Shown here in pieces: positions 1-64,000 of a stretch of DNA of 64,000 nt; within the stretch, counting starts at the first letter, position 1; each line of letters begins with the position of its first letter. The DNA is from Paramecium tetraurelia (Eukaryota). The translations under genes were made by a program, and so were the position numbers. The notes beneath the pieces are model-generated. The model was not told the DNA's origin and ran no database searches. It was given only the letters and a program-made list of their open reading frames with translations. The stretch spans positions 186,001 to 250,000 of the forward strand of contig CT868681.1 in NCBI GenBank assembly GCA_000165425.1, written 5' to 3'.

Positions 1-2
1 AT

Positions 3-584
3 GTAGCTTTTTATAGCATCTAATTATATGGTTAGGAATAAGCTCCTAAAGCAAAATAAAGTTTTTGGGATAATTTCTTTGTCTAACCATTGTCTAATGG
101 TACACCCGACCACCATACAAACAACAAAGATCAAGAAGAAAGAAGGATATAGGAAATGAATAAAATTGCATAGAAAGAAAAAATGGAACTTGAAAAGGCA
201 GTAGAAAATAGTTTCGTTAGTGCCAAATATGAATAGATAAATTAAAAATAAATCATAGAGTCTATTAAAGACACCAAATAATTTTAGTAAAGATAAGTAT
301 ATCAATTTCAAGAAGATGAACAAATGAGCTAAGAGATTTTGATGGAAAACAATGATTTATAGAAATATTAATATGGAGGGAAGAAACAGCCTTAAGTGAG
401 GAGTGAAAATTTTGGATATACAGATAAGAATAGTGTTCCTGATTTGGGATTTAAGGGGAATGCTAAGGAAAAGTAAGGATAAAATAGTGATGACCAAATA
501 AAAATACATTTTATGACAAAGTATAAAGCAGATGATATTAATCAGGCTTTTATGAGAATGCATTAATTATGTAGAATCATTTGA
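3..584 (+). CDS. 3' end of a hypothetical protein (5'-truncated by window edge)
   Basis: Uninterrupted frame under TAR=Gln from base 3 to TGA at 582-584 (...KIHFMTKYKADDINQAFMRMHQLCRII*); no family recognised. Confidence 0.7.
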
Positions 585-664
585 TAATTTGTAGTGGAGG
601 AAACAGGGGGAGCGAAGAGAGTTCTAAAAAATGTGATGTATAATTGATATTATAAAATAAATAA

Positions 665-1649
665 ATGGCACAAAATCCTGCCATCATCGAAGTGGCTGAG
701 AATCCTGAGGAAATCAAGAAGAAGATCAAAGCCTTGCCATTGAAAGAGAAGTTGAAAGCAGTGGCATTGAATTATTACTTGCAATAGAAAAAGAAGTTGG
801 ATATTGAATTGGAGAAGGAAATGAAAAAGCTTTAAATTCAATTCGATGAGAAGGCAGCAAAAATATACAAAGCAGTAGATATGATGAAATAACAGATAGT
901 CAAATGAAATTATTGAAGGGACACGTTTGCTTACAGAAGAGGAATTGAAGGATGTTGATTTTTATCTGGAAGGAGAGGAAGCCACATAGAAGAATCAGGC
1001 CTTGACAGCTGAGCCAATCAATGGTTATTGGTTTAAGGCATTGAAGAATTCAGATATCATAGCACAAGAAATAAAAGACAGAGACGATCCGATTTTAAAA
1101 TCTCTTACAAAGATCGAATATGAACCTTAAGAGAAGAGTGACAATTTTTCATTAAATTTTTATTTTGCTCCAAACGATTACTTCAAAAACTCAGTGCTCA
1201 AGAAAAAGTTTATATTGAAAGGTGTAAATTATTGATTCATATTTGAAGATGGTGAAAACCCTGTGAAAAGTGAAGGTACTATTATAGAGTGGAACGATGG
1301 CAAGAATGTGACTAGAAAGTTGATAAAGAAGAAACAGTTGGAGAAGAAGAGTGGTATAGTTAAGACGATCTCTCAGGAGGTGGATGCAGAAAGCTTTTTT
1401 ATCTTCTTTAAACCTATCAATTTAGAAGACAAAGAACAAATAGAGAAATGGGTGTAAGAAAATAAATTGGATAAATATGCAGAACGTATGGATATCGATT
1501 ATGATATTGCTCGTATGATTATAGATGAAATTATTCCATATTCATTGGAGTATTATTTGGGAGTCAAAATTAATGATGCCTTTGATGATATTGAGGAAGT
1601 GGATGCTGAATCATCAAAGGGTAGTGATGAAGAGGAAGAAAACAAATGA
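665..1649 (+). CDS. NAP1: Nucleosome assembly protein (NAP1/SET family histone chaperone)
   Basis: MAQNPAIIEV...; motifs INGYWFKALKN, FYFAPNDYFKNSVLKKKF, SEGTIIEWNDGKNVT, ESFFIFF, IIDEIIPYSLEYYLG and acidic tail; two ~25-nt GT-AG introns near 876 and 1223. Confidence 0.93.
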
Positions 1650-1833
1650 GGAAATATTAGATGAATTAATGAATATAAACAGTTAAATTAATTTATTATA
1701 ATTTTTATAATAATTATTATAATATATATTTTAAATAAGATATTGAGGCTGAATTATATTACGTATTAAAATCAATGTTCATATCCTCAGACAAATATCT
1801 TGATATTAATTTATATAAAAAAGAATCAAATTT

Positions 1834-3424
1834 ATGTACGTGAAACCTTTACCCTCTCTAACTCACATTGGTAGATACTATGTCCGCATCATAAAGGACT
1901 TGTCAGTCGTCAAACAAATCCCAGCTGGCTCAACAGTGCTTGTTGGAGGCTTTGGATTATGTGGTATTCCAGAGTGCAGCATCAATGCCTTAAAGGAGGC
2001 AGGCACAAAGAATATCACTGTAGTCAGCAATAATTGTGGCACCACAGATCTTGGATTAGGATTACTTCTAAATAATGGGTAATTGAAGAGAGTGATAGCC
2101 TCATATGCAGGAGAAAATCACAATTTAGCCAAGTAATACAATAATACAATCATTTATAGATAGTACTTTGATGGAACTTTGGAGTTAGAATTAGTCCCTT
2201 AAGGCACCTTGGCTGAAAAATTGAGAGCCGCTGGTGCTGGTATTCCTGCATTTTACACACACACCGGAACAGATACAGTTGTAGAGAAAGGTGGAATTCC
2301 CATCAAATATAGCAAGGGTGGAAACTCAGTTGAAATTGAATCTAAACCAAAACCTGTAATATCTTGTTATTTGACTCTTTTAGGTTGAATATTTCAATGG
2401 CAAGAAGTACATTAGAGAAGATTCTATTTGGGGAGACTATGCCTTGATCAAGGCCAATGTTGCTGATACCAATGGTAATCTTAGATTTGTGGGAACAGCC
2501 AGAAATTTCAACCAAGACATGGTCAAAGCAGCTAAAGTTGTTATTGCAGAAGTCGATTCCATTGTGCCAGTTGGAAGCTTTGGATTTGATCAAGCACACG
2601 TCAATGGAATATACGTTGACTATCTCTATTAAGGCAATAACTATCTGAAGACTGTCGAGAGATTAGTTTACGATTAAAGCGTATATGATAAGAATAAAGG
2701 TATAGGAGTCATATTATTTGTAGATATCAAGCCATAAGGAAAATAGAATGCAATAAGAAATAGAATTGCAAAGAGAGCAGCCTAAGAATTCAAAAATGGC
2801 ATGTATGTTAATTTGGGCATCGGAATCCCAACTCTCATACCAGCATTTCTTGATTCAAGCATGACAATTCATTTCCATACAGAAATTGGTGCAATTGGAG
2901 TTGGTCCATATCCAAAATTAGGCCAAGAATTAGGTGATCTTTAAAATGCAGGAAAAGAGTCATGCACTTTGAATCCTGGTGCTACCACTTTTGAAAGCAG
3001 TGAATCATTTGGCATCATCAGAGGAGGACATTTAGATATGACTGTGTTGGGAGCGATGTAAATTACAAAACAAGGAGATATTGCTAATTGGGTTATACCA
3101 GGAAAGATGGTTAAAGGAATGGGAGGAGCAATGGATTTAGTGGCTTCTGGATCTAAAGTGTTAGTTGTTATGGAACATACTGCCAAAGGAGAAGTTAAAT
3201 TTGTTAATCAATTATAATACCCAGCAACAGGAATGAACAAAGTCAGCCAAGTTATCACAGGTATTTAATATAATTATTTATTTATAGACAAGGCTGTGTT
3301 TGTTAAGAGAGATGGCCAATTGGTCTTGACTGAAATCTCTAGTGATACTACACTTGAATGGGTTAGAGCCAATACTGGATTTGAATTGACAGTCGCTGAC
3401 GATCTAAAAACCTTCTAAGTTTGA
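1834..3424 (+). CDS. Succinyl-CoA:3-ketoacid CoA transferase (fused alpha/beta, OXCT-like)
   Basis: [87 protein letters not shown]; four tiny introns; TGA at 3422-3424. Confidence 0.95.
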
Positions 3425-3447
3425 TACAATATAATAATATATTAATT

Positions 3448-4438
3448 ATGGTAAAATAATAAAAAAAATCCAGTTTCACTGTTATTCCACCTCAACCAGA
3501 TTTCCAAGAATAGGAAATTGAACTTTTATAAGAGGATCTCAATGATGATTTAATTAAAACATTATCCAAAGCAAATACAAATTCAATTGCCACAATTGTA
3601 TAAAAATCTTGTTTACAATTTAGAGAGAAAAAGAGAAAAAGGTCGTGGAATTCAAATCCAGAGTTCTCGAATTAGTTGAGATTTTTGTTTCAAACACAAA
3701 GAACCCTACAATATTCATTGAGAGAATTTACCCATTCATCAAAATGATTAGCGATTTTAAGAACCCTTAAAAAGTATAGTATATCAATAGAGTTTGCAAA
3801 TTAATACACTAAATCATACAAAAGGGAGATTTGGGAGAGCACATTGATAATATGAAATAGTGTTGTGAAACATTAATTACTTATTTGCATAAATGCTAAG
3901 ACAAATCAATTAATAAGAGATTCTTTGAATTACTTGATCTCATTCTCAAATAGATAAGTTAACATGATAAGAAGGCTGTTGTGGATATAATTGTCAAAGG
4001 TCTAGTGTTAATGAGGAAGAACAGCAACATTTAAATGCAAAACATCAGAAAACTCATATTCAATTATTAATTTGCACTAGTTCCAGTCTTACTTAAGTTA
4101 TGCCAACTGAGTGAAATTAATGAAAACTATGAAAGAAGCAAATATAATGTATATCACACAAGCATATCTTTTAGTTTAGTCATCTATTATTCACACTTAT
4201 TCAGAATGAGCAAATAAAGAAGAAGATAGTTTCCAAGGAAAAAGTCAAACAAGCAATTGCCAAATTAGCATAACACACTCTAGAGAACTATGCTTCATAG
4301 AACTATAAAAGAGTAGCAATTTTTAGATAAATTCTATTGTCGTACAAAGCATTAGAATTGAATGAACTCTAAGAACAGATTTAGACATTCTAATCAGAAG
4401 ATTAAAATGTCTAACACATCATTAATAAATTATAATGA
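3448..4438 (+). CDS. ~310-aa helical protein resembling the C-terminal part of Pol5/MYBBP1A
   Basis: Open frame with two 26-nt introns (near 3598 and 4149); EFKSRVLELVEIFV resembles the F(K/Q)xRVLDL(V/L)E motif of Pol5/MYBBP1A. The CDS is solid, the family call is tentative. Confidence 0.6.
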
Positions 4439-4459
4439 GTATATTATTCTATCAAATCA

Positions 4460-7400
4460 TCATTTTCTTCTCATATAATGGTACCAATTATCGACTTATC
4501 TCCAAGTATCATTAAGAGAGTTTACAATTTCTTGCTTAAATTTTGCTGTTGCCTCCTAGTCAGATAAGTTCAAAGCCAATTAATCTTCTATGTATTTTAC
4601 GTTGGAAGCCTATTATAATTCAGGCATGCCAGCCGATAGATTCATTAAGAATATATTAATAATAAAATGACCATGTTTTCTGACCAGATTATAAGCATTA
4701 GTACAATCTTACTAAAACTTTTTAAAGAGATCTCCATCTCTACCTCCAATAACAAATGCCATCTAATTTATTTATGTTTAAATAATAATACTTCTTCAGT
4801 TAATACAAATTTAGATCTCTCTCTTTTAATACCAAACTTCTATTTGAAATTTCCAAAAAAATGAGCAAAATCTATATGAAATAGATGACCAGTTTCAGTA
4901 ATCATAATATTACCAGAGTGTCTGTCTCCTATTCCAAGAATATAGGTTGCAACACAATAGCCTGCACAGGATCTTAGAAAATTATCAGTGGCAGTCTCAA
5001 ATGATTTAGTGTCAAAATTTTTCTTTTTCAAATAATTCCATATAGTTTTTAGTTCAAATGCCCCCATTAAACCCAATTAGCTATGAATTTTCTCAATAGT
5101 TTCCGAACTACTAACAACTTAAATCATACCCACATTGTCCTAAGTTGATATAGCCTTATATGGTTTCATTCTAAAATCTAAGCCATCGTCCAACCAGATC
5201 TTATCCATAATCTTAATTAATTATAGTGTCAACATATCCTATCTGATATCGTCACCAGTTTTAAAAATGATTTTAAGCAGATGCTGTTTACATATCTCTT
5301 CTTTCTCAATTTCGTAGTATTTTTATTCCAATTTATCCTATTGCTATTTGTTGTTGCTATACAAATTTTCATCTTGAGGTCTGACTACTGAGAAATTTCT
5401 AAAGGGGTTTTCTTCTTGCTATTAAATATCGATTGGTAGTTAGAGTTATAATTCATCATCATTTTCAAGAAATTTTGGCATCACTGCTAGCCATAGAGAC
5501 ATTTTCTTAGAATCCATAACCTTGCACTTATCATAATAGATTGATGAAACCTCCATTCTTGAATCTAGAGCAAAGGAGAAGGGTTTTGGCAATTTTGGAT
5601 AGAGTTGCAATAATTCAGTCTTCAAGAAATGCTAGCGTAAATCTTTGGGCACATTCTATTCCTTGATCTTCTACGCAATTTTAAATAACTCATTATCTAC
5701 AAGAACTTCATTCATTAATTGTTACCTAAATTCTCCACAAAGCATTAATAACTGTTCTAACAATAAAGAATATCTTTCGTAAGATGATCGTACATGCAAT
5801 TAAGCTTTGAGCAACCAGAATAATTCATGTCCTACAACCCAAGGATTTTGCAGACTCCTCTCTAACAGCATCTCGGCCAATGGATTGAATAGATGTTTCT
5901 CAAACATCAAGCATTAGGTCAATTCCAACATGTATAATTGTAATTCATCATCAGATAATATACTCACTCTCTCAACCGCATAGAGTCGAACTGTTTCATC
6001 TGCAAAATGTGCGTCCAATAAAGGCAAAGCATCTTCAGGTGGCAAGGGTGTCCATAATTTAATCATGTTATGGGCCTCTCTGACTTGTTCAGGATCATCC
6101 CATTCAATGGCCATTAGAAAGATTTGTAATGCATAGGGCAGTGTTTTGTAATGGTTCCTACAGATCATTAGAATGTATTTATGCTAATCAGTATAATAAG
6201 GCCTATTTAATGGATTGTATTTAAGTAATCCTTACAAGATGGCAAGATCTTCAGTCCTTGGAGTAGTTGACCAATTTTTTTAAGGAAATACTTAGTTATA
6301 ATTTTCTTGAGTGCTCTAATTCTGCTATATACTTTATTTTGAGAATCGATGATTTAATTTAAAGGTGCTCACTTACGTACTAGATTAATCATGTACATTA
6401 AAGCTGCTACCCTGATTCATATGCATCATAGATTATGCAAAATTAGTCTATCGATCTTGCATTTCTCCAAAACGAAGGGTCGTCCCTTAATCTTAAGTGG
6501 AGTATCCTACTTGCATGTATTATTCATATGGATTTGCTTGTTATCTATGATGTATATTATATAAAGATGCCATTTATGTTCTTTATTTTTTTAGGAATAT
6601 TTGCGAATTGCTAAAACTATTAGATTATGAGTTTGTATTAAATTATTGATAGGCCGAATTTTTATTAGTATTTTAGTATGTAGAGATAAATTGATCCTAG
6701 TTCAAGGCTGACGATTGGGATTGTTGATAGTTTGAATAATCTGAATTAGGAATAAATTTGTTTCTCATTTCTTAATATCTTTGTGATCTAGCTGATTTCG
6801 AGAAACCTAATTCTTCCATTTGTTTTTCATCTCTAAGACTCCATTTCATAGTTTAATTGAATTAATCCAGTTACACTAACAATCTGCCATAAGATCTATT
6901 AATAAGTTGAGAAGAGATAAAATGTTGATTCTTATTACTATGAAGAGGAATGCCTATTTATTGATTCTACTACTTAACCCATCCCCAATATTAGCCCATG
7001 CAGAGTAATCTAGGATCAATTTTATAGAATGGCCAGATGTTCAATTGATTTACTGATGATCTGAACTTTGTTTCCTCATAGAAGATGTACATGGTTGTAC
7101 ATCCAATAATTTACTACTATCCAGTAGCACTGTGGGCAATGATGTTGAAACACAATCTAGCTTCTAATGGCAATTGAGATATTTTGATGCCTTAGAATGT
7201 GACGGTCTAATAAAATTTAGGACATTAACTGAATGGTTAATTTTTAGTTTCAGCTTGACACCAAGGAGTGAGCAATTTGCATCCATGAAATAAACTGACT
7301 TATACTGAGATAAGATAAGGTAAAAAGTCTAAATCGTATCTCTCTTATAAGGTGGCTAATTCATCAAGGTTATCCTAACCTCCAAATGGGATGTACCTCT

Positions 7401-8791
7401 TGATGTCAATATTTTTATTTTCCAAGACTCGTCCAGTTCTCTTGTGCAGTTTGAGGTGCACTTATTATCTCTTATTAATGTCAGATTCATCATTTTTCTT
7501 ATTGCCTTATTTATGTTGTTCTTCCTCTACTTTGGTTCCAGCATACTTTTTGGTTATATACAGCGGAGGTATTAAGCCATTATAAGTAGCTCTCTGTAGT
7601 TGATTTTCATACTTGTTGTCTTACTCCAAAGTTTACAACAAGTTCTCTATGGAGCAAATCTTAACACTGAAAGGCCAATCGCATTCACCAGAATACAGTA
7701 GGTTCTACTCAATTTTCAACATGTTTAATTTCTGCAATTCATTTTTCATCGAAATCAGATCATAGATCTATCCAGAGCTTTTCTGCTTCTAGACATTAGT
7801 ATTCGTATTCTCTTTGGATGGAGCACGGGTCGGATTTTCATCAAAGGACATCCTCTTAATTGTGTCCTCATGATTAATGAAGACATCTTGACTATTCTAC
7901 ACTTTGATCTTATCGAATTTGATCTATGGGGAAGGTCCACACCCAAGAGACAACTGAGTATTGGGTATTTCCGATTCATACTTTTTGAGTGGGATCGGAG
8001 AGTACCACAACAAGGCTGGAACATCTCGAAATTTAATCCAGTCAATCTAGGGATGGGGTTCTCCTCCTTTGATTCTGTAGATGATTGGAGGGAACAGAAA
8101 GGTCTGATTAAACTACTTGGGAATCTCAGTCAAGATCACTTCCAAATGTTTCATTCCTCTCAACTAGACTCTCACTCTATCATAGGAGAGCATAGGATGA
8201 TTGCCTGTCAAGAATTCTTTGAAACCGGAGATCTGTAGGATGAACTAATTGTTGTCGTCTTTTGGTCTCAACTTCACGTTGAATCTCTAATAGACTTCTC
8301 TTAGAACACTCTTGATCACTTCATCAGCTCCAGTGACTAAACTTGCCGAGATCTCTACTATATTAGGTTTTTCCATCAATTAGACTTCATCTGGCATACT
8401 TTAGAATAATTCTCTGTATTGATTCAATTTAACTTTGAGCTTGATTGAGTTTACTTTGACAAATGCCTGACTAAGAGTTGATTGACACAAATATGTTGGA
8501 ATCGAGGAAGATTATTTATGCAGCAAGTAAGAGGGTATCTTTCTTCTACGATATTGATCGATCTGCTTTGAAGCCATGAGCCAAGTACCTGCCAATCTAG
8601 AATTCAGACATCATACCTGTCTTCAATTTGAGTATCGATTCAATTTGTTGGATTGCTTACAATGCCTTCTATCGATAATCTTGATCTACATCCTGCTCCA
8701 CTCTCACTTCATTGGTGTTGATGTTCAGGGTGTAGATCTAACAACTATCAGGATCGGCACATATCAACCACTTCTCTTCCACCTGCTGCAT
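4460..8791 (-). CDS. Class I-type phosphoinositide 3-kinase catalytic subunit (RBD-C2-helical-kinase)
   Basis: RBD-like [27 protein letters not shown]2 region ([16 protein letters not shown]); helical domain ([24 protein letters not shown]); kinase motifs [46 protein letters not shown]; one 28-nt intron near 8590-8617. Confidence 0.95.
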
Positions 8792-8894
8792 TTATATATA
8801 TTTAAATAATTCAGAATCGTTGTTTCTCACAGATCATGTTTGTTATCCTATTAATAGATACCTTATAATAATATATAAACAAAATGAATTAATT

Positions 8895-10785
8895 TCATTA
8901 TTTAAATTTAAGTAGTTTCTAAAGATCGTACTCAGTGTTGAATCTCTTACTGGATGAAGAATTGCGGAAAGATTGAGTGGAACCACATTATGAAATCTGG
9001 GAATTCTTTACTGACTAAAATCTTGGACCTACCGCACTCAATTGTGGAGCTACTCTAATCCTACACAAATCATTACCATTCAAAGACAGAGTAGTGATCT
9101 TGTTCCTTATGATACTAGTTCGAATCGAAGACCTCAAACTAGCATACTTGATCTTCTCAACGAATTGCTCCCTCTTAGATTTTGGCTAATCTGAAACAAA
9201 ATCGAAATTTTGAAATTCTTTATCGAATTTGGTCTTTTACTCCCTATACAAATTGTCTTGCAGCTTTTACTGAAATTCCCTATCGCCCTTACTGAATTCA
9301 GCCACATTATAATTCGTTTGAAGTGGCTAAGGTTTATATTGAATATTGAGCTATTTTTTGTAGAGTGCAGTGTAATTGAAATTGCTGAGCCATTTATGAT
9401 TGAGCACATCCTCAATTCCATTCATTCTCCCCAGTCTCTCATTCTAATCCTTGGTCAACAAATTAAGCAAGAGGTTTTTGAGTTGATCACTAATTTTTAT
9501 ATGCTCAGGGAACTCCAACTTATCGTATTGAATGGAATTCAGGATGTTTTGCAATTACTAATCGTAATATGGGGGATATCCATATATGAACTCATACAAT
9601 ACAGCCCCTAAACTATAACAGTCTAACAATTGGTTATGTCCTCTTTTGGATACCATCTCTGGTGACATGTATTCAGGAGAGCCACAAAAGGAGTAGGTTT
9701 GCTTGTCTCTGGAAATGTTGGGTTTAGAGAGACCGAAGTCAGACAATTTAATATAGCCATCTATATCCAGTAAGATATTTTCTGGCTTCAAATCCCTATA
9801 GATCACATTCTATTCATGGAGATAGTGGATTGCTAGACATAATTGTCCAAAGTATTGTTTTGCAACTTCTTCGCTCAAAGTCCCCATTTTCCTAAGATGA
9901 AAGAACAATTCACCTCCATGACAGTAACTAAAACATCACAAACACTGTATATACTCCATCACAAAAACCAAATAGTATTTAGTTTCAAATGAACAATGCA
10001 ACCTAGTCAGGAATTGACTATCCAGATTACTCATTATCCACTTCTCATTATTTATCATACTCTCCTTATTGTTCTTTATTATGAAAGATTTGTCGATAAT
10101 TTTCATTGCAAAGAATTGTCCATTCCTTTTCTGCCTTACCAAATACACTCTCGAAAAGCCTCTACAAAATTCTAACTCTTTACCCTACGCCAATACATTT
10201 TATCAATGTGAAATCATCAAAAGAATTGCTTTTACTTTCGCCATAGTAGATTGGAATCAATTTCAGAGTCCTCCCCTTGCTGAACACCGACAATGGCTTA
10301 TCATCCAACGACAAATAGTAATCCACATTGTAGTTTTGGGTGTAGCTTTAAAAATATGCTATCTTTTCATAATTCTATGGATCCTGCACACTCATCTTCG
10401 TTATCAATTTCTAATACAAGTCCGTCGTGGTTTGATCGAGACCAATCGGAACGATGTACCTATGTTACATCAATGTATACTGTTTATCCTACGTTATCAG
10501 TGTAATTATAAGTTCATAATTGTCCCTATCACTATTTAGGGTTCTGATGTGGGAAACCCCTTTCAGTTTCACTGCAGCTGATACAACTAAGGCAAAATAA
10601 GACTCTGATTGCATACTTTTCTGAACATCCAATAATTTTGGAGATTTAAGTCTGCCTAATCTCGGAGGTGATAATTGCTGCCTCGGACTCAGACTTGGGT
10701 TTTGCGACTCTGCTTTCTTCTTTTTTTTCAATAGTTCCAATAATTTATTACTTTGCACCATTTGACAACTTTGAGTTCTACTCAT
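8895..10785 (-). CDS. AGC-group Ser/Thr protein kinase
   Basis: [54 protein letters not shown]-terminal extension with no recognisable PH domain. Confidence 0.93.
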
Positions 10786-11158
10786 TAATTTGTAAATATA
10801 AAAAATGTAATGTATATTATTAATGTATTTTTTGACCAGATTTTTACAAATTGTAATTTTTTACATAAGTTTTGATATATTAATTAACAAACCAAAGATT
10901 CGACTCTCTTTCAATATATTCATACAACCAACAATTCTTATATTTTGCTATTCTCAATTTCAAGTGAGTATAAGTATAAGGTAACACCTCACAATATATA
11001 AATATTAAACTCTATTTTGAATAATAGAATTTACACTTTGAAACTTTTATTGTTGAATCTTATTCTTAATAAGGGGTTTGTTGAAAACTTAATTAGGTCA
11101 TCGTTTAATTAGTTGATTAATAAATTTATCAAAATATAATTTAAATTCAAATTAGAAT

Positions 11159-12827
11159 ATGGATCAATCACCAGATCACCCCTAAAACTAAGTCTTGTAA
11201 CGAAGTGAAACGCAAGCTATTCCAAAAAATACTACTGGCAGAATAGTGTATTAAACATATTTTTGTTTATTGGGTACCACTCTTCTAATTTTATCAATTA
11301 TATCTTATTATTTCTATAGTGATGCTTTTGATAATTATAAGTATATCATTGAGAATTGGCAGTAATAACCAATAGAATCCATACGATTGACTTTTGATAA
11401 TTGCAATAATGATGTAAGAATGAACATAATGACATAGGAAATAAATTTGATCAATTACAAATGGCCTGGAACTGTGGATGGATGCGATTGTCGTTATGGT
11501 TTTAGATTATTGGCTGTTAAAACTAATAATCATCACACATGGATTCCAAGAAATAAGATATACAACAATCATGCTTGTAACATAACACAAAGAGCATGGG
11601 GATGTGTTTCGATATATGCTAAAAACCCTATTGATTTTAATAGATTCCCATCAAAAACACAAAAAGAAGGATTCAAACTGTGTGCTGTACTTGAGAAAGA
11701 CAATAGCTTCTACTCTCGTCATCCTGATTAAGATGAATGTCCAAAAGGATAAATAAAATGCGGAACCCAGCTGGATTACTTTTATTGTACTAGTCAACCC
11801 CAATGTCCGATATTTGAGATTGGTTTCAAAGATGTTACTGCAGTTTCAGATGCATAAGAATAGACAGAAAAGGGATTTACACTTTTATATAATAGAAAGA
11901 GTGAGTATAAACTACCATTGGTGGAGGTGAGAGTGTCAGAAGGATAAGGGATTTGCATGAAGAATCACGAGAGAGGGTTGACTTCTGGGAGAACAGAGTA
12001 TTCTTTAATGAGGGAGAACAAAACTGAATGCGATATTGATAAAAGATTTATTAAATTACAATCCTCAAATGAAGTTGAATTTTATGAATCCAACAATCAA
12101 TTAAAATTGCAAGATCAACTGAGAGGATATGAGATTTCAACATAATATCAATGGGGTAATTGAGATTGTTAATTCAGGTCTTTATGCTCGAGGATATATT
12201 GAGTGGAAGATGTCGTGTAGAGGAGAAATCTTCGATAATTTTATTGATCAGGAACAAATACTAGAAGAGATATTACATCATTAGAAATATCTGATGATAA
12301 TATCTATAATCTACTTCATCGTAATCTCAGTAGTGTGGAGTATTATACAAGCCCACACGTTATAAGGAGGAGATTGGCCTTGTATCAAAGGACGTGGCAC
12401 TGAAGAATCCAATACCATTTTTTATTTGGAAATACTGACTAAAATCTTACTATAGAGTTTATAGGCTTTCATCATAATTTCCAGTTTTAGTAAAACCAAG
12501 GTAGAAAGTGACTTCTTAGAAAGTGTAATCCTGCGGAATTGTTCCGATAGTTATGTTTAATTATAATTAGAGTACCTAAGGGATATGTTGACTGAGAATA
12601 TTTATGATTTTAACAAGGGATGCTTGATCCTATTTTGTATTACCACAGTCTTTGACTTTTGTGTGGCATTGTATTTGGTGATTTCATTCATAAGAGACAG
12701 GAAGTAAAAGGAAAGTAGTTTCGAACATAGAGATGAAATTAAATAGGGTTACGAATTAAGTTAAATGTAAGGGATGACAAATCAAAATTAATAACAATTC
12801 AATTATTAATCTCCATACAACAATTGA
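11159..12827 (+). CDS. Cys-rich 4-TM membrane protein (family member 1)
   Basis: N-terminal TM, large Cys-rich loop (YKWPGTVDGCDCR, IKCGT, LPLVEVRVSEGQGIC, QWGLYARGYIEW), three C-terminal hydrophobic segments; two tiny introns at the same positions as in the paralogs at 22.5-26.4 kb. Confidence 0.85.
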
Positions 12828-12858
12828 TTGATTTATAATAATAATAATATTTATACAA

Positions 12859-15610
12859 TCATCCTTTATAAAAATTCTCCAAAAATGCAACAAAGGCTGA
12901 TGCTCTTACATAGCTATACTTTGATATGTCTTATTTCAAATTCGTTGAAGCAGCAGTTAATCCATTTCCTTCATTAATTGTTTTTTTGATAGCTTTTATC
13001 TTCTCATCAAAATAATCTTTATCCAGCCTCTAAGTAGATTTTGATTGAATATATTGATTTATCTGTCTTGAAATTCCATAATATTTGATCCTATACCACA
13101 AGGCCAAACATCCTTTTAGAATAGTTAGTAATGTCAAGATGACTGAGATAAATAGGATTAAACCCTATGGAAGCAGATATAGTTGTATCTAGAACAGAAT
13201 CAATAAACATGCAGTGAATAAAGTATTAAGTACTATCCATTTCAATAGGAACTTAAACTTTTAATAGGCTTTGTCAGAATTGACTGAACTAGAACCTGTA
13301 TTGGTCAGTCCTTTCGTGCCCCATGACAAGTCGTCTATTCTGCAAAACGAATAGATGACAAATAAATGCATATAAGTAGGTTGATAATAAAAGTATGGGA
13401 TCATGGTCAAGGCTGCATTTAATATATTTTAAGGCAGTAGACAGATTGATGACATTATTGGTAGGATTATGGATCCTATAGACACAACCACAAGAACCAA
13501 GTAGTAACTCTGTGGAACTTAAGGTTTCTCCACTATATCATTGAATCCAAAATTGAAGAATATTTCTGAGATTAGCAAATAGATTGTGTATACTACAGTG
13601 CCAAGACTGATGAACCCCAAACAAGTTGACACAAAGAAGAGTCTTGAGAAGTAATAATCCGTCTCTGCCTTCTGTTTATCCGAGGATCCCAACTCTCTAA
13701 TTAATGCAGGATCATAGTTAATAGCCAAATAAATAATCATAAACACCAAATACACATAGAAGGCAATGACTGTTGAAATAATAAAGTTATTTAATCCCAA
13801 ATCTCCAGTATCTACTATAGCATACAGTATCATATATAGCCAAAGAATTTGAAATGACTCCATAAAATATATCATGAGTTACTGAATCTTGGCCTAAGTA
13901 ATAGATAATTTAAATTTTTATCTATCCCACCAAGAATGTTAACTAGAATTTAGATCATCATCGTAATTATCAGATATATAAGACAAAGCATGCCATGATC
14001 CATTAATCCACCGCCTTCTTTGTAGAATCAACGATTTCAACGAACTACATGGATCTACATAAACCAAAGAACTCGCAATATATCTAAGATAGTATCCATT
14101 GCAAAATAACAGTTTACACAGAACTCTGTCTTCAGCTAAAAACATGTTAGCCTCTTATAAGGTTTGGTGTTCATAATTTTGATCCAACACCTACCCCAAA
14201 TATTTATCCAATATAGTATCTTATTTTTGTGGTATGGGTTAATTTCCATTACTCATCCTAGCCTCATCATCTTAATAGTTGTTAAAGAATGCGTTGTATC
14301 TATATGCAGAGAATGCACCAGGAAGGACATGAATAAAATCAAGTGCTGCTTCCGCTTATTTATCAAGCAAATGTGCTATGTCATATTCACAAGATTGACA
14401 TTTTTAAATTGAAAATACCTTGTTTACCAGAATGTTAGTCACAATATCCAATTCTACATCATCTTTATCATCCTCCTCAATCTAAATTCTCATTGTTCCA
14501 CACACTCCCCCCAATTTCGGATTCTGTTCCATTGCCATTATTAGTTAGAATATTGCATCCTTTTAAGGATTAGCACCAACATCCATTAATACACAGTAAT
14601 CTGGGTTGAATATTTTACAAAATCCTTTGAAAAACCACATATGAGATGATAATTTTGAACCATTAGAAAATTTAAACGTATAAAATATAGGGAGTATACC
14701 ATCCAATCCTTTATCCACCAAACCATCTTAATAGACCCACGCCGTATTTTTTCTATTCTATACATAATCTTTGGCCCTGTTATACTAGTCTTCCATCGCA
14801 TCAACAATGTTCTATTCTATCCATTCATCCTGTTCAACCAAATTATATTGCGACCCCTTTAATCTTTCCATTGTCTTTTTCAAAGCCACTCTGTGCTTCT
14901 TATATTTTTTTAGTAATTCATCTGGATGAGCCCTGAGATATTTAATATTTTCTGGCTTGTAATCTTAGAAGCGTTTCAATTATTCCTAATATTAATTGTA
15001 TTAATAGGTTAATGTCTACTCCTATTGAAACCCATATTTCTTATCGATTTCGCTTGAAAAATAGGCTAAAATAAAACTCTACAATTACGAACGATATTGT
15101 CTCGATAAGATCCAGCCACATTATGAACATTAGTGATTCCATCAAAAATTACAGTCACTGCTATTTAATGAGGTGCTATCCCACTAATTATACAAATATC
15201 AAATACATGTCTAAAAGGTGAGTTAAGTTCTTTCCTATGCCAGCCAAAGATTTCTCTAATTCTGATAATTTTTCAGAATACATAGTTATACATATCATAA
15301 CTTTTATTCTATTTTCGTTTTATTAGTCTTAGCAGTTATTTAATAGAGTGCTTATCAATCCTTAGCCCTAATCCTCTTATTTTTGACCTGACCCTTGAAA
15401 AATATCAACAGGTGTTAACGAAGTAGTTGTTCTTTCATCAAATATTCCTTCTTGGTCGTCGGAATGTTGAAAACTATTATTCACTACCATAAATCCCACT
15501 TCTTTATTTAATTCTAATTCTATTGGCTTATACATTTTTTTATGTGCTAGATTATAGTTGGTGTTATCATAAGCTTTATTGAGCTTGCAAGTGATATTCA
15601 AGAGATTCAT
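12859..15610 (-). CDS. Chitin synthase (GT2 family)
   Basis: MICITMYSE, VTVIFDG, HVLPGAFSAYR, NMFLAEDRVLC, LILQRRRWING, DDLSWGTKG and multi-pass TM C-terminus; tiny introns near 15066-15088 and 15185-15207. Confidence 0.93.
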
Positions 15611-15786
15611 AAAGAATTATTATTAATATTACTATTTTCTAATTAATCGATAAGATTTTTGTGTCAATTCAATTATATATTCTATCTAAGAATGCTAGTG
15701 CCAATCGGACTTTCGATGGAAAATATCAATCTCTTTTATAATGATGTTATGATATCTATTATTATTTTGATCAATCAATATGTAAA

Positions 15787-17241
15787 TCAACTTCTAAACT
15801 TTGTCGGATTAGAAGGCCTAGTTTCCTTCTCTTCGAATATTGCCCCCCATATCTCAATCGATGTCAAATTTAAAAACTCTATGTGTGGCTCCAATATATA
15901 GCCCATTTCATAGGTTTAATCGCATGAATTGTTAATGCGATTTGTGGCATTCCCTTTGAGGTTCTCGTCGATCCAAATCCTGAAATTTCCTTTGCCATCC
16001 CCTCCAAACCCTAGACCATAAGGCTAAGGCACCTTCAAATTAAAAGCTCGGCTATTTATATAACCAAAACATTGTTTTGATTTGATATCAAATGTACTCA
16101 TGAATAATTGAAATTTAGGCAGTAACGAAAAGAGGAAGCTTTTCTCGTCGCCAAAGTAAAGTGACACCAAATCATTGGGATTATAGAGGATTCCTAGATA
16201 ATACATACTCAACAATTACCCATGGGATCCTTCTACTGCTTTCTAACAAAATGAGTCTCAATTGTTTAATCAATACTAATATAAGCTCCAAAAACTTGTT
16301 ATTAGAAAGTATCATTTTAGGTTTCATCTTCACGATTTCTAAAAATAAACAGCAATGGCTATTGGGATTCTATTATTATCTCTGTAATATGTTCTAAATC
16401 ATCATACCCTACAGAGGATGAAAATTTGAGATCCAACTACTTAATTCGATTAAAGTCAGGAGAACTCATTTATAATAGTGCAAGTATTTAATCATTCAAT
16501 ATAAAACTAGAAGATGTCAAGGCAGGAATACCATATTTAAAATGAGGATCAATAAATTTTTTTGTAAAATACTATTTGCACATTTTGTTAGCATAAATTA
16601 ATTGTTATTTTGCTAAGCCAATAAACTAGTTAAATGGCAAGGATGCCTTTTAATCAAAAATAGAATTGGCTACACTTCTAGCTGCCAAATCATTTCTTTG
16701 GCTATTTGTTACTTCCTTATTAAAGTAATACACATTCAATAACTCTTTTATCACAGTGCTTCCTTAGGAGTAACTTACTTGAAATCTGAATACAATAAAT
16801 TTGAGTACCTGTTTATTGCTTCCTTCTCATTTTCCAAACAACCCAAACTTATCAATGCAAATAACTCAAATTTCTCAAGGACTCTGAATTTGTAATCGCT
16901 CAAATAGTATTCCTATTATTCTTTTAAGAGGAGTTCCACTAGGCTTTTAGAATGATTGTTTACATGTGATCACGAAATTAGTGTAATCTATCTACTAATT
17001 CTTGCAGCGTTCTCTCATCCAATTATAGAGTTTAATTGAGAAGTCAGGGTTTTCGGGAAACTCCGGGACCATTGATTTCTGGGTCAGATATCCGTTTCTA
17101 TTTAAATCATATTGTGTTGAAATTGTACAATGAATCATGACATTTCAAGAGTTCGAAATAGACTTCCAGAATGTCAAGTTCAGAATCAGCGAATGCCACT
17201 TTGGCATGCTTCTTTATGGCCTTAGACTTTGATCCTCCCAT
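15787..17241 (-). CDS. N-myristoylated TLDc-domain protein (TLDC1/MEAK7-like)
   Basis: Starts MGGSKSK (myristoylation signal); C-terminal YFGDEKSFLFSLLPKF, GLGFGG, FRIWIDENL, IEIWG typical of TLDc domains. Confidence 0.8.
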
Positions 17242-17281
17242 TCTAAAAATAAAATATTTATTTATTAAAATATAAATTATT

Positions 17282-17710
17282 TCAATCATCATCTTCACTA
17301 CTGTCATCCTCTTCGGATGCTTATTTCTTCTACTTTTTGTTTTATGGTTTTTTGGTAACCTTGGTATCATCCTTCTTCTTCTTTCTTTCATTCTTAATCT
17401 TTCCATGCACATCCTCGTAGGCTCTATAAATATATAAATAGATATGAGAACTTCTTTTCTTTTTCAAAGATAGCCTTACTATCCTTGTACTTTTATTCGT
17501 ATTAATCGATTTTATCCTTGGCCAGTTGTTTATACTATTCAGAAATGATTTTTGTGATATCAGTCATTTTCTTGCCTGGATTGGCATCCTTGACTTATTA
17601 ATACACCTCCTATTTGTAAATAAAGAAAGCGCATTATGGTCTTTTGGGTGGTGCCTCCTAAACAAATTATTAATTTATATATATACCTTTTTAGTATTAT
17701 TATCTGTCAT
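17282..17710 (-). CDS. Small single HMG-box protein with basic then acidic tail
   Basis: APPKRPQCAFFIYKQEVYQQVKDANPGKKMTDITKIISEQYKQLAKDKIDQYEQKY...SEEDDSSEDDD*; two tiny introns. Confidence 0.92.
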
Positions 17711-17865
17711 TTGTTTTATGCTAATGTATTTTGTTATTTAAATTGAGATTCAATGCTTTTGTTTTAATTAAAATTTCAATACAAAAAAATCCCTATATAA
17801 TTATAATCAACCAATAAAATTACATAAAACATTCCATCAACTCCTCCCCCTTTAAAATCCATTCA

Positions 17866-17876
17866 TTTCCCGCCAA
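17866..17876. promoter_or_regulatory. Candidate E2F-type site (TTTCCCGCCAA) upstream of the HMG gene
   Basis: Exact match to the TTTSSCGC consensus ~155 nt upstream of the HMG ATG, within a C-rich tract; function not shown. Confidence 0.4.
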
Positions 17877-18880
17877 TTTGCTGCAATTACAAACATAAAA
17901 TTTTATCTGATCAATTATTTTCCTTCCCAATCCCTTTTCCCATCCACCGACCTCCTAAATGCCCCCTTCACTGCCCCTTCTTCAATTCTATCCCCCATTT
18001 CTCAGACCTCAATCACTCTAAATTTAATTTCCTTTGACTTAATCTTTCCAAATATTTTATTAATACTTTCAAATACATAAAAACTACAATGAGAATATTT
18101 ACATACAAAAATTACTCATATTATCAGAAATTTATACATATCAATTAAATATTTAAAGACAATAAATATCATAAATATCAACCTAATCGTTTCATTGTCA
18201 CACCCCTCGGGGCACTCTTATCATCGACCCAAACACCTCTAAATATACTAAATAATGCTTTCAAATGAGAAAATGAAAAACTAACAGAACTTATTAGATA
18301 ATTTATATAAAATACGATTTTAATAAAAATAAATTGCAGATCTATTCATTCAAGTAATCTCCTTTTACTTTGAATCATCGAAGCCTTTCTATCAGAATAA
18401 TATTCTCTCTCAAAATGATACTCTACCCATCCACCTAATTAATAGAGTTTATGCTGGGCTAAAGCAAGTCTACTTTAATTAATATAATGAATTTAAGGTT
18501 TCACTTTAAACTTTGGTGTGAAAGATGATTCAATAATGCATTTCTACTTATCGATATAATTGATGCCTTTTTTAATTATCCTAATTATTCTATTTAGCCT
18601 ATCCTTATCAATAACAAAATTTATTATTAATATTATACTTCTTTGCATCCAAGTTCAAAAAAATGAAATGTTCAGACCCTCTGAATCGTTTCCTTAATGT
18701 GAAAAACTTGTAATAATTGAATTAAAAATATTATAAATAAATTAAGATACGAGAAATAATGAGATTTAATTTTATTCTTTAGATTTGTTGCTGCCACTAA
18801 TTTGGAGATAGAGATTTGAAACTTCATATTCATTTAAACATTGCATAATAATTTTATAATTTAAAATGTTAAATATTCTT

Positions 18881-20039
18881 TCACTTTATTTCAAAAATTA
18901 CAAGAACCATCTATTACTCTTAAAGTTTTTGGGTTTACAATTGTGACTTAGGATGTTTTCCTAAATTATGGTGGTTTTGAGAACACTACACAAGGAGATA
19001 ACTCATAATTAATGTTAAAAGGAATGCACTAAAATTAAGGTAACAATTATACAATTATAGACTAGTGGTTGTACTTTTTCCATTTTATACATTACATTTA
19101 GAAATCAACAATTACTATAATAATATTTGATTCTTCGAATTCAAAGGGTTATCCATACATCACTTGATTTCCACTATTAGGATACATCCTACCACAGTTA
19201 TCGAGTAGATACAAACTAATTATTTAATAAATTAAATACCCTTCAGTTTGATTGGAATCTGTGTGTTAATAATTTTATTTAGCCATGATATCTTTATTAC
19301 AAATACCAATTGAAATATTCCCATCAATTTTATTAATTTTGAATGCAAATTTTGAAACAACTTCTTTACTTAAGCTCTCTTCACATATAGCACATCCATA
19401 TAAATTTGATGTGGCTTATAGTCTCATCTTAGCAAGTTTGATAGATTCGTGTTTTTAAGTTCCAGAAAACTTTATCGATGAATGTTAAAGGAGATGTTTT
19501 TACAAAATATGATTATCCCTTAATTCTTTTTAAGCTGAAATCATACTTAAGCTAAAGCAATTATTTTAGTTTTCAAAAAGATTATTAGGATCGTTGGATT
19601 AAATACGTATGAATTATAATAGACAATTAGTCAAGCAATTTTACAAACTATCAATATTTATTTCTTGCCTTGAGATCACTAATTTATCTTCATTAGATTC
19701 TTATAATTATTTTTTTACCAAGTTATCAACATTACAAAGCATAGATCTAAGAACTTCGCTATATTCTAAGATTTTGAGTAATGTTGTTTCATTTAGATGT
19801 TTTGCTTAGTTTGTGCCTATATTATTCATTGGGCCTTATTCTTTAGTGCTGGCTTTTTTGCTTGGCTTTACGGCCATTCTGTAATCAAAGAGATTAAGCT
19901 TCTTGTTCTTTTTTGTAATATTCCTTTTTATTTATATAATTGACTCCTTCTCATCATTTACTTTTTGTGGCTGTATAAATGGCTGTATTAATGGCTATTA
20001 TTGTGATTCTTCATAACCAAATAGGTTGGATAAATCCAT
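18881..20039 (-). CDS. Hypothetical protein with C-terminal SPRY/B30.2-like domain
   Basis: Open frame from ATG 20039; YGCAICEESL...FAFKINKIDGNISIGICNK...GLYLLDNCG...ELSPCVVF resembles ciliate SPRY-like domains; two 24-nt introns. The start may lie further upstream. Confidence 0.6.
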
Positions 20040-20099
20040 GAGATAATATTAATGGGATGGTTCCTTTAAATAATATTTGATAAATCATAAGATTTATTT

Positions 20100-21482
20100 T
20101 TCTGATGAATACTTGTAGATACATAAAATTAATATAGATAATATAATTAATAAGTTACAAAGGTACTTTTAACTTCAAGGAGAAGGGTCACTTCATCTAA
20201 ATTAGTATACTTGTATTCAGTCTTGCTTTGGGCTGTCATATCAATTTGTAAGAGTTATCTGTATTCAATTCTGTAACATGGACATGATGGAGATTTTATT
20301 AAGGTTTGAATGTTTTCAAAATCCTGCCATTGATAGTTTTCAGAAATCTTAATGAATTAATGTCTTTTCAATTATTCTTTAATAATATTATGTTTATTCT
20401 ATTTTTGATTAAATTATCTAGTAAAATGGAGTTTGCTTTCAATACTATTATTATTTACAAAATCAGTTCTTCACTCTATTTAATATTTCATAAAAACAAC
20501 TTGAGCAACAAATTCATTCAATTTCTCCGTTTAGTTCTTGGCTACCAAATCTTCCCAACCCTATTAATTACTTTGAATCAATAAAAAAGGACTAATTTTC
20601 TGATAGAAGTTCTTAAATTGTAAAAATATATTTAATTCATTTATTTGGATTCTTAATCATATTTGCAAGAAATTATCACATTTAGAAATAAATATTATGA
20701 TTATTATAATATTGTTGATCAATCCATGCTTCAAAGTCATTTTTTTCAAATTCAATCCAATAGGTGTTACGATTGACAATGCTGCTGCTAATCAAAATGG
20801 GGTAATTCATTTCTTTGCCATTATTCAGGGTACTTTACATAGAACATCATTATCTTATTTTTGTATTACAAATATTATCTTAATTTCTATTTCTTCCTAG
20901 ATTTTAAGATGTATAAAGATGCTACAAATTAAATAAATTGAACAACCTTTTTTTTATAAAAACTCAATTAAGTAGCTTTAGAAAATTCTTTTTCTTTATA
21001 CGGTTTCATTTGAATCATCTTTATTCAATATTAGATGCTATTTTAATGCTTGAAATCCAATTATTGATGAAGCAATTCTTCTATAATATTTTACAACTTC
21101 TAGAGGTAAATCAAAATTTTCCATAGCTTAAATTGCATCTCCAACGATATAACGGCATTCATTCTAAAACTTTGATTTTTTTTCCTTCTTCAATTATCTT
21201 CTAAATACGTTTTCCAATTTTTCTTTTATTTTGATTCTATGTAAATAAATTTCTTACTTCTCCTCTTGATCACTCTCCATAATTACATCTTCGTTATTCA
21301 AATCAAAAAGTACTTCCATTTCAGTTGTGCTAAATAAATTTAAATGATTCAAACTTGTCTTCGTAGTTAAAGTTTTCTTAGAAATTGCAAAAACTTAGTG
21401 GCAAAGAATCCTGATTGTTGGATTAAATGTAGTTTGAAATATCTTCATAACCTTCACAGTTGAAAATTTGATCAGCCATCAT
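20100..21482 (-). pseudogene. Hypothetical gene with unresolved frame disruptions
   Basis: Plausible start (MMADQIFNCEGYEDI), a 25-nt intron and long coding-like stretches, but no single spliced frame could be completed; decayed gene or assembly indels. Confidence 0.35.
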
Positions 21483-21789
21483 TTTTATAATATTACTCTA
21501 AATTAATTAATATAAAGCTTCGTTTTAGATGCATGAGTTTATAATGAAACAAATGGAAAATTTGTTACTTGATCCATCAAATTTTGCCTCTTTTCTACTA
21601 ATATTTCTGCTAGCAAAAAATCAAGAAAAGGGACTAAATTTTTCAATGATCTTAAAATAGAAATAATATTATGATTATCTAAAATTCCTCATAAGAACTA
21701 AGACTTTTACTATCTACATACTTTAAAAAGGATTTAGGTATATAAATTAATTGAATTGATTTTATTAGGCAAAATAAATTTTAAATCGT

Positions 21790-22379
21790 TCAAATATCGT
21801 CGATATCTTTCTTGGTTATTTTTTCTTTATTATCTTTGGCAGGTGCTTATGCTTTTTATGGCTATGGCTTTTATGGCTATTATTTTTATATTTATTTTGG
21901 TTCAGAGTCAGAGCTATCATCTGACTCGCTACTACTTAAATCTGAATCAGAACTTGATGATTCTTCTTTATTAACAAATACAACGTTATCTCCAAGATTA
22001 TCACCTCCTCCTTCTTCTAAATTCTTAATATGATAAACTATATTACTTCTGGTATCTCTTTAAGATTTTTGAGCTATTTGATTTCTTCAGGGAAATATTT
22101 ATACACAACATCGCACTTTTCATCTTAAAATTCTCTCAATGCAACAAGCACAATGTCACCATTTTAAATCCAAACCTTACGTCTCATTTTTCCTCTGATG
22201 TGTCCAAGTCTTTATTTACTGTCACCCAAACATACACAGATCAATCTTCCATTTCCCAACAATTTTATAACTTAAGCATAATCCTGTCCATCCTCTTTTG
22301 TCTCCAATTATCTCTTGGTTAAATTTTCATTTTTTCCTCTTCTATAATTCTTACCACCTCTTCCCTTATTTTTGGGCAT
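21790..22379 (-). CDS. EIF1A: Translation initiation factor eIF1A
   Basis: MPKNKGRGGKNYRRGKN, KEDGQDYAQVIKLLGNGRL, GHIRGKMRRKVWI, ends DIDDI*; one tiny intron. Confidence 0.97.
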
Positions 22380-22506
22380 TATTTAAAATTTAATCTTTAA
22401 TAATTTTTATATTTAATTTCTTCAATCATAGCTTATATAAATCTCCGTGTCTTAGAAGAATTTTACAGAGTATTATTAGCAAGACTACTTAACTTAAAAA
22501 TTATAA

Positions 22507-24197
22507 TCATGCTTAAATTTATATATCATTCTATTTACGTGGATTAAAAGGATCTGCATCAATTTGATAATTTTAAATTTATGGATAAGGATTGTAGACT
22601 CCTGGATTATTTTAACCTTAATTATCTAGTTGAGTTATTAATAAATATACTTGGATCTTGATATTTGTTTTATTCCTCTAATCGTTTTCTCTCCTATACA
22701 TATTTGTAAGCAAGGAAAATTCCAACGAGAAAATCAATAAAAACACCAACACAAAATATGATTATGTATATAAAATCAAAGGCGTAAGTTGACGTTATTA
22801 AAAGATCTATAATCTTTTAAAATTCATCCTACATAATATTTTAATTTTACTAGTGTAACTCTATCAGAACAAGCTCTATTAATTAAGTTATTGAAGAAAT
22901 CCACTAATTTTTGGATTGGAGTAAAAGTAAGAATTATTATAACTGCATTGGCTATTTAGGCTGATTCCTTAAAAAAAAATTAAATAAAAAATAAAGTATT
23001 CGATTCTTCAGTTCCTTTCCCTTTTATGAAAAATAAATCAACCCCACACATTGTGCAACAGTTTAAAGTAAACATCAAAATAGTGATGCATACAGAAATG
23101 ATTGAGATTATCATTAAAATTTATTGCTAACTTTCAATTTCATCAAATGAATCTACAGAATCCATTAACTCTTGTTAATATTCTCTGCAAGGCAAACTAA
23201 AATTGATATAATGTCGTCCATATAAACCTAAAACAATATTAATTATATATAACCCCATTGATATTAACTTGATATTTCATAGCCTGGTGCTTATTTGGCA
23301 ATATCTAAAGCATCATTAGCTTAAAAGAAATCCAATTCATTAAATTTATAAATTAATTTAAATCTTGGATCTCTGTCACATTCCAGTCCAGGATCTGAAA
23401 TTAAATCGTAATTAGGTCTTCCTGGTGTAATACTTCTATCATTAACTTTTTTGCAAACTCCATCCCCTTAAGCAATCTTAAATTCAACCAAAGGTAATGT
23501 CATCTCATTTTCTCTAATAATCTAAAAATAATCCTAAGTTCCACTTTCAACAATAGAATTATTTTTAATCTAAAAAATAGGACACTCTTTTTCTTAAGTA
23601 CAATAGAAAAAATCAGATAATGTTCCACATTTTAATTCATTTTCTTTACATTCATTTATTTTTGGTGAATTCAAAGCAAAACTATTATTTCCTTCCTCCC
23701 TTAAACCACAAAGTTTTAATTTCTTAGTACCAGATTCAACTGGTAATATTTTAAAGTCTCTAGAGCTCATTTCATTAATATCTTTACACCCTGCTTCCCT
23801 CATTGAACTATTGCACTCTTATTTGAATAATTCATTAGTTCTATCAAATAACATTCTCCTTGGAGCAATATAGTAATCGTCAAATCTACAATCACATCCC
23901 TATTCTATGCCAGGCCATATGTAATGATTTATATATTCTTCCTTTGATATTTTGAATACTTACATTTTATAAACAATCACCTAGAGTAGATCTAATCGAT
24001 ATAACTGGCAATAAATTCCAATTATGATTAATATTATGCAAATAATCTTAAGCATCTATGATTATCATATAACTGACGATTGAAAATACCATTAAAGTAA
24101 TATTTAGTAAAAGCAGATATATTTAAAAGATAATACGAAATGCAATATTTCCAGGAGTCCTTGATGTTTTTTATCTCTAAATTGCATTATTATTCAT
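22507..24197 (-). CDS. Cys-rich 4-TM membrane protein (family member 2, tandem copy A)
   Basis: YIWPGIEQGCDCRF, NECKENELKCGT, LPLVEFKIAQGDGVC, QWGLYGRHYINF; same architecture and intron sites as member 1. Confidence 0.85.
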
Positions 24198-24595
24198 CAA
24201 AATATAATTATTAATTTTCTTTATCATATAGTTTAATGAAAAAGGTAGGTTTGGTTATATATAATTAACCGAAATTTTAATTTCTTTTTTTTTAGTCTAA
24301 TTTTTCAATATTATTTATCTTATTCAAAGATTAATTAGATTGCAACGAAAATCTGCCAATGGTGGCTCAACTGCTGAGAGCACTAATAAAATCTTGTATA
24401 TAAAAGTTAAAAATTCTATGGAGAAATCATTACGTTACATTTTAAATTCTAACGATTTAAATAGATTTATTGCTTAAAAGATAAGCTATTAAGCATTGAA
24501 AAAATAATATCAATTAAACTAGCCATTTGAAGATATAAGGAAATTTCAAATATTAGAAACATTTTTATTTAATATTTTAATAAAACTAATATAAT

Positions 24596-26412
24596 TCAAT
24601 TCTAGATAGGATTTTAATAGAATTATTAATTTTAGATTGGCTGATTTTGGTAATTGTATTACTATTATTATTAATAATTGGTTTGAGGATATTGTTGTAT
24701 GTATTCTGCCCCAATATTTTATTACTGTTAAGGATAAAAATTTGGCGGATATTGAAAATTATTAAATTATGCATTTAAATTTTCTTATTTAAAAACTTCT
24801 TGATCAGGATTACTCTGAATATTATTCTTTCCTAAAATTCATACTGCATATTTACTCCAGTCTTATTGTTGTTCTTGATTACGTATTTAAGCCAATTTCT
24901 TTCTTTCTTGATAATAACTTTTCAAGAGTAATAATCCAACTATTAAATCTATGCATGCTCCTATAAAAAACATTACAATATATGCCAAATTGTAATTATA
25001 AATCTTTTTTTCTAACACATCTCGTATGGTTTATATGTCATCCTATTCATATATATTTTAAAAAGTACTAATGTTACAACGTCAGAACAGCCTTCATCAA
25101 TTAACTAAGAGTAAAATTTAACTTGAGTGTTTACTGCTGAAAAACTTATAATTGCTATGATGGCTTAAATTAACTAGAAAGTTTCTTTAATTCCAGCTTA
25201 TATACAAAATAAGGTATTTGATTCTTAAGTTCCTTTTCCTTTTATACAAGGTAGATCAACTCCCTTTATTGTACAACAATTTAAAATAAATAAAATAATA
25301 AAAAGCACTAGACAAATGATTGAGATTATCATTAAAACTAATTATTTGATATCAATGTCCTCTAAAACATCTATAGATTCTATAAATTCTTATTAATATT
25401 TTCTGCAACTTAAAGTAAAGTTAATATAATGTCGTCCATATAAACCTAAAATGATATTACTTATATATACCCCATTAATATTAACTTGATATTTCATAGC
25501 CTGGTGCTTATTTAGCAATATCTAAAGCATCATTGGCTTAGAAGAATTTATACTCATTAAATTTATAAATTAATTTAAATCTTGAATCTCTTTCACATTC
25601 AAGTCCAGGATCTGAAATTAAATCATAATTAGATCTTCCAGATGTAATACTTCTATCATTTACTTTTCTACAAACTCCATCCCCTTAAGCAATTTTAAAT
25701 TCAACCAAAGGTAAAGTATAATCATTTTCTCTGAGAATCTAGAAATAATCTTAAGTTCCAAGTTAAAAATTCAAATTATTTTTTATTTAAAAAATAGGAC
25801 ATTCTTTTTCTTTAGTACAATAAAAATAATCTGAAACTGTTCCACATTTTAATTCATTTACTTTACATTCATTTATTTTTGGTGAATTCTATGCAAAGCT
25901 ATTATTTCCTTATTCCCTTTAACCACAAAAACTTAATTTTTTTGTACCAAATTCAACTGGCACACATTTAAAATCTCTTGAACCCATTTCATCAATATCT
26001 TCACATCCTGCATCCCTCATCGTATCATTGCACTCTTTTTGGAATAATTCATCAGTTCTCTCAAATAATATTCTCCTTGGAGCAATATATTAATCTCCAT
26101 CTCTACAATCGCAACCTTAATTTATCCCAGGCCATATGTAATGATTTATATATTCTTCCTTAAATACTTCAAAACTATTACATTTTGTAAACAGTCTCCC
26201 TAAGTTTATCTAATGGATTTGATAGGCAAAGTGTTCCAATTTTAAACAATATTTCTAATATAAATTATATTTTCTGATAATGAAACATAAGCAATAATAG
26301 ATAATACCATTAAGGTGATTCCGAGCGACAATAAATAACATTGAAATACTATTCTGGCTCTGACGTTGCTTGGAATAAGAGATGTTTCAGCTTTCTTTAA
26401 AGAATTGTCCAT
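24596..26412 (-). CDS. Cys-rich 4-TM membrane protein (family member 3, tandem copy B)
   Basis: YIWPGINQGCDCR, NECKVNELKCGT, LPLVEFKIAQGDGVC; Q/Y/P-rich C-terminal tail; direct tandem duplicate of copy A. Confidence 0.85.
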
Positions 26413-26556
26413 TTTGTTTGAATATAAAATTAATATACAAATTTTTAATAACTAATTCTTATAATCATTTAGATAGTACTATTGTTTGATAATAGAAAAG
26501 TTTTATAAATCTCTAAGAAAATTATTTACTAAATTTTAATCTCAAGTTATAATAAA

Positions 26557-29500
26557 TCATATATTATATTTAAGCTTAGGAATAGCATTACTTAAAGGGT
26601 GTTGAGGGGGGTCCAATATTTCTAAATCGGAAGATGAAGAATTATCTATAATTAAGATGGATTAGTACTTGAAGAATCAAAATTAGAAGTGTACTTGCTT
26701 ATTAAAACATCATCTTCTTCATCAATCCTATCAATTTCTTAAATTTTATTTTATAGTTTTATTTCTCTTTTTTAATCAAGTTCTCTTGAGGATTGCCTTT
26801 ATTATTGCTACTTTGCTTTTAATTCATGGTCAATTTTTTATAAGTTCTATTCAATTTGAATGTTTTATGGTTTGACAAATTAATTTTTATTTGAATGAAA
26901 TCTTTTTATTGCTAAAGCTTAATTAAATCCGTTTTATTTGACAACAGCAGGTCTGACAGTTAAAATTTTAAAAAGGGATAAGATTATAGATATTACGCAT
27001 TTTGCAAGGAGAAATGTCTTCCATAATAACATTATTGGCCAATTTGGATCAATCGAATTATACAGCTCAATCATTTTAGTATTTGAGGTGAAAATCAATA
27101 CAAAAATGAATAAAACTAATTCTATAAAAATCATCCTATAAGTTTCGATAATAATTTCGTAATTTACTTTTATAGTTTTTGTAAATTGATATCCTTGAAC
27201 TGGACACAAAGTTACTAAAAGATCGCTTGAGATAAAATAATTTTAATAGTAAAGAGTCCTTTACAATAATGATAAATATTTAGCTTAATCATCACTTGGA
27301 GTAGCAAATATAAATTTTATTAAATTTATTAAGGTTATGATGAGGGAATCAGCAAATCTTACAAAGATAACAATGCTAAATGTAATCTTATAATTTGAAA
27401 TGTCTAAATCTAAATTATCATCACTTATATTCATTACGGAAGCAAAAAATATTCTCTCAAGCAATGTACTTGATTTACTGGCTATAGAGTAAATCATTAA
27501 AAATATTTCTCGTTTGTGTGGAAATCTAGTATGAAGATGGTCCAGCATTTTAGGATGTATAATTTACAATGCAGGCTATATTTTTCTTCTTAAAGCTACT
27601 GTTAGGATTAATTCCAATATTTCAATAATAAAAATTACAATTACTATCGAACAAGCATAAATAAAATCCATGAAAAAAACTGATATTGTTTATTAATTGT
27701 CCTTAGGATGTCCTGTTAAGGCATCCTTATTACCGTTATAAACAAATAATTTAAAAAATTAAGAAATATTTACTAAGACATATCCAATCCAAAATAGAAC
27801 AACCAAAATCTTTATATATATGTTGTTTCTTCTAAATTTACCAATAAAAAGAGTACTAACTATAAAAATTTATGGCTCGATCAAGTCTAAGTAAGTCATT
27901 AATTTATTTATCTTATGTATAAGCCAAGATCCAAACAGGCCCCCAAATATTTTCTCTATTTATTTCTAAGAGCTCTCTTATTACGCTAGTGGTTTTGCTT
28001 TTCTCATAGCCTGCCCTAATAGAAAATTCCTAAATCTCAAAGTTAAATAACGCAAAAGTCCGTCATCAAATACTTTTCTGGTTTCTTGAGAATCAGATAT
28101 ATGTAGAGCCCTTAACTAATGCTTTTCATAACTGTAATCGAATAGATGGAAAAATAGATAGACTTTTCCATACATTGTTATACATGGATTATCTGAAACA
28201 TCAATAAATTCAATGAACCCCAAAAGTGGATAGTATTTTCCAAATGATTCACAAAATTTATCAGTAAGATTGGATTTTGATAATTGAATTTCTTTTAGAA
28301 AAGAGGGCAACGTTGTTTAATCTAGACGATACTTTTAACAAATTCTAGTGTATTATTCTAAAATTAGATCTGCATCCTCATCATCTAAATCCTACCATAT
28401 ATTATCAATAAATAGATCCTTTTAGTAATAAAGAATTTATGCTAATATTTTTAAACCTTCTTTCTAAAATTTATTGTCTCTTAATAACAAAAACTAAATC
28501 GAGCATTTATGAAATTTTAATTCATCAAGTTTCTTAGCAAATTGATCACCAACCTTATTATCACTAATATTGATTGTTTTGATTGTTTATGACTCAAAAA
28601 TACCCTCAAGAATTTAGATCATGCCCTTACAGGTAAAGAAGTTTTACTACAAATATAATTCCTTCAATATGGTTGATTAAGCTATTGTTTATTTCAATAA
28701 CTCTCCAAAAGAATCGTCTAACTAATTGTTGCTTAAAGACAAACTCATGATTTGCGAAAATAAGAATTATTCCTTATAAATTTGATGTTCTATTATTAGA
28801 TTCTCAAAAAAACTTATTTTCAATTTACAATTCGATAAATTGAGTTGTTTTATTACTATAGGTTGTTTTTTTTTATTTATTAATGCTTGAGGAGTAAAAA
28901 ATTATATTAATTCCTTTTCATCCAAAGGATTGTCAGATAAGTTAAGTTCTTCAAATTGTTTGCCTTTATACTCTGAAACAGCTACAAATTTATTGTTACA
29001 TAGGTTATTTATGATGTTATTATTAGCTATAGACACAATTCTTATTGTAGAACTCATTGAAAGAGCTTCCCAAAAGGGCTCTAAGTTAAAACTTCCGAGA
29101 TTGCATTTATTCAAAAATAAATTTTAGACTGTTTTGTTTCCTTAAATTCCAATACTTAATTCATTTAGCCATTCTTGTTTTAGAACATTATCACTAATAT
29201 CCAACGTAGTTAACTTGAATAAACAAATACATTACACTACAAGTCTCTGGATTTAACAGCCAATTTTTGGCATGAACAAAGGATTCATCAGTAAAAGTGA
29301 CTTAATTATATTTTAATATTTTCAAATTTTTAAAATAGTTTAACAATGCTGAAGCCTTATTTAAATCAACATACATTAATGGATTAAATTACATAGAAAA
29401 CATTTATAATTGCTTGCATTTTAATAACTGCATTCCAAATTTTTCATAACCACTTTGACTGAAACTACAATGATTGAAAGTAACTCCTAAAATATTCCTT

Positions 29501-31869
29501 TTTTATTTTTTGACTATTTTTTAAAGATTCTTTTAATTGGATTAGTCTAAATGTATGTCGGATAATTATAAAAGCTCCATTTTCTCGGTCTAACATAAGT
29601 TGAAAAACGTTTTCAATTTCTTCATTTAGGGGTTATCAGATAAATTGAGATATTAAAGATTTTCAATACAAATTATCTACCCTAAAATTAGAAAATCATC
29701 AGCACTCATTTATTGATGTGAAAGACTGAAATATATTAAATAAAAATTTATACTTTAAACTTTTTAAGCACTTATTCTCAGACATAATTCTAGAAATTGC
29801 TATTAATCCTGTAAAGTTGATGTTATTATGAGATAGGTTTAAGAACGATAGATTCCTATAAGATGATATTATTATTTCTATATAACTGGTATGGGTAGAC
29901 TAAAGCCCATTATAACTCAAATCTATACTCTCAAGTTTGAAGTTTGTGATTATTTCATCATATTTGAATTAATTAGCTATTTTAAATAGTTGGTTTTAGC
30001 TTAGATCTAATTTTTTCAGACTGCTATTTAGAACGCAATCCCTTAATTTCTTAAGAATTTATAAATTTAAGCTCCCTATATTTAAATCCCTTAAATTTAA
30101 ATCATGTACAACAGTAGATTTTTTTAGGAATACACACAACAAATCTAAATCCTATTCTGTTACAGGCTTACAAGATGATAGATCTAAGATTTCTATTTTA
30201 TTAAAGTATGTTGCTAAAGAGCTAATAACAGGAGTAAAAATGTTCGCATTTTTTGAAAAATCTAGTTCTCTTAGGTTAAATGATATCAATTAAAATTAAT
30301 TTTAAGCAGATTTAACTGTCTTCTCCTCTTCAAGTAATGATGAAAAATTTTGATTAATGTCCCATAATTCATTTTACTATTTTTATTAAAATTAGCATCG
30401 AAAGCAGCGAAGACATCCACTTTTAATGAATTTTAACAGAAAAAATATCAAAGCATATCTTATTTTATTATAAGATACATCCAAATGTTCAAATTAAACT
30501 TATTCATGATTAATCATATATGTGATTATGGCTTCACCATCCAAATTATTGTTAGCTACAATAAATTTCTTTAGCATTTTATTATCCCTAAGTCCAAATA
30601 TAAGAGAGTTGAATCCTTCACTCTTTATTTGATTGTTTGAAAGATTGAGTTCTATCCAAAGAGGGTTCTACCTTAAAATACTTGACAATTAAAATGCTCC
30701 ATTACTTGTGATATTGTTATTTGTTAAATTGATAACCAGAGTGTTCAAGAAAAACTATTAAGGGAAACAGGAAATTAAGTTAGAACTTAAATTTACTTCA
30801 TACATTTTCCTTGATAATAAGTTTTAGCAATTAAATTCCTCTATTTGATTTTGTGATAAATCTAACTTTTATAGGTTATTAATTTTTCTTAGAAATGTTT
30901 CTAAATGCTGAACTCCTGATTGATTGATAAAGTTTCTTCTTATGTTAAGTTCTTTCAAGTTGATCTTCCTCATATTCCAACTTACTCTTTAAGCCAAGAC
31001 TTCGACCCCTTGATTTTTTATATTAGTATCTCCAATATTTAAATACTCGAGGACCTTTTTTCCTTTAAAATGCTGCAGTGCCATCCCCAAACTTGTTAAT
31101 ACATCAGTAGTGAATTGCATCATTGAAATATCAATAGCATTTATCGATCGAGAGTATCTAACATATATAACTTAAACATACTTAAGGTTTCTCAACAGAT
31201 AACTCATAGCAGTACTTGAGATATTGCAATGAGTTAATTTTAGTTTTTTTAAATTGTTTTTCCCTTTAAAAACAAATTAGTTTATATCATTCATTAGATC
31301 AATATTAAAGCCTTGGTTATTAAACAAATTGATTGACTATAAAGTTTGGTGATTGGATATTGATGAAAATATATATTGTAAGCTAAAACTATTTAATTTA
31401 CATCCAGAAAGGTTGATTTCGTATAAAGAAGAATTTTTTTACAGTCCTTAGCCCAATTCTATCGCTAAAAGGGGATCGATTTCCATTCCTGATAGGTCAA
31501 GTGATCTAGACAATTAAAAATTAGCCTAACCTCAAACTTCTTGCATTTTAAATTGCAGAACTTAGAAAAGAGAAACATTACTGAATTGAAACTGGGGTTT
31601 CACCTGAAAATCCTTCCAAGGTTTTTCGCTTTTTCAAACTAATTATACTCTCTCTCAAATTACTAAATGATCAAAAAAATTTACACATTTTGTTATTGAT
31701 GGATTAAAATTTTCATATAATTTACAAATCTACTCTTTTGAATATTCTTCTCATTTTTATCATCTTCTTTCTCCTATCCATCCTGAGGATGCATATCTTA
31801 ATGAAATATTGTTTTCTTTTGTGGAGCATTCTTTTATTTTGGGCTCTTGGATCCTTGTTAAAATTGCAT
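26557..31869 (-). CDS. Very large leucine-rich repeat protein (RI-like LRRs) with C-terminal multi-pass TM region
   Basis: Dozens of LxxLxLxxNxI units (LRSLDLSG, LYEINLSGC, FEELNLSDNPL, IEFIDVSDNPC), several hydrophobic segments at ~26950-27900, then coiled and Ser/acidic tail; apparent +1 indel near 31560-31640. Confidence 0.8.
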
Positions 31870-31935
31870 TTAAGAAATTTAATATTTATCATATATTATT
31901 GTCGAAACTGTTTAATCGCCCTTAGATTTTAATAA

Positions 31936-33681
31936 ATGTCAAAGCAATTACATTTAATGAAATTATTTTTTTATTGAAAGGAGGTGCAATTATTAATAGA
32001 ATCAAATACATATTATTAATTATATAAAAGGTTCAAGGATCTAAAATTTAAATCTATTTAATTTCACAAGCATAAATCTTTACTTCTATTGGTTAACTAA
32101 ATCATCTAACTTCTAGTGGATTATTTTATTATCTAAATATTAATATATAATAAATAATTTGAGAGATTTTAAGAAATATATGTTCACCTTTAGTTAGCAA
32201 TTACTAAATTTATTTGAAGGTTAAGGAATAAATAGCGAAATCTAGTAATATTTTCCTCAAGGAGAATGGGTGACTAGTCCTTATTTTAAAAATTAAACTT
32301 ATGAACAATTTTATAGAAATTTGACGGCTTTCTTTTTATTAATAGAAAAATAAAAAAACCTTCCAATCTCCAATTAACAAAACTATGTTTCTTTATCAAT
32401 GTTATTTAATGATCAATTTAATCAAAAAGAGTTTAAATTACAAAATGTAGCCATTTAAATGTAATCAGCAGCACATTGGCTTCAACTCTATATGAGAGTA
32501 AATTTAGTTCCTTCCAATATTGTGTTCTAATATGGTAATAAAGATCACTAAAAGGTTAAAATAATGATGCTGACACTATAATCAGAACCAAGGCAATCAT
32601 ATATTTTTGGACTCTAAAAACAAATAATGCAATGCAAAAGTTGTTCGTAGTTAAAACACATACAAAATTAAAAAAAACCAGAATTGAAATTCAATATTTA
32701 ACAATAACCAACTGTTTATCTTGATAATAAGTAAAATCTAGTGCAAAAAGGATTGTAAGTGTAGAAATAATAACTGAAGATTTAATAATTTGGTAATCAT
32801 TAACCCATCCATGCTTAATAGGTATTGTTACCAAACCCTTAATCACAGCCTCAGGAAAATAATCAAGACCAACCCTTTCAAGCCAACCAAGGAACTGAAG
32901 GAATCTAAGTTCGAACAACATAGTAGATTTCTGAGATTTCAGCTATGAAATTAGCTCGACCAATCAAAACAAAATTAAAATTATCTATCTCTAAAGTTAA
33001 ACAAAATGTAGAAATTTTGTGTGATGCCTGTAATGAAAGATACCAAGAAAGTCCAGATTAATAGATTTGTTTGCCTTGTTGCCGAAGAATTGTTCATAAA
33101 AGTTGCATGTTATAAGAACTTGAAACAAATTAAGAGATCTTATCCAATATGAAATGTAGGTTTTGTCAAAAAATTTTTGAAATAACTTTCTTGAAATAAA
33201 ATATTCGTTCGAATATTTTTAAAGAAAAGTAAAAAGAATTAGTATACTATGTTGAATGCTGCTCTTGCTCAGGGACAATAGTTGTCTTCCCTTAATAAAG
33301 AAAGTAGCCTATTCGATTGGAATGTAAAATATGCAACACATATATTTGCTCAAAGTGCTTATTAGGTTTTCATGGATCTGATTAACTTGTAATATTTTTT
33401 GATATCAAAAGTGTTAAGAGAATAAAAATAAATTTTAAAGATAGAAGACTGAATGTCTTATTACTAGCGATGGAATAGATAGCATAACTTGTGATTAAAG
33501 TAAAATAGATCCTTTGTCTGTAGACAGAAGCTCAATTCTATAAGTTGGTAATGCTCCAAACGGATAAGGTACAATAATTCAAGAGAGAGTAAAAATTTTT
33601 GAATTTTGTTAGTAGACCACAGATAATTAGAGTTCTATTCCAAATGAACTTGAGACTAATAAAAAGAAAAAAGGGTTTTGA
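31936..33681 (+). CDS. RING/IBR-like zinc-finger protein (putative E3 ligase)
   Basis: CDACNE...CLPCCRRIVHKSC...CRFC followed by CCSC...CKICNTYICSKCLLGFH; start uncertain (31936 if the T7 run at 31966-31972 has an extra base, otherwise 32180). Confidence 0.7.
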
Positions 33682-33789
33682 ATTAGAACCATTATCATAT
33701 TTAATTTCAACTATAAACATAAATTGCCATATTAATTTACTTATTAATAAATTATACATTTCATCTTTCAATAGTAAATGAACAACTCT

Positions 33790-34800
33790 TGAATTTTGAC
33801 ATTATAAATATTTAGATGAAAGACTTTCTTCTTTTTATTTTTCCAATTATTTCTGCGAGAAATTTCGCATAATTAAATTAGATTTTCAGCAATAATATCG
33901 TAATTAAACATTTTTATCTTCAACACCTCCATTTAAGAAATCTTCTTACTATTTGTTTCTCACCCCTTCAATGGAATATAAGATTTCTTAGAGTTACTCT
34001 TTGTTTTAATTAATCTACACATCAATAATATTAAACAATAACTACTTTATAAATACATCTTTATTATAGAATCCGCTCTATTTATCATTTTAACTGTTTG
34101 ATAATTTGCCCTGAATCAAAATTCATAGTAGATGTAAACGACTATCAATGACAAAATGGCGCAAAACAACAATCTTAAAAATAAAGCTATGCAATATCCA
34201 AAGAGTAGTGCTGTAACACATTCTATTTCATACAGTTTACTGAGCACATTTTCATCTTTTATATATAATGATGTGAATAACACCGCTAATAGTACTAATT
34301 TAACAATCCTTAAGTTTTGAAGAACTTGTTAGGTTTATGTATGCGATATATCCCTAAAGTGTATAATTATTACTATTAATGAAATTAATAATCCTACTTG
34401 AATAAATAATAATATTATTTAATTCTACAAACTAGTGGAGAAGAGCAGATGTTTTAGAAAGATTTCTGTTGTATTCGAAATTTCCTAAGCATACCCAATT
34501 TCTACTCTTAGCATTTTACTATACAATTAAATGTATTAAATCAAATAATGATATTTCTAATATTGGTGTATTGATTTTCCACTCCTTTAATAATATACAT
34601 ACTAGGGTATAAACTTCTTAAAAAATTCCTCATTTTTTCTTCTTATTATAGCTCTTTTAATTTTCCATATAAATTCTTAATAATTATATTATTATTAATC
34701 TTAACTCCTCATTTTCCTCATTCTCAATTTAAATTCCCTTGAATTCGGTTATCAATCTTAAAATTTATCTTAATTATCCTCCTTAAAATGATTCATATAT
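33790..34800 (-). pseudogene. Degenerate or frameshifted membrane-protein-like gene
   Basis: Coding-like hydrophobic stretches (IVKLVLLAVLFTSLY, ALLFGYCIALFLRLLFCAILSLIVVYIYY) but TGA stops in all frames. Confidence 0.3.
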
Positions 34801-35102
34801 TTTTGAATAAAGGAGTTTTTAAATTGATTTGATAATTTTCTAATGAAAATAGAGAGTCTTGATGTTAATTTATAAAGAACTCTTCAAATTAATTTACTGT
34901 TTATTGGAAATACTAGAAATATTCAAGTAGATGTTGAAATAAACACTGTAGCTTAGGAACTCTTTACTCATCAAAATGGCACTGAATTTTTACTCATTCT
35001 AATGCAATCTTAAAATTAAATATAGTAGAATGGACTTTAGTTTTAATACTCATTAGATATTTAAAATTATTAAATGAATATAGTTATATTTAAATTTAAT
35101 AG

Positions 35103-35957
35103 ATGTCGACAATTTAGGAGCTCATTACTACATTATTTAATTTAGTATTAATTCTATAAATCTTGTCAGATTGTTAGTGATGATGAAGTTTAGCATAGAA
35201 ATCGATTCCTTAAAACAAATAATCCAATTGAATAATTGAGGATTATAATTGAAATTGTAATACAGCAACAGCACCAGAAATAGCAATAAGATTACAAAGC
35301 TCTGGAAAAACAACTCCAAAAATTTGAATTTGAGGTTCGAAATCATATTAGAGTATTGAATTAACCTTATAAACAAAGGATGAATATTTAATGCAGTAGA
35401 ATTAGGAAGATTTGATATCTCGACTGGAGGAAATGGAGAAAGAAAAGAATGACTTATTCAGCAACACCAAATAAACAATTATTGTAAATGTTATAATATT
35501 TATTATAAGAAATTAAAAAGGGAAAACGAAGAGTTGTATTAAAAAGTGAGATTATTATCTGTAGAAAACCAATAACAAAAAAGTCTGAATGAAAAACTGA
35601 CGACCTATTAGGAAAGACACAAGATGACCGATCATCTGACTCAAGAATCTACCAAGATTAGTTAGAGTAAATATTCAACCTTGGAAAACCATAATTAAAA
35701 GATCATCAAATTAAAAACACATCCAACCCCTAAAAAATTGCACACTGAAACTTCAGTAGACATTTCCCTTATAGCTGCAGTGAATCAAAAAAGATTAAGT
35801 CAATAATTGATCAAACCAAATTATTTTCAAAAAAAGGGATCAATTACAAACAATTAATTTATCAAGAAAAAAAGACAATCCTGTTCATTCGCAAATCAAT
35901 CATTGTATATTATTTTTATATTACAACCATAGAAATTTTTTAACGACAAGCATGTGA
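35103..35957 (+). CDS. Coiled-coil hypothetical protein
   Basis: MSTIQELITTLFNL...YKALEKQLQKFEFEVRNHIR...; four tiny GT-AG introns restore one frame to TGA at 35955-35957. Confidence 0.75.
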
Positions 35958-36212
35958 TTACAAATCAATATTTTTTATATGTGAAAGAACATTTCTATTA
36001 TATGAAATCTTATTCTAATCATCATTCTATTCTATTTCCAAATTTATAATGAGAGAGTGCCTACAATTAGAATATTTAACTTTTATCTCAATTCTAATTT
36101 AAATTTAATATAATCCAATCTATAACCTAGATTTTCATCAAGAAAACTGAAAGAAATGGTGTAAATTTTGATATTTTGAAACGTGAATATAATTCAATCA
36201 ATATCGAATGAT

Positions 36213-37421
<1,209 letters not shown>

Positions 37422-37622
37422 AAAATATTATCGTTACAATCCCAAATTAAATGTTTGATTAAATAATATAATTATAATTTTCAATATTGATCATTTCCGT
37501 AATGAAATTGATGATGTGAATCAAGGGAAAGGGTGTGTGATAGTAAATAGAAGCACTATTATAAAAGGGGGAAATACGTTTAAATTATATAAACCTATTA
37601 TTTATATAAAATTATATTAAAT

Positions 37623-38489
37623 ATGGCTAACGTTGCTTTTTTGGACCCTATGAAGAATGAACCAAATCTTCAAACGGCTCAAGATGTCGATGATTATATA
37701 AATACACTGACTCAACACTAAAATGCTTGTGAGAAGCAAGGGAAATACATGGAGGCAGAAGATGCACGGAAAAGAATTATTGAGTTGAGGAAGCAACTTA
37801 TAACGAAAAAAAAGAAGGAATTGATAAACAATTGGTTGAATCAAAAAGATTAGGCTGAGAAGGCTCATTTGGAAGAATACAATTAATTCAATCAATTTTG
37901 GGATAACAAAATGGTGAATTTCAATGAGGAGGCTAAGTAAGTGGAGATTGAATTGCAAAATCGCCAGCAAAATGAATATAAGCAATTGCAAGAAGAACTG
38001 GAACGAACTACTCCTTATAAACCCAAAGAATCTTCGGAAGTCTTGAATCTTAAGAAAATTGAGGAACATCTGGCTAAACAAAAGAAGTATGTATTGGTTA
38101 CTATCTGTAGTTATGTAGATGCACATGCCATACAAAACAAACGTGCTTAGCTTGAAGAAGAGGAAGTTAAGTTATATTCGACATAGAGAAGTTTGAAGAT
38201 CAAATCATAATTGTAACAATTCGAATAGAGACATTTGAATGAGTTGAATGCATTACAATAGAGAATCAAGGCTGGCCAAGATGAGTTAAGGAAGAACAGG
38301 AGTATTGATTTGGAGAGGTAATTGGATATGATTATACTATAAAGGTTGTTATAAAAGTATCAAAACATGAAGAAGGATTTAGAGTAGAGAGAATAGATGG
38401 ACATATTAGCATTTGATGGATAATTCAAAACCAAAGGGTGTAGTAGTTAGAGTACATATAAGAGTGTGATGATGATGGCTAAAAAATGA
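37623..38489 (+). CDS. Coiled-coil protein of unknown function
   Basis: HQNACEKQGKYMEAEDARKRIIEL, KPKESSEVLNLKKIEEHLAKQKKY; two tiny introns; TGA at 38487-38489. Confidence 0.8.
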
Positions 38490-38526
38490 TGATTATCCAA
38501 TTCCCTTTATATTTAATACTGTAAAT

Positions 38527-39804
38527 TCATTTTGTCACTTGATATGATCTAATCTCTTATAACAAAGCTCTTGCTTCAGGGTCCTTGGCGAAATGGTCTC
38601 TAACAGGCTGGATTAACTCATTGAGAACTTGGGTGACTGCTGGTTTCAAATCCCCTGGGTGAAGTGCTCCTGAGACAAAATCAGCCTCCAATTCAGCATA
38701 GGTTGTGTATTCCTTGTCTCCACCATTTTCAGGCTTTCTTAAAATTTAGAGTTTATTTCTCCATCCAAAAATGATTTCCTTGGTGTAATCCAACACAGGA
38801 TTATCCTTAGTAATTTAAGGTGGACAATAAGCACACTTTATTTTTCTCTTAACGTCTTCTGCTGAATCTTCCATAAAGATGGCTGAATTTAAGTCAGATT
38901 TAGACATCTTGGCTTGACCTTCAAGCAAACCCATCATCATATGATGAGACATAATAATTGGTTTATAAGCATCTGTTGATTTATCAGCATATTCTCTTGC
39001 CAACATATTGACTTTTCTAAAAAGAATTTAATAGAATAATTACCTTTAATCCATACCCAATTGACAAATGTCAGCCTCCAAGAAGAAGATGTCATTGCAT
39101 TGCATACATGGATAAAATAATTAAGCAACTGCCATCTTGTCATCTTACTCGTCGTCATTTCTACCCATAATCTATCCGCATCTCTTAATTCTTGAAACAT
39201 TAAATTTACGAGCTAAATCCAATACTCTTAACCAATAATCATTTGGTCTCTTGTTGATTTCATCTGAAGCCCAAAGGAATTTCCTATATTGTTATTACTC
39301 TTTTATACACGTTATGCATTTTCATTCCTGCAGCCTTCCAAACTTCAATGAAGTAGCGACCAACATTCTTTATTTTATTCAGATCTCCTCCCATCTTGTT
39401 ATTAAGCAAGGCGAACCAATCAGCAACCCAAAAGATGAATATGCATCCTGCATCAACCAATCTATTCACATTTAGTGCTCTAAGTAATCCTTGTGCAATG
39501 TGCATTCTTCCACTTGGTTCAAATCCATCATAGCAGATTGGAAATGTTTTATTCTTCAATAGATTTATTAATTCATCCTTGTGGATCAATTCTTCTCCAA
39601 TGGGCTCTAATAATTTGATTTTCTCCTCCAATGATAATCTTATAATAATAATCAATTATACCTACTGGGTCTAGGATTGAATTAAACATTCACATCCTTG
39701 ATTTCAACATATTTCACCTTAGTCTTCTCCTTTTATTCCTTCTCCTTCTATCCTTGTACTTCCCAAATCAAACCTCCAGTAAGTGGATCGACTGTAGCAA
39801 ACAT
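38527..39804 (-). CDS. Cytosolic tyrosyl-tRNA synthetase (archaeal/plant-type)
   Basis: CYDGFEPSGRMHIAQG (HIGH-like), WVADWFALLNNKMGGDL, FYPCMQCND, KMSKS, KIKCAYCPP, LHPGDLK. Confidence 0.96.
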
Positions 39805-39978
39805 TAATAAAAATATTAACTAAACTAAATCATTTAAATATGGTTTATGAAAGAATTTATTTAATTCTCTAAATTATTCTTAATATTATAAGATCGACGG
39901 CTTATCTCCAAGGATATGATTAATTAAATCTTATGATTTAAGATAATTTAATATTTAAATTTATATCTATCATAACAA

Positions 39979-41191
39979 TCAAGCACATCCTGGACATACC
40001 TTAAATTTAGAATGGATTAGAATATCACAATCTCTAAAATACGATAAATGTATTACAAACAGAAAAAGTTCTTGCATCTCTCACAAGTAGAATGGATAAC
40101 AGTAGTGGGTTCCAAACACCCACTACATACATGATCTAACCCATCATTCGTTATCTCAAATACTCCCAAAGTATTGTAACCGTCACTTCTGAGAATCTAG
40201 TGTGGTAGTACTATCCAAGTCGAACAGATCGGACATAAAAGAGGAGGAGAACAAACTTTACTATAACATACCGGACATTTATAAAAATTGTATCTATCAT
40301 TATAATCAACAAATAAATACACTATTTCTAAATGACATTAGCATAAAGTCGGTTGACTAACTATTAATTTCTATGGGAATCCAATCTTTACCAACTAAGT
40401 AATCATCTTATGGTTCTTTGATTCCTATGGTGAAACAAATTTCTTATATATTACTCAAATTCTCACCTAAATTTCTTAGCTAAACTGAAATTCATTTAAG
40501 GGACATAGGTATTAACCATCAGTTGCTTATGTTATTTTAATTAATTGATTGATAGATCCTGTAAAGGAGATCACATTTATTTGAATAGCTGCAGATTGGC
40601 ATCTCTCACTCCATTCATTTAAGTCAAGCTTATCGTCTGAATATGTCGAGGTAGTTACAACCAGGATACTTGATTAGGCATGCAATTATGTAGTAGAAAA
40701 AACGTGTAAGGCTGTCTAAATTGTAGTCACTTAGTTATGATACTTATAAACAGGCTGCCATCGAAAATCCTGCTTCATTTATTGAATGGATTGTTGACAA
40801 ATATTATTTTATGTTCACCCAAGAGGATGTAAAATCCAAAATGGTTTTGCATCTATATTCTTCTGCAACTGCTATGCCTATCTAAGATAGGGGATTGCAC
40901 TCCAGAAATTACTCAATGAATGCCTAATAGTGAGTATGGGGTTTGTACAGGCAAAAATTGTAAAGCCACTGCCAAACGACTTGGTTTGAAATCACTTATT
41001 TTAGATGATCTGGTTATGTCTATTATGATCAAGAGATTTCTCATTATGAGTGGATTTTGAGCAATTAAAAATTAAGCATCTGATTCCTTTTTCTAATGCA
41101 ATTTATCTTGATGGTAATTGTGACAATTGTCTTAATGATTTCTGATTTTCTCCTCGTACTCATTGAATTTAGTGTTGCCTTCCAATTCCAT
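39979..41191 (-). CDS. SSL1: TFIIH p44 subunit (Ssl1/GTF2H2): vWA domain plus Zn fingers
   Basis: MRNLLIIIDITRSSKISDFKPSRL, NPLSQIGI, LVKIGFP, YKCPVCYSKVCSPPLLCPIC, FCLDCDILIH...CPGC. Confidence 0.92.
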
Positions 41192-41259
41192 CTATAATTT
41201 AAGAAATTTATTATTGGCTACATATATTTATTAAAAGTAGAGATAAAAGTCTCAGCACA

Positions 41260-41333
41260 GGTCTCGTAGCTCAGTTGGTTAGAGCGTCAGTCTAATAAGC
41301 TGACGGTCGAGGGTTCGATCCCCTCCGAGACCA
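41260..41333 (+). tRNA. tRNA-Ile (anticodon AAT)
   Basis: Cloverleaf: acceptor GGTCTCG/CGAGACC+A, D arm TAGCTCAGTTGGTTAGAGC, anticodon stem TCAGT/GCTGA with loop CTAATAA, T arm GAGGG-TTCGATC-CCCTC. Confidence 0.97.
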
Positions 41334-41340
41334 TTTTTTT
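41334..41340 (+). terminator. RNA polymerase III oligo-T terminator
   Basis: T7 run immediately after the tRNA discriminator base. Confidence 0.8.
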
Positions 41341-41363
41341 AATTTTAAATTAATTTATATATC

Positions 41364-42915
41364 TCATTTGTTTATTTATAAAGGTTTTTTCACATTCGTA
41401 GTTTAGGAGAGCGTTCTTCTCATCCTATTTTTAGCAGCTATGTCGCCATATTCTTCTTTCCGATTCAAAAATTTATAGAGCAGTTCATTCTTCAAAGGCA
41501 TCCTCAAATTCATTTGTTTCTTAATAGCAGCCTCCTCATTCATTTTCTAAAGACTCAATTAGAAAGAGCTCTATCTATTTACAGTGGAACGAACAGGACT
41601 ATTTATAATCGAAGGCCTCAGCTATTCATTCTACAAATGCACTGATTTCTGAGTATTCCGTAGACCCATTCTCAAACGATTAAATACTGCAGATTGTTTA
41701 TTTTGAGAAGGATTAGCAATGCTATTGAGATTATTGATTTGGGATTCATTAAGATCTTCTGAATTATTCGATTGAGATTGGTGAACTGAATTAATGGAAT
41801 GAGTCGATCGGATTTAATTTTTTTAGACTACCGTTTGCTTTTGTTGTTCCTCGACATCTTCACTGCTTTTCTTAAAATTGTAATGTCTTGAAAGGGTTTT
41901 CTTGGGCATAATTTCTCCAGTTAGAGACACTTTGTTATTGAAGACTTTCTCATTTCTGGACACTTGAGTTTTGCATTTGTTGGGCAGATTCTCCTCTATG
42001 GTGGGTAGGACTTAAGCTTTGAAAAAGTCATGATCAAAAATCAGTAATTAACCTTCCTCACTAATACAAAAGGCAGTGCCATTGCACAATGATGTTTTAT
42101 TGTTCAATTCGTTTTCTCCTATCAATTGTCCTTAGGTGAAGATGTGAACTGCTTTGGCAACTCCCTTTTCGAGTTCTCTTAATTCAAAAATCCCTTTGAT
42201 AACCAAATAAATTTATTTGATCATCTGCTCCTATAAGTATACAATATCAAGGCATTGGAAGTTCTGTGACATGGAATTGGCATAGAACCTACGTACTTAG
42301 GCGTATGGAACATTCTTGAAGATGGGAAAGGCGTACAATTGAGAGATTTCCTTAGTAATGCGACTGACTTCAAAATTCATTAGATTGACTCTAAAATCAT
42401 GCTTAGAAATTGCAGCGAGTTTACAGACAGTTTTAGATGTAACATTCCAATCTGATCTAAAATCATGAATGCATACATGTCAGAATAGCATTCACTTCCA
42501 AAAAGAAGGAGATTCGATCCAAAATGTTTCAGATGGATCATCTCTTGGTTTCCCTTATTCAAAACCACATCACCAGACAAAACGATTATCAGTTTACTTT
42601 GATCCAATTGGTTTTTAGAGAAGATCACCTAATTTTTGTGGAACTATTCAAATCTCATTAACTATCAGATGACCAAAAGACTTACTTGACAACACTCTAT
42701 TAGAAATTCATTGTCAGAGGTTCTAAAGAATTCATGACCCCTCAAAAATTGACCAAGTTTCTCGTTCTCCTGTTCGGGATCGCAAACTTGGATCTTTCTA
42801 TAATAATTGCATGCATTGCTGAGTGGTCTATGAATTCCTCGTATACAACAAATCCGGGTCTTTGGAGCTTCTCAAAATGAATGTCTGTGATTGTAGATTA
42901 ATTGTTTTTTTTCAT
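41364..42915 (-). CDS. Cyclic-nucleotide-binding domain protein (two cNMP-like domains); two apparent +1 indels at the 5' end
   Basis: LLQKDPSLRS...KLGQFLRGHEFF, LIIVLSGDV, IYLVIKGIFEL, GQLIGENEL; frame intact from ~42775 to TGA at 41364-41366. Confidence 0.75.
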
Positions 42916-43122
42916 TTAATTATTAAATTATAGGTTATCATTCAAGTTTTTATGCTCGTTATGATGGAACATCCCTAAATATAATATGATTATTAGTTGA
43001 TTACACAAGCATACTGTAAAGAATCCCCTTTCATCTCCATATAATCCATTAGAATAATTATAAAATTCTAAGAAACTCAAATGTCTTCCAGTGTTCGCAT
43101 GGATGTGTAATTAATATAATAA

Positions 43123-43579
43123 TCAATAATAATAATATCTGGATGGATATCTGGAATATCTGCTGTAGGCTAAAGAATTTGACAGAGGTTGGCGAACAAC
43201 ACTGGATCTCTCCACTGGAACATAGTCGACTGCTTCATCGTATCTCTCGATTGGCACGTATTCTACTCTTCTTTCAAGTCTTGGGACTGGGACATAATCT
43301 CTGTAATGCTCGACTTAATGATTTCTATGATTTTCTACTTTCCACATAGTCTGTGTATCTTCTCTCGACTGGCTTGTATTCAATTCTCTGTTCTGGAACA
43401 TACTCAGTGTATCTCTGCTCAACTGGGATTCTCTCCACCCAAGAATTGCCTTAAATATTTAGCAGAGGAGTCTTACCTCTTGGTGGAGTGGATGTGTAAA
43501 CTGGGGAGACATATGAACGGGTGGGTGAATACTAGTGGGGTCTGGCATAGGATCTGTAGGGGGAGTAGAGGTAACTCAT
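43123..43579 (-). CDS. Epiplasmin (cortical membrane-skeleton protein)
   Basis: S/P/Y-rich ends flanking heptad-like repeats EQRYTEYVPEQRIEYKPVERRYTDYV...ERRVEYVPIERYDEAVDYVPVER, the Paramecium epiplasmin signature; two tiny introns. Confidence 0.88.
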
Positions 43580-43616
43580 TTAAAACAAAATAAAATTTTA
43601 TTGAAAAGTTAATTCG

Positions 43617-46600
43617 ATGTCCAATAAAGACATTTAAAAACTGCAATCTCTATTTCAAATAAACAACAGTGTCGTTTAAGAGTATTTGGGAATTAGGTTG
43701 ATAAATTAAACTCTTATTGACTAGGTATTGCCCACATGATTACTTATGTAGTTGGTGAATAGTGATAGTGCTGGTGAGATTCAGAAAATCAAAAAGATCG
43801 AGGGCTGCAAAGATTGGGACAAATTGAAACATAAACTGTTAGCCTACTTTGTGGCTTCTCAATTAACTTATGGCAAACCTATTCACAAATACATCCAATA
43901 AGCATACGAGGACTTTCTCATTAAATACCACATTTTCTATGAGGGCTTAATCGAATTTCAAACTTGCTCCATGTTGAACCAATATCTCCTACTAAAATAG
44001 AAATTACTTAAAGACGATTGCAATCTCAAATGGGAATTTCGTAAATTAATAAACATGCTCATTTGGAAGACCAATCAATTGCATTTTCTAATTCGAATCA
44101 TCATCGGTTACATAGGCTATGTCAAAATAAGCAAACAAATTGGCAATGTGGAGAGAGTCTTCGAACAAATAGCCAAGCTAATTGAGAAATCCCTCAAAAA
44201 GGGAGCCAATTACAACCATCTATTATTCAAAATGGATGTCGAATTGTTCTCCTCCTATTGGAATAAAATAATCCAAGTCAGTAACAACGACACCAATGCC
44301 ATCATCTTGATTCAATTGTTACAATAGTCTCAATTCTACTTCAACGATTATAAGTTTCAGAGTGATATTATAAAGACACTGCAAGCAATTCAGTAAGCTA
44401 AGTTCTCCATCAATTCCCAGTCATAAGTAAATGAAGAGACCAAACCCAAAGGCTAAATTAGGAAACCCATTCTGTAGATTAATAACTTGATGCCCTAAGA
44501 AGTTCCTAAGGAATCGACAAAAAGTACCAAGAGGTATTCGGAATTGGGGAAAATTGTGAAAACAGAACAAACTCTAACGTCAGCTACAAGCAAAAGAATA
44601 ATCAAGGCTTCTGCCTCTAAACTCCTCAATTCTCAATATCAACACATTGAAGAGGATCCCATATTCTAAATCCAAGTTGAAAATTACCACATTAACAAGA
44701 TTGTTAGAAAAGGATGCTTTAAAATCTAAAAACCAGTGACCTTGTCTACATGCACTTGTATTCCTATTCAATATCATAGAAAGATACAAAACACAGACTT
44801 CTGCATAAGAAGATTTACCATTACTTACCTTCCAAGACTTCGAGTAAGATCACCAAGATTCAATTCTAGAACTACCCTCCCCTGTCAAACCAGCTACTGA
44901 ATCAGACCATAAGATTTCCGGCAAGGATCACAGCATTACACATTCCTAATCATCTCAAGGGAAAATTGATAAGTTGAACAATCTCAGTAATCCCTATAAA
45001 CTGAAGAACCTGATTAGTTCTAGATTCCAGTAAATCCTAGACATAGCCTAATTGAGTGCCTCCTCAACACCCAGGAATGCTGATCTAGGTAAATCGATTA
45101 GAAGATAAAAAACAATATCAATCAAAAAAGAACACAAGGAATTTCAATTATAACCACAATAACTCTCAATTCCCTTGTTACAACAAATACCTTCGTAAAA
45201 AGATCCAGATCCATAGACTTCAGAAAGAAGAAGGAGTGGGATGGTCGTGAGTTCACCTGATGCTGCTTCTCAAATTAGTCAAGCCATCCAAAAATCTAGT
45301 CTTGTTGAGAGTATCCCCACAAAATCGTAGATTATAATTGCAATACCAGTCTAATAACAGCAACAATAGAACTAATAGCAAACACAACAGCAGAATCCTA
45401 AACGACCTCAAAGAAGGAATATCTTGGCTTTAAGGACTGCCACTACCTTATTTATGGAATAATCCAATACTTACATCCCAAAGTTTTAATTTTCATTGTG
45501 TTATCACAGTCGAACTATATAGTGGTCATGTTTTCTATAAATAGCATCATCAGATAACATTCTTATAGCTTTCTAGGATACAACAAATAACAAAATAGTT
45601 TATAGGGCTCAATTGTAGAATTTATAGATTGATAATATCAAAAATTGGGCGCAAATAATTGAAGTCTTTATTAAGGAGTACCAATCATAAGCTTCTCAAT
45701 GCTTGCCCTATTTGCGTTATAATGAAATAATGAGCAATAGGAATGGTGATAACTACAATTTTATTATGTTTCCCAAGTATTAGTTCGAACTAACCAAAAA
45801 TGAAATAGAATAAATGGGTATTATGAAGGATTTGTTTAGATGGATGTATACAACTTATTTATATGAATAAATCAACATCACTGGGATCAGATTGAAGTTG
45901 TATTCAGTCGAAAAAGACAAAACTCTGAATGCATACAGAGAATTAATCAATGTGGTCAATCTTTATAGAAGAATGATCATCTAATCGACCCTGTGTGATG
46001 AGAAGGAGAAATTCCACTTGCTAATTCTAAGTTATGGAGGTATCACTTAATGTTAACTATTATAATAGAGTGTATTAAGAATAACATCATTCTTTTGAAT
46101 AGGATACTCAATTTTAAGATAAACAAACAAAAGGATTAGTAATATATGATTCACAAGCAGTTGGTGAGTCTTAGAAACCTAAGTTTGACAAATGATGAAG
46201 ACAACATATTTTTCATAATTAAAGTGAGCATTATATTTTAGAAAGAGAAGTACTTATAAGTTATAATTAATTAGCATCTTGTACTATAAGAAGAATGACT
46301 ATCACACCAAGTACTAGGTGGATGTATTGTTCGAGGCAATCAACAGTCCAGTAAAGATTAAACCTTTGAGATTGTAATTTGATGCCATAGAAAAGATCTT
46401 AGAAAAGAGATATCACAATAATTTAAAGCAGATAATAAATTAAATATTTTTCTCATAAAGGAAATGCTGGCACATGTTCTATGAATTCATAGATCAAAAG
46501 TTGATGATCAATGAATAGAAGTAACTTTAAGTTAAGATGAATATATTTTCATTGCATGATGCTTAGAAAATGGAGGCTTGTGGGATGAAATTAGGGTTTC

Positions 46601-49314
46601 TCATAGATTTGCAGACTAAAGTGAAGCCCTTTGCGATTACTGAAATAGAAAGATACATCTATGATGATACCTAAAAGAAGTTAGACTATCAATCCAAATC
46701 ATAGACTATCCACAATAGAGAGCATATGTTCGATAAACACTTTGCTCAAATATTCGGTGAAGACATTACGAATAATGAATAACAGCATTTTCATCAAACC
46801 ACCTTGATTGATTTAGTGAAAAGGTACTAACCAAACATCAATGCAGAAGCTAAACAAGAGATCATTACAAAAAAGGTTGGTCCCATCGTAATTTATTAAG
46901 AAAATCCATTTACTGATGTGCATATTGATGATTTGGAAAAATTGGAGTCTTAATTTTTTAGCAAGTAAAATCTAAAGCTAGACAGAATCTAAAAGTATAG
47001 AATCCAATTGAAACATCTTTCCATCCAAATATCCATGGCTCAAAAATAGATAATATTGATTTACCATTATAATTAAAGATTGCAAAGGTTTCGGATTAGT
47101 CCTTTTGATGAAGAGGATAACTTAATATCCAATATTGTATAACTTATTCAAAATGGCCCTACTTGTTGGATCGTCTAAATGCTATATAAGAAAATAAGTC
47201 AGAGAAGTTTAAAGCAATCATTCATTAGCTCCTAATTATCAGATGGGTTAGAGTTACTGAAATATAAGAAATCAAAAAGTTAATTGGCTGAGATTCCTTC
47301 TTATAATGTGCTGCATTATTATATCTTAAACAATTACATGGTACTATTAAAATATTTTACTCTTAAATAATTCGTAATAGTTCAGAAGATTAAGAATTAC
47401 GGAAAATACTAGATAACTATTAAGGTGTTCTTTAGATGTCAAAAACCAGACATTTTGGCTGAGAATGATTACTTTTTGATGAGAATAGACTTCTAAAATA
47501 TCATGTTAAAGACTGGAATGATGAAAATGATCTTTAATAAGTACGATATCACAGAAATGTTAAAGATTGAGATACCATATAATATGACAGATGCAAATAT
47601 AGTGCAAACTGCCATGAACATATTTCAGAAATGTCACTTAGGAACATTCACATTAAGCAATGTTCCATTTTTTGCAGTCTCTCAAGATGATTTGAAATAA
47701 AACGAAAGTTAAATTACACATAATTCCTATGAAGATCATTCTACTAAAATTAATGTTCAATAAATCAGAAGAATCGGCAATTTCCCTGAAAACACGACTT
47801 TCAAGAAATCTGATCTCTGCAAAGGATTCTTAGAACATTACATAAAGAACAGTAGATTAATTGTTACTCACATCAAAAAGTCTTACTTGATTCATTCAAT
47901 ATCAACTGGATAATTGATTAAAATATCAAACAACAAGGTTACTTAATTATTGAATGATTAACAATAAATAATTGATTATGTTTTAATCCAAATTTACAGA
48001 CATCTGCTATTGGACATATGGATTATCAAGGTGTACGTTCCAAAAACAACAAGATAAATGGTAGGATTGTTGAGATCTGAAGATTTTAAGGAGAATGATG
48101 GCAAGGATTTAATGGATAGTATCATGATATACAAGAAGTAAGCTGTCTTAAGTTTCAAGGATTTAGACTCCTTCACAGATTTCACACCAAGATAGAGTGT
48201 GAATATGTAGAAGTCAAATCATCGATTGAGCTAACCGAGGATATCATAATTTCATTCTCCAGCTGTCTCAAGTATCTAGGCTTAGAATTAATTGGCTCAA
48301 TCTTAAGTTACGCCTTACTATCTAAATGATTTCTTCTATATCACTAAATTGGTGACTGAATTCACAGAGTACCGCTTGGAGAACGGAAATAAGGAATAGT
48401 ACATTATAAAGGAGAAGCTGATTTGGGTCAATATCATTAACAATAATTTCTCATTAGAACAACACCCCAAGCAATAAAATTGTTTTTTGTCTTTAATGTT
48501 TGATCAGAAAGAGATAAACTTATAAGAACTCCTCTTTTAACGTTACATCAGAATTGAACGAGTTGGTGAATCCCACATTGAGTTCTACATGAAGTATACT
48601 TAAAAGGCTGATCAATTAAAGGGTATCGCACTTCTTAAAGGGAAAATAAATCAATTGCATTTGCATAATAGCAAATTTCCGAGTATAATCAGCGAAGCTA
48701 AATTGAATGAAGAATAGATTAAATTCTTGAAACGTACCTGCATCTTCTTTCCCTTTGATGCCATTAGCTATGCTAACACATCCAATTTCAACATTGAATT
48801 GAAGTATTTCTCGTATAATAAATTTACTGAAGTCAAAGAACAAATAAATTTGAGGGAATTACTTAATTTATATATAGCTGATGGCTTTTACAAATACCAA
48901 ACTAATTATATGAATTCTAAGCTGAATCATTCAGACATTATCAGCATTTGTTATTATATGATACATAAAATTAAGACTTAAAATTTCTTAAATTTGAGTC
49001 AATATCATACGATTCCCAATTTAAACCAATTAAAAACGTAGAAATAATCTAATAAGATACAGAAACCAATTAGACTATAAATAAGGACCTTCAAAAAACC
49101 AAATATTTTCATAATCTCACTACTCTACAATGAAGTTTAAGTTTGTTGTACAAATTGGAAGACCTGCACACAAATGAATGATGTATTTTCATTTAGTTAT
49201 CTATCTGAACACATAGCTCATTTCAAACATCTGGTAGACAATGAACCTAGAATAGCATTACAAAGGATTGCAAAAATAATTGATAAATTAATGAATATTA
49301 TATTAATAAAATGA
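43617..49314 (+). CDS. Very large (~1850 aa) hypothetical protein
   Basis: Long open frame under TAR=Gln with few tiny introns and a Ser/Gln-rich middle; no family recognised; true stop may be ~49294 if the A5 run at 49272-49276 has an extra base. Confidence 0.75.
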
Positions 49315-50702
49315 AATTTGTAATATTAATACTATTGATACAGCACTATCATACTTGTGAAATCTATTACAACAACGACATCTCATTTGATTTCACAGAC
49401 ACCATAGGCTCCAATGTCTAATTGACAGACAAAAAAATCCTGAATATGAATATCTGTGGATCAATACCTTACTAGTGCGTCACTCAGGATGATAAGTAAA
49501 TCATGGTGAGAAATGAAAAGTCAACCTAAAACCTTATAATAGTTGAGAATGAGGAATGTGATTTTTATTCAAAGCAACACGATTATGCGAAAAATGATCT
49601 CAAACTTATAGATGAGAATAATCCCTTTGCAGGAGTGGTATTGAAGCTTCAAGGAGTAGAAGACGATGACAATTTGGAACTCCTGCTAATATGTAGCAAT
49701 TCGGATGCATTTGAAATTTAAACTCCTTGTGAATAAGATTATTGTATAAAACACTAAAGCGTTTGTCCGATTCTTGTGACCAATCCCATAATGAAATTTT
49801 ATCAGTACTTATACATCCCCCTGGGTGTTATTTTTATGCTCTTAGGAATAGCTCTAATAATTTTCGGATTCCAATTTTCGAGATTGACCACTGTCTTGCT
49901 GGCTTTCATGATTGGGACTGCAATATATACCATAGTGTTGGGAGAAGGAGTCTTGGATCAAGATTCAAGCAATTTCGCAATAATCATAGTACTGTGTTCT
50001 GGTATAGGAGTTGGAATTATCTACGCAAACACAACCTATGTGAGATATTTACTTGTACATTATAGATTCTATTTAGGGTGTGTTTAACATGGGTCTAGTA
50101 TTTGGGGTAGTGCTTTCTCTGTTGTTGGAACCCTTATTCTTGCATTTATTCAACAGTCATCCAATGTTTTTGGCCTTGACCTTAACACTTTCGATTTCAG
50201 GATTACTGTTTGGATTTTTGGCATGCAAATTTCTAAACACCTTTGGTATTGGAGCCACAGCCCTAGCAGGAGTATGAGAAATTCATTAAAATAGAGTTAC
50301 TTATTGATCAAGCCAATTGGGTGGTTTGCAGGTGGATATCCAAATGAGCTCTATTTAGTAAAGAGGGGATTTTATGGATTCGACAAGGAGATCGATTTTA
50401 GGTTCTACTTGTATTTCTCCTCCATAATGATCTTGACGATTGGAAGTGTGTTTTTTTAATATAGACAATTGAGAAAGAGGATGAGCATGGATGAAATGTT
50501 CGCTTACAAAGAAATGGATTATTGTGAGATGGGAAATTTCGAAAAGGGCAACAAGTCTGAAGTCAAGGGATTTGTAGATGAAACTGAGGTATTGCATATA
50601 ATAATAGCTATTTTGTAGGAGGTTATGCAATCTGTGTAATTTGTTAAAAAGCTAGGAGAGACAGGACAGAGGAGAAGCGATTCAAGCCAACAGAGTTAAT
50701 GA
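49311..50702 (+). CDS. Signal peptide + MRH/ATG27-like luminal domain + multi-pass TM domain (DUF4203/TMEM198-like)
   Basis: MKFVILILLIQ signal; MNICG, FAGVVLKLQG, LLICS, HQSVCP pattern; then YIPLGVIFMLLGIALIIFGFQF..., IGATALAG, GWFAGGYPNE. Confidence 0.7.
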
Positions 50703-50743
50703 AATTTTAATTTTATATTGTTATATTCTATTGATAATTGCTT

Positions 50744-51388
50744 TCAATTGTGGAAATTCCAAATCATGAATCCTGTTGTTCCCATAAAGGCAGCCCATCC
50801 CCAAAGTTCATAGAAGCCTCTAAAACCATCATGATATTGACGAATCACTTATCTTGAAATTCAACTACTTTAATACCTGTGTGTGCCATTACAGAAGGGA
50901 GCATTTGCACTCTGTTTGCAATTACACAATTTATAATATCCAGAAGTATCGACATTAAATTTAATTGGTCTATTTCTAGTTACTGAGGCATTGCACATTC
51001 CATCACACCAAGGATTCGATTATGAAATGCCGCATGAACACCATTGGTAAATCTTGATTTAGCGAATTCAAAATACCTTTCCCTTCTATAGATAGCAATT
51101 ATAAGGATAGAAACCAGCAACATAGGGCACTGATGCAGGACGGTACTTTCCTTCAGGATATGGGATGGATTCGGGCAGAAGTACAAACTTTTACTCTGGG
51201 AAATCTGTAATATCATCTGGCTTTCTTTCTTTTCTGGCTAAATTTATGAATGGCAACAACAATTTACGTTGAGGTGGAGTAATGATCTCGGGTGGTAGTG
51301 TATATGGATCACGTAAATGAGCCTCCCCATGTTGGAGTATCGTAGACACAGTTCTGTATTTAGCTGCCTTCTTCAAGATTTAAGACAT
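50744..51388 (-). CDS. Tandem CDGSH iron-sulfur domain protein with C-terminal TM helix (CISD3-like)
   Basis: After removing two tiny introns: YQWCSCGISQSNPWCDGMC and YKLCNCKQSANAPFCNGTH, then ELWGWAAFMGTTGFMIW; basic N-terminus compatible with mitochondrial targeting. Confidence 0.9.
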
Positions 51389-51445
51389 CCAAAATAAATT
51401 AATTAATACAATATCAATATTTCATACTTATCATACTAATCAATA

Positions 51446-51901
51446 ATGTCATCTCTTGTTATCCCCAACAACATTATCGAATTTATACCCTAAATATACC
51501 AAGGATACCTACAAGTCTTCCTTGTATAAAATTGCAAATCTAAATTTCTACATTCCTCATAGACATCTCCCAATATCCTCAGATCTCAGTATTAAACCAA
51601 TTGATTTTCGGAGAATTGCATGAAATCTCTTAAATACTAGCAGAAAGTAGAGTAAAAATATTATAATCAAAAACTCAGAATTGAAATAAATATGGAGATA
51701 GTATATATATAATCATATGTGTATGGATGTTTCATTTTGCTTTAAAGATGGGTCCATATCCTTAGCATTAAACCACATCAGAAGCAAATCAAACCTTCTT
51801 GATTTAATCATAATTATTTAATAATTGAATTTATAGAAACCAATTAAAACAAGGTATTAACTGGGAATTTATACGTCATTATTTTAGAACCCCAAAAGTG
51901 A
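51446..51901 (+). CDS. Possible small hypothetical protein (structure unresolved)
   Basis: ATG in A-rich context and coding-like composition, but I could not fix a unique exon structure. Confidence 0.3.
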
Positions 51902-52011
51902 AGACCAAACTTTTATTAGAGAGTTAATGATGCTACATTACTTAATGGAAATTGTGGAGTGGTTATAATATAATAATTTTGTTTTTTGAATATGAATTTA
52001 GAAATATGATG

Positions 52012-53601
52012 TCATTATGGTGGTTATTACTGAGGTAACAAGGCTCTTAATAATAGAATTTTATTTATATTTATAGCTGTTTATTGAAATATATCTGGTA
52101 GTCCAAATTAATGGGGTTTTTCCTCTTAAACTATGTGTTCCTCCTTAACGTGTTCTTTATCAAGATATTAGTGCTGTTATTCTATAAGCATTTCAGCACT
52201 TTAGATGACATGGGTGTGATGTGACCTTTGTTATGAAATGTTGGGACCCTGAATTTGAATGACTTTTCTTATGATTTTCTCTTGGTTGTTTTAAACTACT
52301 TCTTGTTCTTTGGGCTTCTTTTTCTTTCTTGGTTATTCTTCATATTCCTAATTGTCATCTTGCTATTGTTCGTTCTTCTTCAATTGCAATAGTTTATCAT
52401 AGACATCTATGTATGCTTATTTAATGTCTGCTAAATCTGTGATTTAAGTGAAATTCTTAGGCAGTTCAATTGGGTCGATAACAACTTCAATGTCGTCGTT
52501 ATTGAAAGGTTCAAGGAACTCTTACAGTTTTTTTAGATGTTATTGAAATTTACTAATAGTATTGCTGCTGTCCACACATAATATGATATATTTTTAATCG
52601 AGTTTGTTATTGACATTGTTATTAGTGCTTTTGTATAATACTTGTTGTATGGTCAAAACTAAAGATTTAGAGTCTTAGAATTTAAATACATTTGTATTAA
52701 GATACAATTTAATGCAAGAACTGAATTTGATGCATAGAAATACAGGATGCTTAACTTTGTGTCTGATATTGGGAGCTGAGAAATAATTATTCAATCCCTC
52801 GATAGTGTTGGTGATAACTTCGGTATTCTAGGGTTTGGTGGTTGTGAATTGCTTTTCAAGAGTGGTAATGGGGAAGGGATCAAAGTAGGATTGCAATTTC
52901 TGCTTATTTTGTTGCTCAATATCTCTGGCTGACTTTCGGGAATCCACAAAAATAGGGGGAGATATGCGGGATATCAGTATTTGGGGGAATTCAAACTTAC
53001 TTTAACAAAGATAAAGTGTTATGATTATGTGAAATTTTTAATGCTAAGTTTTATAAATAAGATACATCATGATTGTAGGAAGTAGTGTTAAATTTGAGAC
53101 CAGAGAATATGCATTTATTATTTTCCAAATCCATCTTCTAATTACCCTTCACACCCACTTCCAGCAGATGAAAAGTTTTCATTGGACTTACTGTTGGTTT
53201 TACAATTTGAATTTTGGCCTAAATAAAAAGATGGTCAATACATAGATCTTGCCTGGTGGAGCAAGCTTCTCGTCAGTGGTGGGATCTGTTATCTAAGGAT
53301 GTTTAAAACATAATGCGCATACCTCCAATTCGACGCCAATATCTGGTAGATTCCAACTCTTATGCCAATTCCAGCCCAAGCCATTTTTGTTTGTGTAAAT
53401 GAAATTCCTGCTCTGCTCTATTTTGAGATCAATTACAGGGTCTATCTACCCCTACTCCGACGGTATTTTCAATTGCACAGATGGACTCAAGTTCCACGTT
53501 GTTTCGGTATCCTTTGAGATGCGTTTCACATCGTATTGACATGGTATCCATTCCCATTGCTTATCCTAAGGAGCGATGTCTGATTTCTAATTTTCTTTCA
53601 T
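52012..53601 (-). CDS. Hypothetical protein, candidate Ig-fold DNA-binding protein
   Basis: Spliced frame (three tiny introns) with CIFSGLKFNTTSYNH, KFHIIITLY, SRISPPIFVDSRKSAR, NYFSAPNIRHKVKHP and a basic PRKKKKPK stretch. Confidence 0.75.
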
Positions 53602-53619
53602 TAAAATTATATAATATTA

Positions 53620-55593
53620 ATGATTTCCATGTTTATTAAGTAGTGTTTAAATAATATGGACATAGTAGTATCACTAGCAATAACCTAGACGATCTCCTAT
53701 CTAAGTCAGATATCACTTTAGACGAAATTCTGGATGCGGAAGTTTTGGATGAAATAAAACACAATGGAGCCCAAAAGTTTGCTATCTTGTAATGATCTAT
53801 CTCTATTGAATTAGCATTATCAAGGATGTCAACAACTACCAAAAAATGATTGAGTATCTCCTTTCAATGGATTCAGACAACCCCAAATTGATAAGGTAAA
53901 AGTCCATCTCAAAATAGACACTAATTTCTCATAAGTGAAATTTTGAGTTACGATATTTCAATTTTAGTTGATTATCTATTCGAACCAGAACCCAACATCC
54001 CAAATTATCAGGTTCAAGAAGAATAACGTCAATAACTTCTCCCTCTTTTATTTCAACCATTCCAAGCAGATTATCTTAATTATACCTAAGTAGGATATCT
54101 GACCAAAATCTTTGAATCCATCATAAGGAAGAGGGGTAACAGCGTATAAATTAGTGAATTCAATCTAGTTATGGAGTTGGTTTGATAATAATTAATGCGT
54201 ATTGGATCAATTGATTAAGCATCTAGATGTCTATCATGTGGCATCAATACTCTCCCACTTAATCACCTCCGAATCCACAAGTCAAGACTTAAAATCTAAT
54301 CAACACACCACCAAAAGAATTCAATTGCTTCTCAGACTTCACAAAATATTGCTCAATAAAGTCCATAATTATGAAATTGTACATAATTGTTCAGAACTAT
54401 TAGTCTAAGTTTGTACTACAACCTAACAGTTTATATAGTATTTTGATCACCCAGAACACTTCTATAAAGCAGCAGTAATCATTGAACTTATAATTAGTGT
54501 GATTCCTAATTTGTTGAGTTTTTGAATATAATTATAGCGCTTTTGTAATGTCAGCCATCAGATGAGGAATATCATCATTCTAAGTATTACTCTATAGCTC
54601 TACATCTACATAGATCATTCTCTAATGAGTACATGAATTTCGGTAAATTAGTGATCAAGTAATCTTAGCTTTTAATTCAACTTTGGGTGAAATCTCAACA
54701 ACACTTGGGCAATTCAAATTAAGTCTTTTGACTATATATCATTTGCTCTTAAAAACAGAAAATTCAAATTTATTAAATTTAATACATCATGTGGAGATCT
54801 ATCAAACCTTGTTCAAATACATTATTAAATTTGAATTTAACAACTAACTTTAAATATAATTCAATGAAATCACTAGATTTATTTTCAAAACTAGATCCTT
54901 AAATTGGATTTAAGATCAAATACAAAAAGATTTATTTGAATTCATTTCCACTCACAACACATAAACCAAATCAATTATAGGAAAAATTAAATATCCTATA
55001 AATAGAGGATATTTTGGAATCTTATCTTAGCTTTCATATGAATTAGAACACATTATTTACGAGTCACCAAATTGGAATTAGTATAAAGAGAATACCTTGC
55101 AATAGCTTAAAAATATTGAGTAAAATTACTATTTCGATTTTAATCCTAAAAGTAACGAGGTTGAATAGATATCAATTAGCATTAAGGAGAATTTGCAAGT
55201 AGATTATTTATTATAATGCCTTAGTAGGTATCTCAGTGTAAGCCTGATTCTATTGAGGTCGAGTTTAACAATAAATAACACAACAGTGATCTTGAGTAAA
55301 TTCTATAAGCCAAAATTAGGATCAGCTTTCCTATAAAAACTTTGCTATCATTTTCAGATATGAGTTCTAAGGGAGTCGCTCTATAAACTGCTTATTATAA
55401 TGGAAGCAATGCAGAACCATCAGATTTAGAATTGGATTCCTTCAATGTAACTGAATTAAAAAAGAAAAAGATCTGCAATTCTTAGAATGAGTATTTGAAA
55501 GAAAGCATTAACTCCAATCCTAAATAATTAAATGAGGATCAGAATGCTACTGATGAAATCGGTATGAATTCAATTCATCAAAAAAAAATTTGA
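53620..55593 (+). CDS. SAPS-domain protein (Sit4/PP6 regulatory subunit-like)
   Basis: N-terminal NLDDLLSKSDITLDEILDAEVLDEIK, LISEILSYDI, LNYTQVGYLTKIF, FEFNNQLQ, NRGYFGIL match SAPS-family pattern. Confidence 0.8.
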
Positions 55594-55697
55594 AAGATTA
55601 ATAAATATACATATTTGTACATATTCAAATTAATTAACTTAATGATCTTTATTAAAAAAAGCATTAATAAATTATTGTTTAAATTTATTAAAAATCG

Positions 55698-56470
55698 ATG
55701 TTTATAGAATCAATTGATCACTCTACTCCAAGAACGATTCAAGAAAATGAAAGTAGAAATAAATCATCCACTTAGTTTCAGAGCCAGAATACGATTAAAA
55801 AGTCAACTATAAACTCGAAGTTAGGAAAGCACATCTTCTCCAGTAGTTCCTGAGATTTTAAGTTGAAAATACTCAAAGGAGCATTGCAAAACTAGAAAAA
55901 AAGCTTTCTAATGATGAGGTAATTGTAGAACTCATATGTTTTTATTTAACTATTTGCTCGTTATTATATATATTTGTTTTAATTTAATTTTATTAGGTAA
56001 AAAATAAACGAATCTCAAGAAAAAATTCAATTACCAAACCTTTCAAATGTTCAAATTGCACCCATACTTATTCTTCAAAGGCAGCTCTAAAGTAGCACCT
56101 TAAACTGAAGCATTATGAAGAACATACTCCTCTAACTCAACCTTTAGATTAATAAAAAGTATTAGTTGAACCATTGTCCTAAATATGAAATTAATTTTGT
56201 TATTTTATATTTTGTATTATAAAAAGATTCACTCCAAAAATCTAAAACATTAGAAACATTAATAAAGAGAAGGCAATATTGCCATTCAAAGAGATCTACA
56301 AAGAACCATCATAAAGGAACGTAAGTTATTTGATAAATCTATGTATAATTTTGATTAAGAATCAAAGTAATTCTGTTCAAGTTCTCTTACTGTTATAAGA
56401 GGTAGCGTTAATTCAAATTGATTATTTTGTAATAGGGTTTTAAATGTTTCACAAAAGTATTAAAGCTGAC
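55698..56470 (+). pseudogene. Low-complexity coding-like region with frame disruptions
   Basis: Starts MFIESIDHSTPRTIQENE but meets TGA in each frame; intron-like segments follow. Confidence 0.3.
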
Positions 56471-57077
56471 TAATTTATAATTAATTAAAATAATGTGCTT
56501 TCTAATTTGTTATATCAGTTAACTAATATGTTTGTTGTTTTTAATATTAATAAGTATATCATTCTACTAAATATTTGAAATATTAAGTGTAAAAGCCCAC
56601 GTTGTAAAAATAATAGTAAAAATTAAGTAATAATATGAATCTATTTAATTCTTTGAAATAAGATATGAATTCAAAAATGTATAAAAAGTGAATTTAATTG
56701 TTCTCTTAAAAGAATAATTTACAAGTTAGTCTACTTGATTTTTAATAAGTAAGTTAGAATTAATCATTTCGTTATAGGTTTTGAAAAAAGTTTAAATAGT
56801 TCTTATAGATCTGAAATTGGTTGAACAGCTGGAAACTAAAAGAAATATTGTCTATATGAAAGGGCGATGATTTAAGTCCCAAGCTTCCATATATATATCT
56901 GTGATTGTTATTTTAGATCAAGAAGTTAAGGGAATAAAATTTTTGGATTCAAAGATAGAAGTGGATACAGATAGTTTTAGTTTTTGATTTAGTAGTATTT
57001 AAGTTGTTTGAGCTTTAGGTGTGTTGTTTATAAGTATTAAGCATTTATTATAATACATAATTTTAAATTAATTCACA

Positions 57078-60000
57078 ATGTTACCGGAGAGTGCTAAAAT
57101 AAAGCTTGCCAGTCGTTTGTTTGATAGAGGGAAGCCTACTTAGAGCAATAATAATAACGAGAGGCCATTGACTTCGAAGATTGCGATCAGGGCATAGCTG
57201 AATCAGACGATGACCAAGATTGAGAAGGTTCCCGATAAATTGCCTGCGATTCGCGAGGAACGCAGTTATTCACATCAAAAGTCAGGAGGAGCAGGTCTGA
57301 ATCAAACTCGAGGGAAATCATAGAACAGTAATATTGATTAGATTGAATTTAGACAATGACTCATTCCCAAAGCATAATAAAACTTTTGATTTAACAAATG
57401 ATATATTCTTAGATGAGAGACGATTATTAAAGTCTCGTCAGGTTCATGAGTTGATGGATCGCATGATTGGAAGAGCGAAACCTCCAAGTCCACCAAAGGA
57501 AGTTTAGAAGGTCGTCTAGGTGTTGCCAAGTAACATCTTAGATAATACTCGCATGACTATGACAAGGGATAACAGGACAGCACCAAGGAAGACCATTCGA
57601 GCATAACAAATGAGGAAAGAGATTTTGAATAAAACCTCCATGTCTTAGGTTTCAGATAGTTCGGAAGATTCAAGTGAAGAGAATGGCAATTTCGGGTTGA
57701 AAGATGTAGATGCATTCATTCAGATGATTAAGGAACACAAATTAAGTTAACAGGAATTCATGTATCTGATCAAAAGGAAGAAACATTCAAATGATGCTTA
57801 CAATATGAGGATAGTCAACTATCCCTATATTCAAAAGCATTAGCTCAATAATTTCTATACTCTCTCAGCCAAGGGATTGACTAGATACGAGAATAACATT
57901 ACAATTGAGTTTGTTTCATTAAAACACCTGGTTAGAAGAAAGGGATTAATTTAATGCAATTAAATCATTAAGTTTTTTTAAGAAATTCCGTAAGTGGAAG
58001 ACTCTCAAGAAATGGTAAAAGATATTACATTAACATCGAACTTCTATTGTGTAAGCCTAACTTTGTGAGAAGATGTTGATTTTGAATCCAATTTATTAAA
58101 AATTAATAGTTTCACATAGAAGTTTATGTTACGACATAGAAGCACTTAGAATAGTCGACATAGAAAAGATAGAAGAAGAATTGACTGACAAAAAAGATTA
58201 GTATTTGAGTTTGCAAGAGTTTAGTCTATTACAGTAGAAGTAGAGGAATAAATTAGTGGAGAAGATCTAGATTCAATCAAGGAAGATGAAAGAAAATTGT
58301 TTATCAGGACTTAAAACTGTTATTGATAAATTGAGAACACAAATTAATTAAGAGAAACAGTCAGATGATGATCAGGTGCCTTTGAAAATAGAGAAGAATA
58401 TGTCTCAATCTAGGTAAATTGATAAGAAGTAATAAATTATCGAAACTTTTGGATTTCCTGAAAGAATGGATTATGGTCACAGAGCATTAATGAGAACAGA
58501 GTTCATTAAGTTTTTAAGATTAGCTTATCTATTAGATTTCATTGCTGTTTAATCGTTAGGATAAATTTACATTAAATCAGCAACAGAATTTGTGGATAAA
58601 TTGATTAAAGTTCAATAATGCAGTAAAAATAACAGAAAACTGCCTAAATTGACAGAAAATGAAGAAGAAAAAAAGGATTTTCAAGATTATGATCCCATTT
58701 TCACTATTGAATTAAGATTTAATCCAATTTATGGACATCTTGATATCGAAAGGTTGTAAGTGCCTTGGGATACTTTAAATGAAAATTTGTTGGATTTTGA
58801 TTTGTAAGAGTGTATTAGATTGAAAGAAGAGAAGGTACAAACGATTGAGAAGGTAGAGAAGAAACAGTAAAATACTCAAAATGCAAATTAATAGTAACCT
58901 ATAGAACCATAGGAAGAGTTGATTGAAGATCCTGAATTTGTATGTAAAAGAGAGGTTTAAAACCTGTATGAAACACAATTGGAAGTACATCCATCTAAAA
59001 GAGACTTCCTGAGTCGAATTTAAGAGGCATTCTGTGATGGATTAGATTAGATATAAGTGATTGAAAGATGGAGCAAACATCCTGATTTCTTATAATATGT
59101 TTAAGCCTTAGAAGAATGGGATGAAATTATTGGAGATAAGTGGACTTAACCTGATTCCATTAATCTGAATCCTTCATATTGGATTAAAGAACACCCTATG
59201 AACAATATATTCATGCATGAGATTTCTTAGGAATTGGATTAAGCATTTTCAAAATTAGAATTCTTCTAAAAGGAATTCAACGAGTACTTGAATTTGATTT
59301 GGAGACAAGAAAACAGTGAAATTGAATAATTAGAAAATCCAAGGCTGATGTATCAATCAAAGATATTTTCATGTGCTTTGAAGAGTGCTCAATTGATTGA
59401 CCATATACTGCAATAGAAATTGATACCGTAGGTGGATATTGGTTTGTACAGAGTCAAGATATAGAATATTTAGAAGTAATTGAGTGCTAGACAATCATAA
59501 ATACTAGCATAATTGGAGGAACTTTACTTATAATTGTTTAGGAATAGATCTTTGATATTGAAGGCATGGTTATAATAATCAATAAAATCCTTATCAGGTA
59601 TGGTTATCAGAATTGAAGAATTTATTGAATAGAAGAACTCTGTAGATCGAATAACAAAGGAATTGCCTTCAAAGAGAGAGGAAATTGAAACGGCTATCAG
59701 TATAATCTCATTGGCTTAGGATTGTAAGTTATTTTCGATGAAGAAAGAAGATAAGGATTTAGCACAAGAATTGAATTATTTAGAATCTTCTTTGAATGTT
59801 GCATTGTCAGAAGCTGACAATAATACAGCCAAAAACATAGAGAAGTTTAAAAAAACATTGAAAGAACGCATAGACAAGTTAAAAGGCGAATGTTTGGATG
59901 TGAGTGAAGCAGTGAACAAGGAGAAGTTTTTGACATTGAACACAGATTTATCAGATGCCATTAAGGAGTTAAATGAAATAGATACGAAAACAAAATAGTT

Positions 60001-63000
60001 GGAATAGAGTGCTTAATTATATACTCAATATGAAGAAATCCTGTAATGTTAAGAACAAGCTCAATATGAAATATTGGAAAATACTAGAGAATAATTAAAT
60101 TTGAGACTAGGAATGTGGTAGGGGATTCAAGAGTTTAGAAAATTATCATAGGAGTGGCAGCAACTATAATTCACATCTATTAATGCTAAGGAGATCGCTT
60201 AGAAGACTGAAGGATTCGTTAGGATTGTACAAAGATGCGAAAAGAATTTGTAAGAAAATAGAGTGATTGCCTATTTGAAGAAGATAGTGTGGGAATTCAA
60301 AGATACTATTCCTGTTGTGACAGCATTACGTTCTCAATATTTACAATAAACACATTGGCAAGAAATCAAACAATTGGTCAGATAGGAATTTGATGTTAAT
60401 GATCAATAATTTACATTGAATACTTTGTTGGATCTGAATGTAGCATAACACAATGAGTAGATCACTGAGATAGCTGTGAAAGCAGCTTAAGAGGATTCGC
60501 TTAACACTTAATTAAAACAGTTGGAGACACAATGGAATGAAGTGGAATTGAAGTTGAAACCCTATAAAGATCAATTGGATGTTATGGTTTTGGGAGAAGT
60601 GGAAGAGTTAGTTCAATTGTTTGATGAAGGACTGGCAAACATGTCTAATATACTGGCTAGTCGTTATGTTAGACCTTTGAGACAGAGAGCTGAGAAATTC
60701 TAATCTGATTTATTATTGTTATCAGATATTATTGAGAAGTGGGTTGAATGTTAAAAAAAGTGGATGTATTTGGAGAGTATTTTTAGTAGTTAAGATATCA
60801 AGAAATAACTATCTAATGAATCTTAGTTATTTGATAGTTGTGATAGATTGATAAAGAAGTTAGTCAAACAAGTCAATCTTAGACCTTAGATAATGAGATT
60901 GTTAGCTATGTAGAATATGCTCGATAATTTAACTAAAACATTGGAGACTTTGGAATAAATAGAGAAGTCTTTAGAAGATTATCTAGAAGTCAAGAGGGGA
61001 TCATTCCCACGATTCTACTTTTTGTCTAATGATGAATTATTAGAAATTCTATCTAAGCAAACTGACATTAATTCAGTTCAATCTCATTTAGGATAATGCT
61101 TTGAAGCATTGGTCAAATTATACTTTGGTGATTAACCAAATGTTATTTAGGGCATTTATTCTTCAGAGGGTGAGTTAGTCCAATATTATAAATCAATACC
61201 TGCCAGAGGGAATGTTGAGACTTGGTTGCACTTGTTGGAATTGGAAATGGTTGAGACTTTACGTAAATTATGTAAGTAAGGATTACAAGACTATTTGAAT
61301 GGAATGCAAAAGACTAAGACAGATTGGATTCTTAATCATAAATCATAGATTGTGGCAGTTGTTAGTTAAATACTTTGGTCAATCAACACTGAAGATGCAA
61401 TCAATGAATCTAGTGTAAAAGCAAATGCACTTTACGAATGGCATGATATGATGGAAATACAATTAAAATAACTCACAGCATTGGTCAGAGGAGATTTGAC
61501 AGTTGTTTAAAGAAAAACTATAGTTTCATTAATTACTACAGATGTTCATAATAGAGATATAGTTATGAAGTTAGCTGATAATAGTATTGAAACAACATCA
61601 GATTTCTAATGGTAATAATAATTAAGATACTATTGGGATGAGGAATGCGATGATTGCTTAGTTAAGTAAGTCACAAGCGTATTTCATTATGGATATGAAT
61701 ATTTGGGACCAACAAGTAGATTGGTTATCACACCACTCACAGATCGTTGTTGGATTACAATTACATCAGCATTGACCAATCAATTAGGGGCAGCTCCTGC
61801 AGGTCCCGCAGGTACAGGTAAGACTGAATCCACAAAAGACTTAGCCAAATGTTTGGGAAGATATTGCATAGTGTTTAACTGCTCAGATTAAATTACTGCT
61901 GCCACGATGAATAAGTTATTCAGTGGTTTAGCTTAATAAGGAGCATGGGCTTGTTTAGATGAATTCAATAGAATAGACATTGAAGTACTTTCAGTTATAG
62001 CATAATAATTATTGACGATTCGTATTGCTTAATTGTAATAATTGACTGAATTTTTGTTTGATGGTCGACACATCTAATTAAAGAATACTTATGGAGTATT
62101 CATCACTATGAATCCAGGATATGCAGGAAGAACGGAATTACCAGACAATTTGAAATCACTCTTCCGTCCTGTGGCTATGATGATTCCAGATTATAGGTTG
62201 ATTGCTGAAATTATGTTATTTGCTGAAGGGTTTGAAAATGCAAATGATTTATCAAGCAAGATGGTTCAGCTATATAAATTGTCATCACAATAATTGTCAT
62301 AGTAGGATCATTATGATTTTGGTATGAGAGCAGTCAAATCCTTATTAGTCATGGCTGGTTCATTAAAGAGAGCAGATACAACTATCCCTGAAGATATTGT
62401 GTTAATTAAGGCTATGCGTGATGCAAATATACCAAAGTTTTTAAAGGATGATATTCCATTATTCATGGCTCTGATTTAAGATCTATTCCCTAAAGTTGAG
62501 ATAGCCAATTCATCCTTCCAATTCCTGGAGTAATAGTTGAATAAGAAATGTCGATAATTTAAATTGTAAATCATACCAAATTTTATAACGAAAATGTTGC
62601 AGTTGTTTGATACTCAAAATGTTAGATTTGGAACTATGATTGTTGGAGGCAGTGGATCTGGCAAAACTAACTGTTATCAAATATTGGCTGAAACAATAAG
62701 CGAAATAAAAGTCTAGAATTTATCATAGGATCCTAGATTCTAAGAATTACAATTTATTATTTTAAATCCTAAGTCAATTTCAATGGGGGAACTTTATGGA
62801 GAGGTCGATCCTTTTACAAATGAATGGCAAGATGGTTTAGCAAGTTCCATAATCAGAGAGTGCAATAACAGCAAGGAGAGACATTGGATTGTTTTTGATG
62901 GACCTGTTGATGCATTGTGGATTGAGAATATGAATTCAGTCTTAGATGATTCAATGACTTTGTGTTTGGCCAATTCAGAAAGAATCAAGTTGAGACATGA

Positions 63001-64000
63001 GTTGCGAATGATATTCGAAGTTCAGGACTTGTCAGTTGCCTCACCAGCCACTGTGAGTAGATGCGGTATGGTCTACATGACAGTTTAAGATATCAATTGG
63101 TACAATTACGTGGAATGTTGGATTGAGGAGGTTTTCTCGGATCAAGAGAAGGGTTAGATCAAATGTTGCAATCAACTTAAAGAAAAGCCCAAGAAATCAT
63201 TACAAATAGAACAAAAATATTTAGATTTGATAAGAAATTTATTTAAGACTCAATATAAGTTTTTGTAAGAAAAACTTGGAAACCTTGATGAACCTTTTAT
63301 TACAATAGATGTATAGAGAGTGAAGAGCGTTTGCAACATATTAACTTACTTTTTGAAGTCCATCCTAGTTTAGAAATCTGCTGACTTGCCAAAACAAATT
63401 ACAGCTGTGTTCGCTTACAGTTGCATTTGGGGGTTGTGTGCATCATATGAACAGAAATATTATGACAAGGTACATTATTTTTTATATCATCTCAAAAATT
63501 TTAAATTTGCAGTGAATTTAGCCCCGATCTGTTTGAGTTTATAAATAGATGGGATAAGGTACCTGCAGAAATTAAATCCTAGAGGTAATTAAATGAAGTT
63601 TTGCAGATTTGAACTTTGTTTAAATTACTATTAGGAACATCCTATTACTTTAAATGCACCATATATACTTATATTATTATTTGCTATTAATTATTATTTT
63701 AGATTGCCACCTATGTCAAAGACCAATTTCAATCATTGCTCTACCCGAAAGGAGATACCATATTTGATTTCTACGTTGATGGCAATGACTTCACCACATT
63801 ATAATCGTGGGAATCTCAGTTATAAGAGTTCTAATTTGTAAAAGATCAATCGTTTTTCAGTATAGTTGTTCAAACTGTAGACACTTTGAAATTCCAATAC
63901 ATAATGCAATTGTTAATTAGAGAATAAATACCAACCTTAATCACTGGATAGACTGGAGTTGGTAAGTCTATGTTAGTTTAATCATTGTTATTTGAAATGA
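57078..64000 (+). CDS. Axonemal inner-arm dynein heavy chain (single-headed, DNAH6-like), 3'-truncated by window edge
   Basis: [26 protein letters not shown]1 [46 protein letters not shown]2 [30 protein letters not shown]3 GQTGVGKS; 25-nt intron near 57328, +1 indel at 57921-57924, 233-nt intron at 63470-63702. Confidence 0.96.
63470..63702 (+). other. Unusually long (233 nt) GT-AG intron in the dynein gene
   Basis: Removing GTACATT...TATTTTAG joins [18 protein letters not shown] to [25 protein letters not shown] in frame. Confidence 0.9.
63507..63642 (+). ncRNA. Intronic box H/ACA sno/scaRNA candidate (~136 nt)
   Basis: Hairpin 1 (TGCAG/CTGCA base, internal pocket, CCC/GGG and ATCTGTTT/AAATAGAT upper stem), H box AAATTA at 63569-63574, hairpin 2 (TCCTA/TAGGA, GTAATT/AATTAC, AAGTT/AACTT), ACA at 63637-63639. 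Confidence 0.8.

Follow-up and report, generated by a model that had tools for sequence, protein, structure and literature searches.

Why does a gene of Paramecium tetraurelia carry an intron of 233 nt? A passage in PMC5485702 gives about 98% of the introns of this species as 20-30 nt long, and the intron described here is about ten times the usual Paramecium size. It lies near the end of the window, by which we mean the whole 64,000-nt stretch of P. tetraurelia DNA that was analysed, in a gene encoding an inner-arm (DNAH6-like) dynein heavy chain with PDB matches to DNAH6 and other axonemal dyneins. The parts of the host gene that bear on the question are listed below, together with identity to a diverged relative, contig L005, that is compared further on.

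57881-63469, plus strand: upstream exon of the dynein heavy chain, read in the ciliate code and ending in ...YEQKYYDK at a codon boundary
63470-63702, plus strand: spliceosomal GT..AG intron of 233 nt, phase 0, defined by a contig of RNA run X17, by the reading frames and by collinearity with homologs
63666-63702, plus strand: conserved block at the 3' end of the intron, identical to L005 at 30 of 37 positions
63703-64000, plus strand: downstream dynein exon, from IATYVKDQF... to the AAA3 P-loop GQTGVGKS, continuing past the end of the window

The interval 63470-63702 is a genuine GT..AG intron of the dynein gene. Its first bases are GTACAT and its last TTTTAG, and a 542-nt contig assembled from RNA run X17 (word depth 39.7) omits exactly these 233 bases, joining 63469^63703 at GT..AG ends in what was recorded as 'cut +2'. 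Removal restores the reading frame: position 63703 is the start of a codon, and the downstream frame is open as far as the window end. Alignment to the human DNAH6 chain (8j07_g5) carries the upstream piece to residue 2011 and resumes with the downstream piece at residue 2029 (query residue 14), so that at most about 3 residues are unaccounted for between the two, and a Tetrahymena utriculariae ortholog is collinear over the exon junction without an insert. The sequence-only reading had proposed a 233-nt intron in a dynein heavy-chain gene and had named 63469^63703 as its junction; the X17 contig, the frames and the collinear homologs agree on the former, and the latter is the joint seen in the RNA. 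The conserved block at 63666-63702 presumably comprises the branch site, pyrimidine tract and 3' splice site of this long intron. Chaining of frames for other introns in the window gave ambiguous candidates only.

The middle of the intron folds into two hairpins separated by a hinge and followed by a short tail, the arrangement of a box H/ACA RNA. In such RNAs the ACA lies just past the 3' hairpin, and the mature RNA ends 3 nt further on. The elements, all on the strand of the host gene, are these.

63506-63642, plus strand: predicted mature box H/ACA RNA of about 137 nt, with both ends predicted, recognised from its fold, from shuffled controls and by a covariance model
63506-63569, plus strand: hairpin 1 (fold -20.1 kcal/mol, z -3.67)
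63506-63512 with 63563-63569, plus strand: lower stem of hairpin 1, with 5 of 7 pairs identical in L005
63513-63522, plus strand: 5' strand of the pocket (TGAATTTAGC / UGAAUUUAGC), of which UUAGC and the next CCC are conserved in L005
63523-63553, plus strand: upper stem and loop of hairpin 1, as in the minimum-energy fold
63554-63562, plus strand: 3' strand of the pocket (ATAAGGTAC / AUAAGGUAC), inside a 19-nt block (63551-63569) identical in L005
63569-63574, plus strand: H box AAAUUA, which fits ANANNA, in the hinge between the hairpins
63577-63636, plus strand: hairpin 2, nearly all paired and without a canonical pocket (fold -19.4 kcal/mol, z -5.16)
63637-63639, plus strand: ACA box, immediately 3' of hairpin 2

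The core (63506-63642) folds at -41.1 kcal/mol with a z of -5.22, and none of 200 shuffles did as well. The plus strand folds better than the minus (-41.1 vs -24.5) because of G-U pairs, and G+C reaches 32% in the core vs 14-15% in the intron flanks. A scan for the hairpin-H-hairpin-ACA arrangement on both strands of the window (2 x 64 kb), with thresholds fixed after the candidate had already been seen, returned 18 candidates, among which the intron ranked best at -37.9 kcal/mol with the next at -28.4. Of 1000 dinucleotide shuffles of the intron, 10 held any candidate; the best of these scored -18.8 and none reached -30. The same scan on dynein loci L001-L004 (about 23 kb of other composition) gave 5 candidates, down to -30.7; these are the four eukaryote-like dynein stretches, with 37-60% identity, that a scan of prokaryote genomes returned from MAGs, non-orthologs that serve as background for the scan and the covariance model only. 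The first base of the pocket's 3' strand (63554) lies 15 nt from the H box (63569), within the 14-16 nt rule for guide RNAs. In the minimum-energy fold, four weak pairs (UUUA/UAAG) shut part of the pocket and leave a 4x4 loop; they must open before a guide target binds.

Most of what had been read from the letters alone about this region was recovered. The hairpin-H box-hairpin-ACA order agrees with the minimum-energy fold, the scan rank and the shuffles. The strands of the proposed open pocket and its 15-nt distance to ANANNA were found again, with the four weak pairs as a partial closure. Hairpin 2, which had been described as closed and perhaps non-guiding, is almost fully paired and has a canonical pocket in neither of the two species compared.

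The comparison with a diverged relative separates the parts of the intron that were held from those that were free to change. L005 is a metagenome contig retrieved with a 109-aa query from a poorly conserved part of the dynein protein. It is 76% identical to the window at the DNA level over 2350 nt, its protein matches at 546 of 605 positions, and identity at fourfold sites is 70/165 (42%); its silent sites are near saturation relative to the window. At the same codon boundary it carries an intron of 217 nt containing hairpins at 1848-1908 and 1918-1978, an ACAUUA that fits ANANNA at 1910-1915, and an ACA at 1980-1982. Two hairpins joined by an ANANNA hinge are therefore present in both sequences, with the ACA 0 nt from hairpin 2 in the window and 1 nt from it in L005. 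Identity along the intron is strikingly uneven: 16/38 in the 5' flank, 15/18 in the lower stem and 5' pocket strand (63508-63525), 10/26 in the apical part of hairpin 1, 24/25 in the GGG, 3' pocket strand, lower stem and H box (63551-63575), and 24/60 in hairpin 2. The apical stem, hairpin 2, the 5' flank and the fourfold sites thus share a neutral-like identity of 38-42%. Since the 19-nt strand is identical, the 15-nt spacing from pocket to box is found in L005 as well.

Two further searches of L005 arrived at the same place. The unchanged scan, run on both of its strands, returned one candidate, at the homologous place, with H at 1910 and ACA at 1980. A covariance model for which the window supplied the only sequence matched L005 1843-1988 end to end at 43.8 bits (rough E 7e-8 in 90 kb). 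In an alignment fitted to the structure and resting on two sequences, 13 of the 24 pairs of hairpin 2 had changed on both sides without loss of pairing, a further 2 differed on one side, 6 were the same and 3 no longer paired; a Paramecium sonneborni insert was left out of this count because amino-acid letters leave its register ambiguous. Hairpin 2 of L005 refolds well (-18.1, z -6.09), and its hairpin 1 is unremarkable (-12.4 kcal/mol, z +0.65; 146 of 200 shuffles as good); the L005 core lacks the strand asymmetry (-31.8 vs -32.7). As the lower stem and pocket are invariant in both sequences, selection on them is shown and covariation is not. The decisive evidence is L005, in which pocket strands, lower stem and H box have been held and the apical stem and hairpin 2 rewritten, still folding. 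Boxes and guide strands kept, and stems kept through change, are the conservation pattern of H/ACA RNAs, seen here in two sequences only. It had been suggested beforehand that the proposal would fall if orthologous introns did not conserve stems and boxes; the 217-nt intron of L005, with the same architecture, boxes and pocket strands, turned out otherwise. Among viral contigs no homolog was found, either by protein or by the 19-nt conserved block.

Curated families gave less help with the class of the RNA. No Rfam family reached its gathering threshold in the intron in the comparison that the sequence-only reading had proposed: the best matches were SNORA13 (19.4 bits vs a gathering score of 53) and S_pombe_snR36 (18.4 vs 50). 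Five weak matches were found in the intron, and three of the five belong to H/ACA families, in full-length plus-strand alignments that cover 63508-63642. The L005 intron matched no H/ACA family in Rfam, and in the whole window the sole feature at gathering thresholds was a tRNA at 41260-41333. We rejected a SNORA13 ortholog, the consensus pocket strands of that family differing from those of the intron RNA. The target of SNORA13 is the hypermodified U in helix 31 of 18S; because the strands differ, no target can be borrowed from it. A C/D snoRNA was rejected on the absence of UGAUGA and CUGA from the plus strand of the intron, and a conserved alternative coding exon because the read-through frame of L005 meets a TGA within its intron. 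Taken together, the evidence makes it very probable that 63506-63642 encodes an intronic guide RNA of the box H/ACA type, about 137 nt long, in which the 5' hairpin does the guiding, and we predict with good confidence an H/ACA RNA of the small nucleolar or Cajal-body class.

Reads from RNA and DNA bear on how else the intron might be explained. The intron stretch is complete, with all sampled words present, in 16 of 24 listed runs from 7 studies. X17 also contains a contig of word depth 32.1 that begins at 63521, 15 nt inside the predicted 5' end of the RNA, and extends across the 3' splice site; its intron sequence is contiguous with exon 2, and no discrete small RNA is seen in these data. 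Runs X18, X20 and X16 yielded no contig over the stretch (X18-X20 word shares 0.51) and offer no evidence either way for a small RNA. A retained germline IES, or a mobile insert in macronuclear DNA tolerated through chance splicing, would be in keeping with the A+T-rich composition and with a length inside the IES range, and we give it next to no probability. IESs of Paramecium have TA at both boundaries and are missing from macronuclear DNA and from RNA, whereas this stretch is complete in those 16 runs, is transcribed, and is removed from RNA at GT..AG and not at TA repeats; absence from macronuclear reads, named at the outset as grounds for abandoning the intron RNA, is thus contradicted by the runs. 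The core, moreover, has no second copy in the window, L005 interrupts the same codon boundary with a long intron whose interior is selectively conserved, and no tool result favours an IES.

The conserved hairpins might, in another account, aid splicing without forming a separate RNA. In an organism whose spliceosome deals with introns of about 25 nt, the stems would shorten the effective distance from the 5' splice site to the 3' block, and conserved internal motifs would serve as splice signals, either for removal in steps or to define a poison exon with a stop. The motifs would be the 5'-splice-site-like GAUAAG/GUAC at 63553-62 and the 3'-splice-site-like UGCAG and UUUAG. In its favour, GATAAGGTAC (63553-63562) is identical at 9 of 10 positions to the real exon-intron junction GACAAGGTAC (63464-63473), the intron-bearing X17 contig begins at 63521, the closing G of the UUUAG motif, the final 37 nt of the intron are as conserved as listed above, and hairpin 1 of L005 is thermodynamically ordinary. 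The internal junction, however, occurs in no RNA contig, 63469^63703 being the sole joint. Structure as such leaves unexplained the 24/25 identity of loop strand and hinge, the presence of both boxes in both species and the 15-nt spacing, and 120 nt of hairpin would be needless unless something had first made the intron long; we regard a mere splicing aid as quite improbable. Still less probable, in our estimate, is a structured intronic RNA of some other class (the hairpin precursor of a small RNA, say, or a ciliate RNA outside the known classes) that shows H/ACA motifs by chance. In DNA of 25% G+C, motifs as short as ANANNA and ACA occur often, hairpin 2 is long and nearly perfect and lacks a pocket, and no Rfam family matched. 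Yet both boxes sit in their canonical places (in the hinge, and 0-1 nt past hairpin 2) in two lineages despite a rewritten hairpin 2, the C/D boxes are absent from the plus strand, and selection acts on the strands of the internal loop in hairpin 1 rather than on the hairpin arms, the pattern of a guide RNA and not of a small-RNA precursor.

With an H/ACA guide RNA as the preferred reading, the length of the intron has a ready explanation: it is long because it must hold the RNA. A rare, gross exception to the tiny-intron rule would then have an ordinary cause, the housing of a two-hairpin RNA. The locus adds a member to a known kind, the intron-encoded snoRNA in an oversized Paramecium intron. 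A 'handful' of oversized (~80 nt) P. tetraurelia introns is said to contain snoRNAs (Chen et al. 2009, as cited in a passage of PMC5485702); the present case is like those in organism and in exceeding the 20-30 nt norm to house a snoRNA, and unlike those ~80-nt introns it measures 233 nt, since a two-hairpin H/ACA RNA cannot fit in 80 nt. An H/ACA guest in an intron of 233 nt takes the pattern beyond the ~80-nt cases.

Other ciliates offer a second comparison. Excerpts of PMC3273799 place TtnuCD30 of Tetrahymena thermophila in an intron of a dynein light-chain gene and TtnuHACA17 in an intron of a preprotein translocase gene. These two resemble the present case in being sense-strand ciliate snoRNAs in introns of genes unrelated to the ribosome, one of them a dynein gene. 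The same excerpts describe Tetrahymena H/ACA RNAs as having two stems and 124-136 nt, vs about 137 nt in the Paramecium intron. They differ in that the host of TtnuCD30 encodes a light chain and ours a heavy chain, and in that the dynein guest in Tetrahymena is a C/D RNA; Tetrahymena introns, unlike those of Paramecium, lie outside the 25-nt regime. The sequence-only reading had raised a possible link in which such a host would tie production of the RNA to ciliogenesis. The contrast it drew between a ciliary motor host and typical hosts in ribosome biogenesis or translation is weakened by the non-ribosomal hosts of TtnuCD30 and TtnuHACA17 in those excerpts (PMC3273799). At the level of sequence there was no match to the Rfam TtnuHACA models (best TtnuHACA20, 14.7 bits vs a gathering score of 100). 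Vertebrate and yeast H/ACA RNAs, such as SNORA13 (RF00396) and S. pombe snR36 (RF01439), share with the intron RNA the hairpin-hinge-hairpin-tail order, both boxes (ANANNA and ACA) and the 15-nt distance between pocket and box. The intron RNA is unlike these two in scoring far under their gathering thresholds, in guide strands that differ from those of SNORA13, and in having a pocket in one of its two hairpins. A literature search for intronic H/ACA RNAs of Paramecium found nothing specific to this locus, in a search whose phrases the slash in 'H/ACA' may defeat.

By analogy with the intronic H/ACA RNAs of other eukaryotes, the core proteins (Cbf5/dyskerin, Nop10, Nhp2 and later Gar1) would load on the nascent intron. 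Once the intron had been spliced out and debranched, exonucleases would digest 36 nt of 5' flank and 60 nt of 3' flank and stop at the particle. Through its pocket, hairpin 1 would pair with an RNA of the form 5'-(G)UACCUUAU-U-N-GCUAA-3', whose unpaired U would be converted to pseudouridine, and hairpin 2 may act as a second protein-binding module bearing the ACA box. A target search within the window gave three weak, G-U-rich matches at the threshold used, none of them convincing. The pocket motifs searched were absent from the Tetrahymena H/ACA guides as given in the supplement of PMC3273799, save for one 7-mer, UUUAGCC, in HACA15, which we rejected as a shared guide and regard as a chance match, tied to a pre-rRNA prediction. 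The locus defines a conserved putative guide sequence that can be used for target look-up in Paramecium rRNA and snRNA.

It also provides a natural test case of a short-intron spliceosome facing a long, RNP-packed intron. An idea that we think unlikely gives the H/ACA particle an active role: far from being a passenger, it would be what allows a cell adapted to 25-nt introns to splice one of 233 nt. Two protein-bound hairpins packing about 130 nt would set the 5' splice site beside the 37-nt 3' block. The pocket's 3' strand is conserved and nearly duplicates the 5' splice site of the intron itself (GAYAAG/GUA); it could compete for U1, and such competition could set the balance between snoRNA release and dynein mRNA. 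If the particle did work in this way, ciliary motor output would depend on the supply of H/ACA proteins, linking the building of cilia to ribosome-biogenesis capacity.

The presence of the intron also corrects the annotation of the dynein gene in three Paramecium models. The public P. tetraurelia model P0002, to which the upstream exon (57881-63469) is 100% identical, translates through the intron and ends at a TGA at 63887, so that the dynein heavy chain is truncated about halfway along. In P. sonneborni, model P0003 contains a 43-residue insert translated from the intron, and the P. pentaurelia fragment P0001 translates through the 3' block of the intron. At the other end of the gene, the region upstream of about 57300 belongs to something other than the dynein gene.

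The window DNA reads as ciliate because TAA and TAG occur within long open frames, and the final 6 kb code for an axonemal dynein heavy chain whose best solved-structure matches are DNAH6-type inner-arm chains, human and other. A translated stretch is 100% identical to the public Paramecium tetraurelia (macronuclear) protein P0002. Two dynein frames enclose one intron:

57881-63469, plus strand: upstream frame, ending on a codon boundary (...YEQKYYDK)
63470-63702, plus strand: intron of 233 nt, beginning GTACAT and ending TTTTAG
63703 to window end, plus strand: downstream frame, with a codon start at 63703 and open throughout (IATYVKDQF...)

The sequence-only reading had proposed this intron and a 63469^63703 junction, and both were borne out by transcripts and homolog collinearity. 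A 542-nt contig from RNA-seq run X17 (word depth 39.7) connects both exons and omits exactly 233 nt with GT..AG ends. Against the human DNAH6 chain 8j07_g5, the upstream piece aligned to chain residue 2011 and the downstream piece from 2029 (query residue 14), so that approximately three residues at most are missing; the Tetrahymena utriculariae ortholog P0004 is continuous over the junction (...SQKHYDTLDIYFKDTF...). The stretch is therefore one real intron without room for a hidden exon. A retained germline insert (IES), the alternative named in that reading, is excluded because all sampled words of the stretch were present in 16 of 24 listed runs (7 studies) and the stretch is transcribed. 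For scale, approximately 98% of P. tetraurelia introns measure 20-30 nt (PMC5485702), an excerpt of PMC12862383 gives a maximum of 100 nt for annotated P. bursaria introns, and oversized snoRNA-bearing P. tetraurelia introns are put at approximately 80 nt (Chen et al. 2009, as cited in an excerpt of PMC5485702).

The fold signal of the intron is centred on 63506-63642 (-41.1 kcal/mol, z -5.22, 0/200 shuffles equally good), while the whole intron reaches -42.8 kcal/mol (z -2.32, 2/200). This core holds the hairpin-H box-hairpin-ACA fold that had been read from the sequence:

63506-63569, plus strand: hairpin 1 (-20.1 kcal/mol, z -3.67)
63513-63522 and 63554-63562, plus strand: pocket strands of hairpin 1, as originally named
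63569-63574, plus strand: H box AAAUUA
63577-63636, plus strand: hairpin 2 (-19.4 kcal/mol, z -5.16)
63637-63639, plus strand: ACA box, directly 3' of hairpin 2

The open pocket claimed for hairpin 1 stood in its spacing (15 nt from the H box to the start of the 3' pocket strand) but not in its full openness, as four weak pairs (UUUA/UAAG) shut part of it in the minimum-energy fold. Hairpin 2, described as closed, is nearly all paired, and a loop at the canonical distance is absent. The G+C content of the core is 32%, versus 14-15% in both intron flanks, and owing to G-U pairs its plus strand folds far better than its minus strand (-24.5 kcal/mol).

The H/ACA layout of the intron is beyond chance. 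A scan for hairpin / ANANNA / hairpin / ACA, in which each single hairpin had at least 14 pairs and closed within 2-3 nt of the boxes (thresholds set only once the candidate was known), returned 18 candidates across the two strands of the 64-kb window; the dynein intron ranked first at -37.9 kcal/mol, followed by a candidate within coding sequence at -28.4. Among 1,000 dinucleotide shuffles of the intron, 10 gave any candidate (best -18.8). A caution is that four dynein loci unrelated to this one, and differing in base composition, gave five candidates (lowest -30.7).

Metagenome contigs were searched with the 109 poorly conserved residues that directly precede the intron, which gave one locus, L005, from a diverged relative (70% identity). 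Its DNA is 76% identical to the window over 2350 nt and its upstream-exon protein matches at 546 of 605 residues; silent positions are near saturation, since fourfold-degenerate sites are 42% identical (70/165). The L005 intron (1817-2033, 217 nt) lies at the same codon boundary, and its similarity to that of the window is unevenly distributed.

Table. Identical positions in intron segments, window versus L005
5' flank: 16/38
Lower stem and 5' pocket strand: 15/18
Apical stem and loop of hairpin 1: 10/26
GGG, 3' pocket strand, lower stem and H box: 24/25
Hairpin 2: 24/60
Last 37 nt: 30/37

A 19-nt run without differences (GGGATAAGGTACCTGCAGA) lies within the 24/25 segment, and the H boxes (AAAUUA in the window versus ACAUUA in L005) differ solely at a free position. 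Hairpin 2 is no more similar than silent sites are, yet L005 forms a 61-nt hairpin there (-18.1 kcal/mol, z -6.09, 0/200 shuffles equally good) with an ACA one base past it. The same layout scan, unaltered, yielded a single candidate across the two strands of L005, at the homologous position. Derived solely from the window sequence and with an open pocket, a covariance model matched L005 1843-1988 end to end (43.8 bits, rough E 7e-8 in 90 kb); apart from the window and two palindromic echoes of it on the minus strand, this search gave no further matches.

Table. Base pairs, window versus L005 (the alignment was fitted to the structure, which biases the counts towards it)
Hairpin 2, 24 pairs: both sides changed and still paired 13; one side 2; unchanged 6; broken in L005 3
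Hairpin 1 upper stem, 12 pairs: both sides changed and still paired 3; one side 2; unchanged 4; broken in L005 3
Hairpin 1 lower stem, 7 pairs: both sides changed 0; one side 0; unchanged 5; broken in L005 2

Against the proposal, hairpin 1 of L005 is no more stable than shuffles (z +0.65, 146/200 equally good), and the L005 core shows no strand asymmetry in folding. The orthologous intron keeps boxes, pocket strands and lower stem, with a hairpin 2 that is rewritten yet folds, in line with the conservation that the earlier proposal calls for. This pattern points to selection on the pocket strands, lower stem, H box, spacing and an ACA after a hairpin, with free change elsewhere. Together with the layout, it supports the central claim of the sequence-only reading, and we consider it very probable that the core of this long dynein intron is a box H/ACA RNA.

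Conservation in the final 37 nt of the intron (window 63666-63702; L005 1997-2033) is far above the approximately 40% of the other flank, and the P. pentaurelia fragment P0001 shows this block in translated form. The block probably contains the branch site and the signals of the 3' splice site for this atypical intron.

By analogy with intronic H/ACA RNAs, core proteins would load co-transcriptionally, and splicing, debranching and exonuclease trimming would release an RNA of approximately 137 nt, in which the 5' hairpin would guide pseudouridylation of one U and hairpin 2 would serve as a structural module bearing the ACA. A non-ribosomal host is unsurprising in ciliates, since intronic snoRNAs of Tetrahymena reside in genes for a dynein light chain (TtnuCD30) and a translocase (TtnuHACA17), according to PMC3273799. 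The X17 contigs are ambiguous as to a separate small RNA. A second contig (211 nt, word depth 32.1) spans 63521-63730. It misses 51 nt at the 5' end of the intron, including 15 nt at the start of the predicted RNA, but reads across the 3' splice site into the downstream exon; the opening letter is unmatched, and the start of the contig coincides with the end of a UUUAG motif. Molecules with the intron 5' end must be rare in X17, because the spliced contig is unbroken at 63469. An RNA trimmed 5' but extended 3' would fit this contig; other causes might too.

No Rfam family reached threshold in the intron. Its best H/ACA matches, all on the plus strand, were SNORA13 (19.4 bits, E 0.35), S_pombe_snR36 (18.4) and TtnuHACA20 (14.7), and a small Rfam search also gave two C/D families; the L005 intron had no H/ACA match in Rfam. 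Orthology to SNORA13 was rejected because its consensus pocket strands are unlike those of the candidate, the likeness being generic (hinge and tail). The guide common to the window and L005 comprises a 5' strand UUAGC(C) and a 3' strand AUAAGGUAC; the two 5' strands diverge below UUAGC, and the expected target is therefore (G)UACCUUAU-U-N-GCUAA. Within the window, a target search gave just three matches, weak and G-U-rich. The 3' pocket strand GATAAGGTAC (63553-63562) also resembles a 5' splice site: it repeats, in direct orientation and at 9/10 positions, the exon-intron junction of the same intron, GACAAGGTAC (63464-63473), and L005 retains the resemblance at 8/10. The likeness may stem from the target, from U1 binding or from the way the intron arose.

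Literature searches turned up nothing specific on an intronic H/ACA RNA of Paramecium, and the intron is unrecognised by three public protein models. P0002 (2254 aa) translates through it and stops at TGA 63887; P0003 (P. sonneborni, 4253 aa) carries a 43-residue insert at the junction, part of which (GNQMK.C.F.LCL) corresponds to hairpin 2 of the window translated in frame; P0001 (283 aa) is translated through the intron's 3' block.

Two other Rfam matches lie in the window:

41260-41333, plus strand: tRNA gene (71.9 bits), the sole match reaching gathering score
62036-62112, minus strand: C/D-box-like match plasmodium_snoR28 (24.8 bits versus 63, E 0.53), antisense to dynein coding sequence and most likely due to chance

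Near the dynein N-terminus, an apparent +1 frameshift occurs at 57915-57930, where one frame reads ...EFVSLKHLV before the next takes over; P. sonneborni, Tetrahymena and Pseudocohnilembus orthologs are continuous across it. One A fewer in TTAAAAC would restore the frame, and P0002 bypasses the site by an artificial intron with loss of a conserved segment. The frameshift may be a homopolymer assembly error or a real lesion. Four assemblies labelled as bacterial MAGs (L001-L004) contain eukaryote-type dynein heavy-chain sequence at 37-60% identity to the query, in one case within a 3.1-Mb Methylophaga MAG record labelled chromosome 1; these probably represent eukaryotic contamination or chimeric assembly.
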